Positions 1-49,729 of a stretch of 49,729 bases of DNA are shown here, one piece after another (the stretch's first letter is position 1; every line of letters starts with the position of its first letter). The stretch lies in the NCBI GenBank assembly GCA_016203205.1, contig JACQNE010000003.1, positions 1 to 49,729 of the forward strand. Reading direction: 5' to 3'. The position numbers and the translations under genes are program-made. Source of the stretch: Candidatus Woesearchaeota archaeon (GTDB lineage Archaea; Nanobdellota; Nanobdellia; Woesearchaeales; GW2011-AR9). The notes below the pieces were generated by a model. It saw nothing but the letters and a program-made list of their open reading frames with translations. It had not been told where the DNA came from and made no database searches.

Positions 1-103
1 CCTCTGATATGTATTAACCAATTAAAACCAAATAGTTTATTTAAAGAGGTGTTACCCCCCCCTGTTAGTAAATGAATGCTCATCTTACCTTGCTGCAGAA
101 AAG

Positions 104-111
104 TTTAAATA
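104..111 (+). promoter_or_regulatory. TATA-box-like element upstream of vapB
   Basis: tttaaata is centred about 26 nt upstream of the ATG at 134. The spacing fits a leaderless archaeal transcript. Confidence 0.4.
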
Positions 112-133
112 AAATCACCATTATTTAACTAGG

Positions 134-391
134 ATGGGCATAGCTAAAGTTACTAGGAATTATCAGGTGACCATTCCCAAAGATGTAAGAACGATCCAGG
201 ATATCAACGTAGGTGATACTGTTTTCTTTAGTATTGAGGGTGGACGCATCGATTTCTTTAAGATGAAACGAGAGAGTCTTCTTAAAGAGACGGCAGGGAT
301 TTGGAACGGATTAATCAAAGAAGACAGCGTGAAGTATGTGACGAAAACGAGAGAAAGCTGGAAGAGGCGCTCACAGAGAGTAAAACTATGA
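134..391 (+). CDS. vapB: AbrB/SpoVT-fold antitoxin (VapB-like)
   Basis: The N-terminus KVTRNYQVTIPKDVR...GDTVFF is a typical swapped-hairpin AbrB/SpoVT motif. Its stop overlaps the next ATG as ATGA (388-391). Confidence 0.8.
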   Translation: MGIAKVTRNYQVTIPKDVRTIQDINVGDTVFFSIEGGRIDFFKMKRESLLKETAGIWNGLIKEDSVKYVTKTRESWKRRSQRVKL

Positions 392-753
392 AGCTCGTTG
401 ATACGGATATCTTTATCGATCTCTTGAGGGGATTTGACCACTCCCGATTATTTTTTGCTGAAAACGAAGAGATCATTTTCTCTGCTATCACTGAAGCAGA
501 ACTATTATCAGGACAACAATGTAAAGACACTGCTGTTCGAGAAAAAGTTCTCCATTTCCTTTCTCAATTTGAGAAAATCACCGTTGACAATCCCCTCGTT
601 CAAATTGCAGCTGATTTTCGGAGAAAATATGGGATAGCCCTTCCTGATGCTATTATCGCCGCATCTGCTTTTGTACATGACGCGACTCTCATCACGCGTA
701 ATATTAAAGATTTTGAGAAGATTCGCGAGATTAGGGTAGAAAAGCCATATTAG
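388..753 (+). CDS. vapC: PIN-domain toxin (VapC-like ribonuclease)
   Basis: MKLVDTDIFID, TEAELL, LPDAIIAASA and TRNIKDF match the acidic residues and C-terminal signature of PIN domains. The start was moved from 301 to the ATG at 388, which couples to vapB. Confidence 0.85.
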   Translation: MKLVDTDIFIDLLRGFDHSRLFFAENEEIIFSAITEAELLSGQQCKDTAVREKVLHFLSQFEKITVDNPLVQIAADFRRKYGIALPDAIIAASAFVHDATLITRNIKDFEKIREIRVEKPY

Positions 754-760
754 GAAAAAG

Positions 761-974
761 CGGACCCGGTGAGACTTTCTCCCACTGTCACTGCCTTATT
801 TTGAGCATCAGCGACTAAGCGAACATAGTGAGCGAAGTCGCTTCGCTGTTCAGATGGCGTGACATCTGGATTTGAACTCACGATCTACAGCTCTCTTTGC
901 TTTAAGCTTAGAAGGCTGTCGCGCTATCTGCCTTCACAACTTATTCAGCTGCATCCAGGCTACGCTACGGGTCC
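761..974 (-). tRNA. tRNA-Arg(UCU) interrupted by three introns (D-loop, 37/38, T-arm)
   Basis: Minus-strand read: acceptor GGACCCG/CGGGTCC is 7/7 paired. D-stem GCGT/GCGC is split by about 26-28 nt. Anticodon arm is ACAGC-CTTCTA[16 nt]A-GCTGT, variable loop AGATC. T-arm is GTGAG-TTCAAAT-[~96 nt]-CTCAC. Discriminator is G, followed by a T-run. No CCA is encoded. Confidence 0.7.
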
Positions 975-998
975 TTAAGTTCTTAAAACTCAAAATAC

Positions 999-1006
999 CT
1001 TTTAAA
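999..1006 (-). promoter_or_regulatory. TATA-box-like element for tRNA-Arg
   Basis: The minus strand reads TTTAAAAG, starting about 25 nt upstream of the predicted tRNA 5' end at 974. Confidence 0.4.
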
Positions 1007-1065
1007 CATTTCGCCATCAATCACCTCAATTCTCTCTCTTCCGGTTGTTTCAGGTCCGTCGTTGA

Positions 1066-1650
1066 TCAAGAAGAACCGATTGTCACTTTTGTGATTATAA
1101 CATCCTGCAAAGGTTGATCTTGGGTATTTCGTGGTGTATTCACAATAGTATCCACAACATCCATCCCCTCAACCACTTTTCCAAAGACCGGATGTTTCCC
1201 ATCAAGAAACGTATTATGAGCTTCATTAATGAAGAATTGTGAACCGCCCGTATTTGGCCCATGATTAGCCATCGAGATTGTTCCTCGAACATTAGATAGT
1301 CCTTTCACGAATTCATCTTTGATCTCATACCCCGGACCGCCCGTGCCCCACATTTTCTTTTTATTCACATCTTTAGTTAACGGGTCTCCTCCTTGGATCA
1401 TGAACTGAGGTATGACTCGGTGAATGCGTGTTCCATCGTAAAACCCTTGCTGGGCCAGATTGATGAAATTCAGAGTTGTTATTGGCATCTTGTCCTCAAA
1501 TAACTCGATCTTTATTGTTCCCGTTGTAGTCTCCAGGATTGCAATTCTATTTTTTGCTGTCATTGTATCAACTCCTCTCAGATAAACAATAGTCAGTATT
1601 ACACCTAATACTAATCCCATTAAAACCAAATTTTTTCTCATGGCAGCCAA
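1066..1650 (-). CDS. cyclophilin-type peptidyl-prolyl cis-trans isomerase with N-terminal membrane anchor or signal
   Basis: FHRVIPQFMIQGGDP, GTISMAN, GSQFFI and HPVFGKV are classic cyclophilin motifs. The N-terminal segment LVLMGLVLGVILTIV is hydrophobic. Confidence 0.9.
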   Translation of the reverse strand: MAAMRKNLVLMGLVLGVILTIVYLRGVDTMTAKNRIAILETTTGTIKIELFEDKMPITTLNFINLAQQGFYDGTRIHRVIPQFMIQGGDPLTKDVNKKKMWGTGGPGYEIKDEFVKGLSNVRGTISMANHGPNTGGSQFFINEAHNTFLDGKHPVFGKVVEGMDVVDTIVNTPRNTQDQPLQDVIITKVTIGSS

Positions 1651-2747
1651 GTCTTCCTATTCTTCAATTTTTCGGGGAGGTATTTATCGATCACAAAGTT
1701 TAACCCGTGCTTGGCTAACGCCTGCTGCTCTGCCCTTGCTTTCATCTTGATCTGCTGCTCTGCCGCGTTCTGCCAGGCTTTATAGTGCTGTACAAAAGGA
1801 TCGTTCTTCAGCGCATCCTTTGCCCGTTTGATATCAACATCCTTGAGTGGGTGTGTAGGCAGCTGATAGTCGATGATGTCTTGTGGCGTGATGCCGATAT
1901 ATTGCGCCTGCGGAACACAAAAGAATTCATTGATATGCGCCGCATTTCCCGAACCGACTTTCAGCGTGCGATGGATGTTAAAGTAGCCATAAAAATCACC
2001 ATCACAGAAGACATAGACCGGCAATTTCTGCTCGTCTGCCAGTTTTCGGATAAAACGCCGGCAGGCCCTTGTCGGAACGCCGCCCATGGCGATCAGGATA
2101 CAGTTTGCTTTTTTCCAATAATTATGCTTATTCAACCGTTCAAACATCCCACTCGTTTCAATCGCCAGAATGAATTTTGCTTTCGTCTTGAAACGCAGAT
2201 GTTCTACCGAGCTGGGGATAGAATATGCTCCCGATCCAAATTTTGTACAATCTATCTCTAAGTCTTTTCCAGTATCGGCATCTTGGTCGATAACCACCAA
2301 TTCTCCAGCGACTGCACCGCCTTTCTCTTCCGGAATGAAGCCGATCTGTTCACGATTAACGCCCATCATCGCTTCAATATCATCCATGACTGTATCTGAT
2401 TCCGGCTGCTCCCGAAAACGGGCATCGCCCCAGTTCTTGCTCACATAATAGGCTTCCCTTTTCGTGGCGATATCATCGGTTTCAACCAACTGTTTGGACA
2501 ATTCCATCATGCGCAGCGTCTGGGCAAAAGTCTTGATTGTGGAAGCAGTCAGCGTCCGGGATTTTACGCTCTTCAGTAATTTGAAATATCCTTCTTTATC
2601 ATCGTAAGAAACATTGCTTAACGCTCTAATCGGCATCTCGATTTCCGGCTTTTTCTGCAGCCGGATGGTGCCATACATTCTTTGAGCAATGTCTTTGATC
2701 TTCCCTAATACATATTTATTTGCCGTTTCCTCTTTCTTGGTTGCCAT
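1638..2747 (-). CDS. top6A: DNA topoisomerase VI subunit A (Spo11-like)
   Basis: Shows the Spo11/TopVIA 5Y-CAP plus Toprim layout (REAYYVS, ETSGMFERL, GGVPTRACRRF, CDGDFYG). It sits directly downstream of top6B. Confidence 0.93.
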   Translation of the reverse strand: MATKKEETANKYVLGKIKDIAQRMYGTIRLQKKPEIEMPIRALSNVSYDDKEGYFKLLKSVKSRTLTASTIKTFAQTLRMMELSKQLVETDDIATKREAYYVSKNWGDARFREQPESDTVMDDIEAMMGVNREQIGFIPEEKGGAVAGELVVIDQDADTGKDLEIDCTKFGSGAYSIPSSVEHLRFKTKAKFILAIETSGMFERLNKHNYWKKANCILIAMGGVPTRACRRFIRKLADEQKLPVYVFCDGDFYGYFNIHRTLKVGSGNAAHINEFFCVPQAQYIGITPQDIIDYQLPTHPLKDVDIKRAKDALKNDPFVQHYKAWQNAAEQQIKMKARAEQQALAKHGLNFVIDKYLPEKLKNRKTWLP

Positions 2748-2754
2748 GATTTTG

Positions 2755-4536
2755 TTATGACAGTTTCAACTGTCGATCTCCAGGGTTATCACTTTCATCA
2801 TCATCTGAAAAAGAGTCTTCATTTTCATCTCCTTCTTTCTCTTCGTCAATTTCTTCTTTTCTCTTCTTTCCTTTTTTGTGTGGGGAATGATCTTCTCCCA
2901 GTGATTCTTCCGGCTCATCTTCCGCGCCAATCCGGGCTAGTTCTGCATCATAGTCTGGATTATCTATTCCAATTTCTTCTAATTCGCCTCGCGTGTGCTC
3001 TAAAATAGCATAAAGATCATCCTCTACTTGTTTCTTCTGGATCTCGCTCAGGCCGACGATGCTTTTGAGGGAGTCGGCTACGTGGGGGATATATTTCTCG
3101 ATATAGCCGCGCTTCTTGGATTCTTCACTGATCCTTCTCCTTTTGTTCACGAAAGAAGCCAGCTTCCGGCCGCATTCCTGCAACGCCAATTTCACTTCTT
3201 TAACAATCTCCGGATAATGGGCCAGTGCTTCTTTTGATTCTGATGTAAACGGCACCCATACCGAGGACATGTGCACGACAATTGTACACGGGCCGACGGG
3301 CAGTGAATTTTTGCTTTGTTGCAGGCCGTATAATCTCCACGTTGTTGCTTGGATGGAATTAGTGATCGCGCATGCTCCCTGCTGATATAACAAAGGCACT
3401 CTGTTGGCAAAACGCAGGATCCGCACTGCCGAATCCCCCTCCTGCTCTCCCCCGTAGGCCAGAGCCGCCTCAATGATAAACGGATTCCCGCGGTAGACGG
3501 CGGGAGGCCGTGTGGTTGAACAATAAAATTCCGCATTGATCTCCTTACGCAGGCCTTTTTCCAGCAGATCAGCAGTGATCGGCGAGATGCAGTCTGTCGG
3601 CGGCGCGATGATTTTTGTTTTTTGGATGCCTTTGTGGAGATTCTCCATCAAGTCGCGGTTCAGATTCTTGGTCTTTGTGGAAGGGAGCAGGCTGGCGTTC
3701 GCGCAGATTTCTTTTGCCGTCCCGGCTCCTACCCGCACAAATTCTTCGGTCAGGAATTGCTGCAGTGTTGATGCTTTTGTCGTCTCCAGCATCTTGATCA
3801 GCATCCCCAATTCCACACCGTAGGGGTGCGGCTTAATTTCCCGAGCCTCCGGTGGAAGCTGCTCTGCGGCTCGCGGGAAGATCATTTGGTTTGCTTCCGG
3901 ATTCGTATAGATGATCGTGCAGTGAGGATTAACTACCGATGTTTCTTTCAGATACTCGTCGACCGACTGTCTTCCTTTCAGATAGGCTCCTTCCATGTCG
4001 ATCTCAATACGCGTCCCGTGATCTTTCTCTTCCCATTCCACTTCTTCCTCTTCGACGACATCAGGGCTGTTTGTTTGAGTATTAATCTTCAACTTCATGC
4101 GAATTGCTTTTTTGCCCTCTCCCGTCTTGGACATGATTGTCGCCGGCTTTCCCGTTGTCAGCTGGCCGTATAATACTGCTGCAGAAATCCCGATTCCTTG
4201 CTGCCCCCGGGTCTGGGCGAGTTTATGAAACTTAGAGCCGTACAACAATTTGGCAAAGATCTTGGGAAGCTGCGCTTTGATGATTCCCGGGCCATTATCT
4301 TCGATGACAATCCTAAATCTGGTTTCTCCCAGTTGGATCAATTCTACATTGACCTCGGGGAGGATTCTTGCTTCTTCGCAAGCATCTAAAGCATTATCTA
4401 CTGCTTCTTTTACCGCAGTCATCAACGCTCGTCGGGGATTGTCAAAACCGAGCAAGTGACGGTTCTTTTCAAAAAATTCAGCAATGGAAATCTCCTGTTG
4501 CTTCTGGGCCAACTCTTCCGCTGTCTTCTGCGCCAT
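2755..4536 (-). CDS. top6B: DNA topoisomerase VI subunit B (GHKL ATPase) with long charged C-terminal tail
   Basis: Bergerat-fold motifs [15 protein letters not shown] and [10 protein letters not shown] are present. The last ~70 aa are an E/D/K-rich low-complexity extension. Confidence 0.93.
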
Positions 4537-4591
4537 CTCTCTCAGAAAAAAAGAAAGTGTTTATATACATTGTGGTTGTATTTATTTTGGC

Positions 4592-4744
4592 GGCACAATC
4601 CGAAAAGTGAGTGATAGTGAAGCCAAATTGTCGCTGAAGGATAGCCATAATCCTGGAACTGGTCCGATTTTCATCTGAAATCTAACCAAGGCAGAAAATC
4701 GGCTTCAGCGACGGCTCACTATCACTCCTAAAGTGGATTGTGCC
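4592..4744 (+). mobile_element. MITE family B, copy B1 (153 bp)
   Basis: Perfect 10-bp termini ggcacaatcc/ggattgtgcc sit within ~30-bp imperfect TIRs (..gtgagtgatagtgaagcc / ggctcactatcactc..). It is flanked by an exact 8-bp direct repeat attttggc (4584-4591 and 4745-4752). The interior is homologous to 31510-31665 in inverted orientation. Confidence 0.8.
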
Positions 4745-4789
4745 ATTTTGGCGGAAGACATATTAATCACTCCGTGTTTAAAAAAAATT

Positions 4790-5377
4790 ATGCGCTTGGG
4801 AATTGATTTGGACGGAGTATTAGCTGAGTTCATTGATTCTTTTTTAGACTTCGAGAATCAACGTTACGGCCTAACATTAACCAAGAACGATGTTCATAAC
4901 TATGATCTTACAACAATTTTAGGTGTTAACCCGCAGCAATTGATTCAAGAATTTAGCTACTTTTATTCCACTTCGGGGTTTTATCATCTTCTTCCCGTTA
5001 CAGGAGCACAATCAGCAACCGAAGAATTAGCCAAAGATCATCAGCTGTATGTCATAACCTCTCGTCCTCCTGAAATTCATCATGCTACAGAAGAATGGCT
5101 TGGCGAACACTTTCCTGCACGGTTTACATCAGTCCATTTTAGTTTGGATTATCTTCCTCAAGCGAAAAGTGAGAGAAAAGAAGATATCTGCCGGGATTTA
5201 GGAATAGATGTGATGATTGATGATTCCATTAAATACTTGAAACACTGCGCACCGTACGTTAAAAAGACTTTTCTCTTTGACCAGCCTTGGAATCAACAAA
5301 GTGAAATTCTTTCTTCTCTTGTGCGTGTAAAGTCGTGGGGAGAAATAATCCAAAATATTCGATCTTCTGAACCATGA
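4790..5377 (+). CDS. HAD-superfamily 5'(3')-deoxyribonucleotidase-like phosphatase
   Basis: MRLGIDLDGVLAEF carries the DxDG motif I at the N-terminus. The start was trimmed from 4733 because the extension reads out of MITE B1. Its stop overlaps the queE ATG. Confidence 0.65.
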   Translation: MRLGIDLDGVLAEFIDSFLDFENQRYGLTLTKNDVHNYDLTTILGVNPQQLIQEFSYFYSTSGFYHLLPVTGAQSATEELAKDHQLYVITSRPPEIHHATEEWLGEHFPARFTSVHFSLDYLPQAKSERKEDICRDLGIDVMIDDSIKYLKHCAPYVKKTFLFDQPWNQQSEILSSLVRVKSWGEIIQNIRSSEP

Positions 5378-6060
5378 AACTTCCCATCTCTGAAATCTAT
5401 TCTGCCGTCCAAGGCGAAGGCCTGCATAAAACACCTGCCATCTTTGTCCGGTTCTGGGGCTGCAATCTCCGCTGCGGCTGGAATCAGAGGAGCGATGGTA
5501 AGACACAGTGCGACACGCCATACGCGGTGTTTGAGGGGACAAAGAGAATGATGAGCGCTGAGGAAGTTGTCGAAGAGATCAAGAGGTTTAAACTAAAGCA
5601 TGTTGTTTTTACGGGAGGCGAGCCAGCGCTGTTCCAGTTTGGATTAAAAGAAATGATAACACAGTTGCCTTCGTATTTTATTGAGATGGAGACAAATGGT
5701 ACAATTCCGATTGATAATGCCGTAGCTCAGCTCATCCAGCAATTTAACATCAGCCCAAAATTAAAAAGCAGTAATCAGTGGGTTGGTTATGGGGATAAAA
5801 GAATACAGTACCCTGCGCTCAAGACATTTCCCCCAGAAAAAAGCATCTTTAAGTTTATTATTACTTCTAAAAAAGATATTAGCGAAATTCGAGAGATAAC
5901 CAAACTGTTTGGTATCCCCGTTTATCTCATGCCGCAAGGGGAAACTAGACAGCAAATCGTGAAGAGCCTGCCAGGATTATTGGAATTGTGCCTCAAGCAT
6001 GGTTACGGTTTTACGAACCGGGATCAGATCATTGCATACGGCAAGAAGAGGGGTGTGTGA
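5374..6060 (+). CDS. queE: 7-carboxy-7-deazaguanine synthase-like radical SAM protein
   Basis: EIYSAVQGEG...FVRFWGCNLRC...CDTPY and FTGGEP resemble the QueE N-terminus and cluster-binding region. Confidence 0.7.
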   Translation: MKLPISEIYSAVQGEGLHKTPAIFVRFWGCNLRCGWNQRSDGKTQCDTPYAVFEGTKRMMSAEEVVEEIKRFKLKHVVFTGGEPALFQFGLKEMITQLPSYFIEMETNGTIPIDNAVAQLIQQFNISPKLKSSNQWVGYGDKRIQYPALKTFPPEKSIFKFIITSKKDISEIREITKLFGIPVYLMPQGETRQQIVKSLPGLLELCLKHGYGFTNRDQIIAYGKKRGV

Positions 6061-6649
6061 TTAGAGATGTCTTAACTTTCTCAACCATCTCCTCCGTTCC
6101 CGCAAAAATATACGCTGTAATCCCCAATTTTCTGGCCACAGTTACATTTTTCTCAGAATCATCAAAATATAAGCATTCTTGCGGATCAAGCTTATTTTCT
6201 TTGAGGACATTCAACCATGCTTTTTTATCCGGCTTGACAAATCCGGTTTCCCAAGAGAAATATGCTTTATCAATAGCTGAAAATATTTTAGGGAAATGTT
6301 TTCTATAATATTCTGTTCTTTCTTTAAAATTATTGGATAGGATAAACACGTTCACTCCTTTTTTGCGAAGTTCTAACGTAAAACGCAGCGCTCTTAGGTC
6401 TATTTTCTCTCCGGAGAACCAAAACGTGAAAAATTCTTTCTCAGAAAGATCCATTCCCCATTTTTGGAGATAAGGTTTCCACAGCGAAAACGCGGGGGGA
6501 GCAGCAGGCTTGCGTACGATTTCCATGATCTCCAGAAGAGCAGGCAGGAATTGCTCTTTGGCAATACTCCATTTTGCCTCCACTCTCAGGTTCAGTAATT
6601 CACTTTTCAGGAAGATCCCATTCAGATCAAAAATAACCGCTTTGATCAT
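6029..6649 (-). CDS. HAD-superfamily hydrolase (motif I reads DLN rather than DxD)
   Basis: MIKAVIFDLNGIF lies at the N-terminus when the ATG at 6649 is used. LSNN and FDDSEKN resemble motifs II/III-IV. It overlaps queE convergently by 32 nt. Confidence 0.65.
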   Translation of the reverse strand: MIKAVIFDLNGIFLKSELLNLRVEAKWSIAKEQFLPALLEIMEIVRKPAAPPAFSLWKPYLQKWGMDLSEKEFFTFWFSGEKIDLRALRFTLELRKKGVNVFILSNNFKERTEYYRKHFPKIFSAIDKAYFSWETGFVKPDKKAWLNVLKENKLDPQECLYFDDSEKNVTVARKLGITAYIFAGTEEMVEKVKTSLITHPSSCRMQ

Positions 6650-6684
6650 CTTATCGTAACCCCTCATTTTCCCTAACTGCTTTT

Positions 6685-7218
6685 TTATCCAAATAAGATC
6701 TCTTTTTTCTTCCTTTCCAGAAATTGATATACTGTCTTATGCATTGACCCTTGCAGGAGCATGGCCACTGCCTGGCGGGCGATGGCAACATTATCTGTCT
6801 CTCCAACGATCCCGATTGTCTTTCCATAGACAGAGATGGCACAGCCCGTCAATCGTTCGATCTCTTCCCGGCTCTTTCCCCCCGTACCGATTACCCTGCC
6901 TTTCAGCCGTTCCAGCGTATTTCTACTTTTCCCGGCAATATCCTTCATCTCGATCATTTCTAATGCATAATCGGTCTTGTGAAGGAGCATGGCCGTCTTG
7001 GGGTTAAAACCACGGGCAATTGCCCGAACAATTTCTTTAGTGGTATAAAGTTCCACACCGTCATTTCCTTTGATGAGAACATCCCCTTCTGCTGAAATGT
7101 CCAAAACACAGTTGGTCAACTGTTCGATCTCTTTCTTGGTCACGCCATCCTTGCCGATCAATACTGCTACCCGTTCCTGCGGGATCTTTAATTCGTACGA
7201 AAATTCTTCGTGGTCCAT
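6685..7218 (-). CDS. two-KH-domain RNA-binding protein (Dim2/Pno1-like)
   Basis: Two GxxG KH cores are present (IGKDGVTKKEIE and IGTGGKSREEIE). It is translationally coupled (TAATG) to the upstream RIO kinase, a pairing I believe is common in archaea. Confidence 0.8.
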   Translation of the reverse strand: MDHEEFSYELKIPQERVAVLIGKDGVTKKEIEQLTNCVLDISAEGDVLIKGNDGVELYTTKEIVRAIARGFNPKTAMLLHKTDYALEMIEMKDIAGKSRNTLERLKGRVIGTGGKSREEIERLTGCAISVYGKTIGIVGETDNVAIARQAVAMLLQGSMHKTVYQFLERKKKEILFG

Positions 7219-7955
7219 TATTCTGTTTCTGGTGAATTCTTTTTTAAATGTTTGCCCATAATTCTGGCCATTACTTTTTCTGCATCTGCTTTAACACCCC
7301 GCTTCTGGAAATATCGCACAATATTTCCCACGTCCCTCACTAATAATTCCTGTGAGTTCGGCGCTTTTGTCAGCGTTGCCTGTGAGAAATCGATGAAATA
7401 AGGTTTCTCCCGATAATTTAAAATATTAAATGAAGAAAGATCCCCGTGAATCAATCCTTTTTTGTATAATTTTGTCATCCCGCTCACGACCTCATCATAG
7501 AACTTCTTCGGGTTTTGCGGCGGTGCGTCTTTCAGCGGCGGCGCCGGTTCTTCATCCCCGATAAATTCTTCGATAATGATGTGGTTCAGCCAGTGCAGCG
7601 GTTTTGGGGAATAGATACCCGCTTCCACCGCTCGATGCAGGTTTTTGAACTCACGCTGCGCCCAGGCTAAGATGATTTGTCTGCGGTGTTGTTGTAGATA
7701 TTGATACCGTGGATCTTTACGGATGTAATCAAACATCTTCAGGAAATTTGCCGGTTGGATAAAATAAATCTTAACAATCACTTTTTTCTCATCTTTTTTT
7801 GCGACAAAGACGCTGCTTTCCTTGCCTACGGTTAATGGGCTGACTAGTTCATCAAACGCCCCTTTGCTTTCTAATTCGAAAAGTGTTCTATTTGTAAATT
7901 CATCAAAGACACCTTTGATTGTCTTAAAGCGTTCCTGATACGTGAATTGGGTCAT
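7218..7955 (-). CDS. rio1: RIO-type serine protein kinase
   Basis: VGKESSVFVA (P-loop equivalent), LIHGDLSSFNIL (catalytic loop) and IDFSQA (metal-binding loop) are present. Confidence 0.85.
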   Translation of the reverse strand: MTQFTYQERFKTIKGVFDEFTNRTLFELESKGAFDELVSPLTVGKESSVFVAKKDEKKVIVKIYFIQPANFLKMFDYIRKDPRYQYLQQHRRQIILAWAQREFKNLHRAVEAGIYSPKPLHWLNHIIIEEFIGDEEPAPPLKDAPPQNPKKFYDEVVSGMTKLYKKGLIHGDLSSFNILNYREKPYFIDFSQATLTKAPNSQELLVRDVGNIVRYFQKRGVKADAEKVMARIMGKHLKKNSPETE

Positions 7956-7988
7956 GTGGTTAGATCAAGAAGAGGCTACTTATAAAAT

Positions 7989-8510
7989 CTATCTTCGGCT
8001 GGCTAAAAGATCTTCAAGAAGTTGGATGACCGGATCATTTCTGGAAGAATGGTCAATACTATCCAATAATCCAAAACGATACAACGCAAAAAGTCCGCCA
8101 ATGTGGCAGATATCTTCTTTGTCAGTGTATTTTTGATATGGATTAAGATCAAAACCATCTGTTCTTAATTCCTCCACCAATCTTTGCCCCTGGTTTAGGT
8201 AGGTTATGGCATGAGTTGATTCATGGCCAATGGTAAAGAGCGTTGGTATCAGTTCACCTAGGTCTTCCACAGCAACGACGATTAACTCTTCTTTTCTGCT
8301 TTCAGTTTCGAGATTAAAATGGTGACAGATCCCCGTTTCATCCCCTGGCTCTAGAGTCAAATCTAAAGACTCTCCCAGCCTTTGATAATAAGCTCCAAGA
8401 TCATCAACAATCCCATCAAATCTGAACCACTGATGCGCTTCCAGATCGACAATCGTCTGTATTCCCGGAAGAACTATCTTTCCCGTCTTAAATCCATATT
8501 CCGGCCACAT
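7989..8510 (-). CDS. hypothetical protein with lone HExxH motif
   Basis: The ORF is intact. The only recognisable element is GHESTHAI. Confidence 0.45.
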   Translation of the reverse strand: MWPEYGFKTGKIVLPGIQTIVDLEAHQWFRFDGIVDDLGAYYQRLGESLDLTLEPGDETGICHHFNLETESRKEELIVVAVEDLGELIPTLFTIGHESTHAITYLNQGQRLVEELRTDGFDLNPYQKYTDKEDICHIGGLFALYRFGLLDSIDHSSRNDPVIQLLEDLLASRR

Positions 8511-8827
8511 AGATTTTCTAAGAACTATCCATTTATAAAAATGTCAGACATGATTATAAAACTACTTGAAAGTAACAATTTGACCAAAACATTTAAATAT
8601 AAACGCCATCCTAAAGTAGTAAACACACCTCAAACCACCTCTTTTCCTCAGCGAATCTTTGGCTTCGGTCAGAGGTTTGCTGGGGTTTTATATTTATCTT
8701 ATCTCCATTTTTTTTTAGTTCATTTATGGTAATTGTGAGATATTTTCGAACAATCCCCACAATTACTAATAAGCAAATGTGTCAATTAATGTTCGAATAT
8801 TTGTCACATTTCCCCTATCAAACAATT

Positions 8828-8892
8828 TGTATTTGTTTAGAGAACTTTGCAGATAAAATATTGAATTATGCAAGGTTCTCTAAACAAATACA
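8828..8892. repeat. 65-bp palindromic element with 18-bp perfect arms
   Basis: tgtatttgtttagagaac ... gttctctaaacaaataca. The terminal tgtatttgttt is shared with the elements at 14462 and 49506. Confidence 0.6.
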
Positions 8893-8984
8893 ACCATTTT
8901 AGAAAATAGGGGTGCAATAATTTAAGGATACTACGTCACGAATTCTACACCAAAATATTTATATACTACAGCCTATAAAACGGA

Positions 8985-9190
8985 AATAAAGCCCGTCATG
9001 AGAGTACCTGGGGGAGTGAACGGCAACGTCCCGCAAGGGATGCCAAAAATCTTTGGTTTTTGTGCACCAAGCCATGAACTCGGGGGTTAGTGATGCGGGC
9101 TTCATAATCATCGGCGCAAGTCGTAGAGTAAGACTTTCATCTTTATCACTCATCCACGATCAACGTACCATCGGTTTGACAGGTACGCAG
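8985..9190 (+). ncRNA. candidate structured non-coding RNA of unknown class
   Basis: A GC-rich block lies inside an A+T-rich 740-bp spacer. It has a GGCA-ACG-TCCC-GCAA-GGGA-TGCC hairpin with a GNRA loop on the + strand, a CGTACC...GGTACG hairpin, and a long-range AGCCCG/CGGGCT pairing. No credible ORF is present. The strand call rests only on the GNRA loop. Confidence 0.3.
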
Positions 9191-9249
9191 GAGTGCGTAA
9201 GCTATTGAATGTTCTTATTCTAGGGCCTTGTGAAAATGGAGGCATTACT

Positions 9250-10608
9250 ATGGCAAAAATAAGCCCAGTAGCGGCAAAATATATCATTCATTCAACGATT
9301 ACGATTGAGGGGATTGTCGATCGACCAGATGTTATCGGCGCAATTTTTGGGCAGACGGAAGGACTGCTGGGAAATGATCTGGAACTACGCGAACTACAAC
9401 GCAGCGGCCGTATTGGCCGCATTGAAGTCAACACCACTTCCAGTGGTGGCCGGACAAGTGGTGAAATTATCATCCCCAGTTCTTTGGATAAGACCGAAAC
9501 CGCCATCGTCGGTGCAGCGATGGAGATCATCCAGCGCATCGGCCCTTGCAATGCGAAGATCCAAGTCGGAAAAATAGAAGATGTGCGCATCAGTAAACGT
9601 CAATTTGTAATTGATCGGGCAAAACAGCTTCTGCGTCAATTAACCGAAGAAACTCTCCCCGATTCCCAAGAATTGGCTGACGAAGTCGCTCAATCCGTCC
9701 GGATGATGGAAGTTTGCGAATATGGCCCTGAACGTCTTGCTGCCGGACCGGGGATCGACGAAAGCGAAGAGGTCGTCATTGTGGAAGGCCGCGCTGATGT
9801 GTTGAACTTGCTGAAACATGGGTTTAAGAATGCTCTGGCGATGAATGGCACATCCTGTCCGCAGACGGTCAAAGATCTCAGCCACAAAAAGTCCATTACG
9901 GTCTTTGTCGATGGTGATCGTGGTGGCGATCTGATCATTCGGGAATTACTGAGTGTTGCTGACATCGATTTCGTCTGCAAAGCCCCAGATGGAAAAGAAG
10001 TTGAAGAAATAACCAAAAAAGAGATTCATAAAGCATTGCGCGGAAGGATTACCGCAGAACAGGCGAAAATGGATCTGGGCATCGATGAGCAAGGTGCTTT
10101 GCGGGAAGACCATCCGGATCAACATCAGAGCAGCTTCAACCGTAACCAACGGTCTTCATCCCGGCGCTTTGAAAATAGTCGGCCGCCACAAACAAGTCAA
10201 ACCAGTAATGGGAGTTCTGCGCTTCGTCCCAAAGTGTTGAGTAATACGCGGATGGAAAATAGCACCGCTGCACCTTTCGTTCCCCGTGGGGTAAGTGCTC
10301 CTCCACGGAAAACACTATCTCCGGAAGAGAAAAAAACACTGAAGAAGACTATGGAAGACCTCGTCGGAACACGAGGAGCCTGCATTTTTGATCCACAACT
10401 TAATATTCTGGGAAAAGTTCCTCTCAGCGAATTAAGTTCAACGATCAAGAGCCTCAATGGTGGAATCTATGGCGTTGCGTTAGACGGAGCAGTTGATATC
10501 GATCTATTAAAGCTGGTTGAAAAAATCGGCGTCAATTTTGTGATCGGCACATCAGCTAAGACAAAAGAGCCTTCTAAAGTAACAATTCTAACAGACGATC
10601 AACTGTAA
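9250..10608 (+). CDS. dnaG: archaeal DnaG-type primase/Toprim protein
   Basis: AAKYIIHSTITIEGIVDRPDVIGAIFGQTEGLLG is the conserved archaeal DnaG N-terminus. A Toprim region follows (VIVEGRADVLNL, FVDGDRGGD). There is an S/P/R/Q-rich linker before the C-terminal domain. The start was moved to the ATG at 9250. Confidence 0.9.
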   Translation: MAKISPVAAKYIIHSTITIEGIVDRPDVIGAIFGQTEGLLGNDLELRELQRSGRIGRIEVNTTSSGGRTSGEIIIPSSLDKTETAIVGAAMEIIQRIGPCNAKIQVGKIEDVRISKRQFVIDRAKQLLRQLTEETLPDSQELADEVAQSVRMMEVCEYGPERLAAGPGIDESEEVVIVEGRADVLNLLKHGFKNALAMNGTSCPQTVKDLSHKKSITVFVDGDRGGDLIIRELLSVADIDFVCKAPDGKEVEEITKKEIHKALRGRITAEQAKMDLGIDEQGALREDHPDQHQSSFNRNQRSSSRRFENSRPPQTSQTSNGSSALRPKVLSNTRMENSTAAPFVPRGVSAPPRKTLSPEEKKTLKKTMEDLVGTRGACIFDPQLNILGKVPLSELSSTIKSLNGGIYGVALDGAVDIDLLKLVEKIGVNFVIGTSAKTKEPSKVTILTDDQL

Positions 10609-10875
10609 AGTTGATTCTTTTTTTCTTTTCTTCCTTTTTTCTTCATGTCAAAATAGGCAGGGGACCACTGGTCAATAGACCGGTGGCATGTTCGCTTCGC
10701 TCACCCCTGCCTAATTTTGAACACGCAAGTATTCCACAAATAAATAAGTGGTTTGCTTGCAAACCACCACTCAAAACACTTAATGAAGCAACGACTTCAT
10801 TAGTGTCCCAGTGAAATATTCTTTTCACTGTGGAGAGTGGTGGAATACTCCGCGTTTTAACGATCAGGTGATTTC

Positions 10876-11319
10876 GTACGTATTAAATGAAATGAGCAGA
10901 AATCCCCACTATTCCCTGAAAAATGCTTTGCATTTTTGGGGTCCCAGAAGCAGCAGCTTCTGTGGATATAGTAGGGGATGAATGCTGCGATTGATTTCGC
11001 TACATTTCATTTCGGGAAATAAAGAAACTACTTTATTTCCGAACAGAAAAGAAATCGTTGTTTCTTTTCTTGTTTAGAAAATCTGTCTCGGAAAAATGGC
11101 GAAAATCCCCACCATTTATGGTTGGGGATAGCCACTTTTCAGGATTTTCTTTAAGTCTGTGCTTGGGCAGGTCGGTCTGCCTCGTCTCGCTCAGAAGTAG
11201 AGATTAGTTGAACTGAAGAACTATGCTCAGAGATGAGCGAGACAATTATCCCTCTGTCAAATCGCAACGCTCGGCAGGCCATCTTGACCAAGCCCGCACA
11301 GACTTAACTTAATACGTAC
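10876..11319 (+). mobile_element. MITE family A, copy A1, carrying a nested 268-bp insertion
   Basis: The ends gtacgtattaa...gcacagacttaacttaatacgtac match the other copies. An exact 8-bp direct repeat gtgatttc flanks it (10868-10875 and 11320-11327). Confidence 0.85.
10887..11154 (+). mobile_element. nested element X inside the terminal repeat of MITE A1
   Basis: It splits the conserved gtacgtattaa|gtctgtgc terminus. It is preceded by ttaa (10883-10886) and ends in ttaa (11151-11154). Its two ends are shared with the 80-bp insert at 31415-31494. Confidence 0.65.
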
Positions 11320-11363
11320 GTGATTTCGATAGTTTTTTATGCTTTTTACGCTTTAGTCACTAA

Positions 11364-12707
11364 ATGGTGTTTGATGTCATTATCGGCCGTTCCCGGAAAG
11401 ATGTTGAAAAACATGGCCAGCAAGGGACAATTCTCATCGGCAAACAATACGTCCAGATGGGCCAGACCGTCTCACTCTCCAACCCCGTGTATCTCGACGT
11501 TGCCGGCGCGCATGTTCTTTTTATTGTCGGAAAGAGAGGATCGGGAAAGTCTTACTCGCTCGGCGCCATCGCCGAAGGCCTTGCTGACCTGCCTCTCGAA
11601 ATCAGGCAAAACCTTTCCATTATCCTGCTGGATACCATGGGTATTTATTGGACAATGAAATATCCTAACTATCAGGATATAGGCTTATTAAAAGATTGGG
11701 GGATAGATCCTCGACCATTGGACGTTAAAATTTATACCCCCGCCGGATTTTACGGCCAGTATAAAGAATCGGGCATCCCTACCGATTTCCCTTTCTCCCT
11801 GCGCCCTATCGATGTTGACCCTCTCGACTGGTGCACAGCTTTTTCCATCCAGCCAAATTCGGCAGAAGGCGTGCTGATCACCAAGATTATCCAGCAGCTG
11901 AACGGCAAAGAAGAATCCTATGACCTGGATCAACTGATTCTGCTCATCAAAAAAGATACCGAAAGCGATCACGTCGTTAAAAGTATCGTTGTTAACCAAT
12001 TTGAAAAAGCAAAAGGCTGGGAAATTTTTTCCAAAGAAGGAACTCCGTTGAAAGAACTGATTGCAGGGGGTCAGGTAACCGTTCTTGACGTTTCCCCTTA
12101 TGCGACGATGTCTTCTGGCTGGGAAATTAAGTCTCTCGTCGTCGGTCTGATCTGCCGCACCCTCTTTAATCAACGCATGCTCGCCCGCAAAACAGAAGAA
12201 TTCAAGACTGTTGATGCGGCCATGCATTATTTCACCAAAGATGTGGAAGAGAAGCTCAAAGAACCGTTAGTCTGGATCGGTCTTGATGAAGCTCATGAAT
12301 TGCTGCCCAAAGAAGGAAAGACGGCGGCAACAGATTCACTCATCACCATTTTGCGGGAAGGGCGCCAGCCTGGCATCTCACTCATTCTCGCTTCGCAGCA
12401 GCCGGGCAAGATCCATACCGATGTCCTGACTCAGGCAGACACAGTCATCGCCCATCGCCTGACGGCACAGATCGACGTTGAGGCCTTGCAGCAATTAACC
12501 CAGAGCTACATGCGTCAAGGCTTAGAAGAGGAGATCAACCATCTGCCACGGGTGACGGGAGCTGCCGTCATTTTCGACGATGCTAACGAGCGCATCTTTC
12601 CCGTGCAGATGCGTCCAAGATTTACGTGGCATGGCGGCGGTTCACCAACTGCGCTGAAAGAGAAGAAAGATTCTGGAGAAAAGAGATTAAGAGAATTGGA
12701 TATTTGA
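11364..12707 (+). CDS. HerA/FtsK-like P-loop ATPase (DUF87-type)
   Basis: Walker A GKRGSGKS and Walker B LVWIGLDEAHELL are present, along with a later ILASQQPGKI...AHRL segment. No NurA-like partner is adjacent. Confidence 0.7.
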   Translation: MVFDVIIGRSRKDVEKHGQQGTILIGKQYVQMGQTVSLSNPVYLDVAGAHVLFIVGKRGSGKSYSLGAIAEGLADLPLEIRQNLSIILLDTMGIYWTMKYPNYQDIGLLKDWGIDPRPLDVKIYTPAGFYGQYKESGIPTDFPFSLRPIDVDPLDWCTAFSIQPNSAEGVLITKIIQQLNGKEESYDLDQLILLIKKDTESDHVVKSIVVNQFEKAKGWEIFSKEGTPLKELIAGGQVTVLDVSPYATMSSGWEIKSLVVGLICRTLFNQRMLARKTEEFKTVDAAMHYFTKDVEEKLKEPLVWIGLDEAHELLPKEGKTAATDSLITILREGRQPGISLILASQQPGKIHTDVLTQADTVIAHRLTAQIDVEALQQLTQSYMRQGLEEEINHLPRVTGAAVIFDDANERIFPVQMRPRFTWHGGGSPTALKEKKDSGEKRLRELDI

Positions 12708-12817
12708 GGGAAAATGACCCCAGCGGATAACTCCCCTGATCATGGTCATCACAAGGGCATGCTGCGCTGGGTTTACTCTTCAAAATTGATTATCTTTTAA
12801 AAAACTATCTACGGTTT

Positions 12818-13031
12818 GGCACAATTCGAGAAGTGAGTGATATTACTAAAAGTAGGAGAGTGCTGCAGGCCGTTCGGTCAGGCGAAAACCGGATAGAACA
12901 AAACACTTCTCACAAGATTGTGATTCGATAGTTGGTTTTCGCTCCAACATCTTTGGGAAATAGCACTTCTGACCGAACATCGTGGCCGAGCAGCACTCTC
13001 CGCCGTTATCACTCAGAAAAGGGATTGTGCC
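12818..13031. mobile_element. MITE family B-related, copy B2 (214 bp)
   Basis: Its TIR ggcacaattcgagaagtgagtgata / tatcactcagaaaagggattgtgcc is shared with B1, but the interior differs. An exact 8-bp tacggttt lies on both sides (12810-12817 and 13032-13039). Confidence 0.8.
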
Positions 13032-13039
13032 TACGGTTT

Positions 13040-13203
13040 GGCACTGTAGAAAAAGTCCTCCTGGCCATTGACCGCGGCGAAAACCAGTTGTGTTTAAGTT
13101 TATAGAACCAGTTATTTAATCTTATTCTTTTCGCACCCGTTCCAGCAGATCACTCCTCGCGGTCAATCTTGAGGCCAAGCAGACGACTTTTTCTATAGAG
13201 CCC
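13040..13203. mobile_element. MITE family C (164 bp), abutting B2
   Basis: TIR is ggcactgtagaaaaagtc / gactttttctatagagcc(c). It is flanked by tacggttt at 13032-13039 and again at 13204-13211. End fragments of the same family lie at about 21108-21137 and 24421-24443. Confidence 0.75.
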
Positions 13204-14390
13204 TACGGTTTCCATTCTTCTTTCAATTCGCAATATCTTAATCCTTGATCCTTTGTCCAGACAAGATAGAGATCGTCCAAAGAGGGCACTCCCTCAACTT
13301 CCGTATCCACCACTGATTTTTGTCCGGTAACCAGATTATATGCTTCTAACTGATTTCCTGCGACCCGCGCGGCGAGTGTCCTGCCATTAAATGCGCCGTT
13401 GGTAGTATAATCTTGGAGAGAAGAAAATAATTCGAACACATCATCCCAGATAAAATCGTATAGCATCAGCTTGATTGTTCCATCGGCTTCGTATCGTGAA
13501 AAAAGCAGCGCGTTATCTTTGACTAAAGGGCTGTAATCATTTGTTCCTTCCGGTTGGGGAAGAAAGAAGAGCGACTCATCGATAAACCTCCAGAGATAGA
13601 TCGCAGATCCAGCGTTCTTATTTTTCCCGGCAAAGGCAATCGTTTCGTGATCAAAAACGATGTTGGCTGCTCCTGAATCGAGAACAATAGCTGCAACTTC
13701 TTCATCAAAAGAAGCGTTACCAACAACCATCTTTAGGGCATGATCTAAGGTAACATACAAAGCATTGTCGATATCGGCGGGGCATAATCCATCATAAACG
13801 ACTTCTCCAGAGATCAAATTAATCATCTGGCAATTGCCCGGTAGTGTCGTTCCTGAATAGACTCCAGACAGATGATGACTTTCCAGGCGCAGCTTCTCTC
13901 CCTTCAACGGGGCAAGAGAGACAATCTTTTTCCCGGGGATGTCCAGCAGGCTTATCTCTTTGTCCTTGTTCTCAAAAGCGATCGTATAATCCGCTACGAC
14001 GGGACCAAAGTATCCACCATTCTTCCCGGAGAGAATCTCAATCGAATCACAGAGGCAGGGCGAACTCTCGTCGCAAGACATACTCTCCGGAACACGCTTT
14101 TCCGGAAGCGCTTCTTCCCCATAAACTCTCTCCGTTTCAGGAAGCCCCCGTCCGGTCTTTGTTTCTGAGGGGATCGGGACTTCGGGAATCGTGAGAACAT
14201 TGTCCTCATTTTCCGGGTTAACATCAATATATCCCTGATGAATCACACTCGTTATTGCATCGGGATTGCCATCAACATATTTTTCTATTTCCTCTTTCTT
14301 TGTCCCGGCGGTGCAAGCAGAAAAGACAAGCGCAGCTATCCCTGCCGCAACAGTTTTTTTGATTATCGGATGAATATATCGCTCCAGCAT
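13203..14390 (-). CDS. hypothetical secreted protein with lipobox-like signal
   Basis: From the ATG at 14390 the N-terminus reads MLERYIHPIIKKTVAAGIAALVFSAC (basic n-region, hydrophobic core, then SAC). No recognisable domain follows. Confidence 0.5.
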   Translation of the reverse strand: MLERYIHPIIKKTVAAGIAALVFSACTAGTKKEEIEKYVDGNPDAITSVIHQGYIDVNPENEDNVLTIPEVPIPSETKTGRGLPETERVYGEEALPEKRVPESMSCDESSPCLCDSIEILSGKNGGYFGPVVADYTIAFENKDKEISLLDIPGKKIVSLAPLKGEKLRLESHHLSGVYSGTTLPGNCQMINLISGEVVYDGLCPADIDNALYVTLDHALKMVVGNASFDEEVAAIVLDSGAANIVFDHETIAFAGKNKNAGSAIYLWRFIDESLFFLPQPEGTNDYSPLVKDNALLFSRYEADGTIKLMLYDFIWDDVFELFSSLQDYTTNGAFNGRTLAARVAGNQLEAYNLVTGQKSVVDTEVEGVPSLDDLYLVWTKDQGLRYCELKEEWKP

Positions 14391-14461
14391 TTTTTTTTCT
14401 GGGCTGGAGATTGATATATAACTATTTCTCTCTTCCAATTACACTCTCAAATACTATAAAT

Positions 14462-14748
14462 GTATTTGTTTGGCTTTTCCGGCTGGCCGTGCGTGAGAGC
14501 GGAAAATCGGCCGTGTTCCTTGCTTCAAGACATGTCATGGCTCGAACTTTTTCCGCACATCAATCTTCAGTATAAAGCTCTAATCTCACTCACAAGAAAA
14601 TTGAAAACTATCAATTTTCTGTGCATGAAAACGAACAACGATTCGTTTTCGGCACTGAAATGAGATAGTTTTCTCATTTCATGTGCTGAAATGAAATCGT
14701 CGTTTCATTTCATGCACCGCTTGGCCGAGCCGCCAGCCAAACAAATAC
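14462..14748. mobile_element. MITE family D (287 bp) between a lipoprotein-like gene and infB
   Basis: Has 13-bp perfect TIRs gtatttgtttggc / gccaaacaaatac. It is flanked by tataaat at 14455-14461 and 14749-14755. Internal hairpins are built on gaaatga(a/g)at motifs. Confidence 0.75.
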
Positions 14749-14754
14749 TATAAA

Positions 14755-14764
14755 TTTAAAAATA
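14755..14764 (+). promoter_or_regulatory. TATA-box-like element upstream of infB
   Basis: tttaaaaata is centred about 26 nt upstream of the ATG at 14785. It lies immediately after the right-hand target duplication of MITE D. Confidence 0.4.
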
Positions 14765-14784
14765 AGCGTAATAGATAGCTCATC

Positions 14785-16572
14785 ATGGCAACGCGTAAAG
14801 TACTGGTCACCATTGTTGGACATGTTGATCATGGGAAAACATCTCTTTTGGATAAGATCAGGCACAGCGCTGTGGCTGCTGGCGAAGCGGGGGCGATCAC
14901 CCAGGCCATTGGCGTCTCGATTATTCCCATTGACATCATCCAAAAAATCTGTGGCAAGCTCCTTGACCTCTCCGGGAAGAAGCTCACTGTGCCTGGTCTT
15001 TTGACTATCGATACTCCCGGCCATGCCGCTTTCGTCTCCCTGCGCAAACGCGGCGGCAGCCTGGCGGACATTGCCATCCTCGTTGTTGATATTAACGAAG
15101 GCTTCCGGCCGCAAACTTTAGAATCTATCGAGATTCTGCGGGCGCATAAAGTTCCTTTTGTCATTGCCGCAAATAAAGTTGATCTGGTTCCCAACTGGAA
15201 ATGGAATCAGCGTGATTTTCTTCTTGATGCAATCAATAATTTAGATTATTCCATCCAGGGCGAATTTGAAAAGAGAATGTACAATCTTGTCGGTCAATTC
15301 CAGGAAATAACTCTCCAGGCGGAACGCTTTGATCGCGTGCAGGATTATACAAAACAGCTGGCGATCGTGCCCGTCTCCGCTTTCACTGGCCAAGGCATTC
15401 CTGAACTATTGATGGTATTGATGGGTCTCGCCCAGAAATATCTGGAAGCCAGGCTGCAGATTGAAGTAAAAGGAAAAGCTAAAGGCACGATTTTGGAGGT
15501 GACTGAAGAGAAAGGTTTGGGAACGACGATGAATACAATTATCTACGATGGCCATCTTTTGGTGAACGATACGATTGTTATTGGCGGTCTTGATCAACCA
15601 ATCGTCACAAAAGTTCGTGCCTTGCTCGAGCCGGCAGAACTCGCTGAAATGCGTGACAAGAAAAGCGCGTTCCGTAACGTGAAAGAAGTATTTGCCGCCA
15701 CCGGCGTCAAGATCGTCGCGCCAGGTATTGAGAAAGCGATCGCCGGCATGCCCTTACGTGCCGTGGAGAATAAGCCGGAAGAGATCGACCGCCTGAAAGA
15801 AGAGATACAACGTGACATCGGCGAAGTTCTGATTCTGGAAAGCGATGCGGTCGGCGTCGTTCTCAAAGCTGATACCCTTGGTGGATTGGAAGCGTTGAAA
15901 GTTATCCTCGGTGAAAAACAGATACCGATCGCTTCAGCATCGTTGGGCACGGTAACCAAACGCGACATCTCTCAGGTGGAATCGTTGAGAGACAAAGATG
16001 AATTTTATGGGGTCTTGTTGGGTTTCAATATCATCGTTCCTGCTGAGATTATAGAATATTGCACGGCAAAGAATATCAAGCTCATTGTCCATAACGTTAT
16101 CTACCAAGTTATCGAAGAATATGAACGTTATACTACCGAACTGAAGAAGATGATAGAACTGCGTGAATTATCTACCCTGGTCCGGCCGTGCAAGTTTCTC
16201 CTGCTTAAAGGCTATGTCTTCCGGCAGAATAATCCCGCTATCGTCGGCGTGGAAATCGAGATCGGCCGTCTCCGTTCCGGCGATCCGCTGATGGACCAGC
16301 AAGGCCGGCGCCTGACGGTGGTGAAGAGCATGAAAGAAGGGCAGGAAACGATCACCATCGCCGAGCAAGGAAAGCAGTTGGCTCTGGCTATGGATAACGT
16401 GACCATCGGAAGACAAGTGCAGGAAGGAGATTTTCTCTATACTGATATTCCGGAAGAGCATTTCAAGAAACTGAAAGCATTGAAGAGGCATCTCACCAAG
16501 ATCGAAGTCGCGGTGTTGAAGGAGGTAGCTGAGATCAAGAGAAAAGAAAATCCGGTGTGGGGGGTGGGATGA
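14785..16572 (+). CDS. infB: translation initiation factor aIF5B (IF2-type GTPase)
   Basis: G motifs GHVDHGKT, DTPGH and NKVD are present. The length and domain order are typical of aIF5B. Confidence 0.93.
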   Translation: MATRKVLVTIVGHVDHGKTSLLDKIRHSAVAAGEAGAITQAIGVSIIPIDIIQKICGKLLDLSGKKLTVPGLLTIDTPGHAAFVSLRKRGGSLADIAILVVDINEGFRPQTLESIEILRAHKVPFVIAANKVDLVPNWKWNQRDFLLDAINNLDYSIQGEFEKRMYNLVGQFQEITLQAERFDRVQDYTKQLAIVPVSAFTGQGIPELLMVLMGLAQKYLEARLQIEVKGKAKGTILEVTEEKGLGTTMNTIIYDGHLLVNDTIVIGGLDQPIVTKVRALLEPAELAEMRDKKSAFRNVKEVFAATGVKIVAPGIEKAIAGMPLRAVENKPEEIDRLKEEIQRDIGEVLILESDAVGVVLKADTLGGLEALKVILGEKQIPIASASLGTVTKRDISQVESLRDKDEFYGVLLGFNIIVPAEIIEYCTAKNIKLIVHNVIYQVIEEYERYTTELKKMIELRELSTLVRPCKFLLLKGYVFRQNNPAIVGVEIEIGRLRSGDPLMDQQGRRLTVVKSMKEGQETITIAEQGKQLALAMDNVTIGRQVQEGDFLYTDIPEEHFKKLKALKRHLTKIEVAVLKEVAEIKRKENPVWGVG

Positions 16573-18180
16573 TTAGTTTTGTCCACGCACAGCTGGACCA
16601 ATATATTTATCTAGTAGAGAAGGTCTAGCAACTCTCTCGACAGGTTTTCCGGGCGGAATTGTGATCTTAAACTTTTCTCGAAGCAGATCATATTCCTCTT
16701 GTGCTTCTGCGAGAATTTCTGAATCTTTTATGAGAGATACAGAGACGCCCCCTAAAATCAATGGATCAATCTCTTCGCCAGAATCAAGAATCCCGTCGGC
16801 AGGTGCATTATCCACATATACTCTTTTTCTGGCCGAAAAAGGATTACTTGAAGTTTCATGCATCTCCAACTTCTCGCTAGAGTAATGTTTCAAAGTCCTT
16901 CTTCCCAATAGTTCGTAGGGAACACTCATTGTTCTTGTTCCTTCCTGGGTGTAATCTGTTTTAGTATTATTAACATAATTAAATCCAAAAGATGCTATCC
17001 AAAATAACCCACAAATTGCAGCTGCCGTCAATCCCATTTGCGTCCAACCATGGACCATTTGCCATTTCTGCTGGAGAAAAGATCCTAGCCCCGCGTATTT
17101 GCGATCATGCTCTTTTCTGGTATTTTGACTATCAACCATCATTTCTCTCACAATATTCTCTTCTCTAAACACGTACCCTTTATCATCTACCAACTCAAAC
17201 TTCTCCATTCTTCTTTCTGGATTGGTTTCTAATCCGGCGGCGATTACTGCTTTAAGTCCATCATATTCTTTAGGAAAATAGATCTTAGCCAATTTATCCT
17301 TAATGTCTGCCGGTGTCGTGAAGTGGCTAAATTCTGTGCCAAGAAGCATGGACACTGCCGTAGCACAGGTACTATATACATCAGCAGCCTTGGACGGTTT
17401 TTTACCATCTTGGACTTCCGGTGCGGCATACGCCGGAGTGCCAATAAAAGATCCTGCGCTGTATAACACCGTAGTTTGTCCTTCCTTTTTGGAAAGACCA
17501 AAATCAATTATCCCAAAGTCGCCGTCTTCCAATTCTACAAAATTACGGGGATTAGGATCACGATGTAATACATTATTAATGTGAAGTTTTCCCACCATTG
17601 ATAGTGCTTTTTCGAGGAATTTTTTGACGGAAGAAAAGTCATAATTTTTTTCTGCAAAGCGCTCGGCCAGATTTCCTGTTCCTAGCCAGTGGCTGTAAAG
17701 GATATATTCTGTATCCACCCCTTCACCGAAGCGCTTGGGGTTTTTTCTGATTTCGAACGCAAAATATCGGACCAATCCCTCAATCTCCAGACCTCTGGTT
17801 ATGGCTGCTTCTCTTTCTAAGCGATCTACCTGAGACCAATCATCCATTTTTTGCAAACTTACCGCTTTGGCAGCGACATCAAAATTGACTGCGGACTGAT
17901 CACTGCTTATCAGTCTTGTAACTTCACCTTGACCACCATGTATCTCTTGTCTGACTGTATAGTTCCCTGTCTTAATCTCACTGAGGATCGCTTCTTCTAA
18001 TCCGCTAAGAACAGCTTGAGGAATACATCGCGGTCCTTCACTAGCTTCCCTTTGTGCCACTGGTGTAATCATCCCAGCATCAACATAAATCCCTTTTTCC
18101 TGAAGTTCAGCGATGCTACCTTCTAAAACAGGCGTTTCTTCTCTAAACGTATCGCTTTCGTTAGTTTCTGTTTCAGACAT
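16573..18180 (-). CDS. Hanks-type Ser/Thr protein kinase with one transmembrane segment and C-terminal extracytoplasmic region
   Basis: HRDPNPRNF, DFGLSK and GTPAYAAPE are present, with a TM segment LTAAAICGLFWIASFGF. The ATG at 18180 is preferred over the TTG at 18246. Its stop abuts the infB stop with no spacer. Confidence 0.8.
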   Translation of the reverse strand: MSETETNESDTFREETPVLEGSIAELQEKGIYVDAGMITPVAQREASEGPRCIPQAVLSGLEEAILSEIKTGNYTVRQEIHGGQGEVTRLISSDQSAVNFDVAAKAVSLQKMDDWSQVDRLEREAAITRGLEIEGLVRYFAFEIRKNPKRFGEGVDTEYILYSHWLGTGNLAERFAEKNYDFSSVKKFLEKALSMVGKLHINNVLHRDPNPRNFVELEDGDFGIIDFGLSKKEGQTTVLYSAGSFIGTPAYAAPEVQDGKKPSKAADVYSTCATAVSMLLGTEFSHFTTPADIKDKLAKIYFPKEYDGLKAVIAAGLETNPERRMEKFELVDDKGYVFREENIVREMMVDSQNTRKEHDRKYAGLGSFLQQKWQMVHGWTQMGLTAAAICGLFWIASFGFNYVNNTKTDYTQEGTRTMSVPYELLGRRTLKHYSSEKLEMHETSSNPFSARKRVYVDNAPADGILDSGEEIDPLILGGVSVSLIKDSEILAEAQEEYDLLREKFKITIPPGKPVERVARPSLLDKYIGPAVRGQN

Positions 18181-18255
18181 TTCAAGATAAATTTTGGGAG
18201 ATACTATTAAAATCTTTCCAAAAGATTTATTATAACCACCCACCAATAAATCACC

Positions 18256-18732
18256 ATGCAGAAACTAAAGATTCTCAACACCCGTGAGATCAAGGCAATC
18301 AAAGAACTCCTCATCAAGCAGTTTGGTTCAGCCCTGCAGGAGAACTATGCTTACCTCCAAACTGAAAAAGATCGCTTGTTCTTAGTCAACAGGGATATTG
18401 CCCAAATCGATCTGGACAAATTAAAGATCGATCGTCTCGGCCTCTACTTTGCCGAGCTCCGTCCCAGCCAGATCCGTCTGAGCAAGGAAGGCGCTCAACT
18501 GCTGGTCAACGAAGCGCGCCGGCAAAAAGCAGATCTGAAAAATATCCTTTCTCTGACAAAAATAGAAACCCGTGCCTACTTCGCCGGCGTAGACCTTAAG
18601 AAAGACCTGGGGGAAGAAAACCGCTTGGTCATCTTGACCTACGAAGACGCTGTTGTCGGCTGCGCCGCTTACAAAGAAGGCAAACTGATCAATTTCCTGC
18701 CGAAAATCCATCGCGGGGAAGTGATCTTGTAA
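18256..18732 (+). CDS. possible pre-PUA/PUA RNA-binding protein (NIP7-like)
   Basis: Size and the C-terminal VILTYEDAVVGCAAYKEGKLINFLPK resemble PUA-domain proteins. This is a weak call made by eye. Confidence 0.4.
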   Translation: MQKLKILNTREIKAIKELLIKQFGSALQENYAYLQTEKDRLFLVNRDIAQIDLDKLKIDRLGLYFAELRPSQIRLSKEGAQLLVNEARRQKADLKNILSLTKIETRAYFAGVDLKKDLGEENRLVILTYEDAVVGCAAYKEGKLINFLPKIHRGEVIL

Positions 18733-18853
18733 TCATGCCTCTTCTCTAACCTCGGTTTTTTCATAACCACCCAGGTACTACTTTAAAGTAGGACTTCTTT
18801 CGCAAAGTTTATATAATCCCGCCTGCCCAAATTAGTTCATAAAACCAATCGGG

Positions 18854-19537
18854 GTGCGTCACATGACAAAACACTTTATAGCAATAGTATTAATTTGTTC
18901 GTTGCTACTCAGTTCTGTTGTATTGGCTGCAGGAAATGGTGACGAAGTTTGTCTCAATTCCGAAAAAGCAGACTACAAAGACCTGCGCGGCGACTTTTAT
19001 GATTTGGAAGATAACTTCTACAAGTATAGAAGCAGCTATCAAACCAGTATGATGGATTCTGATGCTGACCGGCAAAATCTTTTTTACTTCCGGCTGCAAG
19101 ATCTTGATCGTGATCTGGATGATCTCCGTGATGATGTCCGAGACCTAAAATCGGATGTGGAAGATGCTGCGGCGTGTTCCAGTAAAGCTGACCTCTTAGA
19201 TGATCTTCGTGATCTCAAGCACGATCTTGATGATTTGCGCGATGACATTGCCGGAGTCTTGGCGGAAGGGAAAAGTCTGCCTCACCAGTCCATCAATGAA
19301 TATGGCTGGAAGAAAACCGAGCCTGCTCCATCTGCTGCTGCTCAGCAATCAGAAGTCGTTGTCAGCACGCTGAATTCTGGCCCTACACAGCCAACGACGG
19401 CCGTGACGGCAACCGTAACCGTTGAGAAAGCTCCTTCCTGGAACGATACACGATCAGTAGCCTGGCTTGTCGCGGGAGTGCTTGTCCTGTTCGCGGTGGT
19501 TGTGTTCCTGCTGGGAATGTTGATGCGGCGAAGATAA
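18854..19537 (+). CDS. secreted acidic repeat protein with C-terminal membrane anchor
   Basis: Has a signal-like N-terminus, repeated DL(R/K)(D/H)D(L/V) heptad-like units, a T/A/Q-rich spacer, and a terminal TM segment followed by RRR. The ATG at 18863 is an alternative start. Confidence 0.5.
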   Translation: MRHMTKHFIAIVLICSLLLSSVVLAAGNGDEVCLNSEKADYKDLRGDFYDLEDNFYKYRSSYQTSMMDSDADRQNLFYFRLQDLDRDLDDLRDDVRDLKSDVEDAAACSSKADLLDDLRDLKHDLDDLRDDIAGVLAEGKSLPHQSINEYGWKKTEPAPSAAAQQSEVVVSTLNSGPTQPTTAVTATVTVEKAPSWNDTRSVAWLVAGVLVLFAVVVFLLGMLMRRR

Positions 19538-19742
19538 AGAATAATTTTTTTAGATATTTTTTTTCTTTTTAAAATGATTTTTGGATATTAAAATGGATGA
19601 TAATTACAACCACCTATTGTCGGCCAATCATCAGACTGAAGAGAGCCAAGCGCGGTAAATTAGGACCTTTTTTTTACCAAATAAAAGACGCGTAAACGAT
19701 TGGCTTAGTAAGAAGAGAAGTAAGAAAAAAAGTAAAAAGAAA

Positions 19743-19970
19743 TCATCCCAGCACGTCTTCAATCGGCTTCTTTCCTTTAAGATTTTTCACTTCTTTTGCT
19801 TTCGCAACAAGGTCTACACCGAGGTCTTTCAGCTCTTTGACGTGCATCTGCATCAATTGCTCGACGATCTGTAAGATGCGTAATAATTCTTCCCGCTCTT
19901 TGGTCAGCGTTGCCAGGGAGCCTTTATGAAATCCAATTTTTTCGGATGTGCCCATCGTTTCGTTTGCCAT
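19743..19970 (-). CDS. small helical hypothetical protein
   Basis: A 75-aa ORF with charged helical composition. No motif was recognised. Confidence 0.3.
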   Translation of the reverse strand: MANETMGTSEKIGFHKGSLATLTKEREELLRILQIVEQLMQMHVKELKDLGVDLVAKAKEVKNLKGKKPIEDVLG

Positions 19971-20024
19971 ACTTTGAGAAGAACAGGCATACTTTATTAA
20001 AGTTTTGCTTGAATTTTCCCGAAA

Positions 20025-21059
20025 ATGAACTCTTCAGATCAGGCTTTGCCAAAAGATCAGGTCTTGCAAAATGTACGAGATATCTTAGTTAAAAACTATG
20101 GCCTCACTAAAGATCAGTTTATTCTCCTGCTTTACGACAGCAAAAGCAGGTTATCAAGAATACTTACGGAAGCATACAGCAGTGCTATTCTCCAGAATCG
20201 CCACATGATCATCGATTTTGATACCCACTCGGAAGAAGCGATCCTCTCTCAATTTAAGATCATTCCTCCACATTCAGTGGTTATTCTCGTGCAGACTGTA
20301 TCGTTCCGTCTCACTAAACATCGTCTCCGCGCCGATCTATTTCGCGCCGGCCATCTCGTCATCGAACACACTCGTCTTGGTTACAATCTGGAAGACCAGA
20401 TTCCTCACTATATTGCTTCATTACATTACAACACGCCCTATTATGTTCACGCGGCAGATACTCTGGAACAGCTCCTCTCCCAGAACCATTCTCTCCGTAT
20501 CACTTCTCCAGAAGGAAATGAATTAATTGTCAATTCTGCATTTGAGAAACCAATCAAGAACACCGGCGATTTTCACAACGCAGAGATCATCTCTGCCGGT
20601 TTCCCCATCGGCGAGATTTTTACTGAAGCAAAAGAACTGGAAAAGATGAATGGCACATTGCTTGTCTTTGGGTTTCCCGGCAAGGATCATCTGGTTCATT
20701 TCACCGACCAGTTTACCGTGACAATAGAAAATGGCTGTCTTATTAGTCATACCGGGCCGGCCCAATTTGAAGAGATTGTGCGGATGATCCGTGATGAAGA
20801 AGTCACCCATACCGTTCAGGTACGCGAAATAGGTTTTGGCTTAAACCCGAGTCTTGGTTTTGATCACCGTTTAAATGAACCAACGGCGTTTGAACGATTT
20901 GCCGGTATGCATTTTTCGCTTGGTCTGAAACATGCCATGTACGCTAAAAAACTCGGCCGGAAAGTCTTTCAGAAATATCACATTGACCTCTTTTGTCTGG
21001 TCAAAGATGTGTTTATCGGAGAGACACAAGTGATCAAAGAAGGGAAATATGTGGTTTGA
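20025..21059 (+). CDS. M29-like (aminopeptidase T/S family) metallopeptidase
   Basis: PIGEIFTEA, EIGFGLNP, FAGMHFSLG and HIDLF occur in the order seen in thermophilic M29 aminopeptidases. Confidence 0.55.
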   Translation: MNSSDQALPKDQVLQNVRDILVKNYGLTKDQFILLLYDSKSRLSRILTEAYSSAILQNRHMIIDFDTHSEEAILSQFKIIPPHSVVILVQTVSFRLTKHRLRADLFRAGHLVIEHTRLGYNLEDQIPHYIASLHYNTPYYVHAADTLEQLLSQNHSLRITSPEGNELIVNSAFEKPIKNTGDFHNAEIISAGFPIGEIFTEAKELEKMNGTLLVFGFPGKDHLVHFTDQFTVTIENGCLISHTGPAQFEEIVRMIRDEEVTHTVQVREIGFGLNPSLGFDHRLNEPTAFERFAGMHFSLGLKHAMYAKKLGRKVFQKYHIDLFCLVKDVFIGETQVIKEGKYVV

Positions 21060-21180
21060 GCTTGGTTCGATTTTGATCTATTTTACTTCTGAAAATCGAC
21101 TTTCTCTACGGCCGAGACGACTTTTTCTACAGAACCCATCTTTCAGAAACCTTTAAATCCATTAGAATAATCCTTCTTTT

Positions 21181-21558
21181 ATGGGCCTCTTTGACAAACT
21201 CTTCCACAAGAAAGACAGCGATCTTGATTTTGATGCAATTGCCCAAAAAGAATTGGGTAATAATTTTCCTGAACAACAGGATATTTTAAATACTCCCCCA
21301 CCTGGATTTGAGGATGAAAAATCACCATTGGATATGCCCCGAAGCCCTTCCCCAGCCCGATTTCCTGGCGCTGCTTCCTCACGTCCTTTTTCTCCTCCGT
21401 TTCCTGAGCAATCACCCAATTTATCTCGGGATCTGGAATTGCTCAACAGCAAGTTAGACACCATCAAAGCCCTCCTCGCTTCTCTTGACCAGCGCCTGGC
21501 CAATCTGGAACGCGCCGCCGGAGTTCAGCCATCGCGGCAGCAGCAGCGCTTATGGTGA
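21181..21558 (+). CDS. small protein: amphipathic N-terminus, Pro-rich linker, C-terminal coiled coil
   Basis: MGLFDKLFHKK..., a P/S-rich middle, then LELLNSKLDTIKALLASLDQRLANLE. It overlaps the lspA start, which suggests translational coupling. Confidence 0.45.
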   Translation: MGLFDKLFHKKDSDLDFDAIAQKELGNNFPEQQDILNTPPPGFEDEKSPLDMPRSPSPARFPGAASSRPFSPPFPEQSPNLSRDLELLNSKLDTIKALLASLDQRLANLERAAGVQPSRQQQRLW

Positions 21559-22007
21559 ATAAGCATAATTATGGGCTCTTTTTTTCTTTGATCACCGTAG
21601 CAATCGTGCTGTTTGATCAAGCAGCTAAACTGGTCATTGTCTATCTCAATCCGGCCTGGAATCTTTTCATTTTAGATATTCATCTTGTCACTAACACCGG
21701 TGCGGGGTTTGGTTTGTTTCAGGGAAAAACAATTATCCTGGGAATAATCTCACTTGCTGTCGCTCTCGGTATCGTTCTTTATTATCATAAGATACCAAAA
21801 AGGTACAACTTTCAGTTCCTCGTTGCTCTCTTCCTCGGCGGTGTCATCGGCAATCTTATCGACCGCTTTGCGCGCGGACATGTCATCGACTTCATCGATT
21901 TTCGCTTCTGGCCGGCATTTAATGTTGCGGACGCGGCAATTTCCATTGCCGTTGTGGGGTTAATTTGGGTGATGTGGAAAGAAGAGAAGAATTTAAAAAA
22001 CAAGTAA
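21552..22007 (+). CDS. lspA: lipoprotein signal peptidase (signal peptidase II)
   Basis: NTGAGFG, GGVIGNLIDR, HVIDFIDF and FNVADAAI are the LspA signature blocks. Four hydrophobic segments are present. Confidence 0.85.
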   Translation: MVNKHNYGLFFSLITVAIVLFDQAAKLVIVYLNPAWNLFILDIHLVTNTGAGFGLFQGKTIILGIISLAVALGIVLYYHKIPKRYNFQFLVALFLGGVIGNLIDRFARGHVIDFIDFRFWPAFNVADAAISIAVVGLIWVMWKEEKNLKNK

Positions 22008-22031
22008 TAATTAATTCTCTTCTGCAAACCG

Positions 22032-22674
22032 ATGGACGATTATCTTTCCCTAAACCGACAAGCGTACGATGCCGCGGCTCTAGAATTTGAGAAGAAAATA
22101 GCGCTTCGTAATAGTAACAGTCAGCAAATTGTTGCTGAATTTTGTTCTTTTTCTCCCCAATGATATTCCAAAAACAACCATCCTGGAATTAGGTCCGGGA
22201 AATGGTCAAGTCGCAAAATTGCTTATTGAACGGGGTTTTGATGTTTCGGCGATAGAATTCTCCCCCGTGATGGCCGCGGTTGCGCTCAATACGGCACCTC
22301 AATTAAAGATGATCGTCAATGAATTTCTCTCTCACGATTTTGGTTCTAAGCAGTATTCTGCAATTATCGGCATCGCTTTTATCCATCTCTTTCCAGATGT
22401 AAAAATCCCAGATCTGCTGAAGAAAATACATTCACTCATTATCCCCCAAGGAATAGTCTATCTCTCCACGACTATTCATCATCATTCGGGGGAGTATCTT
22501 GTTCCTAAAAATAACTTTAATGGAAAATATCTTCGCTTCCGCAAGCGTTTTACAGAGAAAGAATTCAGGCAGTGTGTCGTGCGGGCAGATTTTGTCATTC
22601 AGAACATTTCTTGGACTACAGACCGTGAAGAAAAAGATAAAAAGTGGATAAATATTATCGCCAAGAAAAAATAA
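22032..22674 (+). pseudogene. class I SAM-dependent methyltransferase disrupted by a frameshift (or assembly indel)
   Basis: The ATG at 22032 opens MDDYLSLNRQAYDAAALEFEKKIALRN...QQIVAEF, a typical MTase N-terminus. That frame stops at 22161-22163. The body (ILELGPGNG motif I, 22129-22674) continues in the adjacent frame and has only a TTG start. T4/T5/C4 runs lie at 22140-22158. Confidence 0.6.
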
Positions 22675-22697
22675 AACTCATGGACTAAAAACAAACA

Positions 22698-23324
22698 TCA
22701 ATTCACGCATCCATGCGGCTTGTATTTCTTCTCTTCCGCTTCTTTCTTGGAGGAAAACCAGAGCTGGTGAGTCTTGCTCACTTTCTTCGCCCAATCGCAC
22801 TTTGCTTCATGAAAGACGTTGCTTTTGGAACTAGCAACGTATTTTCCTGGACTAAACGTCGTCGTGTTCTTAGTCTCTGTCTTTACTTCCTGCTCCGTTC
22901 TTCCTTTTTCACCCGTCTTTTTTTCTTCTCCACCCTGTGCGGAATCAAAGACGACACTGTGCGACTCTTCTGTCTTGTTGTCATGGTCACAGCAGCGAGG
23001 CGCGCATCTTCGCGGGAAACTCAAGGCAATTCCAACCAGCGCAAACAAGAGCATGACTACATATAAATCGCCGGTGAATGCGCGCAAAAACAGGAGATTG
23101 GCAATGGCTAGGACAAAGACCGCGAAAAAAAGCCTTTCACCCTTGCCTTTATCGTAGGTGAGACAGCCGCCGAAGACGAAGAGCGCGAGGACAAGTGTTC
23201 CCAATGCCTCTAACGCAAAGACTTTTCCTCTTGCTTGCAGGGTGACCTGCAGCAGGCCGAAAAAAAGCAAAACAAATAGGACGGCATAACTCGTTAATTT
23301 CCAGGCATGATTGTGTTGTGTCAT
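22698..23324 (-). CDS. polytopic membrane protein with C-terminal Ada-like Cys/His metal-binding motif
   Basis: Several N-terminal TM segments are present. The tail YVASSKSNVFHEAKCDW...LWFSSKKEAEEKKYKPHGC resembles the pattern of the Ada N-terminal Zn domain. Confidence 0.4.
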   Translation of the reverse strand: MTQHNHAWKLTSYAVLFVLLFFGLLQVTLQARGKVFALEALGTLVLALFVFGGCLTYDKGKGERLFFAVFVLAIANLLFLRAFTGDLYVVMLLFALVGIALSFPRRCAPRCCDHDNKTEESHSVVFDSAQGGEEKKTGEKGRTEQEVKTETKNTTTFSPGKYVASSKSNVFHEAKCDWAKKVSKTHQLWFSSKKEAEEKKYKPHGCVN

Positions 23325-23437
23325 ACTCCGCGTGGGAAGAAAAACGCTATTTAAGCATTTCGCTGTGCTGGACGCTGTTCTTGAATATAGAGGATATTGT
23401 TTGTTTAATTGTGATTATATTTCTTTCAAAAAAAGCT

Positions 23438-23773
23438 CTAATATAATTTTCCACCGATCGGAACATCTCGTTCTGGTTCAATTAAAACACAATCTCCATC
23501 TTTGCCAGGAACCCCCAAAGTCAATACTTCTGATGTTGCTGGACCAATTTGTCTTGACGGAAAATTCACAACACACATCACTAATTTATTTTTCAAATCT
23601 TCTGGTGTATAATTCTTGACGAGTTGAGCGCAGGATTTCTTGATTCCAATCTCTTTTCCTAAATCAATCTTTAATTTGTAAGAAGGTTTTCTTGCTTCCG
23701 GAAAATCTTCTATCTCTACAATCTTGCCAACCCGTATATCCAATTTTTGAAAATCTTCAAATGTTGCCATCAT
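23438..23773 (-). CDS. csaA: tRNA-binding OB-fold protein (CsaA/Trbp111-like)
   Basis: FEDFQKLDIRVGKIVEIEDFPEARKPSYKLKIDLG...VMCVVNFPSRQIG is the characteristic CsaA/EMAP-type tRNA-binding domain. Confidence 0.8.
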   Translation of the reverse strand: MMATFEDFQKLDIRVGKIVEIEDFPEARKPSYKLKIDLGKEIGIKKSCAQLVKNYTPEDLKNKLVMCVVNFPSRQIGPATSEVLTLGVPGKDGDCVLIEPERDVPIGGKLY

Positions 23774-23870
23774 AAATCGGTATTGATAGAATTTATATAA
23801 ATGTTATGGCTTTGGGGGCTGTGGGACAGAAAAAACAAATTCTTTTTAGTATAGATCAGAAAACATACCC

Positions 23871-24191
23871 CTAAAACTCTTCTTCCAGATTCTTCAAATA
23901 GCCCCTCTTCCGCAAGAAATCAACTTCGGCTTTTCCCCGATACTTATAGACAACATCTCCTTTTTCATCACCGCCCAATTCCCAGGGCTGAATGATGACT
24001 ACATCATTCTCTCGTACCCATAACGCTCGGCGCAGACTTCCTGGGATACGGCAGATACGTTCTTTCCCATCCAGACAGAGAACACGCATCCGGCTTCCCC
24101 CCAGGCGCTGCTGGACAATTCCCAAAACTTCTTTTCCTTGCGGGATGCGCACCCGGATCACTTGCGGTTCTTCTTCGTTTGGTCTAGACAT
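23871..24191 (-). CDS. eif1a: translation initiation factor aIF1A
   Basis: S1-like OB core: RMRVLCLDGKERICRIPGSLRRALWVRENDVVIIQPW. Confidence 0.9.
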   Translation of the reverse strand: MSRPNEEEPQVIRVRIPQGKEVLGIVQQRLGGSRMRVLCLDGKERICRIPGSLRRALWVRENDVVIIQPWELGGDEKGDVVYKYRGKAEVDFLRKRGYLKNLEEEF

Positions 24192-24237
24192 TTATCCCCT
24201 TAAAAAGGCTGCTTCTTTAAAAATGATTGCTTTCTTG

Positions 24238-24413
24238 GTACATATTAAGTTAAGTCTGTGCGAGCTTGGTCAAGATGATCTGCCGAGCGTTGCTATTGGA
24301 CAGAAAAATGATGGTCTCGCTCATCTCTGAATATCATTCTTCAGTTCAACTTTTCTCAGCTTCTGGGCGAGACGAGGCAGACCGACCTGCTCGAGCACAG
24401 ACTTAATACGTAC
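24238..24413 (-). mobile_element. MITE family A, copy A2 (inverted orientation)
   Basis: gtacatattaagttaagtctgtgc...gcacagacttaatacgtac. The flanking octamers ctttcttg and ttttcttg match at 7 of 8 positions. Confidence 0.85.
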
Positions 24414-24475
24414 TTTTCTTGGCGTTTAGTAGAAAAAGTCGTCGCAAGCAGCAGGGTATGATACTCAGGAGGAAA

Positions 24476-25009
24476 TCAAAGTTCTTTCCACAATTTCTTA
24501 AAGATAGATTTATTTTTCCAGCCCATATCAACTAATGATCCGAACGACCAGACGACAACTATGAAGCTTGTTTTCTCGACGATTGTTGTGGAGAAAGGCA
24601 ATATTCTTCCTAGCGCGATAAACATCAAGAGCATCCCTTGCGCAACTAACTTGATCTTTCCTGACTGGACGCTGGCGATATTCGTCTGCTGGGAGAGGGC
24701 ATACTGCCGGAATCCCAAAGCCAGATAATCCCGCAGGATCAGCAAGGCCACGACCCAGAAACCGAGCAGATTCTGTGAGAGATAATATATCAGGAGGAGA
24801 TGAACAAAGATCTTGTCGACAAAATGGTCGTAATAAATTCCAATCTCCGATCCTTTCTTGTATTTCCGAGCGACCAGCCCGTCGAGGTAATCGGTACAAA
24901 AGCCAAAGAAGAGGAAGATCAGGGCGAGGTAATGGAATTGGGCCCAATCGGCGGCAATCACCAAAAAGAGAGAGATGAAGCGAATTGTAGTTAGGAGGTT
25001 TGGTTTCAT
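24476..25009 (-). CDS. CDP-alcohol phosphatidyltransferase family protein
   Basis: DYLDGLVARKYKKGSEIGIYYDHFVDKI matches D(x)2DG(x)2AR(x)8G(x)3D(x)3D. The protein is multi-TM. Confidence 0.85.
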   Translation of the reverse strand: MKPNLLTTIRFISLFLVIAADWAQFHYLALIFLFFGFCTDYLDGLVARKYKKGSEIGIYYDHFVDKIFVHLLLIYYLSQNLLGFWVVALLILRDYLALGFRQYALSQQTNIASVQSGKIKLVAQGMLLMFIALGRILPFSTTIVEKTSFIVVVWSFGSLVDMGWKNKSIFKKLWKEL

Positions 25010-25133
25010 TATTTAGTCCAAAAAAGCCCGCTTTTTATTAAGATTGTGCAGATCTTTGCTCTCTTTTGCACACCATCACAATAAAACATATAAACAAACC
25101 CCAAAACCTTTTTCTGATCCAAAGAGGCGATAC

Positions 25134-25955
25134 ATGGCAAAACGAGTGGAATCACCATCATCCATCAATACATTCAAGCAGTGCAAACGCAAATATTATT
25201 ATCAATATATCCAGAAACTACCTACCCAATCAAATATCCATCAAGTACGGGGAAACATTGCCCATTCCACACTGGAAAATTTTTATAATTTGGATACATC
25301 AGCATTGACGGAAGAGAATTTTGCCCGGAAGTGCAAAGAGAGCATTCAGACTTTCTGTCTCCATTACTGGAAAAAAGCACAGAATCAATTACATCAGCTT
25401 TCCCTAAGCCCGGATCAGGAGCGATTTTATTTTGAAGAAACAATGCTCATGCTGATGAACTGGACAAACCACTTTGTAGAAGATCTCTCCTCTCTGACAA
25501 AGAAAAAAAATCTTTCGGTCCAAGAAGCGTTTCTGGAACTGACCCCCGTCCGTGAACAGGAATATGCTTCAAAGGAGCATTCCGTACGCGGCTTTATTGA
25601 TGCGATCCATCATGTCGATGACGAAGTGCATATTATCGATTATAAGACAAATGCCACTTTTGAGATGAAAGAGAGCATTCGGCTGCAGCTGGCAATCTAT
25701 TCTCTGCTCTATTTTGAAAAACACGGAAGGATGCCCTCAAAAGTTGGCATCTTCTTTCTTCGTCATAAGCTCAAGCTGCTGCCGGTAGATGAACAATTAT
25801 TGAACCTTGCCAAAACCGAAATCAAAGAGATTCACCAGCATACTTGCCGCACGGAAGAAATGGGCGATTATCCCAAGACAATAACACCCCTTTGTAAATG
25901 GTCGACGGGAAAATGTGATTTTTATGATACCTGTAAACCGCATCAGAAAGAATAG
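25134..25955 (+). CDS. PD-(D/E)xK nuclease of the Cas4/AddB Fe-S type
   Basis: Has an N-terminal Cys (FKQCKRKYYY), a GFIDAIH...IIDYKT nuclease core, and a C-terminal CKWSTGKCDFYDTC cysteine triad. The ATG at 25134 was chosen as start. Confidence 0.65.
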   Translation: MAKRVESPSSINTFKQCKRKYYYQYIQKLPTQSNIHQVRGNIAHSTLENFYNLDTSALTEENFARKCKESIQTFCLHYWKKAQNQLHQLSLSPDQERFYFEETMLMLMNWTNHFVEDLSSLTKKKNLSVQEAFLELTPVREQEYASKEHSVRGFIDAIHHVDDEVHIIDYKTNATFEMKESIRLQLAIYSLLYFEKHGRMPSKVGIFFLRHKLKLLPVDEQLLNLAKTEIKEIHQHTCRTEEMGDYPKTITPLCKWSTGKCDFYDTCKPHQKE

Positions 25956-25986
25956 GTTGGGATAACCCCTATTCCCTCTCTTCTGA

Positions 25987-26865
25987 TCAAAACGAGAGGA
26001 GGCTCTGTCGGACAATCTCACTGTAAATATCAACGTTTTCCAAGACAAATGCCTCTACCACGGCTCCCATGAGCAAAAAGAGCAAGGCAACTACGATCAG
26101 ATAAAGATTAAAGCCAAATACCCGGAAAAAACGATCGGAAGCAAATTTCTCCAGAATGACATCTTTGGAGATCACCGATCCGGCGATCGCCGCCAGAAAA
26201 TAAGAAATCCCTTCGATGATCATGTGCGGGAATACGATGAGCATGACAATCCCAAAGATGTACACCACGTTTGCTCCAGAAAAAGAAGCAGCATTCTTTG
26301 CCGTGATCCCAAAGATCGTCCCCCACACTGACGCATTCCAGATAATCAGAAAGATTGCTCCGTCTCCCGTGAGCAGTGCCATGATGAAACAGGCGATCAT
26401 CACCAGCAAATTATTACTTAACAGCTCAACAAAGAGACCGCTTTCAAAAAAACCTCCTGAGATAGCCTGCCCGGCAAACCCTTCCCCAAAGCGGATCTCC
26501 AGCTGCTCCCGAAACAACTCATTCGTCTGGATGCTGGGAAGAAGGATCGTCCCCAGAGAATAAACTAGAATAACACCTAAAAACAGGAAAACATAAATCC
26601 GCACGATTTCAATATCATTCTTCCAGAGCGAGAGGAATGTTGTCTTCTGCTCCAGGCTTTGTTTTCTTTCCTGATACGAGAAAATTTTGTACATCTCCGG
26701 GAGGATGAGCATGGAGGTCAAGGCTACTCCCACTAATGCCGGGTCTTTCGGAAAAAGGACGGAAGCAACCAATACTCCCACTATCGCATAGATAGCACCA
26801 AGGATAAAAGCATAGACCCCTCGTTTTTCCAGCCAGTCTTCCGGGAAAAGATGTTCTAATACCAA
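25987..26865 (-). CDS. SpoIIM-like (DUF95) integral membrane protein
   Basis: The multi-TM layout and overall pattern resemble archaeal stage II sporulation protein M homologues. Confidence 0.6.
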   Translation of the reverse strand: MVLEHLFPEDWLEKRGVYAFILGAIYAIVGVLVASVLFPKDPALVGVALTSMLILPEMYKIFSYQERKQSLEQKTTFLSLWKNDIEIVRIYVFLFLGVILVYSLGTILLPSIQTNELFREQLEIRFGEGFAGQAISGGFFESGLFVELLSNNLLVMIACFIMALLTGDGAIFLIIWNASVWGTIFGITAKNAASFSGANVVYIFGIVMLIVFPHMIIEGISYFLAAIAGSVISKDVILEKFASDRFFRVFGFNLYLIVVALLFLLMGAVVEAFVLENVDIYSEIVRQSLLSF

Positions 26866-26920
26866 TCTATTAACCTCGTTGTTGAGATATTTTGAATGTT
26901 TATATAAGTTACGGTGTGCT

Positions 26921-27096
26921 GTGCGTATTTAGTCTAGTCTGTGCGGGCTTGGTCAAGATGGTCTGCCGAGCGTTGCTATTGGACAGAAAAATTATGGTCT
27001 CGCTCATCTCAGAGAATAGTTCTGGAGAAAAGTTGATCACACTTTTTTGGCGAGACGAGACAGATCAGCCAGCCCAAGCACAGACTTAATACGTGG
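26921..27096 (-). mobile_element. MITE family A, copy A3 (inverted orientation, degraded ends)
   Basis: gtgcgtatttagtctagtctgtgc...gcacagacttaatacgtgg. The interior aligns with A2 and A4. No clear target duplication is visible. Confidence 0.75.
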
Positions 27097-27186
27097 GGTA
27101 TGCCGAATAGCACCGGCTATAAACCCCAGGCTTAGTGAAAATGTAGTGGGGGAAGTTCTCAATTTTTGGGGTAATATTTATATAAA

Positions 27187-27732
27187 ATGGGCAATTTTGA
27201 TTGTTTTATGGGGGATGAACTATATAAAGCAATTTTGGAAAGAGTAAGATCAATTCCTCATGTTCAGATTAGAAAGGATTATTTTATTCCAACAGAAATA
27301 AGACTTGACCTCCCAGACGTTGTAGGTAACACAACATATAATGGGTTTGATGTTCATTGCAGAACTATTGGTGAGGTTATTGTTAGACTTGACACCAGAA
27401 CAGAAAAAGTAAAAAAATGGGTTTTTTCCCATTTGGGAAAACGAGAAGAGCCTCTTGCCAGTTTAGATGATATTAGGGAAGAATTGGCAAGAGTTCCAGA
27501 GATTGGAGAACCATTAACTCATAATGAACACTTCTTGATTTATGAGAAAAATGTCGGAAGAAGAGTTTCATTAGAGTTGTTTGATTTAGTTGTTGTTGGT
27601 GTAGGATCTTTTTTAGGCCAATATTGTGAAGCAGAACAACAACTTGATACTTGTAGGTATAATTGGTTCAGAATTGATACTCATTTTGCCGCACAGTTGA
27701 AGCGAGATCATGTAGCGCGTTACGGCCGATAA
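27187..27732 (+). CDS. hypothetical protein (A+T-rich orphan)
   Basis: An intact 181-aa ORF with no motif recognised. It is visibly more A+T-rich than its neighbours and lies 90 bp from MITE A3. Confidence 0.4.
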   Translation: MGNFDCFMGDELYKAILERVRSIPHVQIRKDYFIPTEIRLDLPDVVGNTTYNGFDVHCRTIGEVIVRLDTRTEKVKKWVFSHLGKREEPLASLDDIREELARVPEIGEPLTHNEHFLIYEKNVGRRVSLELFDLVVVGVGSFLGQYCEAEQQLDTCRYNWFRIDTHFAAQLKRDHVARYGR

Positions 27733-27836
27733 GAACTTTCCCACATACTTTTGAGGGCCAAATTCACCATAAAGCTTTTAAAGAGATAAAATAAAATGAA
27801 AAAATAAGAACTATTATTATCACGGGGGTTAAAAAT

Positions 27837-28382
27837 ATGGTTGCAACATGGGTTACAGTCGTTGTCGTCGTCGTCATTTTACTGGTTATCTACATCTATA
27901 ACAGCCTGATCCGGCTGCGCATGCGCGTTAAAAATGCCTGGTCACAGATTGATGTCCAGCTGAAACGGAGATATGATCTCATCCCTAACCTGATCAATGC
28001 GGTCAAAGGTTACATGAAACACGAGAAAGGCGTTTTGGAAGAAGTAACGAAAGCGCGGACATCGCTGATCTCTGGCTCTCCAAAAGACAAAGCCAAAGCA
28101 TCAAATCAGATCACTGAGGCATTGAAATCAATCTTTGCCGTTGCGGAAAATTATCCGCAGCTGAAAGCCAATGAAAACTTCATGCACCTGCAGGAAGAAT
28201 TGTCCGGAACAGAGAGTAAAATTGCCTATTCCCGCCAGTTCTATAACGATTCTGTAATGCTTTACAACGAAGCTTTGCAGGTCTTCCCTAAAAATCTGTT
28301 TGCCAAGATGTTTAGCTTTAAGTCAGAACAATTCTTTGAGGCAGGCAAGGAAGAGAAGAAGAACATTAAAGTAGAGTTTTAG
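27837..28382 (+). CDS. lemA: LemA family membrane protein
   Basis: Has an N-terminal TM segment, then [32 protein letters not shown] and [13 protein letters not shown], which is canonical LemA. It is paired with htpX. Confidence 0.9.
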
Positions 28383-28385
28383 GTT

Positions 28386-29282
28386 ATGGGCATCTACGAT
28401 GAGATAGCCTCTAACCAGAGGCGCACGTACGTTTTGCTTTTTTTCTTCTTTGCGCTGGTTATTCTTCTGGGTATGATCATTGGGGCGATGTATGGTAGTA
28501 CATATTTTGGTGTCGGATTCGCCACGGTGATTGGCATCCTCTATTTTTTGTTTAGTTATTATGCAGGCTCCAATGCGGTTCTAACTATGACCGGAGCTCA
28601 CGAAGCGACCAAGCCAAAATATACGCATCTCATCAATACCATTGAAGGCTTATCCATCGCCGCGGGATTGCCCAAAGTTCCGGCAGTATACATCATTGAA
28701 GACAGCGCTTTGAATGCGTTTGCCACTGGCCGTGATCCTCAGCATGCATCCGTCGCAGTAACTACTGGATTGCTGGAACGATTAAATAAATTAGAGTTGG
28801 AAGGGGTGCTTGCCCACGAAATTTCGCACATTAAAAATTTTGACATTCGGGTGATGCTGCTGGCTTCAGTTATGGTTGGATTAACCGTCCTTTTATCAGA
28901 TTTCCTTTTGCGTAGTTTCCTCTGGGGATCCCACGGAAACAATCGCGAGAAAGGTTCCGGAACCGCGATCTTAATTGTCGTTGGATTAGCTTTGGCCATC
29001 TTATCACCCCTGATCGGCGAATTGATGAAACTTGCCGTCTCACGAAAAAGAGAGTTCTTAGCGGATGCTTCTGGTGCGATGCTCACCCGTTATCCGAAAG
29101 GGCTGGCTGATGCGTTGCGCAAGATTAAAGACGATCCAGATCCTTTGGTTGATAAAGCCAATCGGGCAACGGCCCACTTGTTTATTTCGACGCCGTTTAG
29201 GAAGACAAAAGGGACATTCACGAATCTGTTTAGTACGCATCCAGATATTAATGAGAGAATTAAAAGATTGGAAGGTATGTAA
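28386..29282 (+). CDS. htpX: HtpX-type M48 zinc metalloprotease
   Basis: HEISHIKNFD (HExxH), a downstream EFLAD glutamate, STHPDINERI, and four TM segments are present. Confidence 0.9.
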   Translation: MGIYDEIASNQRRTYVLLFFFFALVILLGMIIGAMYGSTYFGVGFATVIGILYFLFSYYAGSNAVLTMTGAHEATKPKYTHLINTIEGLSIAAGLPKVPAVYIIEDSALNAFATGRDPQHASVAVTTGLLERLNKLELEGVLAHEISHIKNFDIRVMLLASVMVGLTVLLSDFLLRSFLWGSHGNNREKGSGTAILIVVGLALAILSPLIGELMKLAVSRKREFLADASGAMLTRYPKGLADALRKIKDDPDPLVDKANRATAHLFISTPFRKTKGTFTNLFSTHPDINERIKRLEGM

Positions 29283-29283
29283 A

Positions 29284-29640
29284 ATGAGGAATATTGCCCC
29301 GCAGATCACTAGACAAAGATTAGTTGTGGAAGGTTTTTTTACCATTCCTGTTCAGAAAAAAGAGATTATTGATTTCTTCAAAGGAATAACTAAAGAATTA
29401 AAATTAAGGACGTACGGAAAGCCGACGATTCATGCCACGGGTAATAAAGGCAAGAGTATCAATCAGGGGTTTGATGCATTTGTACCTTTAATTGATTCAG
29501 GGATCGCTCTTTATGTTTGGGGAAATGCCCAGTTCTTTTCAACAGTGATTTACACTTGCAAAAGATTTAACGTAAAGAAAGCTGTGAATTTCACAAAGCG
29601 TTTCTTTAAAGCGAAGAAGATTGTCTATAAACAGTTTTAA
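29284..29640 (+). CDS. S-adenosylmethionine decarboxylase-like (SpeH/PF02675-type) protein with DS in place of the ES processing site
   Basis: FVPLIDSGIALYVWGN...VIYTCKRF parallels ..ISESHLTIHTWPE...DLFTC.. of class 1B AdoMetDC. The start was trimmed to the ATG at 29284. Confidence 0.5.
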   Translation: MRNIAPQITRQRLVVEGFFTIPVQKKEIIDFFKGITKELKLRTYGKPTIHATGNKGKSINQGFDAFVPLIDSGIALYVWGNAQFFSTVIYTCKRFNVKKAVNFTKRFFKAKKIVYKQF

Positions 29641-29643
29641 AAA

Positions 29644-30294
29644 ATGACTCAAAAAAAGTTTTGGGAAGATCCGTATTTAACGCAGTGTACGGCTACGGTA
29701 ACAGAAATAAATGGTCCTAAAGTCAAATTAGATCAAACGATCTTCTTCGCATTCTCTGGCGGACAAGCTTCTGACGAAGGCACAATCGGCGGCATCAACG
29801 TTATTGAAGCAGTTAAGCAAGGAGACAAAGAGAACATCATCGACATTGAATATACCTTAGAAAAAGAACCATCATTTAAAGTTGGCGAGAAGGTAATCAT
29901 CAAAATCGATCCGGATCGTCGGCGAAAACTGCGTAATTTGCATTCCGCGGCCCACATCTTGTATTATCTCTCTCAAGACTTTATCGGAAAAGTAAAGATC
30001 ATCGGCTCGAACATTGCCCCTGAAAAAGCAAGAATGGATTTTCTGTATGAAAAACCGTTGAATGAACTCATCCCTCAACTAGAAACAAAGATGAATGCTT
30101 TTATCACGCAAAATAATCCGGTCACCATGAAGAATGATGACAGCAAATCAGATCTGCGCTGGTGGACGTGCAGCGAATGGAAAATGCCCTGCGGCGGGAC
30201 GCATGTCCGCTCCAGCGGAGAGATCGGTCCGGTAAGATTAAAAAGAGTGAATATCGGCAAAGGAAAAGAAAGAATTGAAATATTCCTCCAATAG
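29644..30294 (+). CDS. alaX: AlaX-type alanyl-tRNA editing protein
   Basis: HSAAHIL (HxxxH) and CGGTHV zinc-binding motifs of the AlaRS editing domain are present. Confidence 0.85.
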   Translation: MTQKKFWEDPYLTQCTATVTEINGPKVKLDQTIFFAFSGGQASDEGTIGGINVIEAVKQGDKENIIDIEYTLEKEPSFKVGEKVIIKIDPDRRRKLRNLHSAAHILYYLSQDFIGKVKIIGSNIAPEKARMDFLYEKPLNELIPQLETKMNAFITQNNPVTMKNDDSKSDLRWWTCSEWKMPCGGTHVRSSGEIGPVRLKRVNIGKGKERIEIFLQ

Positions 30295-30311
30295 GTAAAC
30301 AAGGTTTCCTC

Positions 30312-31259
30312 ATGACACAATTAGATTTGTTAGTCGTTAGCAATGCCATCACGGATAAGGTTTACCATGTCAGTGCTGCTGTTCTTCAGGGTCTAGATTT
30401 ACGTCGTGGGGCAGAGCATCGTGCTGCGCTTCGTTCACAGATAGAAGAAAAACTAAAGGATATTCCTAAAGCCTACGAAAGCCCTGCCGGCTCGCCGGCC
30501 AATGTTGGATTTTCTGCTGCCGTTTTGGGAGCGAGAGTTGGTCTTATCGGTTCGCTCGGCGGCGATCATCTCGGTACGAAATATCGAGAGATGCTGGGCA
30601 GATACGCAGTTGCTGACCACACTCAACTTTCCACTACTTACCCCAGTGGTGTTTGTTATACGTTGATTACTGAAGATGGGGAACGGACATTTCTCAATCT
30701 GATGAACGCCGCTCCCCATTTTGATTTAGACCAAGCACCAATTTCGGCAAAGATCATCCATACTTCCTGTTATGAGATTGTGGACAAAGAAAAAGAGTTC
30801 ATCGGTTATCTTCAAAGAGCCAAAAAAGCAGGCGCCAAGATAAGTCTGGATCTCGCTGATCCGCATACGTGTCATAAGATCGGCAATGGTCAGACGATGC
30901 GGGCTATTCTGGATCTTACTGACATTCTCTTTGCCTCTCCGGAAGAATATGCCGCTGCTGTCGGGAAGGAATTTGATTCTTTCTCTGAACATCCTTGCAA
31001 TAACCAGGTGGTGTGTTTAAAATTGGGAAAACGAGGATCTCGCGTCTTGGCAGAGGGGATTGATCTCCCCATTCCGATTGTTTCAACAACCGTGATCAAC
31101 ACCAATGGCGCGGGTGATGGCTATGCTGCCGGCTTCCTCTTTGCCTACCTTCAGAATACGGATTTAGCCATGTGCGGGATGTATGGCAGTTCTGTCGCCT
31201 CCCAGATCGTTGGGCAGGTCGCAGCAAGCCTGCCTCTAAACCAAGAAGTACGTATTTAG
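30312..31259 (+). CDS. PfkB-family carbohydrate/nucleoside kinase
   Basis: GSPANV near the N-terminus and NTNGAGDGYAAGF near the C-terminus are PfkB signatures. The last three codons and the stop lie inside MITE A4. Confidence 0.8.
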   Translation: MTQLDLLVVSNAITDKVYHVSAAVLQGLDLRRGAEHRAALRSQIEEKLKDIPKAYESPAGSPANVGFSAAVLGARVGLIGSLGGDHLGTKYREMLGRYAVADHTQLSTTYPSGVCYTLITEDGERTFLNLMNAAPHFDLDQAPISAKIIHTSCYEIVDKEKEFIGYLQRAKKAGAKISLDLADPHTCHKIGNGQTMRAILDLTDILFASPEEYAAAVGKEFDSFSEHPCNNQVVCLKLGKRGSRVLAEGIDLPIPIVSTTVINTNGAGDGYAAGFLFAYLQNTDLAMCGMYGSSVASQIVGQVAASLPLNQEVRI

Positions 31260-31501
31260 TTAAGTCTGTGCGGGCTTGGTCAAGATGGCCTGCCGAACGT
31301 TGCTGTTGGACAGAAAGATAATTCTCGCTCATCTCTGAGTATAGTTCTGGAGAGAAGTTGATTACACTTTCTGGGCGAGACGAGGCAGGCCGGCCTGCCC
31401 ATGCATAGACTTAAAGAAAATCCTGAAAAGAGGCTACAAGAAATACAACAGAGATTGTATTTCTGTACCGAAATGAAATAGTTTTTTCATGTAATACGTA
31501 C
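31248..31501 (-). mobile_element. MITE family A, copy A4 (inverted), carrying an 80-bp nested insert
   Basis: gtacgtatttagttaagtctgtgc...gcatagacttaa[80 bp]tacgtac. The interior aligns with A2 and A3. Confidence 0.85.
31415..31494 (-). mobile_element. nested element Y (short relative of X) in the MITE A4 terminus
   Basis: Sits at the same ttaa position of the family A terminus as X. It shares agaaaatcctgaaaag at one end and gaaatgaaat...tcat at the other. Confidence 0.6.
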
Positions 31502-31509
31502 TGCTCGTC

Positions 31510-31665
31510 GGCATAATCTTTTTTTGAGTGATGGTGAGCACACCAGTGGAATGACTAGATTTAAGAAATTTCAGAGACACAGAAGAAAATCGGACCGGTT
31601 CCCAGATTATAGCTATCCTTCAGCGACTATTTGGCTTCACTATCACTCACCTTTTTGATTGTGCC
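31510..31665 (-). mobile_element. MITE family B, copy B3 (inverted relative to B1)
   Basis: ggcataatc...gattgtgcc. The interior is the reverse complement of B1 (gaaaatcggaccggttcccagattatagctatccttcagcgac). The flanking octamers tgctcgtc and tgttcatc match at 6 of 8 positions. Confidence 0.8.
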
Positions 31666-31668
31666 TGT

Positions 31669-32694
31669 TCATCTCTTTCGTAAAAGCCAGATCCCAGAAG
31701 CTCCTTCGCCGCGTTTTATTTTCTGCTCTGAGATTAATTCAAACCGATCAGAGATGGGTAGTTCCCAGTGGTCTCTTCCAAGAATCAGGATTGTCCCGCC
31801 ATCTTTCAAGAGCAGTCTTGCCTGATAATACAATTCATTTATTTTCTCTTCATCTTTGGACGTGATGATGAATATCATCCGGTCAAAATAGAGCTCTGCA
31901 TAATGTGCATCGAGATCTTCTAAAGATAAATGGCGGAGGTTAATGCCTTGTTTAAGATGGGCAAGGGCAACATTCTTACGAGCCGCCAGGACATTGGAGA
32001 GTGAACTGTCAAAAGCCTCGATGATGGCAAAAGGATGGGGAATAGTTTCTTTAACTGAATTTTTTCTGATGGGAAGATAACCGGCATATAACCCTGCTTC
32101 GATAGCAAGAGTGCCATCTTTAACAAAACCGATCAATAATTTTTCGCCGGGAACATAACCACTTTCACGGATAAGCCAATACGCCAGATCACCTTTGAAT
32201 ACGGCAGAATGAGGAAAAACGCGGTATCCACGACCATTTAATTCCTGATTGTAAAGATCAATGCCGATGATATATTCCTCACCGGTGTAATAGACAATAA
32301 CCAAAACATCTGGTTTCTTGTAATTCACCTGTGCGTTAATCTTGTTATTCTTAAAAATCGTATCCAAGACGTTGTAGACAGATTTGGCAATAACCTGGCG
32401 CTGATCCTGGCCAGCCACATTTTCAACCTCGATCTTGAACGTGGCTTTGCTTTGGAAATAAGATGAAAGATGCTCTTCGATCTTGCATTGCTCCACCTTC
32501 TTACAACAGCCTAAAACAGCAAGGAAGCGGCGTGGCGCCTGCATGTGAAATAAAAGTGTCTCGATTGTTTCTTTATTTTCTGAAGAAAAAATAACTGCAT
32601 TCTCCTGAACATCACTTTTGATCTTTGTTAATTCAAAGAGTTCCTGTTGGGTAAGGACAGCCAGGCCCGGACTGGCTAAGAAAGCATATCTCAT
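31669..32694 (-). CDS. THUMP-domain RNA methylase-like protein with degenerate catalytic motifs
   Basis: The N-terminal THUMP-like region and UPF0020-like order are present (..DGTLAIEAGL.., ..AFDSS...AARKNVA..). The expected GxGT SAM loop and (D/N)PPY motif read KDGT and IITS instead. Confidence 0.4.
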   Translation of the reverse strand: MRYAFLASPGLAVLTQQELFELTKIKSDVQENAVIFSSENKETIETLLFHMQAPRRFLAVLGCCKKVEQCKIEEHLSSYFQSKATFKIEVENVAGQDQRQVIAKSVYNVLDTIFKNNKINAQVNYKKPDVLVIVYYTGEEYIIGIDLYNQELNGRGYRVFPHSAVFKGDLAYWLIRESGYVPGEKLLIGFVKDGTLAIEAGLYAGYLPIRKNSVKETIPHPFAIIEAFDSSLSNVLAARKNVALAHLKQGINLRHLSLEDLDAHYAELYFDRMIFIITSKDEEKINELYYQARLLLKDGGTILILGRDHWELPISDRFELISEQKIKRGEGASGIWLLRKR

Positions 32695-35150
32695 TGCGGG
32701 TGATTCTCCCCGTCTTCTTCTTCAATGATGATTTTCGCGGCCGCTGCTAATCTATCCCCTTCATTAAGGCGCATGACCCGGACGCCTTGCGTGACCCGGC
32801 CAATCGATGATATTTCTGCACATTTAAGACGGATACCAATTCCCTGACGTGAGATGAGCATTAATTCTTCAGAACCATCAACAAGCATGATCGCCTGAAC
32901 AGGCCCATTTTTATCGGTAATCTTAATGTTAGTGACACCTTTTCCTCCGCGGTTGCATAAGCGGTATTCGGACACGGGAGTACGTTTGCCACACCCTTTT
33001 TCGGTGAGAGTCAAAATTTCACGGCCTTCCTCAGCGGCAAGCATGCCGATAACCTCATCTTCTTTTTCCAGACGAATTCCCCGAACACCATGGGCTGTCC
33101 TTCCCATCGGACGGACATCTTCTTCATTAAACCGGTTGGCCTGGCCGCCTTTAGTGGCGAGGATGATTTCCTGATTGCCCGTCGTGTAACGTACGTTAAC
33201 CAAAGTGTCTTCTTCATCAAGATTGATGGCTCGGATTCCGCCGCGGCGTGGGTTGGAGAATTCCTGTAGAGCTGTTTTCTTAACGGTTCCTTTTTTTGTT
33301 GCCATAAAGAGATATCCTTCTTTAAAATCGCGGACGGCAATGACCGCTGTCGCTCTCTCATTAGGCTGCATCTCGACGAGGTTGGCAATATGCTTCCCTT
33401 TTGATTCGCGGCTGCCTTCGGGGATATGATACACTTTTAACCAATAGACTTGGCCGTTGTTCGTGAAGAACAGGAGGTAATCATGGGTGGAACAGGTGAA
33501 TACTTTTTCCACAAAGTCTTCTTCTTTCATGCCCGCGGCACGGATGCCTTTCCCGCCACGTTTCTGGATGCGATAGACATCAGGCGGCAGGCGCTTGATA
33601 TACCCCGAATTGGTTATCGTGACGACAACTTGTTCGTCCTCAATCAACTCCTCCAGATCAAAATCTCCATCTTCACCGGGAACGATGCGAGAACGACGGG
33701 CATCACCGTAACTTTTCTGGATCTCTTCCATCTCTTCTTTGATCAGCCCCAGTACTTTCTGTTCAGAACCGAGAATTTCTAAGTAATATTCTATTTTCTG
33801 AAGGAGTTCGACATGTTCTCGTTTGATTTTCTCCTGTTCCAAAGAAGCTAGTTTCTGCAGACGCAAGTCCAGAATTGCCTTAGCCTGTTCCTCAGTCAGT
33901 ACAAAAGTGGATGTCAGGAAGACTCGTGCATCATCGACTGTCCGGCTGCGTTTGATGCCGGCAATGACTTGATCTATATTGTTCAGGGCAATCAATAAGC
34001 CTTCCAGGATGTGAACACGGGCACGAGCCTGGGTAAGATCATAATTGGTCCGACGAATAATAACTGTCTTGCGGTGTTCGACATGCTGCTGAAGCAGATC
34101 TTTCAGCCCAAGGATTCGCGGTTCATTATTTACCAGAGCGAGGAGTGTAATCCCAAATGAAATTTTTAAGCGACTGAATTGATAAAGTTGGTTAAGGATG
34201 ACCTGAGGGTCAACATCACGGCGCAGTTCAATGACAATACGAATCCCTTCCCGATCAGATTCATCGTTGATATTACGGATACCAATAATTCTTTTTTCAT
34301 TAACTAAAGAAGCGATCTGCTGAATTAACTCCTCTTTATTGACCTGATATGGTATCTCGGTAACGATGATCTTATCGCTGTCTTCAATATGAGCGACCGA
34401 TTTGATCGTGACTTTGCCTCTCCCTTTTGCATATGCATGAAGCAGACCGGCACCGCACATCACCTCTCCCCCTGTTGGGAAATCCGGGCCGGGAACGATA
34501 GACATCAGTTCTTCAATATTTACATCAGGATTGTCGATAATGGTTGTTATCGCTTTGGTGATCTCAATGAGGTTATGGGGGGGAATACTCGTGGCCATCC
34601 CGACGGCGATACCAGACGAGCCATTGACCAGAAGATTGGGGATGACGGTGGGAAGGACAACTGGTTCTTTTAACGAACCGTCAAAATTATCCCGAAATTC
34701 GACAGTTTCTTTATCGATGTCTCGGAGCATCTCCTCGGCGAGTTTGTTTAATTTGGCTTCGGTGTACCTCATTGCAGCGGCGTTATCACCATCGATGCTC
34801 CCAAAGTTGCCCTGTCCTTTAATCAGAGGATAACGGAGTGAGAAATCCTGAGCCATCCGGACAAGAGAGTCATATACGGCAGTGTCGCCGTGAGGGTGAT
34901 ATTTTCCTAAAACTTCCCCGACGATCCGGGCGCATTTCTTAGACGGTTTATTATGGAACATGCCCAGATCATACATCGAGTAGAGAATACGGCGGTGGAC
35001 TGGTTTGAGCCCGTCACGGACATCAGGCAGGGCGCGGCCGACGATGACAGACATGGCGTAGGTAACATAGGCCTCTTTCATCTCTTGTTCAATCACGCGG
35101 GGGATGATCTTCTCTGTCCGGGCTATGTTTTTGGGGTCTGAATCTGCCAT
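32691..35150 (-). CDS. gyrA: DNA gyrase subunit A
   Basis: [26 protein letters not shown], the catalytic AAMRYTE, and C-terminal beta-pinwheel repeats are present. An ATGA overlap joins it to the downstream gene. Confidence 0.95.
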
Positions 35151-35281
35151 TTTAAGAGTGGGTTTTGTCGACGATAAATCTGCTATTTTTGGAGAGGCTG
35201 GGCCTTTATAAAGATTGTGCTTTTGAAATGGGCTTTTGTTTTCAGGCTAAGATTTATAAAAAAGCAGGAAGATTTCAAGTT

Positions 35282-36283
35282 ATGAAACGCCGAAAGCTTT
35301 TGCAGCTGCTGGGGGCAAGAGGGTTAGTTGCAGCTTCCGGATTATTCTTGATGAACAAGGATTCTTCCGAGGAAATTTTTGCCGGCGAGCCGATCAGGAT
35401 CACCGCGGCATACCGTCAAAGCATCACCAACCAGCATTTGTTGGAGGTTCTGATTCAAAAAGAAAATCTTCCGATCCTTGAACATCTTATGGAGCAAGAG
35501 GCTGCTTCGTTTACTCAATTATACCATGAGAATTTTCCGGATGCCGAAAATCACCGCCAGAACACGAGGATTGATTGCCGGACATTTGATCATACGCAAG
35601 GACAGCTGGATTTTGGGAGAATTGCCACTCAAGATGAGCTGACCGTAATCTCTGGTAATGTCAAGATTTTTGTCCACCACTTCTTACATATCCCCAAGCT
35701 CTCCCCCTGTCTGGTACAATATAATCCAGAAGCAGAAAATGAAAATAGTTGTTTTTATCGGTGGAGTGCGTTGCATATGCAGGGAAGCATCCACTTGCGC
35801 CGACTTCATTTTGTAGATCTGCTGCCGGCCATTGCCCATGAATATGCACATCATGCCCTAATTGCGGGGATGGGTCTGCCTTATGAACCATTTATTTCAA
35901 ATGAACCATCTTATCAAATATTCAAAGAAGGCCATAGTTTTGCTGTTGAGAAAGCAATCGCCCAACAGAAATATGAAGAAACGGGAAACAGAGCATATTT
36001 GTATGCTATTTCCGATGCTCTTGTTTTTCTTCGAGATGCCTACATTTTTGTCAGTGAACAACATTCTCAAAATCCAAATAAAAATCTCCTGTCTTTAGGG
36101 CGACTTACCTGTGATGATAGAGTGCCCATTGGTAGATACATTGACTTTGTTCTCCACTATTTTGACCCCCATTGCAGTGGTGGAGCGCTTTTCCTCGTTG
36201 AGGAATTCAAGAATCACGAAAAAAAAGATGCGCTCCAGATCATCTGCCGGGAAGCAGTGCACGGGAGGTATGTGTTTTCGTGA
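35282..36283 (+). CDS. hypothetical exported protein (twin-arginine-like signal) with HExxH motif
   Basis: MKRRKLLQLLGARGLVAASGLFL lies at the ATG at 35282. AHEYAHHAL is the only catalytic-looking motif. Confidence 0.4.
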   Translation: MKRRKLLQLLGARGLVAASGLFLMNKDSSEEIFAGEPIRITAAYRQSITNQHLLEVLIQKENLPILEHLMEQEAASFTQLYHENFPDAENHRQNTRIDCRTFDHTQGQLDFGRIATQDELTVISGNVKIFVHHFLHIPKLSPCLVQYNPEAENENSCFYRWSALHMQGSIHLRRLHFVDLLPAIAHEYAHHALIAGMGLPYEPFISNEPSYQIFKEGHSFAVEKAIAQQKYEETGNRAYLYAISDALVFLRDAYIFVSEQHSQNPNKNLLSLGRLTCDDRVPIGRYIDFVLHYFDPHCSGGALFLVEEFKNHEKKDALQIICREAVHGRYVFS

Positions 36284-36449
36284 CGTTCAGGATTATAAAA
36301 GATAATCAACTCTTTTTCTTTATTGATGAACCTTACCCAAAACCAGCTTTTTATATCTTATGCAAAAAAAAACCTTAATACCAATTTCTAACTTTTTTAA
36401 CTGACAGAAAAATATCTCCTATTGCAAAACTAAACGAGGTGTTTTATCG

Positions 36450-37529
36450 ATGAACAGAAAAGTCCATATTGTGGGAACGGGAACCATCGGGGAGCCGCTG
36501 ATCGGCTTGTTTACGCGGCATGCGCAAGAATGGGAAATCGAAAGGGTATCATTTCATAAAAGAACACCATTACCAAACGATCGCTCAAAAGTGCTGAATT
36601 TAATCAAAGCTGGAGCGGTGCTTGCCGTCGAGGATGCCGTCCGAGGAGAATTTGAGAGATTGGGGATGCAGGCGGAGTTATCATCAGAAGAAGCTTTAAG
36701 TGAAGCAGATGTGGTGATTGACTGCACACCCGCGGGTAATGATCACAAAGAAAGAATCTATCAGCACCTTGACGGCCCAAAAGGCTTCATCGCCCAGGGT
36801 TCAGAATTCGGATTCGGCAAGCCCTACGCCCGAGGGATCAACGACCAAATGCTCGTGCCTGAAAAAGATAGATATCTTCAGGTTGTAAGCTGTAATACGC
36901 ATGCCCTCGCTGCTTTGGTCAAAGTGATCGGGTATAATGGTACGACTAGTGATCCCGATGTTGGAAACATGATCGAGGGGAAATTCTTGTTTATGAGGAG
37001 AGCGACGGACATATCACAAGATGACGACTTTTGCGCGTCACCGACCGTGGATCAACACAAAGACCCGCAGTATGGAACACACCATGCCCGTGATGGAGTT
37101 CATCTTTTCCGCACATTGGGAATAGAGCCGACCATCTTTTCTAGTTCAATGAAAATCCCGAGTCAGTATATGCACGTAACTCACTTCACAATAACGGTGC
37201 GTGATCGAGTGACAGTAGAACAGCTGGTAGAAAAGATTAGACGGGATGAGTATCTCGCGGTCACGCAGAAAAAAACAACAGGCAGTGTCTTCAGTTTTGG
37301 TCGGGATCACGGGTATTATGGACGGATCTTTAACCAGGCGATCATTCCCGTTAGCGCTTTGTACATCTCTGCCAATCAGGATAGCTATAATGTCACCGGT
37401 TTCGGCTTCACCCCGCAGGATGGCAATTCGTTGTTGAGTTCGACTTCAGCCGCTCTCTGGATACTCGACCCGGAACGTTATGGACAGCAGCTGGAAAACT
37501 TGAAAGATTATGTGTTTAAAGAGATTTAG
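36450..37529 (+). CDS. divergent type II (archaeal-type) glyceraldehyde-3-phosphate dehydrogenase-like protein
   Basis: VHIVGTGTIG (Rossmann), VVIDCTPAG, VVSCNTHAL (catalytic Cys context), MRRATD and YMHVTH follow the order of archaeal GAPDH. Confidence 0.55.
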   Translation: MNRKVHIVGTGTIGEPLIGLFTRHAQEWEIERVSFHKRTPLPNDRSKVLNLIKAGAVLAVEDAVRGEFERLGMQAELSSEEALSEADVVIDCTPAGNDHKERIYQHLDGPKGFIAQGSEFGFGKPYARGINDQMLVPEKDRYLQVVSCNTHALAALVKVIGYNGTTSDPDVGNMIEGKFLFMRRATDISQDDDFCASPTVDQHKDPQYGTHHARDGVHLFRTLGIEPTIFSSSMKIPSQYMHVTHFTITVRDRVTVEQLVEKIRRDEYLAVTQKKTTGSVFSFGRDHGYYGRIFNQAIIPVSALYISANQDSYNVTGFGFTPQDGNSLLSSTSAALWILDPERYGQQLENLKDYVFKEI

Positions 37530-37535
37530 AATGGA

Positions 37536-38183
37536 TTATTTTTCTTTGTTTTTTTCTTCTGATACAGAATTCATCTCGCCCATCGCTTTCTTGATTTCCT
37601 CTTTGGCCTCTTCTTTATTTAGATCCAATTCAACCAGACGCTCGACCTCATCGGCTTCTTTATGTACTTGTTCGGCTTCGTTCAGAACATCAATGGGTAC
37701 AAACTTGAGAAAAGCCTGCTTTGCTTCTTCACTAGGCAGGTCAAAATATTCAAAAAATTTCTTTGTCAGCTTAATCTTGAATGTGCGGCCTGTTTTTTCT
37801 TTCGCAATATAGCCTTGCTCTTCCAGAGCTTTGAGATGATCATACGCCGAGGCGCTCCGAAGCTTGATCACGTCCGACTGAACGATGGGATATTTCCAGG
37901 CAATAACCGCCAGCGTTTCCATCAATGGGCGTTCCAATTCCGTGCTGGAGACAATGCTGCTGACCAGAGGGATGAATTCGTCCCGAACGGTTAGTTTCCA
38001 ACCGCTTTCTTTCTGGACTAGACGCAGGGAATGGTCGCGAGAATTGTATTCCTGCTGGAGTCCAGCAATGATCTCCTCAGTCCGTTCAATAGTAAGAGAG
38101 CACAGGCTGGCGATACGTTCAGTTGTTATCTCTTTGCCTACGGCAAACAAGACAGCTTCTACTTTTTTGGGATCATTCTCCAT
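37536..38183 (-). CDS. scpB: segregation and condensation protein B
   Basis: VEAVLFAVGKEIT...LSRPLMETLAVIAWKYPI-type tandem winged-helix pattern is present, with a long charged C-terminal tail. Confidence 0.8.
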   Translation of the reverse strand: MENDPKKVEAVLFAVGKEITTERIASLCSLTIERTEEIIAGLQQEYNSRDHSLRLVQKESGWKLTVRDEFIPLVSSIVSSTELERPLMETLAVIAWKYPIVQSDVIKLRSASAYDHLKALEEQGYIAKEKTGRTFKIKLTKKFFEYFDLPSEEAKQAFLKFVPIDVLNEAEQVHKEADEVERLVELDLNKEEAKEEIKKAMGEMNSVSEEKNKEK

Positions 38184-38184
38184 C

Positions 38185-38778
38185 TTAATGTTCCACCATT
38201 TTTGGTGAATCTTCTTTGAGATAATAAATTCCCTCTTTCATGTCGATCTTTTCCTCATCAATCAGCTGGTCCAGGAAGTCTTCCAGCTGGTTCAGATTAA
38301 CCCCGGTGAAATGGCTGAGCTGAGCAGAGGTCAGGTTCTGCGTGCCAAGAAGAACCAGGATATAATTCTTAAGAAGGTCCTGGGTATTTTTCCGAAGGTG
38401 CTCATTTTCCAGGCGGAGCTGCTTGGCGACCATATCCACCTGGTGGAGACGGGCCTGCAGATCGTTGAACAAAGAAGAAGTGTGCGTGTTGGAAAAAGAG
38501 AGTTCATGGGGTTCGAGAATCTCGATTAATGAAGGCATGTAATCGAAACAGAAACTGATGATCTCAATCAGAGAAGCGGTTCTGATCTCCAGTTCAGCGA
38601 AGATCATCCAGAGTTGTTGGTCTTTCTCCTGCTGGATTTCAGCGACCTCTTCCGAAACGACAGTGTATTTCTGATCCGTCTTGATTTTGCCCAGATATTC
38701 TTGGAGAGAACTTTCTACATGTTCTTTCGGACGACCGGCGACTTCCAAAACAGTGCGAAAGAGAACTTTTTCTTCCAT
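38185..38778 (-). CDS. hypothetical protein in the scpA position (C-terminal winged-helix-like)
   Basis: Lies immediately upstream of scpB with a 1-nt spacer. It lacks the ScpA N-terminal FEGPLDLLL-type motif. The C-terminus LTSAQLSHFTGVNLNQLEDFLDQLIDEEKI looks like a wHTH. Confidence 0.35.
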   Translation of the reverse strand: MEEKVLFRTVLEVAGRPKEHVESSLQEYLGKIKTDQKYTVVSEEVAEIQQEKDQQLWMIFAELEIRTASLIEIISFCFDYMPSLIEILEPHELSFSNTHTSSLFNDLQARLHQVDMVAKQLRLENEHLRKNTQDLLKNYILVLLGTQNLTSAQLSHFTGVNLNQLEDFLDQLIDEEKIDMKEGIYYLKEDSPKMVEH

Positions 38779-38804
38779 GATCCCCAGAATAGAGAAGAGT
38801 ATTT

Positions 38805-41048
38805 TTAAGCCTTTCTGAAGAAGACTAGGCCCAAAGTAAGCAAGGCGAATGAAATGATCAGAAAATAGGGAATAGTCTTTTTGGCTTTGGCGGATGTTGA
38901 TTCATAGACTACCAACCCGCCTCGATTAATTGGGGAAGGGAGTGCTGTTTGAGATTGCGCGTACAAGTGAGTAGTGGTTGCAGACAAAGAAAGCGCGGTA
39001 AAAGAGGAAGAAAGGGAAGAATTGAGGGTAGTAAATATGGGGGATGGAGAGGGGGATGATGCTGGGAGAACATAGACTTCTGCCGTTGTTTCTTTGGGAT
39101 TCTTCAGGCCTTCCTGACGCAAGCGAACTTTAACTTTGTATGTCCCTTCCGCAGTGGAAGGATCGAGCTTGAGAAAAAGAGTCTGTTCTTTTTCTTCACC
39201 GCTTTCCAAGAAGAATAAAAAAGGATTTGCATCAGGGTCTTGTGAATTGTTTTGGCAGGAATAACATTTCTTCCCCCGGTAGACGTGACCCGAAAGTTCA
39301 TAGGAGAGTGGAGCTGAAGAACTAACCGCTCCTTTGACTTGAACCGTAACCGGCAGGCGATCACCAGCCGGGATGGAAGAGGGTATGTTGATACTGACCG
39401 CAGCAGCGCGGCTTGTGCGGGAAGCGGTAGCATTGGAAGTGACAATAGTGGTCATGCACAGATTGGAAGAAACACCTTCGATGGGGACACTTTCTTCGGT
39501 ACGCTGGCCGAGGCCTTCGATGATCAAAGTGATAGTCCCGTTGGGATATTGATAGCGACAATTAGCATCTAGTTGAAGCGGGATGGTGATGGTAGAAACA
39601 TGATTTTTTTCTTTCAGGAGAAAAGAAGTCGCTTTGCTCACTTTCTGGCCGGCGTGTTCTGCCCAGACCCGAATCTCATTTTTGGTTTCGTTGCCTTTGT
39701 AGATGTGTAGTTTTAACAACAGCTGATCACCCCAGCGAGCTTTTTTATCTGATCCTAAGTTGATATTTTCCACAGAAAGCGTGCTGTTTTCAGGCATCAG
39801 TGTCTGGTCCGTTCGAAGATAAAGTTGTTGAACGATGTTATTCTCGGGATGTGTATCAGAGCAACTCATATTCACAATAATAAAAGTAATCAGATAGGTA
39901 TCAGCAGAAAGCGCTGGAGAATATTCTGTGTGGAGAGAAGACAGAATTTTGGAGTCAGTCCAAGGAGAATAATTTTTGACGGCCGTACCTGAACCAGTTT
40001 CGATCTTCCCCAGAACGGTGATGTTAACAGAAGAAAGGTGATGATTCGTCGCCGTAACACTAAACGGGAGGCTGGAATCAGCACTCGTGAAATTTCCACC
40101 CAAGGAGAGAGAAACATCGCAAGGTTCCTCCTCCGAGAGTGGGGCGAGAGGCGTCGGGAACGCAAGAATCCATCGTGACCCATTACGCTGCCAGGAGTAG
40201 CCTTCTTTGCTGCCGCTATAACTGGTTCTTGTCAGAATCTCCAAATCCCGGCTGAACAGAGTGATTTCATCATAATCGGTATCTAAAGAAAAATCGCTGT
40301 CGCCATTGCGGTAAACAAGAAGATAACAATGAGGACAAAGAGTGAGGCCATCTTTTCCTTGAGTGTTTGTGTCGGCAAGATACACTTTCCCGCCCTTTTG
40401 ATCCTGAAGCTGCGCACCCCGCAGATCGACGGAAATTGAGCCATTGTTAAAAAGTTCTACCCATTCACCTCCGGGAAGAAAGTCATCGTCGGCTCCGAAA
40501 GGATTAGGCAGCAGTTCGCTGATCACGATGTCTGGTGATGTGGTTTTTAGATGCCAAATGCTGTTCTGGGTGCCGGGAGTGCCTCCGTCAACAAGCGATT
40601 CTCCCCAGGTGTTATCTTCACGACGCTCGAGAGTCCGGTTATTTTTCAACGCACCAAGAGAAGAATTGTAGGTGAACTGCCCGGTGCATGTTCCGTTCAG
40701 AGTGATCGTATCTTCCGTATTGGCCAGAGAAAGAACGAGCGGGATAATCGTGCCGTTAAATGAAGAGATATTCCGAAAGATTTCGGGTTTACGGGCGATA
40801 ATAAACAGTTCTTCCGGTGAGATCAATGCTGGCGGTAAAGGATTTTCATCCGGTCTTGTGTCCAGAAAACAGCCGGATAAGTTGATTGTCTCGTTGCCGT
40901 TATTCCAAATCTCGATCCATTCGTTATACTGCCCGCCGAAGTCGTCAGTAGGAGCATAGGAAATCTCATTGATCTCGAGCAGCGCCGAGGCGGAAGAGAG
41001 AAAAAACAGGGCTACAATCCACCACGCCCACCCTTTCATTGGCGGCAA
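38805..41048 (-). CDS. large surface protein with two lamin-tail-domain (LTD)-like modules and a C-terminal anchor
   Basis: INEISYAP...NEWIEIWNNGNETINLSG and ISELLPNP...GEWVELFNNGSISVDLRG are LTD signatures. A signal peptide and a terminal TM plus basic tail are present. Confidence 0.7.
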   Translation of the reverse strand: MPPMKGWAWWIVALFFLSSASALLEINEISYAPTDDFGGQYNEWIEIWNNGNETINLSGCFLDTRPDENPLPPALISPEELFIIARKPEIFRNISSFNGTIIPLVLSLANTEDTITLNGTCTGQFTYNSSLGALKNNRTLERREDNTWGESLVDGGTPGTQNSIWHLKTTSPDIVISELLPNPFGADDDFLPGGEWVELFNNGSISVDLRGAQLQDQKGGKVYLADTNTQGKDGLTLCPHCYLLVYRNGDSDFSLDTDYDEITLFSRDLEILTRTSYSGSKEGYSWQRNGSRWILAFPTPLAPLSEEEPCDVSLSLGGNFTSADSSLPFSVTATNHHLSSVNITVLGKIETGSGTAVKNYSPWTDSKILSSLHTEYSPALSADTYLITFIIVNMSCSDTHPENNIVQQLYLRTDQTLMPENSTLSVENINLGSDKKARWGDQLLLKLHIYKGNETKNEIRVWAEHAGQKVSKATSFLLKEKNHVSTITIPLQLDANCRYQYPNGTITLIIEGLGQRTEESVPIEGVSSNLCMTTIVTSNATASRTSRAAAVSINIPSSIPAGDRLPVTVQVKGAVSSSAPLSYELSGHVYRGKKCYSCQNNSQDPDANPFLFFLESGEEKEQTLFLKLDPSTAEGTYKVKVRLRQEGLKNPKETTAEVYVLPASSPSPSPIFTTLNSSLSSSFTALSLSATTTHLYAQSQTALPSPINRGGLVVYESTSAKAKKTIPYFLIISFALLTLGLVFFRKA

Positions 41049-41168
41049 TCCCGCCGCCGGCTTTAAATAGATTAGGGGATTAGAACCTAATGTCTCAAAA
41101 ATATTGTTTTCACTATTCTTTAATACTAAACAAAGTTTTTAAACGCCTTTCCATTCAGTAGTAGTATT

Positions 41169-41690
41169 ATGTCTTGGTTCAGCAGAAAAAAAGTTCCGAA
41201 GGTTCCGTTTCCCCCCGGCCACCCCGCAGGAGAAGGAGCTCTGCGCTTTCCTTCGATGAAGCCGGAAGAACGGGTGATTGAGCCAGCAAGAGTTAAAGAG
41301 GCCGTAGGTTTGGAGATGCCTTCGATCACAGAAGAGGCACCAACTTTTGCTACAAAGCGGCCTCTGGAAGAATCAGTTTCCTTCAGAGAAGAACAAAGAG
41401 CTGTCTTGCCGGAAACGACATCCAGATCAGGAGCAGTGAGGATGCCCTCTTTTCATCCTAAAGCGGAAGAAGAGCCGCTGTTTGTCAAAGTTGATGTCTA
41501 TCAACGCATCTTGGGAGAGATTGAATCTATCAAGACTGATGTTTCTGCTGCATTTGAAGCGTCGAAGCGGTTGGAAACATCAGAATATAATGAAGAAGAG
41601 AATTATACCAAATTGAAACGAGCGATCAGAGTGATTCACGATCGTCTGCTTCAAGTCGATAAAAACCTGTTTAAAGTGCAGGGGAGTTAG
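41169..41690 (+). CDS. coiled-coil protein, paralog 1 (Pro-rich N-terminal half)
   Basis: Starts MSWFSRKK and has a P/E-rich linker. The C-terminal module is PLFVKVDVYQRILGEIESIKTDV... Confidence 0.45.
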   Translation: MSWFSRKKVPKVPFPPGHPAGEGALRFPSMKPEERVIEPARVKEAVGLEMPSITEEAPTFATKRPLEESVSFREEQRAVLPETTSRSGAVRMPSFHPKAEEEPLFVKVDVYQRILGEIESIKTDVSAAFEASKRLETSEYNEEENYTKLKRAIRVIHDRLLQVDKNLFKVQGS

Positions 41691-41701
41691 GAGGGATTTT
41701 C

Positions 41702-41929
41702 ATGGAACGCATGCCTGTTTTTGTAAAAATAGATGAATATAATGATGTACTCGCCGTCGTCGGGTCAATCCGGAAGAAATTAGATGAGGCCAAAGAAACA
41801 CTCTTAAAAATTTCTGACCTGAAAAATGAGGAAGACCACCAATTAGAGCTATGGCAGAATAGTTTAGCTGAACTGGAAAAGAAAGTCGATTTTATCAATC
41901 ATTCTCTCAATGAGCCGGAACAATTTTAG
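41702..41929 (+). CDS. coiled-coil protein, paralog 2 (module only)
   Basis: PVFVKIDEYNDVLAVVGSIRKKLDEAKETL... aligns by eye with the C-terminal module of 41169-41690. Confidence 0.45.
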   Translation: MERMPVFVKIDEYNDVLAVVGSIRKKLDEAKETLLKISDLKNEEDHQLELWQNSLAELEKKVDFINHSLNEPEQF

Positions 41930-41938
41930 GTTGTAATC

Positions 41939-42454
41939 ATGACAAAAGGAAAAAAGTCAGCAAAGAGGAAAGTGATGACCAGATCTCATCCTAAGCTCCT
42001 TCCAAAAGAACACGCGAGAACTCATCTTGAAAAAGACCCAGAGTATATGGTCCAAGTCAGCGATCCAAAAATATTACGGAAAGACCTGCTGGAATCGCTG
42101 AGAGAGGTGATCATCTTCATGCAGGGTTATGAGACGTTTCGCAAGATTCAGGAAGAAAAAGTAGCGTTATTCACCGTCCTTAAATCACAGGTGAGAGAGA
42201 TAAATTCGCTGGTCGAGGGAAAACTGAAAAAGCATCTGCCCAAAGGAAAGCTCCGTGGCCTTTCAGAGAAACAGCTGCAGCAACAGGGATTAGATACGGA
42301 ATTGCTTTCACCGGAAGAACAGCAGCCGTTGGAAGTCGTGCCGATCGAGAGAAGTGCACCCCGAGAACAAGCTGGGCGCGAACAACCAAGTGAGTTAGAC
42401 GAACTGGAAAAACAGCTGCGGGATATTGAAGGCCAGCTGCAGAACATTAGATAA
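41939..42454 (+). CDS. coiled-coil protein 3 (Lys-rich N-terminus)
   Basis: Helical and charged throughout, ending LDELEKQLRDIEGQLQNIR. It is tightly packed with the two preceding genes. Confidence 0.4.
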   Translation: MTKGKKSAKRKVMTRSHPKLLPKEHARTHLEKDPEYMVQVSDPKILRKDLLESLREVIIFMQGYETFRKIQEEKVALFTVLKSQVREINSLVEGKLKKHLPKGKLRGLSEKQLQQQGLDTELLSPEEQQPLEVVPIERSAPREQAGREQPSELDELEKQLRDIEGQLQNIR

Positions 42455-42515
42455 GACAATCAATTGTTGCTGAACGACGAAAGTTTTATAAATATTTTCT
42501 TCCCTGCGCGAAATT

Positions 42516-42998
42516 GTGATTCAATCTAATGCTTTTGATCTAACCGAAGCTAGTACTGATAACAAACTTGCTAGAGAGATACAGCGATATTCTCAAGAAC
42601 AGAAAGAATCATGGCGGCGGATCCCTTATTTGGCCCTCAGTGCAGATCATAGATGCGGCGTTCTTGATACACTTGCTACTGTTTACAATAAAGGATTATG
42701 GGGAGTAGGGAAAAAAGAAAGAAGTTCATATCCAATGTATGTTGATTTGGCAACTGGCATCATAGCCGATCCTGATCATTCTCTTCGAAGAAACGTGATC
42801 GTTCCAGCGAGGCAAGAAGAAGTTTTGATCCTTGCTTCTCATTTAGACCAGATAGATGCAAAAAAGATAGTGGCTGGTTTAGAAGATCTCGCAAAGGAAC
42901 ATTATTCTCCAGACGAGAATGCTTGGAGAAATCAAATAAGAGCTAGGCTTAATCTTTCAGAGATGTATGTCCGACCTTCCGATTGGTCTTATAGATAA
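42516..42998 (+). CDS. hypothetical protein
   Basis: A 160-aa ORF with a GTG start and no recognised motif. Confidence 0.35.
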   Translation: MIQSNAFDLTEASTDNKLAREIQRYSQEQKESWRRIPYLALSADHRCGVLDTLATVYNKGLWGVGKKERSSYPMYVDLATGIIADPDHSLRRNVIVPARQEEVLILASHLDQIDAKKIVAGLEDLAKEHYSPDENAWRNQIRARLNLSEMYVRPSDWSYR

Positions 42999-43017
42999 TT
43001 TTTTGAATGTTGTTAGC

Positions 43018-43192
43018 GTACGTATTAAGTCTGTGCTTGGCGGGTCGGTCTGCCTCGTCTCGCTCGAAAGCGAATAGCAGTTGAACTGAAGAGTTATTCC
43101 TAAAAATGAGCGAGACTCCGGATTTCTGGCTCAAAGCCAGTGCTCGGCAGACCATCTTGACCCAGCCCGCACAGACTTAACTTAATACGTAC
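43018..43192 (+). mobile_element. MITE family A, copy A5 (175 bp)
   Basis: gtacgtattaagtctgtgc...gcacagacttaacttaatacgtac. The flanking octamers ttgttagc and ttgtcggc match at 6 of 8 positions. It is nearly identical in layout to A6. Confidence 0.85.
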
Positions 43193-43257
43193 TTGTCGGC
43201 AATACTTTTATAAAAGAGATGGCTATTTTTGTTCTGCTCCGCAAATTTAAGTTTCAC

Positions 43258-43425
43258 GTGGGCGTGCCGGAGCGGTCAAACGGGATAGTTCGTTTGGCAA
43301 AGGTGCTAAATGAGTCCATACTCAAGTCGTTTGGGTTGTGAGGCTTCCCTCAGAGGTCGATGAAAAACCGTGAGCCATCTATTGGCTTAGTGCCTACGCA
43401 GGTTCAAATCCTGCCGCCCACACCA
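43258..43425 (+). tRNA. class-II-like tRNA (Ser/Leu-type D-arm) with about 80 nt of intervening sequence; anticodon not resolved
   Basis: Acceptor GTGGGCG/CGCCCAC is 7/7 paired. D-arm is CCGG-AGCGGTCAA-ACGG. T-arm is GCAGG-TTCAAAT-CCTGC. A73 and an encoded CCA are followed by T7. The span is 168 nt against the ~88 nt expected for a class II tRNA. Confidence 0.6.
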
Positions 43426-43491
43426 TTTTTTTATTATGTACATCGCATTCACACTAGGAGGGTTGATAAGGGCAGACTGCCCTTATGCGCG

Positions 43492-43533
43492 GTGCCTACG
43501 CAGGTTCAAATCCTGCCGCCCACACCATTTTTT
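43492..43533 (+). repeat. exact 42-bp duplicate of the tRNA 3' end (T-arm, acceptor 3' strand, CCA, T-run)
   Basis: gtgcctacgcaggttcaaatcctgccgcccacaccatttttt is identical at 43390-43431 and 43492-43533. No matching 5' acceptor strand precedes the second copy. Confidence 0.9.
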
Positions 43534-43731
43534 AATTCCCGTCTGGGTAGATCGGCTCAAAAATAAGAAACTTTAACTTGATGACATTGGGGGGCAACCA
43601 CCCCGCAACGCCCTTGTTGTCAGATTGCGGGCGTTCGACTTTATGCTGCTGAGTCCTCTACAGGGACAGGCTCTTAATCGTGAGGTGATGAGTTAGCAAA
43701 ACTTATTATATCCTAAGATAATCTATTGATA

Positions 43732-44931
43732 ATGTTTGGAGACTTTGTGTTTACAAAAAGAATTGATTTAACAACTGTTAATATCCTATTTAATTTTAAA
43801 AGATATTCTACGAGAGATTTTCGTAGCGATTATACGTTAACAAAGAACATCTACTACAAAGAGTGGTTTAAAGACCAGAACGTCCCCACGGAGATTAGGG
43901 AAGATGTAAAACTAGCACAATTCTATGAGCTTGTTTTTAAGAGAGAAATATACCAAAAGATAAGAGCAGGAGAAAAGCTGAAAATATCTTATCATCAGTT
44001 TAAGAAAATAAGTGCCAAGCTCCTCGCGGAGTTTATCTTTTATGTTCTGAGGCAATCTGAATTTAAGCGAGTGATTGAGGGAAGAGATAAAATAATTGTT
44101 AACGTTTCCGTAATGGAAGGAACGGAAGAGGGAACGTATGCTGAAATGATTGAGGGCGATAGTGATTTTCAGAGAATTTCTTTAGATGTCAGTGGAGCAT
44201 GGTTGTTGGGTAGAATTTGTCTTCCATGGATGTTCCTGAAGAAAATAGATTCAGCGTTTCTGTTAAAGACGATAAGCCATGAGTTACAACATTACTTAGA
44301 GTTAACGCGAGGTATTTATCAAAAAGAATATACAGCAATTCAGAAAATAAGTAAATTTATGAGAGTAAATCCGAAGAAGATTGGTGCTCTTCCCGTAGTT
44401 TATGAGATACTTTGTAATTTGTATACGGAAGGGATTGCCGTTTTTCAAGAAAAAAGATATGCAAGATATATAAAATTTGACTTAAACAAGATTGAGCTGA
44501 TTAGAAGAGAAATTGAAGTAATCTCAGTGATGAAAGATAAGAGAAGGGCCCAGGAAAGATACGAACGAGTTTTCCCGGATTCAGAAAGCGGAGAATACTA
44601 TTTAGGCTTTATGATGTGTTTCTGTATTGGACTAAGCTTAGCTCAAAAAGAGAATGCGATTTTAAGTATCTTAGCACCCAGAAAAGAGACCATTCCGTAC
44701 GCTGAACTGAATAGTTATATTCTCCAGAATAGGAACTTTGTGGCTGCTCAACTAAGCCCCAATATATTTGTTAAGACATATACAAAATTGAGCGCAATCA
44801 CTACATTTCAGAAATTTGTAAATGAGTATCTTCATTCTTGCCGCGAACTGGGGTTGGAACAACCAGTACAATTCATTGACAAAAAGTGGATAACGAAAAT
44901 TATTAGGAATACAAAGAGAGCAGGAAAGTAG
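43732..44931 (+). CDS. hypothetical protein with HExxH motif (A+T-rich orphan)
   Basis: SHELQHYLE is the only motif seen. The composition is markedly A+T-rich compared with the flanking genes. It lies 200 bp downstream of the duplicated tRNA end. Confidence 0.4.
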   Translation: MFGDFVFTKRIDLTTVNILFNFKRYSTRDFRSDYTLTKNIYYKEWFKDQNVPTEIREDVKLAQFYELVFKREIYQKIRAGEKLKISYHQFKKISAKLLAEFIFYVLRQSEFKRVIEGRDKIIVNVSVMEGTEEGTYAEMIEGDSDFQRISLDVSGAWLLGRICLPWMFLKKIDSAFLLKTISHELQHYLELTRGIYQKEYTAIQKISKFMRVNPKKIGALPVVYEILCNLYTEGIAVFQEKRYARYIKFDLNKIELIRREIEVISVMKDKRRAQERYERVFPDSESGEYYLGFMMCFCIGLSLAQKENAILSILAPRKETIPYAELNSYILQNRNFVAAQLSPNIFVKTYTKLSAITTFQKFVNEYLHSCRELGLEQPVQFIDKKWITKIIRNTKRAGK

Positions 44932-45016
44932 GAATATAGTCGGCTAACCGGATGATCAGGATGTGTTGGATGACCATAACCAAATGTTTTTAAAGCCAAA
45001 CTGATTCTTTAAGTCT

Positions 45017-46351
45017 ATGCCAATCGAAATCTGCACCATCGGCGGCTATACCCAAACCGGCGGCAACAGCGTTGCGATCAAAGTAGGAGACGAAGTAGTT
45101 ATTCTGGACATGGGCTTAAACATGGAGAATTATATCCGCTACACAGAAGATAGGGAAGATATCAGCGCCAAGTCCTATAAAGAATTGCTTAAAGCGGGAG
45201 CAGTGCCGGATTATAACTTTATCAACGACTGGAAAGATAAAGTATTGGCCATCGTGCCCAGCCACGCACATCTGGATCATTGCGGAGCAATCCCTTTTGC
45301 TGCCGGCTTATTCCCAAATGTTCCGATCATCTGCACGCCTTACACAATCGAGGTGCTCAAAGGAACATTGGAAGACGACCGGATCAAGATACCCAACCAA
45401 TTGATTCCACTAAATGCTAATTCCACTTATCAGCTCTCGAAAAATATTACTCTTGAATTCATCCATGTAACCCATTCTATTCCCCATACAGTAATCGTCG
45501 TGCTGCATACGCCGGAAGGAAAAGTGATGTACGCCAACGATTATAAATTTGATCGCCAGCCGACGCTGGGAAAGGTACCTAACTTTGAACGTCTGGAAGA
45601 ACTGGGAAAAGAGGGGATTAAAGTGTTGATCATCGAATGTCTCTATGCCGAAGAGCATCGCAAGATGCCTTCTGAATCTGTCGCAAAACAGATGCTCAAA
45701 GAAGTGATGTTGGGAACAAATAGTCAGGGGAAAGCGATGATCGTCACGACGTTTTCCTCCCATATCGCTCGTCTGAAAAGCATTATCGAGATGGGCAAGA
45801 AACTAAACCGTAAAATTGTCTTCTTAGGCCGCTCGTTAGCAAAATACATCAAAGCTGCAGAAGATTTAGGTTTAGTTAATTTCAAACAAGAAGTCGAGAT
45901 CGTCAGCTATCGCGATAAGATCGAGAAAGTTCTGCGGAAAATCATGAAAGAGGGCAAGGACAAATATCTGATTGTCTGCACCGGCCACCAGGGAGAACCA
46001 AAAGCGATCCTTTCACGGATGGCCAGAGAGGAACACGACTTCCGTTTTGAAGAAGGAGATATAATTGTTTTCAGCTGTTCCGTTATTCCAGTCCAGCTAA
46101 ATCGGGATAATCGAAATCGGCTGGAAAGCAATTTGCACAGCAAGAATGTGAGAATATTCAAAGATGTGCATGTCTCCGGCCATGCCGCACGTGAAGATCA
46201 CCGCGAATTATTGGAATTGATCAAACCGCAGGCCGTAATTCCTGCCCACGCCGGAGGAGAGAAAGCAAAAGAACTGGCCGACTTGGCGACAAAGATGGGA
46301 TTCAAGAAAGTATTTCTGATGGAAGATGGGAAAAAAGTTGTTCTGAAGTGA
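45017..46351 (+). CDS. rnj: beta-CASP metallo-beta-lactamase ribonuclease (archaeal RNase J-like)
   Basis: PSHAHLDHCGAIP (HxHxDH) and the downstream motifs ...NDYKFD..., ...HVSGHA... are present. The ~445-aa size is typical of archaeal RNase J. Confidence 0.8.
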   Translation: MPIEICTIGGYTQTGGNSVAIKVGDEVVILDMGLNMENYIRYTEDREDISAKSYKELLKAGAVPDYNFINDWKDKVLAIVPSHAHLDHCGAIPFAAGLFPNVPIICTPYTIEVLKGTLEDDRIKIPNQLIPLNANSTYQLSKNITLEFIHVTHSIPHTVIVVLHTPEGKVMYANDYKFDRQPTLGKVPNFERLEELGKEGIKVLIIECLYAEEHRKMPSESVAKQMLKEVMLGTNSQGKAMIVTTFSSHIARLKSIIEMGKKLNRKIVFLGRSLAKYIKAAEDLGLVNFKQEVEIVSYRDKIEKVLRKIMKEGKDKYLIVCTGHQGEPKAILSRMAREEHDFRFEEGDIIVFSCSVIPVQLNRDNRNRLESNLHSKNVRIFKDVHVSGHAAREDHRELLELIKPQAVIPAHAGGEKAKELADLATKMGFKKVFLMEDGKKVVLK

Positions 46352-46362
46352 GGCTTTTGGAC

Positions 46363-47115
46363 TTACTCCCATTTCATTAGTCTGCTATGGTTTATTGTTT
46401 TGAGGGCAATCCTCTCACCATCATTCCTGGCTAATACGTGATCCAGAAGCCTTATTTCAAGGCCAGGACTTAATTTGCGTTCAATTTCAGCACAAAGCCA
46501 GTGGTAGGCCTTCTCCCTAAAGTCTGGATTGATGATCTGTGGTTTTTTCACACCACGGAGCTGAAGCCAATATTTGTCTTCCAAAGTACTGATAGCGCCA
46601 ATCAGCCCGTTGTGAACATGCCTGTAAAATGAATCACGAGGCATGGCAATTTCCCGGACAATCAAACCCTTGCCTTCCAAAACCTCAATGCTGGGATCAA
46701 ATTTATTCCCCCGATAGGCAACATGATTTAATCGATTTCCCCAGGTCCAGGCAACGCTGTAAGCATCTTTTTCTGTCTCCGTAACGATTCCCTGTTGGGT
46801 AAGATAATTCTCTTCTTCCTTTTCTTCCCGTTTTCTTTCTTCCACCAAAAAATGCTCCATCTGTTCTCGCTGCAACGTATCCTCTTTTTCGAGACGGTAT
46901 AACTCACGGTCAAAAACAAAAGCATACGCTGAATGGACCGCTTCTATATACTGAGCCAAACGATCCCACCGTTCTGCCGATCTGATCATTTTCTTCCATT
47001 CTTCAGGAGGAGGTGGCGGTGTTACTTGTAAAAACGGTGCCAGGCTTTTACCAGCGTAAATACAGCTCAAATCTCTTTCAGTATTTAGTACGTCCAACCT
47101 CTCTATTAAATCCAT
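46363..47115 (-). CDS. hypothetical protein
   Basis: An intact 250-aa ORF with a central E/K-rich stretch and no recognised motif. Confidence 0.35.
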   Translation of the reverse strand: MDLIERLDVLNTERDLSCIYAGKSLAPFLQVTPPPPPEEWKKMIRSAERWDRLAQYIEAVHSAYAFVFDRELYRLEKEDTLQREQMEHFLVEERKREEKEEENYLTQQGIVTETEKDAYSVAWTWGNRLNHVAYRGNKFDPSIEVLEGKGLIVREIAMPRDSFYRHVHNGLIGAISTLEDKYWLQLRGVKKPQIINPDFREKAYHWLCAEIERKLSPGLEIRLLDHVLARNDGERIALKTINHSRLMKWE

Positions 47116-47161
47116 CTGTAATTATGCATGACATTCAAATATAAATACTTTACTCCCCCAC

Positions 47162-47336
47162 GTACGTATTAAGTCTGTACTGGGCAGGTCGGCCTGCCTC
47201 GTCTCGCCCAGAAGCGGAGAGCAGTTAAACTGAAGAGCTATTCCTAAAAATAAGCGAGACTCTGGATTTCTGGCTCAAAGCCAACGCTCGGCAGGCCATC
47301 TTGACCCGACCCGCACAGACTTAACTTAATACGTAC
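47162..47336 (+). mobile_element. MITE family A, copy A6 (175 bp)
   Basis: gtacgtattaagtctgtac...gcacagacttaacttaatacgtac. The flanking octamers tcccccac and tcctccac match at 7 of 8 positions. Confidence 0.85.
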
Positions 47337-47397
47337 TCCTCCACCACAATAAACTTTATAAAACAATTTCGTTCTCGGATCGTAGGGGGTAGGGAAC

Positions 47398-48144
47398 ATG
47401 AAACTTGTCTTAGCAGAACCAAAATATTTTAAAGAGAGTATCAGTATTATTTCTGACTTAGTTACAGAAGCAAAATTTAAAGTTACATCAGCAGGTCTAG
47501 AGTTGGTTGCAATGGACCCGGCGAATGTTGCCATGGTCATCTTTAAGCTCTTGAGCAGTTCATTTGTGGAATGTAAAGTGAAAGGAACAGAGGAGCTAGC
47601 GGTTAACCTGAACCAATTGAAACAAATCCTGCGACGGGCTAAAAGTGATGACACAGTTACGCTGGAAACAACGGATGATGCCAAACTGACCATCCAATTT
47701 AAGAGTAATACGACGCGCTCTTTTTCCATCCCCACGCTGGATCTTGATGAGAAAGAGCAAAAAGTACCGGAATTGACTTTCCCATTGAGCGTGACAACAC
47801 ATTCATCCATTTTAGCTGATTCCATCGATGATGTCAGTGTCGTCGCAGAATCAGTCACTTTCCTGGGAGAAGCAAAGATGCTCTCCGTGAAAGCGGAAGG
47901 AGACTTGTCCAAAGCGTTTATTGAGATCAACGCTGATGAGAATACGGTGATCAAAGCTGCCGGAGATGCAAAACATAAAGCTAAATATTCCTTAGAATAT
48001 CTGAAGAAGATGGCTGCCGCAGGGAAGATGGCCGATCAGGTCAGCCTGCAGTTTAATAATGATTATCCATTGAAGTTAGAGTATAAAGTCACTGACCGGC
48101 TGTTGATGAGCTTTATTCTGGCACCAAGAGTGGATAATGATTAA
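47398..48144 (+). CDS. pcn: DNA polymerase sliding clamp (PCNA)
   Basis: Length, the N-terminal ...FKESISIISDLVTEAKFKVTSAGLELVAMDPANVAMV and the C-terminal ...LAPRVD are typical of archaeal PCNA. Confidence 0.93.
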   Translation: MKLVLAEPKYFKESISIISDLVTEAKFKVTSAGLELVAMDPANVAMVIFKLLSSSFVECKVKGTEELAVNLNQLKQILRRAKSDDTVTLETTDDAKLTIQFKSNTTRSFSIPTLDLDEKEQKVPELTFPLSVTTHSSILADSIDDVSVVAESVTFLGEAKMLSVKAEGDLSKAFIEINADENTVIKAAGDAKHKAKYSLEYLKKMAAAGKMADQVSLQFNNDYPLKLEYKVTDRLLMSFILAPRVDND

Positions 48145-48575
48145 ATTGCTACTCCCTCCGTGCCAAGAGGCAAATTATTTATAGAGATTAATTTATTGAG
48201 CGTATATGCCTCTTTATGGTGAAGGGATTTTGTGGTACATTTTGCTGGGAGATTGCCTTGTTTACAATGTTCTTTGCTGGACAAAAAAAAGATGGCACGA
48301 CAAAACGAGCCACTGGCTTTCCAGATATGTTCCTTTGAACAAAGTGCTGGGGCTCCTGTACTTATTTTCAATCCTCTGGACAGGAAGCACGCTCTGGAGA
48401 CTGGATATACTTCTCTTTCGTTAAATTCCCCATAGATATAAGCCAATACCATAAAGGTTATAAAACAACTATCCCTCTTTCTTTAAAATAGTAATGACAT
48501 TGGAGATAAAAACTGGTCACCTATTAAATGGTAAACGACTGGTTGAATATAATTAAGCTATGCCATTTACTATAA

Positions 48576-48616
48576 CGAAGGAACAAAGTAATTAATAAAA
48601 TTTGTTTGTTCCTTCG
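48576..48616. repeat. perfect 12-bp-arm palindrome
   Basis: cgaaggaacaaa [17 nt A+T loop] tttgttccttcg. Confidence 0.7.
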
Positions 48617-48619
48617 AAT

Positions 48620-48661
48620 ATAATAGCGGAACTTGTATTAACTACTTACTACCGCTATTAT
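48620..48661. repeat. perfect 10-bp-arm palindrome
   Basis: ataatagcgg [22 nt] ccgctattat, located 30 nt upstream of the dsbA-like start. Confidence 0.7.
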
Positions 48662-48692
48662 AAAACAACAATTAAATGAGGAGGTTACGAGG

Positions 48693-49406
48693 ATGGAACA
48701 ACAAGAACAACAAAAAGAACAGCAGAAAAAACCGGCTTCTGATCGGTTCTGGAAGTTTGCAACTGTCGCTTTGATCGTGGTCTTAGCAGTATTTGTATTT
48801 CGGAACAATGATAGTGGCCAGGCAGCGCCTACGGGAGGAGCAGTGGCCGTCGGTAATGGACAGGCTCCAACGGCGCCGGTTGATATGAAACAGCTCGTTG
48901 ACGACGATGCCGTCAAAGGGGACGCAAATGCGCCAGTGACCATTGTCGAATTTAGTGATTATGAATGCCCTTTCTGTGCCAGATTCTACGAACAGACCCT
49001 TTCGCAGATCAATGAGAAATATATCAAGACAGGAAAAGTGAAGTTTGTCTATCGGGACTTTCCTTTAAGTTTCCACCCTCAGGCACAGAAAGCAGCAGAA
49101 GCTGCAGAATGTGCTGGTGAGCAAGGTAAGTATTATGAAATGCACGATTTGTTGTTTGAAAAAGGAGTGCAGGGCGGGGTTGCCGGGTTCAAGCAATATG
49201 CTCAAGAACTGGGTTTGGATACCGGAAAATTCAATTCCTGCCTTGATTCTGGCCAAATGGCTGCAGAAATAAGAAAAGATATGGCAGATGGTGCAGCGGC
49301 CGGAGTCCAGGGAACACCGGGTTTCTTTGTCAATGGTATTGAAATCTCTGGAGCTCAGCCATTTGAAGTCTTCCAGCAAGTGATTGATGCAGCACTGGCA
49401 CAATAG
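48693..49406 (+). CDS. membrane-anchored DsbA-like thiol:disulfide oxidoreductase
   Basis: Has an N-terminal TM segment, a CPFC active site in the context FSDYECPFCARF, and GTPGFFVNG near the C-terminus. A GAGGAGG lies upstream. Confidence 0.8.
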   Translation: MEQQEQQKEQQKKPASDRFWKFATVALIVVLAVFVFRNNDSGQAAPTGGAVAVGNGQAPTAPVDMKQLVDDDAVKGDANAPVTIVEFSDYECPFCARFYEQTLSQINEKYIKTGKVKFVYRDFPLSFHPQAQKAAEAAECAGEQGKYYEMHDLLFEKGVQGGVAGFKQYAQELGLDTGKFNSCLDSGQMAAEIRKDMADGAAAGVQGTPGFFVNGIEISGAQPFEVFQQVIDAALAQ

Positions 49407-49505
49407 AAAGAAAAGAGAATTATCTTTTTTTATTTTTTTATTTGATGATTATTTTTCTCAAATTCTGATTGATACTCTTCTTGCAAGAAGTGTTATACTA
49501 TTTTT

Positions 49506-49729
49506 TGTATTTGTTTAGTTGACGGCAAGGCCAAATAGTGTATCCGAAGATGCTTTAATCTTTGCTTGGTGCGGAAATCCTCCTGTTCACTGCGAGAAGC
49601 GGAAAATATACCTGCCGATTTCCGCTTGGATATATAGCGAGCGTACGAAATAATCATAACATTCGCTCGCGATATACAAGCGGACGATACGGGTAAAATG
49701 ATGAGAATATCGTCCGCTCAGCATACGGC
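49506..49729. mobile_element. possible left end of a family D-like element, truncated by the window edge
   Basis: Starts tgtatttgtttag, the same terminus as 8828 and 14462. Hairpins follow (gcggaaa...tttccgc, gcgagcg...cgctcgc). The other end is not in the window. Confidence 0.3.

Follow-up and report, generated by a model that had tools for sequence, protein, structure and literature searches.

Results

Organization of the locus

The window analysed here, 49,729 nucleotides long, corresponds to contig C21; the assembly comprises 743 kb in 37 contigs, with an estimated completeness of 72%. Its minus strand carries, in this order, genes for TopoVI-A, a PPIase and a tRNA. The tRNA gene runs from 974 to 761 and, once three segments are removed from its 214 nt, yields a 75-nt tRNA-Arg(UCU). 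On the plus strand, at 134-753, an 85-aa AbrB/SpoVT-like ORF overlaps an ORF for a 150-aa PIN-domain (VapC)-like toxin; from their sequences these two are a probable VapBC pair, and 8 nt separate its end from the 3' terminus of the tRNA gene.

All elements of the tRNA gene lie on the minus strand. Exon 1 (955..974; tRNA positions 1-19) reads GGACCCG TA GCGT AGCCTGG and holds the 5' acceptor strand, U8, the 5' D-stem strand and the D-loop up to G19. It is followed by intron 1 (928..954), of 27 nt, which is placed at 19/20 in the D-loop by BHB (bulge-helix-bulge) fit, precursor fold and ortholog sites. Exon 2 (909..927; A20 to A37), ATA GCGC G ACAGC CTTCTA, comprises the 3' D-stem strand, the 5' anticodon-stem strand and the anticodon UCU. 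Intron 2 (893..908), AGCTTAAAGCAAAGAG, has 16 nt and is assigned by BHB fit to the canonical position 37/38. Exon 3 (871..892; A38 to A59), A GCTGT AGATC GTGAG TTCAAA, supplies the 3' anticodon-stem strand, the variable loop, the 5' T-stem strand and the UUCAAA of the T-loop. Intron 3 (775..870), of 96 nt, is located by BHB fit and precursor fold at 59/60 in the T-loop, and within it lies a repeat module (793..868) composed of the hairpin CAGATG-TCACGC-CATCTG, then GAA, then AGCGACT...AGTCGCT. Exon 4 (761..774), T CTCAC CGGGTCC G, gives U60, the 3' T-stem and acceptor strands and the discriminator G73; CCA is not encoded at the 3' end of the gene. In the numbering of the pre-tRNA the introns occupy 21-47, 67-82 and 105-200.

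A TATA box, TTTAAAA (1000..1006), is situated at -32 to -26 relative to position 1 of the tRNA and is abutted by a BRE-like element, CGAAATG (1007..1013), recognized by sequence and conserved in the majority of orthologs. Similar TATA boxes precede the other resolved tRNA genes of this genome. Two bases past G73 there is an oligo-T tract, TTTTT (755..759), a likely terminator. The four exons are colinear within 214 nt between one promoter and one terminator, which rules out a split or permuted tRNA gene.

The spliced product is called tRNA-Arg(tct) by ARAGORN, with acceptor, D, anticodon and T stems of 7/4/5/5 bp. A single G-U pair is present in the cloverleaf, in the D stem, and the invariant bases T8, A14, G18G19, T33, G53TTC and C61 are in place. 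The first-pass annotation, made from the letters alone, had proposed on this strand a tRNA-Arg(UCU) gene of 214 nt for a product of about 75 nt, interrupted by three introns of which two are at non-canonical sites; the ARAGORN call, the lengths (974..761 less 27, 16 and 96 nt leaves 75 nt) and the BHB motifs at 19/20, 37/38 and 59/60 all agree with it.

The gene escapes ARAGORN and Rfam

As had been predicted, the intact locus is invisible to the two finders applied. ARAGORN did not call it, either by default or with the -i option, and the Rfam tRNA model missed it at the gathering threshold, at E<=10 and when run over the whole genome; no Rfam family of any kind matched window 600-1150 at E<=10. 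Across the 743 kb, the default ARAGORN run found 3 tRNAs, a run that permitted introns found 10, and Rfam found 7. A second intact tRNA-Arg(UCU), which would have weakened the case for this one, was sought, and no other sequence resembling it occurs in the assembly (72% complete). AGA makes up 20% of Arg codons in this genome (9.6 per 1000), and this gene is the only visible decoder of AGA in the organism, yet ARAGORN and Rfam are blind to it. A default count of only 3 tRNAs in 743 kb indicates that annotation of DPANN genomes under-reports their tRNA sets, and such sets can be misread as host dependence.

Junctions and BHB motifs

Every junction can be drawn in 3-4 sequence-equivalent ways without changing the product, but for each intron one register only sets the cuts in two 3-nt bulges flanking a 4-bp helix. 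In this register intron 1 is cut after G19, with a fully paired central helix (GCCU/AGGC, 4/4), bulges GG^A and AG^A, an outer helix of 2 bp and an inner hairpin GCAGC/GUUGU. Intron 2 is cut after A37, with central helix CUUC/AAAG (3/4, a C35.A mismatch), bulges UA^A and AG^A, the 5-bp anticodon stem as outer helix and an inner helix of 3 bp. Intron 3 is cut after A59, with central helix UUCA/AGAA (3/4, an A57.A mismatch), bulges AA^U and AG^U, the 5-bp T stem as outer helix and a long inner closing helix UGUCAC/GUGACA. The two mismatches both adjoin the 5' bulge. The gene has at its three junctions the two bulges and 4-bp helix by which archaeal BHB introns are recognized, the two single mismatches being a caveat.

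These motifs, which the first-pass annotation had asked to be looked for at each junction, also refine its map. Its D-loop segment of about 26-28 nt is 27 nt long, and its 16-nt intron at the canonical site has a BHB of its own. The length of 96 nt given for the T-arm intron was right, whereas the junction lies at 59/60 (TTCAAA^T) and not after TTCAAAT, with an identical product.

When the 214-nt precursor is folded without constraints, the minimum free energy (MFE) structure (-82.6 kcal/mol) has the acceptor, D, anticodon and T stems in place, and each intron forms a closed side arm. At intron 2 the MFE favours a competing non-BHB pairing, UUCU/AGAG, which we count as a weakness. In every arm the cut follows the sixth base of a hairpin loop of seven bases, the loop of the D arm being the one closed by A14-U20a; this is expected from BHB geometry when the stem of the arm itself serves as outer helix.

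Splicing the locus in silico by brute force and passing the results to ARAGORN gave many spurious solutions, including a false Ser(aga) at this very locus, and for this reason an explicit cloverleaf+BHB solver was written and applied genome-wide to every acceptor/T-arm frame. The readiness of ARAGORN to accept many alternative splice variants, together with the equivalent placements of each junction, could be taken to mean that the gene is real and its intron map different, with shifted junctions or another number of introns. We hold this to be very improbable. In fact, the BHB forms in a single register per intron, the solver ranks the same three junctions best for the locus, the introns of orthologs (see below) vary in length while occupying the same three sites, and the anticodons and arms of the alternative variants are not conserved in orthologs.

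Orthologs, covariation and intron turnover

An intron-aware aligner was run over 80 TopoVI-A loci of relatives, and the same tRNA was recovered at 41 of them, mostly downstream of TopoVI-A and on the same strand. After splicing, ARAGORN recognizes every copy as tRNA-Arg(tct) except one that is truncated. The upstream element CGAAAT(A/G)TTTAAAAG, at 1013-1000 in the window, keeps its distance from the gene in most orthologs, and a T-run follows the discriminator base in most of them as well.

The number of introns ranges from 0 (for example L044 and L061) to 3 (for example L002, L005, L017 and L032), at sites 19/20, 28/29, 37/38 and 59/60; the shortest has 13 nt and the longest about 200. Among the 64 ortholog introns, 81% have a BHB score at or above the 95th percentile of a null of random sites of the same length, and the low scorers are mostly misplacements by the aligner. 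An apparent T-loop site at 56/57 in L005, L032, L047 and L073 was rejected as an aligner error: the intron there is really at 59/60, in a TTCGAAT loop and with a 4/4 helix. The BHB helices themselves covary, GCCT:GGGC being replaced by GTCT:AGAC or GGAC at 19/20 and TTCA:TGAA by TTCG:CGAA at 59/60.

Covariation is equally clear in the exons. Across 31 spliced orthologs, pairing holds in 98.6% of cells, and compensatory double changes occur in 11 of the 21 base pairs, among them 5 of the 7 acceptor pairs, which link exon 1 to exon 4 across all introns. None of 500 shuffles did as well, and with the partner shifted by one column pairing falls to about 50%. That the cloverleaf is a chance assembly of fragments, with no gene behind it, has in its favour the failure of the standard tRNA finders and nothing else; it would require 21 base pairs together with the invariant bases, synteny in about 40 genomes and the compensatory changes to be fortuitous, so that its probability is negligible and covariation has already refuted it.

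The closest relative, L002, whose TopoVI-A is 94% identical, has exons 1 and 2 identical to those described here. Its introns, of 26, 42 and 40 nt, occupy the same three sites and are unrelated in sequence to ours, which implies that introns are replaced far faster than exons change. The ortholog series, with 0-3 introns at four fixed sites, is thus a natural experiment on intron gain, loss and replacement.

Other tRNA genes of the genome

The remaining tRNA genes were searched by taking acceptor stem, U8 and T-arm as anchors and passing the candidates to the cloverleaf+BHB scorer. At least 21 introns were located in 13 resolved tRNA genes, about 1.6 per gene in a sample that is small and biased. 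Besides Arg-UCU (C21, minus strand), three introns are found in Arg-GCG (contig C9, minus strand, ~7250-7400 in plus-strand coordinates, L222); they measure 20, 15 and 43 nt, lie at 19/20, 37/38 and 59/60 as in Arg-UCU, and all three of their BHB central helices are 4/4. Two introns each interrupt Arg-TCG (C27, minus strand; 19/20 and 37/38), Ala-GGC (C10, 32584-32760, plus strand; 19 nt in the D-loop and 84 nt in the T-loop), Gln-TTG (C6, minus strand; 23 and 77 nt), Ser-GCT (C32, 10043-10265, plus strand; 55 and 86 nt) and Leu-TAG (C16, minus strand). One intron is present in Leu-GAG (C25, 33768-33918, plus strand), in Glu-TTC (C28, minus strand) and in Ile-GAT, His-GTG and Trp-CCA (various contigs), and none in Pro-GGG (C10). 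Most tRNA genes here hold one to three BHB introns, frequently one at 59/60. About 19 tRNA frames are visible in all, well below a full set even at 72% completeness, and a census by promoter, 5' exon and acceptor produced no further resolved tRNA genes.

By eye, the D-loop introns of Arg-GCG on C9 (ATATCCACAAGATAAGGCAT) and Arg-TCG on C27 (ATAGGAACAAATAAGGCAA) are clearly related, and intron 1 of Arg-UCU has AATAAG and AAGGCAG in common with both. This suggests that the intron at 19/20 may be common to the Arg isoacceptors by descent or conversion. At two tRNA genes, one in the window at 43258-43533 (plus strand) and the other Leu-TAG on C16 (minus strand), the gene's own T-arm and 3' acceptor end are repeated 102 nt further on.

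A module common to T-loop introns

The hairpins of the 96-nt intron had been noted in the first-pass annotation as belonging to that intron. They are indeed present; they are not its own, however, but a conserved core common to other tRNA genes. The T-loop introns of Arg-TCT, Arg-GCG, Ala-GGC and Ser-GCT have in common CAGATGTCACGYCATCTGAA, then CGAAGCGRCTTCG and AGTCGC, and end in GAAAG; in BLAST comparisons among these four introns E ranges from 6e-6 to 6e-9. That of Arg-GCG contains hairpin 1 of the module, and on C27 a further copy of the module lies at the contig edge inside another T-loop intron. In relatives a 59/60 intron bearing the module interrupts Ile-TAT, Ser-CGA, Ser-GCT and Arg-TCT. 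Homologous introns in non-orthologous tRNA genes, one mark of a translocatable intron family, are thus found here, and the 96-nt intron is one of a set of related 59/60 introns that have most likely spread between tRNA genes.

Hairpin 1 covaries (CAGATG/CATCTG, CAAATG/CATTTG, GAAATG/CATTTC), with 93.6% of cells paired and double changes in 3 of its 6 pairs in a small sample, and its loop TCACGY is nearly invariant. The formal covariation test within the module covered hairpin 1 only. In intron 3 the MFE structure skips hairpin 1: UGUCAC pairs with the distal GUGACA as closure, and AGCGACU/AGUCGCU forms. For the middle of the module a single consensus fold could not be derived, since a local CGAAG/CTTCG and a long-range AGCGAC/GTCGCT compete.

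The module also occurs outside tRNA genes. On contig C3, at 3752-3803 (plus strand), there is a stand-alone copy with no tRNA or 5S context, and Rfam matched no family over C3:2500-5000. On C20 (plus strand, ~6762-7065, L231) two tandem copies lie just downstream of a 5S rRNA gene, in antisense, each after a T-run and ahead of a degenerate duplicate, about 27 nt long, of the 5S 3' end. The same kind of arrangement adjoins 5S genes in three other genera (L206, L208, L213); it could have arisen as a scar of integration or by tandem duplication. That the module is found outside tRNAs, and in both orientations, points to a repeat at the DNA level. In total, 13 of 61 genomes of the same family carry the module, with 1 to 19 copies each, and L002 has an unrelated 40-nt intron at 59/60, a patchy distribution that goes beyond vertical descent. 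The genome with 19 copies, G033, has some of them in composite arrays (e.g. L216, L218, L225, L228). These arrays consist of dense units of about 135 nt, in each of which a CAGATGTCACGYCATCTGAG hairpin is joined to a GGGGTTGATAAGGGG motif; their irregular spacing does not resemble that of CRISPR. The stretch between Leu-TAG on C16 and the second copy of its T-arm contains ATGGGGGTTGATAAGGGCAGAC, similar to a motif within these arrays.

Other identities for the module were considered and rejected. Introns can encode C/D box sRNAs, of which the Haloferax tRNA-Trp intron is an example; here no Rfam match was obtained at E<=10, and the CUGA and UGAUG-like words vary between copies of the module. 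Group I or group II introns are likewise discarded, with no Rfam match and lengths of 16-96 nt. A scan of genome contigs for CAGATGTCNNNNCATCTGAA returned mostly bacterial matches, arising by chance, and was of no use.

The route of transfer might be reverse splicing or recombination at the common T-loop sequence. More broadly, the 59/60 intron may be a small mobile RNA/DNA element whose active spread would explain the very high intron load of these Woesearchaeota, about 1.6 per resolved tRNA gene alongside a plain alpha-type EndA, a tentative proposal to which we give slightly less than even odds. In such an element the fixed 3' end YGAAAG would pair with the nearly universal UUCR of the T-loop, so that any tRNA T-arm could supply the other half of the BHB; insertion into many tRNA genes would be harmless because the host EndA would excise the element, and the same element would also land beside 5S rRNA genes.

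The repeated nature of intron 3 bears on whether the gene is alive. Its core is found outside tRNA genes in either orientation and two of the BHB central helices are imperfect, as might be the case in a decaying pseudogene that had suffered three inactivating insertions, the largest of them a repeat element, and is no longer spliced. Such a pseudogene, though, would not be expected to keep intact exons that covary with those of orthologs, a conserved promoter and terminator, and every insert exactly at a BHB-capable site. It would moreover be the sole tRNA-Arg(UCU) of a genome with heavy use of AGA, and the module also lies within Ala, Ser and a further Arg tRNA of this genome, which cannot all be dead. 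We therefore consider decay unlikely in the extreme, if a little less so than a different intron map, and the locus is very probably a working arginine tRNA gene interrupted by three spliceable inserts.

Splicing machinery and proposed maturation

One EndA gene was identified, encoding 231 aa (C13:21471-21731, minus strand; ORF L001:1474-2169, minus strand), with domains PF02778 and PF01974 (the latter at 1.9e-28). In the PDB it is closest to the N. equitans alpha subunit 3IEY_A (1.3e-34) and the M. jannaschii alpha4 EndA 1A79 (3e-33). The alignment with 1A79 has no indel in the catalytic domain, and the six extra residues that precede the catalytic His in the N. equitans subunit are absent. 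The protein carries an N-terminal Lys/Glu-rich extension of about 60 residues that M. jannaschii EndA lacks, and across relatives the length of the ORF varies from 179 to 263 aa. Exactly one EndA gene was found in each of the 15 genomes searched (our own and 14 relatives, 9 of the 15 being at least 90% complete), and the single-subunit enzyme is thus a trait of the lineage. The 'L3 loop' (PMC5829648) was sought in this EndA and not found. The alpha4 class is described as strict (PMC5829648); for an EndA of this class free of inserts, efficient cleavage of imperfect motifs is not guaranteed.

The ligase RtcB was not found in the assembly (72% complete). Of 13 genomes searched, 11 have it, among them each of the 8 with a completeness of 90% or more, and its absence here probably reflects the incomplete assembly.

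Taken together, the most probable reading (about 0.9) is a functional single-copy tRNA-Arg(UCU) gene of a member of Woesearchaeota (DPANN), with three introns that are predicted to be spliced by EndA and of which the T-loop one comes from a family that has most likely spread between tRNA genes. Transcription would start from the BRE/TATA promoter, ~26-39 nt upstream, and stop at the T-run. The 214-nt precursor would fold into a cloverleaf whose D, anticodon and T hairpins each bear an extra arm, and in each arm four exon bases of the loop would pair with the 3' end of the intron as the 4-bp central helix. The outer helix would be provided by the stem of the arm itself for introns 2 and 3, that of intron 1 being of 2 bp only. 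The single alpha-type EndA would then cleave each motif within its two 3-nt bulges, after G19, A37 and A59; RtcB would ligate the four exons, and CCA would be added. Expression, cleavage sites and ligation are in this scheme predictions from sequence.

Discussion

Multi-intron tRNA genes are already known in archaea, and the Arg-UCU gene adds to them. In Thermoproteales above all, tRNA genes with as many as three BHB introns are well documented, with three-intron examples in tRNA-Glu(UUC) of Pyrobaculum calidifontis and tRNA-Pro(UGG) of P. islandicum (PMC4390854, PMC8450103); P. calidifontis holds the record with 71 introns in 46 genes, and the mean for Thermoproteales is 0.84 (PMC8450103), against about 1.6 per resolved gene in the small sample from this genome. 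The first-pass annotation had drawn this comparison, and the kind of gene is indeed known there; the host, however, is a DPANN archaeon, since the closest relatives of the TopoVI-A beside the tRNA belong to Candidatus Woesearchaeota/Nanoarchaeia MAGs, many of them from groundwater. The likeness extends to the number of introns (no more than three), to the canonical, D-arm and T-arm sites, to the predicted removal by EndA and to the failure of gene finders. The differences concern the enzyme and the geometry. Thermoproteales have a heterotetrameric EndA with a Crenarchaea-specific loop, whereas the enzyme here is a single alpha-type EndA without insert relative to M. jannaschii, and unlike in Thermoproteales the introns lie at the equivalent place of each hairpin, which for intron 1 supposes a D-loop closed by A14-U20a. 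That so many non-canonical introns coexist with such an insert-free enzyme bears on the published relation between the architecture of the endonuclease and the sites of introns. One intron in each of three arms is likewise known from a eukaryotic nuclear tRNA gene, where the enzyme is eukaryotic and there is no shared descent.

Within DPANN, Kaneta et al. (2018) described increased tRNA gene disruption in members with an alpha4-type EndA bearing the 'L3 loop', noted that predicted tRNA sets were incomplete, which implies disrupted genes still to be identified, and urged manual curation (PMC5829648). One Woesearchaeota genome was analysed in that study, with tRNAscan-SE defaults, and the Arg-UCU gene, the ortholog series and the intron family were not encountered there (PMC5829648). 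In the literature compared we did not meet the ortholog series, the intron density, its pairing with an insert-free EndA or the T-loop intron family.

Translocatable tRNA introns were described in Thermoproteales by Fujishima et al. (2010), a work considered here as cited in PMC4390854. As far as that account goes, the two cases are alike in that related sequences occur in non-orthologous tRNA genes, implying gain by transfer between genes. They differ, to the same extent, in that the family described here is bound to 59/60, has a conserved hairpin with an invariant loop, and also occurs outside tRNAs, in antisense downstream of 5S rRNA genes and in arrays. The T-loop intron module is in this respect a candidate mobile intron outside Thermoproteales.

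Follow-up and report, generated by a model that had tools for sequence, protein, structure and literature searches.

The yeast elements Ty3 and Ty1 and the Dictyostelium TRE elements integrate by tethering to the Pol III initiation complex, as has been shown biochemically; TFIIIB consists of TBP and the TFB homologue Brf, and stacks of LTRs form upstream of tRNA genes. To our knowledge, integration into safe sites guided by an initiation complex has so far been described for eukaryotic retroelements. Tn7 inserts at attTn7, just downstream of glmS, where the dedicated selector TnsD directs it to a single site and target immunity blocks a second insertion. IS30, IS21 and IS911 form tandems by inserting beside a resident end, with the same IS recognizing its own ends. 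Elements of the IS903 group of the IS5 family (ISfinder) have GGC termini, a 9-bp duplication, a length of about 1 kb and a DDE transposase of about 300 aa; we know of loose target preferences only for IS903, none of them promoter-anchored.

Here, we describe a stack of two MITEs, B2 and C, in a tiny groundwater archaeon. In its lineage, about a third of MITE ends, as well as autonomous IS copies, occupy a single exact register upstream of core promoters, which different families re-use. As with Ty3, Ty1 and TRE, elements keep a constant spacing to a promoter element of the kind bound by TBP and a TFB-like factor, one promoter is re-used by several families, older copies appear to be pushed outward and decay, and the site is safe in that it spares the gene. 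However, those are retrotransposons with integrases, whereas the elements described here are DDE DNA transposons and MITEs of an archaeon, for which spacing suggests tethering. As with IS30, IS21 and IS911, the second element adjoins a resident end and the spacer equals the duplication length, but here the ends of neighbors in a stack are unrelated, and it is the promoter side that stacking follows. The likeness to Tn7 is that insertion occurred exactly at a gene end, left the gene intact and apparently took its guidance from a feature beyond the bases that were duplicated; unlike those of Tn7, the sites in this lineage number in the hundreds and are used repeatedly.

High MITE density has been noted in Woesearchaea genomes, and archaeal maxima of 105–146 per Mb have been given (PMC11602168). 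Neither that study nor a review (PMC10969869) mentions tandem or nested MITEs or promoter-anchored insertion. Our metagenome-assembled genome (MAG) of Woesearchaeota (DPANN), G000, exceeds those maxima: its 743 kb carry about 200 MITE copies, or ∼270 per Mb (202 non-overlapping nhmmer matches to nine families, 25 kb in total), and contains no repeat longer than 400 nt.

The window, a contig stretch of 49,729 nt from this MAG, contains B2 (214 nt) and C (163 nt) between a small RNA gene and the 3′ end of a gene for a 395-aa protein (Table 1). A first-pass annotation, made from the sequence alone, had reported three exact copies of the octamer TACGGTTT around the two elements. All three are where it placed them, but the exact repeat, as read from the sequence, is the 9-mer CTACGGTTT, whose copies bracket B2 and C. 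Element C is present as annotated, except that it ends at 13202 rather than 13203. The rightmost octamer, said to hold the last two codons of the gene and part of its stop, does contain the codons, but the 9-mer includes the whole stop codon (AAA CCG TAG). Because the duplication regenerates these bases, the 395-aa gene keeps its C terminus and stop and the promoter remains intact, which bears out the earlier view that insertion occurred at a gene end without destroying the gene. Both elements begin with GGCAC, as had been noted; since the consensus of the C family is GGCTC, the C copy at the locus has a variant end. The C at 13031 doubles as the last base of B2 and the first base of the second 9-mer copy.

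Table 1. Features of the B2–C locus (positions in the window)
Feature	Position	Strand	Remarks
Small non-coding RNA gene	12708–12774	−	Hairpin with GA-rich (K-loop-like) apical loop
TATA-like box	12795–12802	−	TTTTAAAA on the minus strand, within a T6A4 run (12795–12804)
Six-base spacer at BRE position	12803–12808	−	ATAGTT on the minus strand
Target duplication, copy 1	12809–12817	.	CTACGGTTT, promoter side
MITE B2	12818–13031	+	214 nt; ends GGCACAATTCGAGAAGTGAGTGATA / TATCACTCAGAAAAGGGATTGTGCC; nested inner stems
Target duplication, copy 2	13031–13039	.	TACGGTTT is the 8-bp B-type duplicate
MITE C	13040–13202	+	163 nt; ends GGCACTGTAGAAAAAGTC / GACTTTTTCTATAGAGCC
Target duplication, copy 3	13203–13211	.	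CTACGGTTT; AAA CCG TAG on the minus strand
Gene for 395-aa protein	13203–14390	−	3′ end kept by the duplication

The 395-aa protein, for which Pfam gives no match, begins with a signal/lipobox-like segment (..ALVFSAC..), and its orthologues in congeners are just 44%–81% identical. As the junction between this gene and C is also present in L007 and L008, two Logan assemblies that are independent of each other, it is not an artifact of MAG assembly. Exact protein matches led only to short contigs that break inside the MITEs. On one contig, an identical HerA lies beside a different allele of the neighboring gene, without a MITE.

B2 and C are true MITEs. B2 at the locus is a full-length nhmmer match (E = 4e-68) with inverted-repeat arms at 12818–12842 and 13007–13031, and C (E = 9e-47) has arms at ∼13040–13060 and 13182–13202; element ends are conserved between copies, as in the terminal inverted repeats of MITEs, and the interiors hold only short spurious ORFs. 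Three further solo copies of B2 in G000 each have 8-bp duplications, the length found for B-type (B1/B2) copies generally, several of them perfect (examples are ATTTTGGC, GAACTGCC, GCAGGGAG, ACTGAAAC and GCTTCATC). Family C has about 14–17 near-full copies with 9-bp duplications, five of them perfect (examples are TACTTGACC, GAATTACAG, TTGTCTTTG and CTACGGTTT). Thus, like other prokaryotic MITEs, including the Sulfolobus SM elements and those of Haloquadratum, B2 and C are small (163–214 nt), noncoding, bounded by terminal inverted repeats and target duplications, and members of families with many dispersed intergenic copies; ends shared with an autonomous IS were found for C.

The promoter side of the stack reads TTTTAAAA, 6 nt, CTACGGTTT, B2. 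The TATA-like box is the predicted promoter of the small RNA gene and, by its position, the site at which the MITEs docked: it lies ∼28 nt upstream of the small RNA, a distance kept in three other genomes (G001, G002 and G003), and its offset from the MITE end equals the genome-wide peak described below. The small RNA gene occurs once per genome in 16 of 101 genomes of the family, in 10 genera, and also adjoins the 395-aa gene in G001, G002 and G003. Its consensus hairpin has 13 pairs, with two compensatory pairs among three sequences; a 1-nt indel excludes a coding function, and Rfam contains no family for the locus region or the conserved small RNA.

How general is this spacing? Outside MITE ends, TATA-like motifs start at offsets 13–17 in 141 instances, compared with about 1–2 per offset elsewhere. 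In G000, 85 of 288 MITE flanks (about 30%) are docked, that is, the duplication is followed by 6 nt and a TATA box of a promoter firing outward, and 74 of the 85 lead into an outward-reading ORF of 80 codons or more, which starts 20–39 nt past the TATA in 44 cases. The same offset peak is seen in the sister species G002, so that constant spacing to a core promoter element was found in two genomes. Docked copies carry almost no base information within the duplication, and beyond it a BRE/TATA-like profile follows: the six bases before the TATA are purine- and A-rich, like an archaeal BRE, to which the ATAGTT at the locus is a weak match, and the profile moves by 1 nt between families with 8-bp and 9-bp duplications. 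Family D prefers A/T-rich octamers. For family C, 15 of 24 3′ flanks are docked genome-wide versus 2 of 18 5′ flanks; counter to our main reading, C at the locus and a C-type element in G002 have the unusual orientation, 5′ end toward the TATA. Nor are the remaining three B2 copies of G000 docked, although one B2 copy in G002 is.

Stacks recur. Of 134 neighboring facing ends in G000, those less than 200 bp apart are separated by 4 (twice), 7, 8 (five times), 9 (twice), 10, 36, 127 and 169 bp; 11 junctions therefore have facing MITE ends 4–10 bp apart. In 383 kb of G002, the gaps are 6 (three times), 8 (five times), 9 (twice) and 24 bp (twice), with 10 junctions at 6–9 bp. A B1–A stack on contig C32 of G000 has the exact triple ACTGAAAC, and a three-element stack in G002 reads A remnant, AAAAAAGC, B1, AAAAAAGC, F11, AAAAAAGC, 6 nt, TATA. 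These stacks pair families with unrelated ends (for example, GTACG... with GGCAC...), and the shared ends that characterize end-targeted tandem insertion are missing from B2–C, B1–A and A–B1–F11. Approximately 10 stacks consist of an intact element on the TATA side and a remnant on the far side, approximately four have both elements intact, and at most one is reversed. About nine TATA-linked stacks were seen, compared with 5–18 double hits expected from 85–100 docked insertions over 269–700 promoters.

Autonomous IS5-family ISs with GGCTCTGTAGAA ends, the same as those of C, are present in four genomes of other genera (G109, G059, G053 and G088). Three partner copies (L055, L053 and L052) are 0.9–1.0 kb, have ends GGCTCTG... 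and perfect 9-bp duplications, and encode a 275-aa DDE_Tnp_1 protein, at 1222–2046 in L055 (PF01609, E = 1e-15, above the cut-off). All three have a TATA-like box 6 nt past the duplication; in L055 and L053 this box is canonical, and in L052 it is weaker (TTTATGTA). The ends of C, Cp and F5 read GGCTCTGTAGAAAAAGTC or GGCTTTGTGTAAAAAGTC, with a 9-bp duplication, and fit the GGC termini and 9-bp duplication that we take to be IS903-group traits. By these features, C is assigned to an IS5-family lineage. It differs from IS903 in that its partner has archaeal hosts and is apparently promoter-anchored, and the subgroup is provisional, as the best NCBIfam match of the partner transposase, NF033579 (IS5 family), scores 131.6 bits against a curated cut-off of 140.

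For B, we found no transposase, and no autonomous element among about 180 B-type ends listed in eight genomes or near the 24 DDE_Tnp_1 genes inspected. A 2.1-kb pair of B-type ends in G006 proved to belong to two distinct MITEs of ∼100 nt, one on either side of ordinary genes. IS1595 (PF12762) elements in G017 and G004 have ends unrelated to B or C, and IS66-type ISs carry D/F9/A-like ends instead; the A, D and F9 ends belong to the latter type, as those of C belong to the IS5 type. No transposase at all was found in the genus of the MAG, and those of ISL3 (PF01610) and IS256 (PF00872) are absent from all four of its genomes.

Comparison with relatives, which the first-pass annotation had proposed, did not yield the empty site but did reveal a one-element state: G002 and two JGI metagenome contigs have only a C-type derivative at this site, in the same orientation and with the cut offset by 1 nt. 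Since the cuts differ by 1 nt and no shared derived substitutions were seen, the C elements of G000 and G002 are probably independent insertions rather than orthologous, which would make three insertions (C, B2 and the G002 element) within 1 nt. The joined-flank 24-mer had no match in JGI metagenome contigs, a gene-end 20-mer search there returned just the G002-type state and one chance match, and no within-species polymorphism was found at the site; the order of events is therefore inferred. Although the sequence of the locus by itself fits a B2-first order equally well, C probably came first, with B2, next to the TATA, the younger and the promoter-distal C the older.

The reading we favor, to which we assign a probability of about 75%, is that two independent transpositions entered the same few bases and that elements dock at a fixed promoter register and consequently stack. 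Two MITEs would share the same 9 bases because mobile elements here insert at a fixed spot just upstream of promoters. Target choice would ignore the duplicated bases and read position: between the upstream duplication and the TATA there would be 6 nt (the BRE position), and transcription from that promoter would lead away from the element. Once one element is in place, its TATA-side duplicate would still lie at this distance, and the next element docking at that promoter would re-cut this duplicate and displace the earlier element outward. The resulting stack would read gene end, duplication, C (older), duplication, B2 (younger), duplication, 6 nt, TATA, small RNA gene. We infer that the anchor may be the promoter-bound TBP/TFB complex or its DNA bend rather than a transposase that reads BRE/TATA, although direct reading fits the data equally well. 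More tentatively, and with some doubt, it is possible that Woesearchaeota DDE transposases of at least two families (IS5- and IS66-type) are directed to the upstream border of BRE/TATA bound by TBP/TFB, as an archaeal DNA-transposon counterpart of Ty3/TFIIIB tethering.

Our initial hypothesis was that a transposase is bound by, or drawn to, the terminal repeat of a resident MITE and inserts next to it, re-cutting the old duplication regardless of the promoter. Consistent with this, stacked elements are separated by one duplication length, and a correctly spaced TATA is missing from four or five stacks (C21:31505, with A and B1 8 bp apart; C34:20828, with mini-D and D 8 bp apart; C34:165; and G002 C2:152281). 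However, ends as unrelated as those joined in the stacks would not be recognizable by one end-binding transposase, a TATA lies at the canonical distance on exactly one side of most stacks, the element on that side is the intact one in about 10 of 10–11 informative cases, and chance re-use of promoters would yield about as many TATA-linked stacks as were seen, making extra attraction unneeded. We demoted this explanation because of the measured polarity and TATA spacing, and now consider it unlikely; the stacks without a TATA indicate that 8-bp spacing also arises from another cause, such as resident-end attraction or the A/T-rich targets of family D. It is still less probable that insertion is random and that a compact genome keeps only those insertions that spare stop codon and promoter. 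With a coding density of at least 83% and a native stop-to-TATA spacer of ∼6 nt at the locus, few registers would be tolerated, and a surviving insertion needs a duplication that spans the spacer. Yet registers that overlap BRE/TATA (offsets 0–12), or that in longer spacers lie further upstream, should also be tolerable, since the duplication regenerates whatever bases it covers, and they are almost empty; the exact 1-nt move of the peak between 8-bp and 9-bp families and the proximity of C, B2 and the G002 element likewise argue against survivorship.

Could the duplicated word itself be preferred, perhaps by one transposase acting twice? TACGGTTT occurs five times in the window against 0.96 expected (five or more in 0 of 100 shuffles), and family D does favor A/T-rich octamers, but the duplication itself accounts for three of the five octamers, B-type and C-type duplications lack a common consensus and their lengths differ, which makes this very improbable. 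Least credible, indeed close to negligible, is a single composite element with an internal octamer or an assembly chimera joining two repeats. Apart from the adjacency, nothing favors it: no second B2–C adjacency exists among the nhmmer copies of both families anywhere in G000, each family occurs alone elsewhere and so the pair is no composite unit, the C-type element stands alone at the site in G002 and the two metagenome contigs, the gene-to-C junction is reproduced in two independent assemblies, and analogous stacks are present on other contigs and in another genome. The earlier proposal that two different MITEs inserted in succession, with a duplicate from the first insertion serving as target for the second, is supported: both families are dispersed with their own duplications (8 bp for B, 9 bp for C, where a lack of 8-bp duplications had been named as contrary evidence), and the pair, which might always have traveled as a unit, is unique while the sister species has the C-type element only. 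The strong target preference it proposed is real, but is not for the octamer, as a genome-wide tally of B and C targets gave almost no consensus; the information lies in BRE/TATA, 6 nt beyond the duplication. Its suggestion that the same transposase acted twice is unlikely given the 8-bp duplications of B-type elements, the 9-bp duplications of C-type elements, the match of the latter elements to an IS5-family IS, and the unrelated ends joined in stacks.

Two MITEs with a common duplication are by themselves a minor curiosity; it is the explanation that gives them weight. If the TBP/TFB complex is the anchor, this would be a prokaryotic DNA-transposon case of safe-site integration guided by an initiation complex, and the 275-aa transposase would potentially offer programmable, promoter-anchored target choice. 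For annotation, caution is needed, as many intergenic spacers and gene C termini in these MAGs are made of MITE stacks, at which contigs break. If transposases are indeed guided by TBP/TFB, every promoter would be a reusable landing pad, and the sequence of elements in a stack such as B2–C would record successive invasions, with the youngest element beside the TATA. This simple rule for reading stacks as time series could be used to date and order transposon bursts in uncultured archaea. Docking would also help explain how a genome that is at least 83% coding tolerates ∼270 MITE copies per Mb.

The tandem of two MITEs at 12809-13211, B2 and C delimited by three copies of one repeat, has the layout given by the first-pass annotation. 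The octamer TACGGTTT occurs there in three copies as described, although the exact repeat takes in one more base, giving the 9-mer CTACGGTTT, and element C ends at 13202 (163 nt) instead of 13203. The rightmost copy does supply the last two codons of the 395-aa gene, but it includes the whole stop codon and not part of it (AAA CCG TAG on the minus strand). For TACGGTTT, 0.96 occurrences would be expected in the window; five are present, a count reached in 0 of 100 shuffles, and the junction of the gene with C was seen again in two independent Logan assemblies. On the minus strand the order is 395-aa gene (...AAA CCG TAG), C, AAACCGTAG, B2, AAACCGTAG, ATAGTT, TTTTAAAA, about 28 nt, hairpin RNA gene and HerA-like gene.

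Features at and around the B2/C tandem
Feature	Position	Strand	Remarks
Exact repeat CTACGGTTT	12809-12817, 13031-13039, 13203-13211		
MITE B2	12818-13031		214 nt
MITE C	13040-13202		163 nt
395-aa gene	13203-14390	minus	signal/lipobox-like N terminus
TATA-like box TTTTAAAA	12802-12795	minus	
Six-base spacer ATAGTT		minus	between duplication and TTTTAAAA
Hairpin RNA gene	12708-12774	minus	67 nt, about 28 nt past the TATA-like box
HerA-like gene	11364-12707		convergent

Two observations had been named as grounds for rejecting separate insertions: family copies lacking 8-bp duplications, and B2 plus C always occurring as one unit. Neither holds, since B1 and B2 copies carry 8-bp and C copies 9-bp duplications (perfect in five), and the two elements adjoin only here, B2 standing alone on contigs C4 (10153), C19 (4724) and C35 (6244) and C at 13 other sites. 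B2 and C are therefore two MITEs, and a single composite is ruled out.

The genome is a 743-kb archaeal MAG, 72% complete, whose 37 contigs include the window as C21. Among named genomes, groundwater “Candidatus Woesearchaeota” MAGs are closest to it, and its aIF5B is 95% identical to that of the RIFCSPLOWO2_01_FULL_44_20 record. All 220 repeated regions are at most 400 nt long, and profile searches yielded 202 non-overlapping MITE copies in nine families, with the ends GTACGTATTAAGT (A), GTATTTGTTTAGC (D), GTACGTATTTAGTT (F9), GGCTCTGTAGAAAAAGTC (C and Cp), GGCTTTGTGTAAAAAGTC (F5), GGCACAATCCGAAAAGTGAGTGAT (B1 and B2) and GGCTAATATGAAACCC (F11). A published survey places one Woesearchaea genome among the archaea with the highest MITE density (PMC11602168). 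Since many contigs begin or end within a MITE (e.g., C2, C4, C13, C20, C29, C33, C34 and C36), repeats are a main cause of the fragmentation of this MAG; likewise, Logan contigs from the same population break within element C. Mini-elements of 45-65 nt, hardly more than two fused D-type ends, lie at C34:20795-20988, C10:31916-31974 and 8828-8892 of the window, and at C36:8892-9149 an internally deleted D is nested in Cp, the junctions carrying a duplication of Cp model positions 51-62.

The tandem is one instance of recurrent stacking. When all family termini were mapped and the gap from each right end to the next left end was measured, the 134 neighbor pairs gave gaps of 4 (twice), 7, 8 (five times), 9 (twice), 10, 36, 127 and 169 bp, the rest being at least 200 bp. 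Contig C32 holds a second perfect triple, ACTGAAAC / B1 (7519-7671) / ACTGAAAC / A (7680-7854) / ACTGAAAC, in which B1 and A have unrelated ends. The gaps in the sister species G002 (383 kb) are 6 (three times), 8 (five times), 9 (twice) and 24 (twice) bp, and its contig C2 carries at 50478-50870 (L018/L019 region) the stack A remnant / AAAAAAGC / B1 / AAAAAAGC / F11 derivative / AAAAAAGC / gacatc / TTTTTAAAG. The stack thus ends in 6 nt (gacatc) and a TATA box (TTTTTAAAG), and only 24 nt are left of the A remnant, the most distal member.

What do these sites share? TATA-like motif starts, tallied outward from every complete MITE terminus, number 141 at offsets 13-17 against about 1-2 per offset elsewhere, and involve 85 of 288 flanks; the same peak is present in G002. 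Of these 85 docked flanks, in which the duplication and 6 nt precede the TATA box, 74 face an outward ORF of 80 codons or more, and in 44 of them it starts 20-39 nt past the TATA, the spacing expected of leaderless archaeal genes. Undocked flanks, in contrast, face such ORFs in 106 of 203 cases, with a flat distribution of starts, which argues that the docked boxes are real promoters. The duplicated bases had been proposed as a preferred target, but base counts show almost no information within them; past the duplication come an A/purine-rich hexamer at the BRE position and TTTWWAWA, and this profile moves one base as a whole between 8-bp and 9-bp families. The offset peak and base profile thus indicate that the promoter, not the octamer, is recognized. 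Selection among survivors could not by itself produce the peak: because the duplication regenerates the bases it covers, registers overlapping the BRE/TATA or further upstream should be tolerated, yet they are almost empty. Family D prefers octamers rich in A/T, and most of its insertions disregard TATA boxes, only 9 of 71 flanks being docked. The TATA lies beyond the 3′ end of family C in 15 of 24 flanks and beyond the 5′ end in 2 of 18, a bias that Cp, oriented by its own model, shows in reverse (8 of 12 versus 2 of 12); the C copies at the tandem locus in both genomes run against the family C rule.

At the tandem, the native spacer from stop codon to TATA is only about 6 nt, so that the docking register coincides with the last codons of the 395-aa gene, which the duplication rescues. 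The congeners G001-G003 conserve a TATA-like box at an equal distance from the RNA. Sixteen of 101 family genomes, from 10 genera, carry one copy each of the 67-nt RNA, which matches no Rfam family. Comparison of three sequences shows two compensatory pairs, and an indel breaks the reading frame. The RNA folds into a lower stem of 7 bp, internal loops and an upper stem of 6 bp, capped by an apical loop that contains UGAUGA and resembles a K-loop or H/ACA-type guide. The lipoprotein-like 395-aa gene has no Pfam match and evolves very fast, being 81%, 49% and 44% identical in congeners against 95% for the neighboring aIF5B (L002, L003, L004 and L005). Together with a metagenome contig that joins an identical HerA protein to a G001-type allele of this gene, this divergence points to allele replacement at a variable locus for a surface protein. 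Elsewhere in the window lies a tRNA-like gene (43259-43425) that both ARAGORN and Rfam miss. The pairing partner of its acceptor 5′ strand, GTGGGCG, is ...CGCCCACACCA, some 160 nt further downstream, which implies a long insert or an intron. After another 102 nt comes a further 3′ half of 46 nt (43492-43537), nearly identical and with its CCA encoded, which lacks an obvious 5′ half.

The autonomous counterpart of family C was found among DDE_Tnp_1 matches: an IS of 0.9-1.0 kb with ends GGCTCTGTAGAA... and a 275-aa transposase (PF01609, E=1e-15; best NCBIfam match the IS5-family NF033579, 131.6 bits, the cut-off being 140). The IS903 group of the IS5 family is marked by GGC ends together with a 9-bp duplication, and element C derives from an IS that is probably IS903-like. 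Three flank-complete autonomous copies have perfect 9-bp duplications (TTGACACTT, GGAAAAAAC and TATATTACA), each with a TATA-like box 6 nt past it, which argues that docking belongs to the transposition reaction of the autonomous element and does not arise from MITE survival. IS66-type ISs with D/F9-like ends occur in 13 of 101 family genomes (e.g., L036, GTACTTATTTAGCTG; L043, GTATTTGTTTAGCT). Links to ISL3, IS256 and IS1595 as transposase sources were excluded, and no autonomous B element was found among about 180 B-type ends in eight genomes or near 24 DDE_Tnp_1 genes.

Stacks could also form if resident MITE ends attracted newcomers. If 85-100 docked insertions are distributed over 269-700 promoters, chance should give 5-18 double hits, and about nine TATA-linked stacks are seen in the genome of the window; promoter re-use therefore accounts for these, and attraction is not needed. 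It may contribute, as may the A/T-rich target preference of family D, to the four or five TATA-less stacks (C21:31505, C34:165, C34:20828 and G002 C2:152281). The convergent spacer at 31248-31665 of the window consists purely of MITEs (A with a nested insert, 8 nt, B1) and lacks a TATA at docking distance, which means that this stack is not explained by promoter docking.

B2 and C are ordinary MITEs; what is unusual is a target rule that gives ordered stacks sharing one duplication. Full-text literature searches found neither promoter-anchored insertion nor shared-duplication stacks reported for archaeal IS or MITEs. In its logic, the rule most resembles Ty3/Ty1 integration, in which TFIIIB guides the elements and LTRs come to be stacked upstream of tRNA genes. 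TFIIIB comprises TBP plus a TFB homologue, and TBP/TFB may play a role in docking. In form, the stacks come closest to IS30/IS21 tandems and to Tn7 at the end of glmS. All of these systems, Ty3/Ty1 included, differ from the stacks described here.

In which order did the two elements arrive? Across both genomes, about 10 stacks pair an intact element on the TATA side with a remnant on the far side, about four have both elements intact, and at most one shows the reverse, a polarity that fits the newest element lying next to the TATA. On this basis, C would have inserted with the 9-bp duplication CTACGGTTT, and B2 would then have entered the TATA-side copy with the 8-bp duplication TACGGTTT. Had B2 come first, the sequence would be identical, but C would then have inserted about 230 nt away from the promoter. 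The proposed search for an empty site, made in JGI metagenome contigs, found none. G002 and two JGI metagenome contigs have an approximately 91-nt C-type deletion derivative alone at the site, in the same orientation, its duplication (GAAACCGTA/GAAACTATA) offset by 1 nt from that of the tandem. No derived substitutions common to both C elements are visible by eye, so they are probably independent hits. If so, three insertions would have occurred within 1 nt in two lineages.

What the first reader, a model, noticed from the sequence alone, without database searches (positions are those of the whole stretch)
43018..43192. Family A: six copies of a ~175-bp hairpin-forming MITE in 37 kb, in both orientations
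The same element occurs at 10876-11319, 24238-24413, 26921-27096, 31248-31501, 43018-43192 and 47162-47336. All copies share the termini gtacgtattaagtctgtgc ... gcacagacttaacttaatacgtac. Inner blocks are also complementary (ggtctgcc/ggcagacc, tctcgctc/gagcgaga), so a transcript would fold into one long imperfect hairpin. Flanking octamers are direct repeats: exact gtgatttc at A1, 7 of 8 at A2 and A6, and 6 of 8 at A5. That pattern fits 8-bp target-site duplication. Two sequence subfamilies are visible: A5/A6 against A1-A4. No transposase ORF lies in the window, so the elements must be mobilised in trans or be relics. This density is notable for a genome that otherwise has almost no spacer DNA.
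Basis: seen in the sequence. Interest (0 to 1): 0.7.

Follow-up and report, generated by a model that had tools for sequence, protein, structure and literature searches.

The report
Promoter-docking mini-transposon in a tiny archaeon
The six repeats are real copies of a small non-coding transposon (a MITE tied to the IS66 family) in a DPANN archaeon, and it almost always inserts at one exact spot, six bases upstream of a gene's TATA box, which points to a promoter-guided 'safe landing' not previously described for archaeal transposons.

Summary
Six copies of a ~176-bp hairpin-forming element lie at the stated coordinates. Two of them (A1, A4) carry nested inserts. The host is a Woesearchaeota-type (DPANN) archaeon. 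With a related genome and metagenomes I compiled 27 non-redundant insertion sites. The 8-bp target-site duplication is exact in 14 and at least 7/8 in 19. A complete 1,303-bp IS66-family (single-ORF, ISBst12-like) insertion sequence has a terminus identical over 19/19 nt, so the MITE reading is supported and its family is identified. The window has no transposase.

The new result is the insertion site. In 24 of 27 sites (26 with relaxed scoring) a TATA box starts 13-17 nt from one element end, and at exactly 15 nt in 17 sites. That is the 8-bp duplication, then a 6-nt BRE, then TTTATATA, with the start codon about 30 nt further on. A uniform-insertion-plus-selection null predicts 3-5% (P<=1e-24). 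Independent insertions hit the same nucleotide in two lineages, and two different MITE families reused one octamer (a triple GCTGGTTA). Full-length IS66-like elements with exact duplications are all in the same register. How the site is recognised (TFB/TBP-bound DNA or direct sequence read-out) is unresolved.

The parts
10876..11319 (+). A1: family A MITE carrying a nested 264-bp TTAA-flanked insert (10887-11150). TSD GTGATTTC at 10868-10875 and 11320-11327. TATA-like TTTTTTAT at 11333-11340 in front of the HerA-like gene (11364-12707).
24238..24413 (-). A2: intact copy. TSD CAAGAAAA/CAAGAAAG (24414-24421 and 24230-24237). Its right end faces caatca-TTTTTAAA, the promoter of eIF-1A (23871-24191). 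The site is empty in the relative.
26921..27096 (-). A3: older copy with degenerate termini. TSD 6/8 (GGCATACC/AGCACACC). Its right end faces gtaact-TATATAAA, the promoter of the SpoIIM-like gene (25987-26865). In the relative the same nucleotide position holds a different-subfamily copy in the opposite orientation.
31248..31501 (-). A4: copy with a nested 76-bp insert (31415-31490). It has no TSD and no TATA box and sits exactly at a synteny breakpoint. It supplies the last 3 codons and the stop codon of PfkB (30312-31259). The PfkB-side junction equals a predicted phased target in the relative.
43018..43192 (+). A5 (the reported coordinates): intact copy. TSD TTGTTAGC/TTGTCGGC (43010-43017 and 43193-43200). 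This is followed by aatact (43201-43206) and the TATA box TTTATAAA (43207-43214) of an intron-containing tRNA gene (43258-43425).
47162..47336 (+). A6: intact copy. TSD TCCCCCAC/TCCTCCAC. It lies between divergent promoters: TATA at +19 on the right (PCNA gene 47398-48144) and at +17 on the left (gene 46363-47115).
31510..31665 (+). Family B MITE (termini GGCATAATC...GATTGTGCC, flanks TGCTCGTC/TGTTCATC 6/8), abutting the 8 nt next to A4's left end. It is a different family with the same insertion register elsewhere.
4592..4744 (-). Family B MITE, second window copy. Exact 8-bp TSD GCCAAAAT. TATA at +23, which is an exception to the register.
13040..13202 (+). Family C MITE (termini GGCACTGTAGAAAAAGTC...), exact 9-bp TSD CTACGGTTT, in a convergent-gene spacer with no TATA box. 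Elsewhere 7-8 of the 9 C copies have a TATA box 16-18 nt from one end.

Best explanation
Family A is a non-autonomous transposon (MITE, ~176 bp). It has the terminal inverted repeats of an archaeal single-ORF IS66-family (ISBst12-like) insertion sequence and is moved in trans by such a DDE transposase, making 8-bp target-site duplications.

Its target is not random. The staggered cut is placed so that the duplicated octamer ends directly at the upstream edge of a promoter's BRE. The layout is element end, 8-bp TSD, 6-nt BRE (consensus GAAANN, usually preceded by C), TATA box starting at +15, and start codon about 30 nt later. The core promoter and the upstream gene are both left intact, so the site is a safe landing place in a genome with almost no spacer. 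Successive elements pile up at the same nucleotide.

Shown here: the copies, termini and TSDs; the IS66-type partner; the register and its statistics; reuse of the same target. Inferred: that the register is set at the integration step rather than by later selection, and that an IS66-like transposase is the actual mobiliser. Unresolved: how the promoter is recognised.

The long hairpin is a consequence of the ~50-nt conserved inverted arms, which are presumably transposase-binding ends. It is not a selected RNA structure.
For: MITE identity:
- 27 non-redundant sites. The TSD is exact in 14 and at least 7/8 in 19, against a control mean of 2.2/8.
- Flanks are unrelated between copies.
- Up to 97.7% identity between copies at different sites, so activity is recent.

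Family:
- L045 is a complete 1,303-bp IS whose right end is 19/19 identical to the MITE terminus and whose left end is 15/15 identical.
- Its 412-aa ORF passes NCBIfam NF033517 IS66 transposase (200 bits, cutoff 180) and Pfam DDE_Tnp_IS66 (1e-31) plus zf-IS66.
- The P0006 subgroup, with 17/17-nt identical ends, occurs in the same Rifle sample as the MITEs.
- Clade termini are GTA[ACT]GTA[ACT]T[AT]AGTC with 8-bp TSDs, matching published ISBst12/IS66 features (PMC12898284).

Register:
- A TATA match of at least 7/8 starts 13-19 nt from one end in 24/27 sites, and at exactly 15 in 17.
- The unrealigned anchored profile shows C(8)-GAAA(9-12)-TTTATATA(15-22), a T-rich patch at 33-36 and A at 45, with no information on the distal side.
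- Ordinary promoters have the same TATA-to-ATG geometry.
- A uniform-insertion-into-harmless-DNA null gives 3-5% in register, P<=2.5e-24. Distal spacers range up to more than 140 nt. Only 1 of 27 copies lies in a convergent spacer.

Same-nucleotide reuse:
- A3 and R12 have the same TSD but opposite orientation and 76% identity, against ~90% for the flanks.
- L012 reads TATA-tttc-GCTGGTTA-[A]-GCTGGTTA-[B]-GCTGGTTA.
- Family C ends lie exactly 9 nt from A copies.

Full-length IS elements:
- 4 of 4 elements with an exact TSD have the TATA box at exactly +15.
- 14 of 42 unique end-flanks are in register, against ~3-4% by chance (P~1e-9 to 1e-11).
Against: - No transposase of this clade was found in the window or in the held parts of the related genome, so the mobiliser is inferred from other contigs.
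- Only the terminal 17-19 nt are shared with the sampled IS elements. The conserved MITE arms are not.
- No perfectly clean empty site, with both flanks collinear, was recovered. The orthologous comparisons are complicated by other rearrangements.
- All observed insertions have survived selection, so a contribution of selection to the register cannot be excluded. Families B and C also show the register, which would be expected equally from a general selective filter.
- Exceptions exist: B at window 4592 (TATA at +23), C at 13040 (no TATA), and most of the marine P0089 subgroup.
- Most copies come from one population or species pair, so the 27 sites are not phylogenetically broad.
Confidence: 0.78

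Rival explanations
1. Same MITE, but insertion is essentially random. The promoter register is produced afterwards by purifying selection, because in a genome this compact the only harmless place is the few bases between the upstream gene and the BRE.
For: The genome is dense: at least 84% is in ORFs of 100 aa or more, and some TATA boxes overlap the upstream stop codon. In several sites the upstream stop codon lies within 3-10 nt of the element. Three unrelated MITE families show the same register, as a general filter would predict.
Against: Even after masking all ORFs of at least 40 aa, all promoter cores and all repeats, only 3-5% of harmless positions are in register, against 24/27 observed. 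Many sites had 40-170 nt of free distal spacer. Convergent spacers, where insertion should be harmless, hold only 1 of 27 copies. The offset is exactly 15 in 17 sites. Independent events reuse the identical octamer. Young copies with perfect TSDs are all in register.
Confidence: 0.12
2. The repeats are copies of a functional structured RNA or DNA element, for example a small RNA gene, a terminator/insulator hairpin or a regulator-binding palindrome. On this view they are kept upstream of promoters because of what they do, and mobility is secondary.
For: The fold is very stable (z = -10.5). The arms are >90% conserved across copies that are 66-98% identical overall. One pair shows a C-G to T-A double change in 5 copies. 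One central module carries a T5 run that could terminate archaeal read-through.
Against: No Rfam family matches at the gathering or relaxed thresholds. The RNAalifold covariation term is about 0. Both strands fold about equally well, as expected of inverted termini. The central modules, including the T-run, are not conserved. Copies occur in both orientations relative to the promoter. TSDs and a transposase-bearing partner explain the conservation of the ends.
Confidence: 0.05
3. The copies are parts of larger segmental duplications or assembly artefacts rather than discrete insertions.
For: Metagenome assemblies break and sometimes mis-join at these repeats.
Against: Similarity between copies stops exactly at the GTAC termini, and the flanks are unrelated apart from the per-copy 8-bp duplication. 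The same sites are seen in independent assemblies: the GTDB MAG, two JGI metagenomes and Logan contigs.
Confidence: 0.01

Closest known systems
ISBst12 group of the IS66 family (single-ORF IS66 elements, e.g. ISBst12, ISDge4) and MITEs derived from IS elements
   Same: 8-bp target-site duplication; termini beginning GTA; one DDE_Tnp_IS66 transposase of ~410-450 aa in the full-length partner; non-coding short derivative sharing the termini (PMC12898284).
   Different: No target preference is given for IS66/ISBst12 elements in the papers I could read, whereas this archaeal clade sits in a fixed register with BRE/TATA. The host is a DPANN archaeon. The MITE shares only the outer 17-19 nt with the sampled IS elements. 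Some clade members carry an extra small DUF2080 ORF instead of the tnpA/tnpB of classical IS66.
Ty3 (yeast) and TRE5-A / DGLT-A (Dictyostelium): retrotransposons that integrate at a fixed distance from Pol III genes through TFIIIB (TBP + the TFIIB-like Brf1)
   Same: Integration at a fixed distance from a TBP/TFIIB-type factor binding site, interpreted as a safe haven in a gene-dense genome (PMC5391098, PMC5006619, PMC8632968). One copy here (A5) sits upstream of a tRNA gene.
   Different: Those are retroelements in eukaryotes with demonstrated integrase-TFIIIB contacts. Here the element is a DDE DNA transposon and MITE in an archaeon, it targets protein-gene promoters as well, and no protein contact has been shown.
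Correia elements (Neisseria) and other bacterial MITEs found upstream of genes
   Same: Short inverted-repeat elements, many copies, mostly intergenic and often just upstream of genes; can invert; affect or border promoters (PMC10969869).
   Different: Correia elements duplicate TA and carry their own promoters and IHF site. Family A duplicates 8 bp of arbitrary sequence, carries no recognisable promoter, and is positioned to within ±1-2 nt relative to the host TATA box.
Known archaeal MITEs (Sulfolobus SM1-4, Halobacterium ISH2/MITEHsal, Haloquadratum)
   Same: Non-autonomous elements with IS-like termini and TSDs in archaeal genomes (PMC10969869, PMC7002104).
   Different: Different IS families and hosts. 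None is reported from DPANN archaea or with a promoter-phased target in the literature searched.

Membership tests
MITE (miniature inverted-repeat transposable element) | Short, non-coding, with terminal inverted repeats | tested here: met
   175-176 bp. Termini GTACGTATTAAGTCTGTGC / GCACAGACTTAA(CTTAA)TACGTAC. No ORF.
MITE (miniature inverted-repeat transposable element) | Target-site duplication of fixed length flanking each copy | tested here: met
   8 bp. Exact in 14/27 and at least 7/8 in 19/27. Control mean 2.2/8.
MITE (miniature inverted-repeat transposable element) | Many copies at unrelated loci; presence/absence between related genomes | tested here: met
   27 sites. The A2 site is empty in the relative. 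R4 is absent from the window. A3 and R12 are independent fills of one site. No junction with both flanks perfectly collinear was recovered.
MITE (miniature inverted-repeat transposable element) | Termini shared with an autonomous element that encodes the transposase | tested here: met
   L045 is a 1,303-bp IS with a 19/19-nt identical right end. The P0006 group has 17/17. These were found on other contigs, not in the same genome.
IS66 family, ISBst12 (single-ORF) group | DDE transposase matching the IS66 family models | tested here: met
   NCBIfam NF033517, 200.3 bits (cutoff 180). Pfam PF03050, 1.3e-31, plus zf-IS66. 1,401 homologues; those with names are annotated as IS66 family.
IS66 family, ISBst12 (single-ORF) group | 8-bp direct repeats and GTA-type terminal inverted repeats; a single ORF | tested here: met
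   Exact 8-bp TSDs at L061/63, L081, L083 and L085. Termini GTA[ACT]GTA... L045, P0002 and P0006 elements have one ORF in 1,303 bp. Criteria as stated for ISDge4 in PMC12898284.
IS66 family, ISBst12 (single-ORF) group | The transposase actually binds and moves the family A ends | not testable with these tools
   Needs a transposition or binding assay.
Transcription-factor-guided integration (Ty3/TRE5-A type) | Integration at a fixed distance from a basal transcription factor binding site | tested here: met
   TATA box at +15 in 17 of 26 sites, with all 26 within 13-17. BRE directly abuts the TSD. Same register in full-length IS elements.
Transcription-factor-guided integration (Ty3/TRE5-A type) | Physical dependence on the factor (TBP/TFB) rather than on DNA sequence alone | not testable with these tools
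   Indirect only: three families with unrelated termini share the proximal cut. C at TSD position 8 is enriched relative to ordinary promoters (19/26 vs 10/27, p = 0.013), which could reflect either explanation.
Described structured RNA family (Rfam) | Match to a covariance model, or covariation supporting a structure | tested here: not met
   0 hits at the gathering threshold over the window and none relevant at relaxed thresholds in the two regions searched that way, 43200-43720 and 10600-11160. Covariation term -0.02 kcal/mol; 2 of 34 pairs have any double change.
Correia/REP-type bacterial repeats | TA (Correia) or no (REP) target duplication; family-specific termini | tested here: not met
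   8-bp TSD of arbitrary sequence; termini unrelated; archaeal host.

The most novel reading that the evidence does not exclude
The integration machinery of this archaeal IS66-like clade, and perhaps of other transposons in these DPANN genomes, is guided by the TFB/TBP-bound, bent promoter DNA itself. It would cut at the upstream edge of the pre-initiation complex. That would make it a DNA-transposon counterpart, in archaea, of TFIIIB-guided Ty3/TRE5-A integration. It would explain why three MITE families with unrelated ends share the same proximal cut and why independent insertions reuse the same octamer.
Probability: 0.35. Interest if true: 0.85.

Novelty: new variant of a known kind. Interest (0 to 1): 0.72.

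Why it matters
MITEs and IS66 elements are known, so the bare repeat family is a new member of a known kind and, as far as the literature I searched shows, the first described for DPANN archaea. The new part is the target rule: a DNA transposon and its miniature derivatives that land, to the nucleotide, at the upstream edge of the BRE/TATA core promoter.

If integration really reads promoter architecture, three things follow.
- It shows how mobile DNA can persist in ~1-Mb genomes with almost no spacer.
- It gives a prokaryotic parallel to the TBP/TFIIB-family-guided retrotransposon targeting of yeast and amoebae.
- It offers a practical tool. Copies mark active promoters in uncultivated archaea, and the transposase could be used for promoter-proximal insertion.

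It also matters for annotation. These elements split assemblies, supply stop codons (PfkB here) and mark rearrangement points.

Tried and rejected
- Rfam at the gathering threshold on the whole window and at relaxed thresholds on two regions: nothing relevant.
- Default ARAGORN found no tRNA. Only intron mode revealed the tRNA downstream of A5.
- Consensus folding for covariation: no support for a selected structure.
- Solitary termini in held DNA: none.
- Multi-copy ORFs in ~400 kb of related DNA as transposase candidates: ABC ATPases, a dehydrogenase, a Bro-N protein and two reverse transcriptases, but no transposase.
- Viral contig scan: 0 hits.
- Look-ups of flanking proteins (RNase J, eIF-1A, PCNA) for empty sites in other strains: only same-strain Logan fragments broken at the repeats.
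- Family C as an unphased internal control: it turned out to be phased too, so it did not discriminate.
- First version of the null model masked phased positions through near-palindromic TATA hits. It was redone with one promoter per gene.
- A1 and R4 orthologous sites as clean empty sites: rejected. The relative keeps a ~45-nt degenerate stub at A1, and the R4 comparison involves an extra 38 nt flanked by GGAG(G)ATAG.
- In-situ inversion as the explanation for A3 versus R12: judged unlikely, because identity is 76% against ~90% for the flanks and each has closer relatives elsewhere.
- MITE arms as a deletion derivative of a sampled IS: rejected, because only 17-19 terminal nt match.
- Flanks of full-length IS elements against MITE-bearing contigs: only distant (64-76%) gene homology, so there is no proof that they share a genome.

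Full report
**1. The observation**

Repeat detection, alignment and a profile search confirm six copies of one element at the coordinates given: A1 10876-11319 (+), A2 24238-24413 (-), A3 26921-27096 (-), A4 31248-31501 (-), A5 43018-43192 (+) and A6 47162-47336 (+). The termini are as described. A3 is degenerate. A1 and A4 are longer because a second small element, flanked by TTAA, sits inside the left terminus (10887-11150 and 31415-31490). A5 folds into a long imperfect hairpin at -85.4 kcal/mol, z = -10.5. The opposite strand folds nearly as well. In addition A3 is 6/8 and A4 2/8.

**2. Host and further copies**

The neighbouring genes (eIF-1A, DnaG-type Toprim, HerA, RNase J, topoisomerase VI, PCNA) show that the host is an archaeon. 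A scan of one genome per species with a block invariant in all six copies hit only Candidatus Woesearchaeota RIFCSPLOWO2_01_FULL_44_20, a DPANN archaeon, with 14 matches on 11 contigs, plus two chance bacterial hits. That genome is a relative of the window organism at 84-92% nucleotide identity. One of its contigs is syntenic with window 7-16 kb and 18-31 kb. A metagenome scan with the terminal motif added more sites, mostly from the same Rifle aquifer population. After de-duplication by flank there are 27 distinct insertion sites.

**3. It is a transposon**

The 8-bp target-site duplication is exact in 14 of 27 sites and at least 7/8 in 19. Mismatched left/right flank pairs average 2.2/8 and never exceed 6. 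Similarity between copies stops exactly at the GTAC termini. Copies at different sites reach 97.7% identity.

Orthologous comparisons:
- The eIF-1A promoter is empty in the relative, with a single octamer TGAGAAAG before the same caatca-TTTTTAAA.
- The relative keeps only a ~45-nt degenerate stub at the A1 site.
- The relative has a copy (R4) that the window lacks.
- A4 lies exactly at a synteny break. Its PfkB-side junction coincides with an intact, predicted target in the relative. This explains its missing duplication as a later rearrangement.

**4. The family**

One metagenome contig, L045, matched the terminal motif but not the MITE body. It is a complete 1,303-bp insertion sequence. Its left end is GTACGTATTAAGTCT... 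and its right end is ...GCACAGACTTAATACGTAC, which is 19/19 identical to the MITE terminus. It has one 412-aa ORF whose stop codon lies inside the right terminus. The ORF passes the NCBIfam IS66 transposase model (200 bits, cutoff 180) and Pfam DDE_Tnp_IS66 plus zf-IS66.

The ORF has 1,401 relatives at E<=1e-20. Those with names are annotated as IS66 transposases of 'Nanoarchaeota' and one Hodarchaeales archaeon. Fetched full-length relatives are 1.3-1.56 kb with termini GTA[ACT]GTA[ACT]T[AT]AGTC and 8-bp duplications. The more divergent ones add a small DUF2080 ORF. The 71%-identical subgroup, whose right end is 17/17 identical to the MITE terminus, occurs in the same Rifle sample as the MITE copies. 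These features match published criteria for the single-ORF ISBst12 group of the IS66 family (PMC12898284).

No transposase is present in the window or among multi-copy ORFs in the held related DNA. The MITE shares only its outer 17-19 nt with the sampled IS elements.

**5. The hairpin**

Across 26 copies the outer ~50 nt on each side are >90% conserved in sequence, and the centre is a mosaic of interchangeable modules. RNAalifold gives a covariation term of about 0, and only one pair (C-G to T-A in five copies) changes on both sides. Rfam has no match. I read the hairpin as a by-product of long inverted transposase-binding ends, not as a selected RNA.

**6. The new finding: a promoter register**

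Reading outward from the element, a TATA box (at least 7/8 match to TTTAWAWA) starts 13-19 nt from one end in 24 of 27 sites, or 26 with relaxed scoring. It starts at exactly 15 in 17 sites, and all 26 fall within 13-17.

Anchored only on the element end, with no realignment, the flank profile reads C at TSD position 8 (19/26), GAAA at 9-12, TTTATATA at 15-22, a T-rich patch at 33-36 and A at 45. The distal flank and TSD positions 1-7 carry no information. An ORF start follows 27-47 nt after the TATA box. Ordinary genes in the window have the same TATA-to-ATG geometry of about 30 nt (leaderless) and a weaker RAAA BRE. So the motif is the host core promoter, and the duplicated octamer ends exactly at the upstream edge of the BRE.

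The genes behind the window copies are HerA-like, eIF-1A, SpoIIM-like, an intron-containing tRNA and PCNA. Orientation is only biased: 16 copies have the right end facing the promoter and 5 the left end (p = 0.027).

**7. Targeting or selection?**

I masked all ORFs (down to 40 aa), every promoter core and all repeats. Only 3-5% of the remaining harmless target positions in the window would give the observed register, so 22 or more of 27 has P<=2.5e-24. Many sites had 40-170 nt of free spacer on the distal side. Convergent spacers, where insertion should be harmless, hold one copy of 27.

Three observations are hard to explain without site-precise integration:
- **(a) A3 versus R12.** They occupy the same nucleotide position with the same duplication in two lineages. 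They are in opposite orientations, are 76% identical where the flanks are ~90%, and each has closer relatives elsewhere.
- **(b) The triple octamer.** In L012 the order is TATA-tttc-GCTGGTTA-[family A]-GCTGGTTA-[family B]-GCTGGTTA, so two unrelated MITE families used the same 8-bp target in succession.
- **(c) Family C spacing.** Family C makes 9-bp duplications, and its ends lie exactly 9 nt from family A copies. The promoter-proximal cut is therefore the same and the distal cut is one base further out.

Families B and C are themselves mostly in register: B in 3 of 4 intact copies, and C in 7-8 of 9.

The full-length IS66-like elements behave the same way. All four with an exact duplication have the TATA box at exactly +15. 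Fourteen of 42 unique end-flanks are in register, where about half would be expected if one side of each element faces a promoter and 3-4% by chance. Mismatched flank pairs in those contigs re-pair across contigs and are assembly chimeras.

**8. What remains open**

All insertions seen have passed selection, so selection may sharpen the pattern. I give the selection-only view about 0.12.

The recognition step is unknown. That three families with unrelated ends share the proximal cut favours a host-determined target, namely DNA bound and bent by TBP/TFB. The enrichment of C before the BRE relative to ordinary promoters (19/26 against 10/27, p = 0.013) would fit either strong-BRE promoters or base read-out.

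There are exceptions: B at window 4592 (+23), C at 13040 (no TATA box), and most of a marine subgroup of the IS.

The mobiliser has not been found in the same genome.

**9. Comparison and novelty**

- **Membership.** MITE: all defining features are met. IS66/ISBst12 affiliation: met for the transposase model, duplication length, termini and ORF number. Actual mobilisation is untested.
- **Closest functional analogue.** The nearest parallel is TFIIIB-guided integration of Ty3 and TRE5-A in compact eukaryotic genomes (PMC5391098, PMC5006619, PMC8632968). Those are retroelements with demonstrated protein contacts.
- **Literature.** A 2024 review lists archaeal MITEs only from Sulfolobus, Halobacterium, Haloquadratum, Desulfurococcus and a few others. 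It mentions no promoter-phased insertion (PMC10969869). Searches for Woesearchaeota MITEs, or for an IS66 target preference at archaeal promoters, found nothing.
- **Rating.** I rate the element a new variant of a known kind: an IS66-type MITE with a promoter-phased target rule.

Noticed in passing
window 43258-43425 and 43492-43537: A tRNA gene with a ~70-nt intron that default ARAGORN and Rfam both miss. The isotype call (Phe) from intron mode is doubtful, because the gene looks like a long-variable-arm type. Its last 46 nt are repeated 102 nt downstream at 98% identity. This could be an att-like remnant or a separate 3' half gene.
   Followed up: partly
window 31510-31665 and 4592-4744; L012 7201-7353; L013 3576-3728: Family B: a third MITE family of ~155 bp with termini GGCACAATCC...GGATTGTGCC and 8-bp TSDs. 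It is mostly in the same +15 promoter register. The window copy at 4592 is an exception (+23).
   Followed up: partly
window 13040-13202; L015 3504-3666 and others: Family C: a ~163-bp MITE with termini GGCTCTGKAGAAAAAGTC and 9-bp TSDs (exact in 5 of 9). 7-8 of its 9 copies have a TATA box 16-18 nt from one end. Truncated C remnants lie next to A2 and A3.
   Followed up: partly
window 10887-11150 (in A1) and 31415-31490 (in A4); related pieces at L036 6042-6193: A further small element with ends ATGAAA...CAGGATTTTCT is inserted at the same TTAA inside the left terminus of two family A copies that belong to different sub-types. This suggests either site-specific nesting or spread by recombination.
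   Followed up: partly
window 10642-10861 vs L004 1459-1741: A ~220-bp block immediately left of A1 is 95-98% identical to a non-syntenic place in the relative. That is far above the 84-92% genome background. It is absent from the orthologous site and has no Rfam match. It may be an unknown mobile element or a small RNA gene.
   Followed up: partly
L012 7012-7361: A triple copy of the octamer GCTGGTTA separates the promoter, a family A copy and a family B copy. It is a fossil record of two successive insertions into the same 8-bp target.
   Followed up: yes
window 31245-31259: The PfkB-family kinase gene ends inside A4. Its last three codons and its stop codon (…GTA CGT ATT TAG) come from the element, replacing the AAG TAA seen in the relative.
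   Followed up: yes
L014 2328-3401; L022 9859-10962: Two ~360-aa reverse transcriptases (RVT_1) sit in different contexts of the related Woesearchaeota DNA. They could be diversity-generating retroelements.
   Followed up: no
L070-L083 (e.g. L083 459-623): Divergent members of the IS66-like clade carry a 54-65-aa DUF2080 ORF overlapping the transposase start. It is absent from the 1,303-bp elements and could be an accessory factor.
   Followed up: no
L046 6140-6826: The relative has an extra ~230-aa gene with its own TATA box between eIF-1A and the CDP-alcohol phosphatidyltransferase gene. The window has A2 plus a family C remnant at that position.
   Followed up: no
L014 ~6781-6790 vs L027 6340-6375: Two 99.7%-identical contigs differ by a 21-nt deletion that removes the left TSD and the first 7 nt of the element's terminus. 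This is an example of a copy being immobilised by a small terminal deletion.
   Followed up: partly

What the first reader, a model, noticed from the sequence alone, without database searches (positions are those of the whole stretch)
43258..43533. Oversized class-II-like tRNA followed by an exact 42-bp copy of its own 3' end
The tRNA at 43258-43425 has perfect acceptor, D and T arms but about 80 nt too much sequence in the middle, and I cannot place a canonical anticodon arm. This implies one or more introns at unusual positions. Sixty nt after it, positions 43492-43533 repeat the last 42 nt exactly: part of the variable region, the T-arm, the acceptor 3' strand, CCA and the T-run. The second copy has no 5' acceptor strand. 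It is preceded by a perfect 9-bp hairpin (ataagggca gac tgcccttat) and a TATA-like tttttttattat. I see two readings. (a) An attL/attR-type footprint of a tRNA-targeting integrative element that has since been lost or reduced to 60 bp. (b) A separately transcribed 3' fragment, as in split-tRNA systems known from Nanoarchaeum and Caldivirga. The identity block starting inside the variable arm and extending past CCA favours (a).
Basis: partly seen in the sequence, partly recalled or inferred. Interest (0 to 1): 0.6.

Follow-up and report, generated by a model that had tools for sequence, protein, structure and literature searches.

The report
Two-intron tRNA-Leu plus mobile-hairpin duplication
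The oversized tRNA is an ordinary archaeal leucine tRNA gene with two removable introns, and the extra copy of its 3' end is most likely a scar beside a small hairpin element that hops among tRNA genes of Woesearchaeota, sometimes as a tRNA intron, which bears on the open question of how archaeal tRNA introns spread.

Summary
Positions 43390-43431 and 43492-43533 are identical (42 nt), and a 10+10 hairpin sits between them.

- **The tRNA.** 43258-43425 is tRNA-Leu(CAA) of a Woesearchaeota (DPANN) genome. It has two bulge-helix-bulge introns: 31 nt at position 30/31 and 50 nt at 37/38. Removing them in silico gives a perfect 87-nt cloverleaf.
- **The second copy.** It belongs to a ~268-nt insertion that is absent from the same locus in two congeneric genomes.
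- **The hairpin.** GGGTTGATAAGGG..CCCTTATG is a conserved module, found in 31 of 114 genomes of the family and 49 of 401 of the order. It is almost always at tRNA genes.
  - In one orientation it is a genuine T-loop (59/60) or anticodon-loop intron.
  - In the other it lies just 3' of an intact tRNA and is followed by a copy of that tRNA's 3' part.
  - tRNA-Leu is its commonest host.
- **At this locus.** I found no integrase nearby, no orphan 5' half, no conserved promoter and no splice motif joining the two copies.

Best reading: a recombination footprint of a small mobile, intron-like module, not a split-tRNA half and not a classical prophage att scar. How it moves is unresolved, and no RNA data could be obtained.

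The parts
43205..43216 (+). TATA-like box (TTTTATAAAAGA) of the tRNA promoter, conserved in the G002 orthologue
   Evidence: GCAATACTTTTATAAAAGAGATG is shared by the window and L071
43258..43288 (+). tRNA-Leu(CAA) exon 1: acceptor 5' strand, D arm, anticodon-stem positions 27-30
43289..43319 (+). Intron 1, 31 nt, at position 30/31. BHB has central helix GGAU/GUCC, bulges AG|U and AU|A, and a 9-10-bp inner helix
   Evidence: 4/4 central pairs, 10 inner pairs; same intron in G002 and G003 orthologues
43320..43326 (+). Exon 2, 7 nt (A31 C32 U33 C34 A35 A36 G37), carrying anticodon CAA
   Evidence: the intron-less homologue L074 has the same loop
43327..43376 (+). Intron 2, 50 nt, at canonical position 37/38. 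BHB has central helix CUCA/UGAG and bulges AG|U and CC|A
   Evidence: 4/4 central pairs
43377..43425 (+). Exon 3: A38, anticodon-stem 3' strand, variable arm, T arm, acceptor 3' strand, A73, encoded CCA
43390..43431 (+). Direct repeat, copy 1 (inside the functional tRNA, plus the T-run)
43444..43491 (+). Hairpin module: 5' flank CGCATTCACACTAGGAGG, then GTTGAT, hairpin stem 43466-43475/43477-43486, and junction GCGCG
43492..43533 (+). Direct repeat, copy 2: variable-arm 3' strand, T arm, acceptor 3' strand, CCA, T-run. No 5' partner
43534..43698 (+). Further inserted sequence 'X', absent from the G002 orthologous site. Its core has C/D-box-like UGAUGA...CUGA and weak relatives elsewhere

Best explanation
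**The tRNA.** 43258-43425 is the tRNA-Leu(CAA) gene of a Woesearchaeota archaeon. Its transcript carries two bulge-helix-bulge introns, 31 nt at 30/31 and 50 nt at 37/38. The archaeal splicing endonuclease encoded in this genome would cut them out, leaving an 87-nt class II tRNA with an encoded CCA. The motifs and the cloverleaf are shown; actual splicing is inferred.

**The second copy.** The 42-nt copy is not a gene piece. It is the right-hand edge of an insertion: a short trailer, then a ~50-nt hairpin module, then a duplicate of the tRNA's 3' part from the variable loop to the T-run. The hairpin module belongs to a family of small non-coding elements that live at tRNA genes across the order Woesearchaeales.

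- In one orientation the module sits inside the T loop (59/60) or the anticodon loop and is a normal, spliceable BHB intron.
- In the other orientation it sits just downstream of an intact tRNA, followed by a copy of that tRNA's 3' part.

**How the duplicate arose (inferred).** It is made when the module arrives. The route is recombination through the tRNA's 3' part. Here the likely source is a filled tRNA-Leu locus such as the paralogous tRNA-Leu(UAG) gene, whose spacer is homologous. The functional tRNA ends at the first copy and its T-run. The second copy is a by-product that can be lost again by recombination between the repeats, which would explain the empty sites in close relatives. The enzyme or intermediate that moves the module is not identified.
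For: **The tRNA**
- Hand-predicted BHB motifs score 4/4 central pairs at both introns.
- In-silico splicing gives ARAGORN tRNA-Leu(caa), 87 nt, with all stems perfect. The paralogue on C16 gives tRNA-Leu(tag).
- Intron-less homologues in G036 match the predicted mature forms.
- An EndA homologue is present.

**Insertion polymorphism**
- The G002 and G003 orthologues carry the same two-intron gene without the hairpin or the copy. Window 43432-43698 has no counterpart in G002.
- The C16 locus is filled, and its G003 counterpart is empty.

**Module family**
- The pattern occurs in 31 of 114 family genomes (reversed-pattern control: 2 hits) and in 49 of 401 genomes across the order.
- The exact 25-mer is in 39 contigs, nearly all labelled Woesearchaeota or Nanoarchaeota.
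- Among 66 sequence variants, the stem is kept by covariation: 2.68 extra pairs against 0.85 in shuffles.

**Contexts**
- Of 72 unique sites, about 14-16 are of the tRNA-Leu variable-arm type, about 25-30 of the T-loop 3'-flank type, and 12 lie inside T-loop introns.
- Ten intron copies have perfect BHB geometry (4/4 central, 5/5 outer pairs). ARAGORN finds a tRNA in 8 of the 10 after the intron is removed, of several isotypes including a clean tRNA-Leu(CAG).

**Spacer homology**
- The spacers of the two tRNA-Leu loci in this genome are homologous: 26/36 identical, matched by 0 of 2000 shuffles. Neither spacer resembles its own downstream flank.
Against: - The mechanism is not shown. No mobilising protein is linked to the module.
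- Reverse transcriptase is enriched in genomes that carry the module (21/31 against 30/83, p = 0.003). So is the IS200-type Y1 transposase (17/31 against 26/83, my count). That looks like a general mobile-element load effect and is not corrected for phylogeny.
- The insertion relative to G002 also contains 165 nt ('X') after the second copy. A simple target duplication does not predict this.
- In T-loop-type loci the module's flank UGRG-AAU forms a proper BHB half with the tRNA's own T loop. Downstream copies could therefore be real alternative 3' exons in some genes.
- Nine of about 14 tRNA-Leu loci keep the distal copy 100% identical to the proximal one. That could mean recency or selection.
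- No RNA data were available.
Confidence: 0.6

Rival explanations
1. Classical attL/attR scar. A tyrosine-integrase element (virus or plasmid) integrated into the 3' part of tRNA-Leu, duplicated its att core, and later lost almost all of its DNA. The hairpin is the element's att-proximal end.
For: - The repeat starts in a loop flanked by a stem (the variable loop here, the T loop in other tRNAs) and runs past the tRNA 3' end, as in SSV1 and pNOB8-type integrations and the Caldiarchaeum model (PMC3293823).
- Relatives have empty sites.
- Distal copies in some loci differ from the adjacent tRNA or carry an intron that the proximal copy lacks (L003, L029, L048), as expected for attP/attB hybrids.
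- Tyrosine recombinases are common in the family: 111 of 114 genomes.
- The tRNA's 3' flank here also holds an orphan gene that is absent from G003.
Against: - There is no integrase in the window. The only one in the assembly is a 271-aa, probably Xer-like (inferred from size and near-universal presence), gene on another contig.
- At all 72 related sites the DNA between the copies is 0-560 nt, and never a full element.
- The left junction of the module varies while the right junction is fixed. Two precise junctions would be expected.
- Duplications often include locus-specific 3' flank (L002, L009, L023, L063).
- The same module is a bona fide intron in other tRNA genes, in the opposite orientation.
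- Viral contigs gave no exact match and one variant match.
- Integrase counts are not higher in genomes that carry the module.
Confidence: 0.2
2. Functional 3' exon. The hairpin plus second copy is expressed, either as a separately transcribed 3' half for trans-splicing (Nanoarchaeum or Caldivirga style) or as an alternative downstream 3' exon reached by read-through and BHB splicing.
For: - In T-loop-type loci the conserved flank UGRG pairs 4/4 with the T loop's UUCR in 11 of 13 well-registered cases, and the distal strand completes the T stem.
- The distal copies of tRNA-Leu loci covary with their own gene. C21 and C16 differ by compensatory T-stem and variable-stem changes, and both copies in each locus agree.
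- A TATA-like TTTTTTTATTAT lies about 30 nt upstream of the hairpin.
- The genome's detectable tRNA set is very incomplete.
Against: - At this locus a scan of every possible register found no sensible BHB joining copy 1 to copy 2.
- None of 32 tRNA-Leu genes has an intron at the variable-loop position.
- Only three loci in the assembly carry the matching 5' acceptor strand plus D arm. Two are complete genes and one is cut by a contig end. No reverse-complement hairpin trailer exists.
- The TATA-like run is missing in C16 and in G002.
- Congeners manage without the copy.
- Many distal copies elsewhere have damaged T-stem strands (L023, L030, L031, L042).
Confidence: 0.1
3. Assembly artefact. 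The tandem copy arose by mis-joining reads of two strains at the repeated tRNA end.
For: - The MAG seems to mix two strains. C16 and C28 carry two versions of tRNA-Leu(UAG). C16 positions 4858-5388 are 100% identical to G003, while the rest of the contig is 80-89% identical.
Against: - The window contig shows even identity of about 86-88% to G002 on both sides of the tRNA.
- The same tRNA-hairpin-copy architecture is present in more than 14 independent assemblies from different studies. Related tRNA 3'-end copies next to the hairpin occur in a finished chromosome.
Confidence: 0.03

Closest known systems
Transposable BHB tRNA introns of Thermoproteales (Fujishima et al. 2010, as summarised in PMC4090602)
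   Same: [quoted passage not shown] Distribution is patchy. The mechanism is unknown but thought to act on DNA.
   Different: This is a different phylum (DPANN, Woesearchaeales). The module is defined by a conserved hairpin foot (UUGAUAAGGG/CCCUUAU) with a variable tip. It occurs in both orientations. In most copies it lies outside the tRNA, just 3' of it, with a duplicated 3' tRNA part. To my knowledge that state is not described for the Thermoproteales introns.
tRNA-fragment direct repeats left by integrative elements (SSV1 44-bp att; pNOB8 type; Caldiarchaeum tRNA-Thr model, PMC3293823)
   Same: There is a direct repeat of a tRNA end next to a reconstituted, functional tRNA gene. Relatives have empty and filled alleles. 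The two copies can differ in intron content.
   Different: No recombinase gene and no element-sized insert occur at this site or any related site. The intervening DNA is a ~50-nt conserved hairpin module. The left junction is variable. The duplication often includes locus-specific flank.
Split and tri-split tRNA genes (Nanoarchaeum equitans, Caldivirga maquilingensis)
   Same: A free-standing 3' tRNA piece is preceded by a structured leader, in a DPANN archaeon with a broad-specificity splicing system.
   Different: An intact gene for the same tRNA lies immediately upstream. There is no partner 5' half, no complementary trailer and no BHB at this locus.
Multiple-intron tRNAs of archaea with relaxed-specificity EndA (PMC5829648, PMC3239211)
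   Same: Two introns, one at 37/38 and one in the anticodon stem (30/31), each with an hBHBh'-type motif. DPANN lineages are reported to have many disrupted tRNA genes and incomplete predicted tRNA sets.
   Different: Nothing unusual. This part of the finding is an ordinary member of the class.

Membership tests
Archaeal BHB-intron tRNA gene | Canonical cloverleaf after removal of the intervening sequences | tested here: met
   ARAGORN calls tRNA-Leu(caa), 87 nt, after removing 43289-43319 and 43327-43376. Nothing is found in the unspliced sequence.
Archaeal BHB-intron tRNA gene | 4-bp central helix flanked by two 3-nt bulges at each exon-intron pair | tested here: met
   4/4 central pairs for both introns. 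Intron 1 has a 10-bp inner helix. The outer helix of intron 2 is the anticodon stem once intron 1 is removed.
Archaeal BHB-intron tRNA gene | Splicing endonuclease encoded by the genome | tested here: met
   PF01974 hit at 100.6 bits on C13. The subunit type was not determined.
Archaeal BHB-intron tRNA gene | Spliced RNA observed | not testable with these tools
Integrase-mediated att duplication at a tRNA gene | Direct repeat covering the 3' part of the tRNA, with an empty site in relatives | tested here: met
Integrase-mediated att duplication at a tRNA gene | Integrase gene within or next to the repeats | tested here: not met
   Only one tyrosine recombinase is in the assembly, on C24. None lies between the repeats at 72 related sites.
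Integrase-mediated att duplication at a tRNA gene | Element-sized DNA between attL and attR, at least in some members | tested here: not met
   the gaps are 0-560 nt. The largest holds one 166-aa ORF with no family match.
Split tRNA (trans-spliced halves) | Separate 5' half with a matching acceptor strand | tested here: not met
   only C21, C16 (both full genes) and C28 (cut by a contig end). The assembly is 72% complete, so absence is not proof.
Split tRNA (trans-spliced halves) | Complementary leader and trailer forming a BHB at the junction | tested here: not met
Split tRNA (trans-spliced halves) | Own promoter upstream of the 3' half | tested here: inconclusive
   A TATA-like run is present here, but not in C16 or the G002 locus.
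Transposable tRNA introns (Thermoproteales type) | Same short sequence as an intron in tRNA genes of different isotypes | tested here: met
   ten T-loop introns carry the module. ARAGORN names several isotypes for their host genes (including a clean tRNA-Leu(CAG)), though some of its anticodon calls are unreliable because other introns remain. Anticodon-loop copies are in L051 and L064.
Transposable tRNA introns (Thermoproteales type) | The copy under study lies inside the tRNA at a BHB-competent site | tested here: not met
   This copy lies 3' of the tRNA, and no BHB joins the two repeat copies.
MITE or IS200/IS605-type palindrome element | Fixed-length target duplication or none, structured ends on both sides, cognate transposase in the genome | tested here: not met
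   The duplication length varies from about 12 to 69 nt. There is a single hairpin. No Y1 transposase is in G000 or G002.

The most novel reading that the evidence does not exclude
The hairpin module is a self-propagating BHB intron, and its two states are snapshots of intron movement through an RNA intermediate. One state is the spliceable T-loop or anticodon-loop intron. The other is the 3'-flank insertion followed by a copy of the 3' exon plus trailer. One possible route: a reverse transcriptase copies the 'intron-3' exon-trailer' splicing intermediate, then jumps to the 3' end of another pre-tRNA, and the cDNA recombines into the gene. This would explain four things: why the duplication starts at a fixed point (position 60, the 3' exon boundary, at T-loop-type sites; the variable loop in tRNA-Leu) and runs into the trailer, why the right junction is precise and the left one variable, why tandem arrays form, and why some proximal copies lack an intron that the distal copy keeps. 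If so, these loci are the first direct footprints of how archaeal tRNA introns are gained and lost.
Probability: 0.15. Interest if true: 0.85.

Novelty: new variant of a known kind. Interest (0 to 1): 0.55.

Why it matters
**The tRNA part is routine.** It is a useful correction, though. Standard finders see only 7-11 tRNAs in this genome, because most genes are interrupted.

**The duplication part points to something apparently undescribed.** Four literature searches turned up nothing on it. It is a conserved hairpin module, widespread in Woesearchaeales, that exists both as a true tRNA intron and as a 3'-flank insertion with a duplicated tRNA end.

**Why that is useful.** Reviews and a 2026 preprint state that the way archaeal tRNA introns arrive is unknown. 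This family offers many recent filled and empty alleles, two orientations, arrays, and precise against ragged junctions. That makes the question testable by comparative genomics and by RNA work on DPANN-containing communities.

**A practical point for annotation.** 3' tRNA fragments next to this hairpin should not be annotated as split-tRNA halves or as prophage boundaries without further evidence.

Tried and rejected
- **Standard RNA finders.** Default ARAGORN and Rfam at gathering thresholds found nothing in the window. Rfam at E <= 10 on 42900-43800 gave only sub-threshold noise. ARAGORN in intron mode mis-called the gene as tRNA-Phe with one 70-nt intron; I rejected that after hand parsing.
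- **Read-through splicing.** I scanned every register for a BHB joining copy 1 to copy 2. None was sensible. Hand tests of a BHB in the variable arm failed too.
- **Variable-loop introns.** None of 32 tRNA-Leu genes has an intron at the variable-loop position.
- **Trans-splicing partner.** The assembly holds no reverse-complement hairpin and no extra 5' half.
- **Other structural ideas, checked by hand.** I considered a K-turn or C/D-box reading of the hairpin foot. I also considered an acceptor-like pairing of the junction AUGCGCG with the 3' strand. Neither pairing is conserved among loci, so both were dropped.
- **Integrase or cargo.** Pfam and PHROGs on neighbouring ORFs and on the 166-aa ORF in the largest insert (L003) gave nothing relevant. 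An integrase on G126:C33 near a hairpin array is separated from it by a host ribosomal-protein gene.
- **Viral origin.** Viral contigs gave 0 exact matches and 1 variant match. The variant lies at a contig end next to a cellular-looking gene.
- **Encoded CCA as a reverse-transcription mark.** In this genus CCA is present in 3 of 3 filled loci and 1 of 4 empty ones. Elsewhere the pattern does not hold, so it is not used as evidence.
- **Link to a mobilising enzyme.** Reverse transcriptase and Y1 transposase are both enriched in module-bearing genomes, and integrase is not. I judged this confounded.
- **Sequence 'X'.** It does not fold better than shuffles.
Full report
**What is in the sequence**

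- The repeat finder reports 43390-43435 against 43492-43537 as 46 nt at 98% identity. The first 42 nt are exact, and the spacing is 102.
- The 42-mer occurs nowhere else in the 743-kb, 37-contig assembly.
- Between the copies lies a hairpin with arms 43466-43475 and 43477-43486.
- Default ARAGORN and Rfam see no tRNA in the whole window.
- The neighbouring genes include an archaeal-type RNase J.
- Contigs that share the hairpin are labelled Woesearchaeota or Nanoarchaeota.

The host is therefore a DPANN archaeon. The assembly is 72% complete.

**The oversized tRNA**

I parsed 43258-43425 by hand as acceptor GUGGGCG/CGCCCAC, a class II D arm, a variable arm GGC-UUAGU-GCC, a T arm GCAGG/CCUGC, A73 and an encoded CCA. 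The anticodon arm is interrupted twice.
- Intron 1 (43289-43319, 31 nt) lies between positions 30 and 31.
- Intron 2 (43327-43376, 50 nt) lies at the canonical 37/38 position.

A scripted bulge-helix-bulge test gives 4/4 central-helix pairs with 3-nt bulges at both introns, and a 10-bp inner helix for intron 1. Removing the two introns in silico yields an 87-nt sequence. ARAGORN folds it as tRNA-Leu(caa) with every stem perfect, and the unspliced sequence gives nothing.

Comparative data agree. Two congeneric genomes (G002, G003) carry the same gene with both introns. A more distant genome (G036) has intron-less tRNA-Leu(CAA) and tRNA-Leu(UAG) genes that match the predicted mature forms. The genome encodes a splicing endonuclease. 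DPANN lineages are known for heavily disrupted tRNA genes and incomplete predicted tRNA sets (PMC5829648). That fits the 7-11 tRNAs found here by standard tools.

This half of the finding is an ordinary member of a known class.

**The second copy is part of a polymorphic insertion**

BLAST of the window against the syntenic G002 contig shows 86-88% identity on both sides. Window 43432-43698 has no counterpart in G002. In G003 the tRNA is followed after about 50 nt by the RNase J gene.

The assembly holds a paralogous locus on C16, a tRNA-Leu(UAG) with a D-loop intron and a 37/38 intron. It has the same architecture: tRNA, spacer, the same hairpin, then a 37-nt copy of its own 3' end. The G003 counterpart of that locus is empty.

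The two loci differ by compensatory changes in the T stem and the variable stem, and in each locus both copies agree. Their spacers are homologous to each other: 26/36 identical, matched by 0 of 2000 shuffles. Neither spacer resembles its own downstream flank. So the same cassette sits in two tRNA-Leu genes, each flanked by that gene's own 3' part.

**The hairpin is a widespread tRNA-associated module**

- A DNA search of relatives found the hairpin portion of the spacer in many genera, often without the tRNA-Leu sequence.
- The pattern GTTGATAAGGG-N5-13-CTTATG occurs in 31 of 114 genomes of the family, at 1-6 copies each. The reversed-pattern control gave 2 hits.
- A slightly looser pattern occurs in 49 of 401 genomes drawn evenly across the order, in 42 of 258 genera.
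- The exact 25-mer is in 39 contigs of the species-representative collection. Nearly all are Woesearchaeota or Nanoarchaeota MAGs, plus one finished chromosome labelled Omnitrophota.
- Among 66 sequence variants the foot UUGAUAAGGG/CCCUUAU is constant. The tip varies in sequence and length but stays paired: 2.68 further consecutive pairs against 0.85 in shuffles, and 46 of 66 variants have three or more.

A variable stem length argues for a hairpin in single-stranded nucleic acid rather than a duplex binding site.

**Where the module sits**

I examined 72 unique sites.
- **About 14-16 sites** are like the one in question. They lie 3' of an intact tRNA-Leu, with junction CUUAUG-CGCG (or CGGG, CGAA, CGCA, CUAA). 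A copy follows that starts exactly at the variable-arm 3' strand and runs 36-69 nt, often into the 3' flank.
- **About 25-30 sites** lie 3' of other tRNAs. The junction is CUUAUG-UGRG-AAU, followed by the T-stem 3' strand, the acceptor 3' strand and some flank.
- **Twelve sites** lie on the other strand inside a T loop.
- **Two sites** lie inside anticodon-loop introns, one in each orientation.
- **Other arrangements** include tandem arrays of [3' fragment + trailer + hairpin] (L006, L036, L045, L050, L084) and a few solo copies.

For ten T-loop copies the geometry is a perfect BHB at 59/60: UUCR-AA|N ... YGAA-AR|U, with 4/4 central and 5/5 outer pairs. After removal of the intron, ARAGORN finds a tRNA in 8 of the 10, of several isotypes including a clean tRNA-Leu(CAG). 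So in one orientation the module is a real, spliceable intron.

In the 3'-flank orientation the conserved UGRG is complementary to the T loop's UUCR: 4/4 pairs in 11 of 13 well-registered loci, with the distal strand completing the T stem. Read-through transcripts of those genes could therefore be spliced to the downstream copy. About half of the distal copies, however, have a damaged T-stem strand.

**Why I do not read the copy at 43492-43533 as a gene piece**

- A scan of all registers finds no BHB that would join copy 1 to copy 2.
- None of 32 tRNA-Leu genes has an intron at the variable-loop position.
- The assembly contains no reverse-complement hairpin that could serve as a trailer. It has no 5' half beyond the two complete genes and one contig-end fragment.
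- The TATA-like run upstream of the hairpin is simply the tRNA's T-rich trailer. It is absent from C16 and from the G002 tRNA-Leu(UAG) locus.
- Close relatives live without the copy.

**Why I do not file it as a classical prophage or plasmid att scar**

- The window has no integrase.
- The assembly has one tyrosine recombinase, on another contig. Most genomes of the family have several, but none lies between a tRNA and its hairpin-linked fragment.
- The DNA between the copies is 0-560 nt at every site.
- The left junction of the module is ragged, with 0-30 nt of 5' flank retained. The right junction is exact.
- The duplication frequently contains the locus's own 3' flank.

Some features do fit the recombination model of Sugahara et al. 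(PMC3293823). These are distal copies that carry a T-loop intron the proximal copy lacks (L029, L048, the last unit of L006) and a distal acceptor strand that does not match the adjacent tRNA (L003, L048). I therefore keep that model as the main rival.

**How it most likely works**

- **Shown:** the tRNA-Leu(CAA) gene with two BHB introns; the insertion polymorphism; the module family and its dual contexts; the homology of the spacers in the two tRNA-Leu loci.
- **Inferred:** the module spreads by recombination through the 3' part of tRNA genes. The five tRNA-Leu isoacceptor genes share nearly identical 3' halves, which would explain why tRNA-Leu is the commonest host. Arrival creates the duplicate, and recombination between the repeats can remove it again.
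- **Unknown:** the enzyme or intermediate.

Reverse transcriptase genes are commoner in module-bearing genomes: 21/31 against 30/83, Fisher p = 0.003. In this genus the two filled genomes have one and the two empty genomes do not. The G000 enzyme is group-II/DGR-like. However, Y1 transposases are also enriched (17/31 against 26/83, my count). They are absent from G000 and G002. None of this is corrected for phylogeny, so I treat it only as a lead.

An RNA-mediated route would explain the exon-boundary start of the T-loop-type duplication, the trailer copy, the ragged left junction and the arrays. In it, a reverse transcriptase copies the intron-3' exon intermediate and jumps to the 3' end of another pre-tRNA. 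I give that 0.15.

**Loose ends**

The insertion relative to G002 includes 165 nt after the second copy (43534-43698). Its core has weak relatives in G004, G024 and elsewhere in G000, and it carries C/D-box-like UGAUGA...CUGA. It is probably a separate small module, and it shows that this tRNA flank is a general landing zone.

Contig C16 is 100% identical to G003 over its last 531 nt but only 80-89% identical beyond the tRNA. C28 carries a second, G002-like tRNA-Leu(UAG) 5' end. The bin therefore probably mixes two strains, or the tRNA is a recombination breakpoint. This does not affect the window contig.

**Comparison with the known, and verdict**

The closest described phenomenon is the 'large-scale tRNA intron transposition' of Thermoproteales, whose mechanism is still unknown. 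The present family differs in lineage, in its conserved hairpin, in occurring in both orientations, and above all in its frequent extragenic state with a duplicated 3' tRNA part. I found no description of it in four literature searches.

- **Verdict:** observation confirmed; first reading partly supported; a new variant of a known kind.
- **Interest:** 0.55. The tRNA itself is routine. The module family may make the intron-arrival question tractable.

Noticed in passing
window 43018-43192 (five more copies in the window; at least 55 matches in the assembly): A 175-nt hairpin-forming repeat with 13-nt perfect termini lies just upstream of the tRNA promoter and is absent from the G002 orthologous site. 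It has dozens of copies genome-wide, many at contig ends. An earlier agent already treated it as an IS66-related MITE.
   Followed up: partly
window 43575-43660 (inside 43534-43698): A conserved small module with C/D-box-like UGAUGA ... CUGA and a stem AACGCCC/GGGCGUU. It has weak relatives at G004:C33, G024:C91 and G000:C31, none next to a tRNA. It is absent from the G002 orthologous site. It could be an unannotated small RNA or another mobile module.
   Followed up: partly
G000 contigs C16 (4858-5388) and C28 (1-78): There are two versions of the tRNA-Leu(UAG) 5' region in one bin. The C16 end is 100% identical to genome G003 over 531 nt, but the rest of the contig is 80-89% identical. This means either strain mixing or a chimeric join at the tRNA, or a real recombination breakpoint.
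   Followed up: partly
whole assembly G000: Rfam's tRNA model finds 7 tRNAs and ARAGORN finds 3 (11 in intron mode) in a 743-kb genome. Most tRNA genes must carry non-canonical or multiple introns, so standard annotation badly undercounts them.
   Followed up: no
L027 1270-1490; L046, L051, L067, L100 and L108 T-loop introns: A second recurrent intron module (GCAAGTTACAC ... GAGTCGTAYTCAAGTGGG ... CCCACGAC, about 90-110 nt) occurs in T-loop introns of several genomes. It also occurs inside the larger insert of L027, flanked there by a GGGTTGATA repeat.
   Followed up: no
window 43726-44931: The orphan 401-aa gene downstream of the tRNA is present in G002 but absent from G003, where RNase J follows the tRNA directly. 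The tRNA 3' flank is therefore a hot spot for gene-sized insertions as well.
   Followed up: partly
L024 (G007:C7) upstream of 1501: A tandem array of at least 5 hairpin-like units of about 37 nt (GGGGTTGCTTAGGAGGAAGCTCCCTTGCGAAGCAYCT), without tRNA fragments, ends in a canonical copy of the hairpin module.
   Followed up: no
L084 (JACPII010000034.1) about 6440-6620; L117 about 3210-3600: There are three or four tandem copies of a tRNA 3' fragment plus trailer. Only the last junction carries the hairpin module. In L117 a different module occupies the other junctions. Several module types therefore leave the same kind of 3'-end duplication.
   Followed up: no
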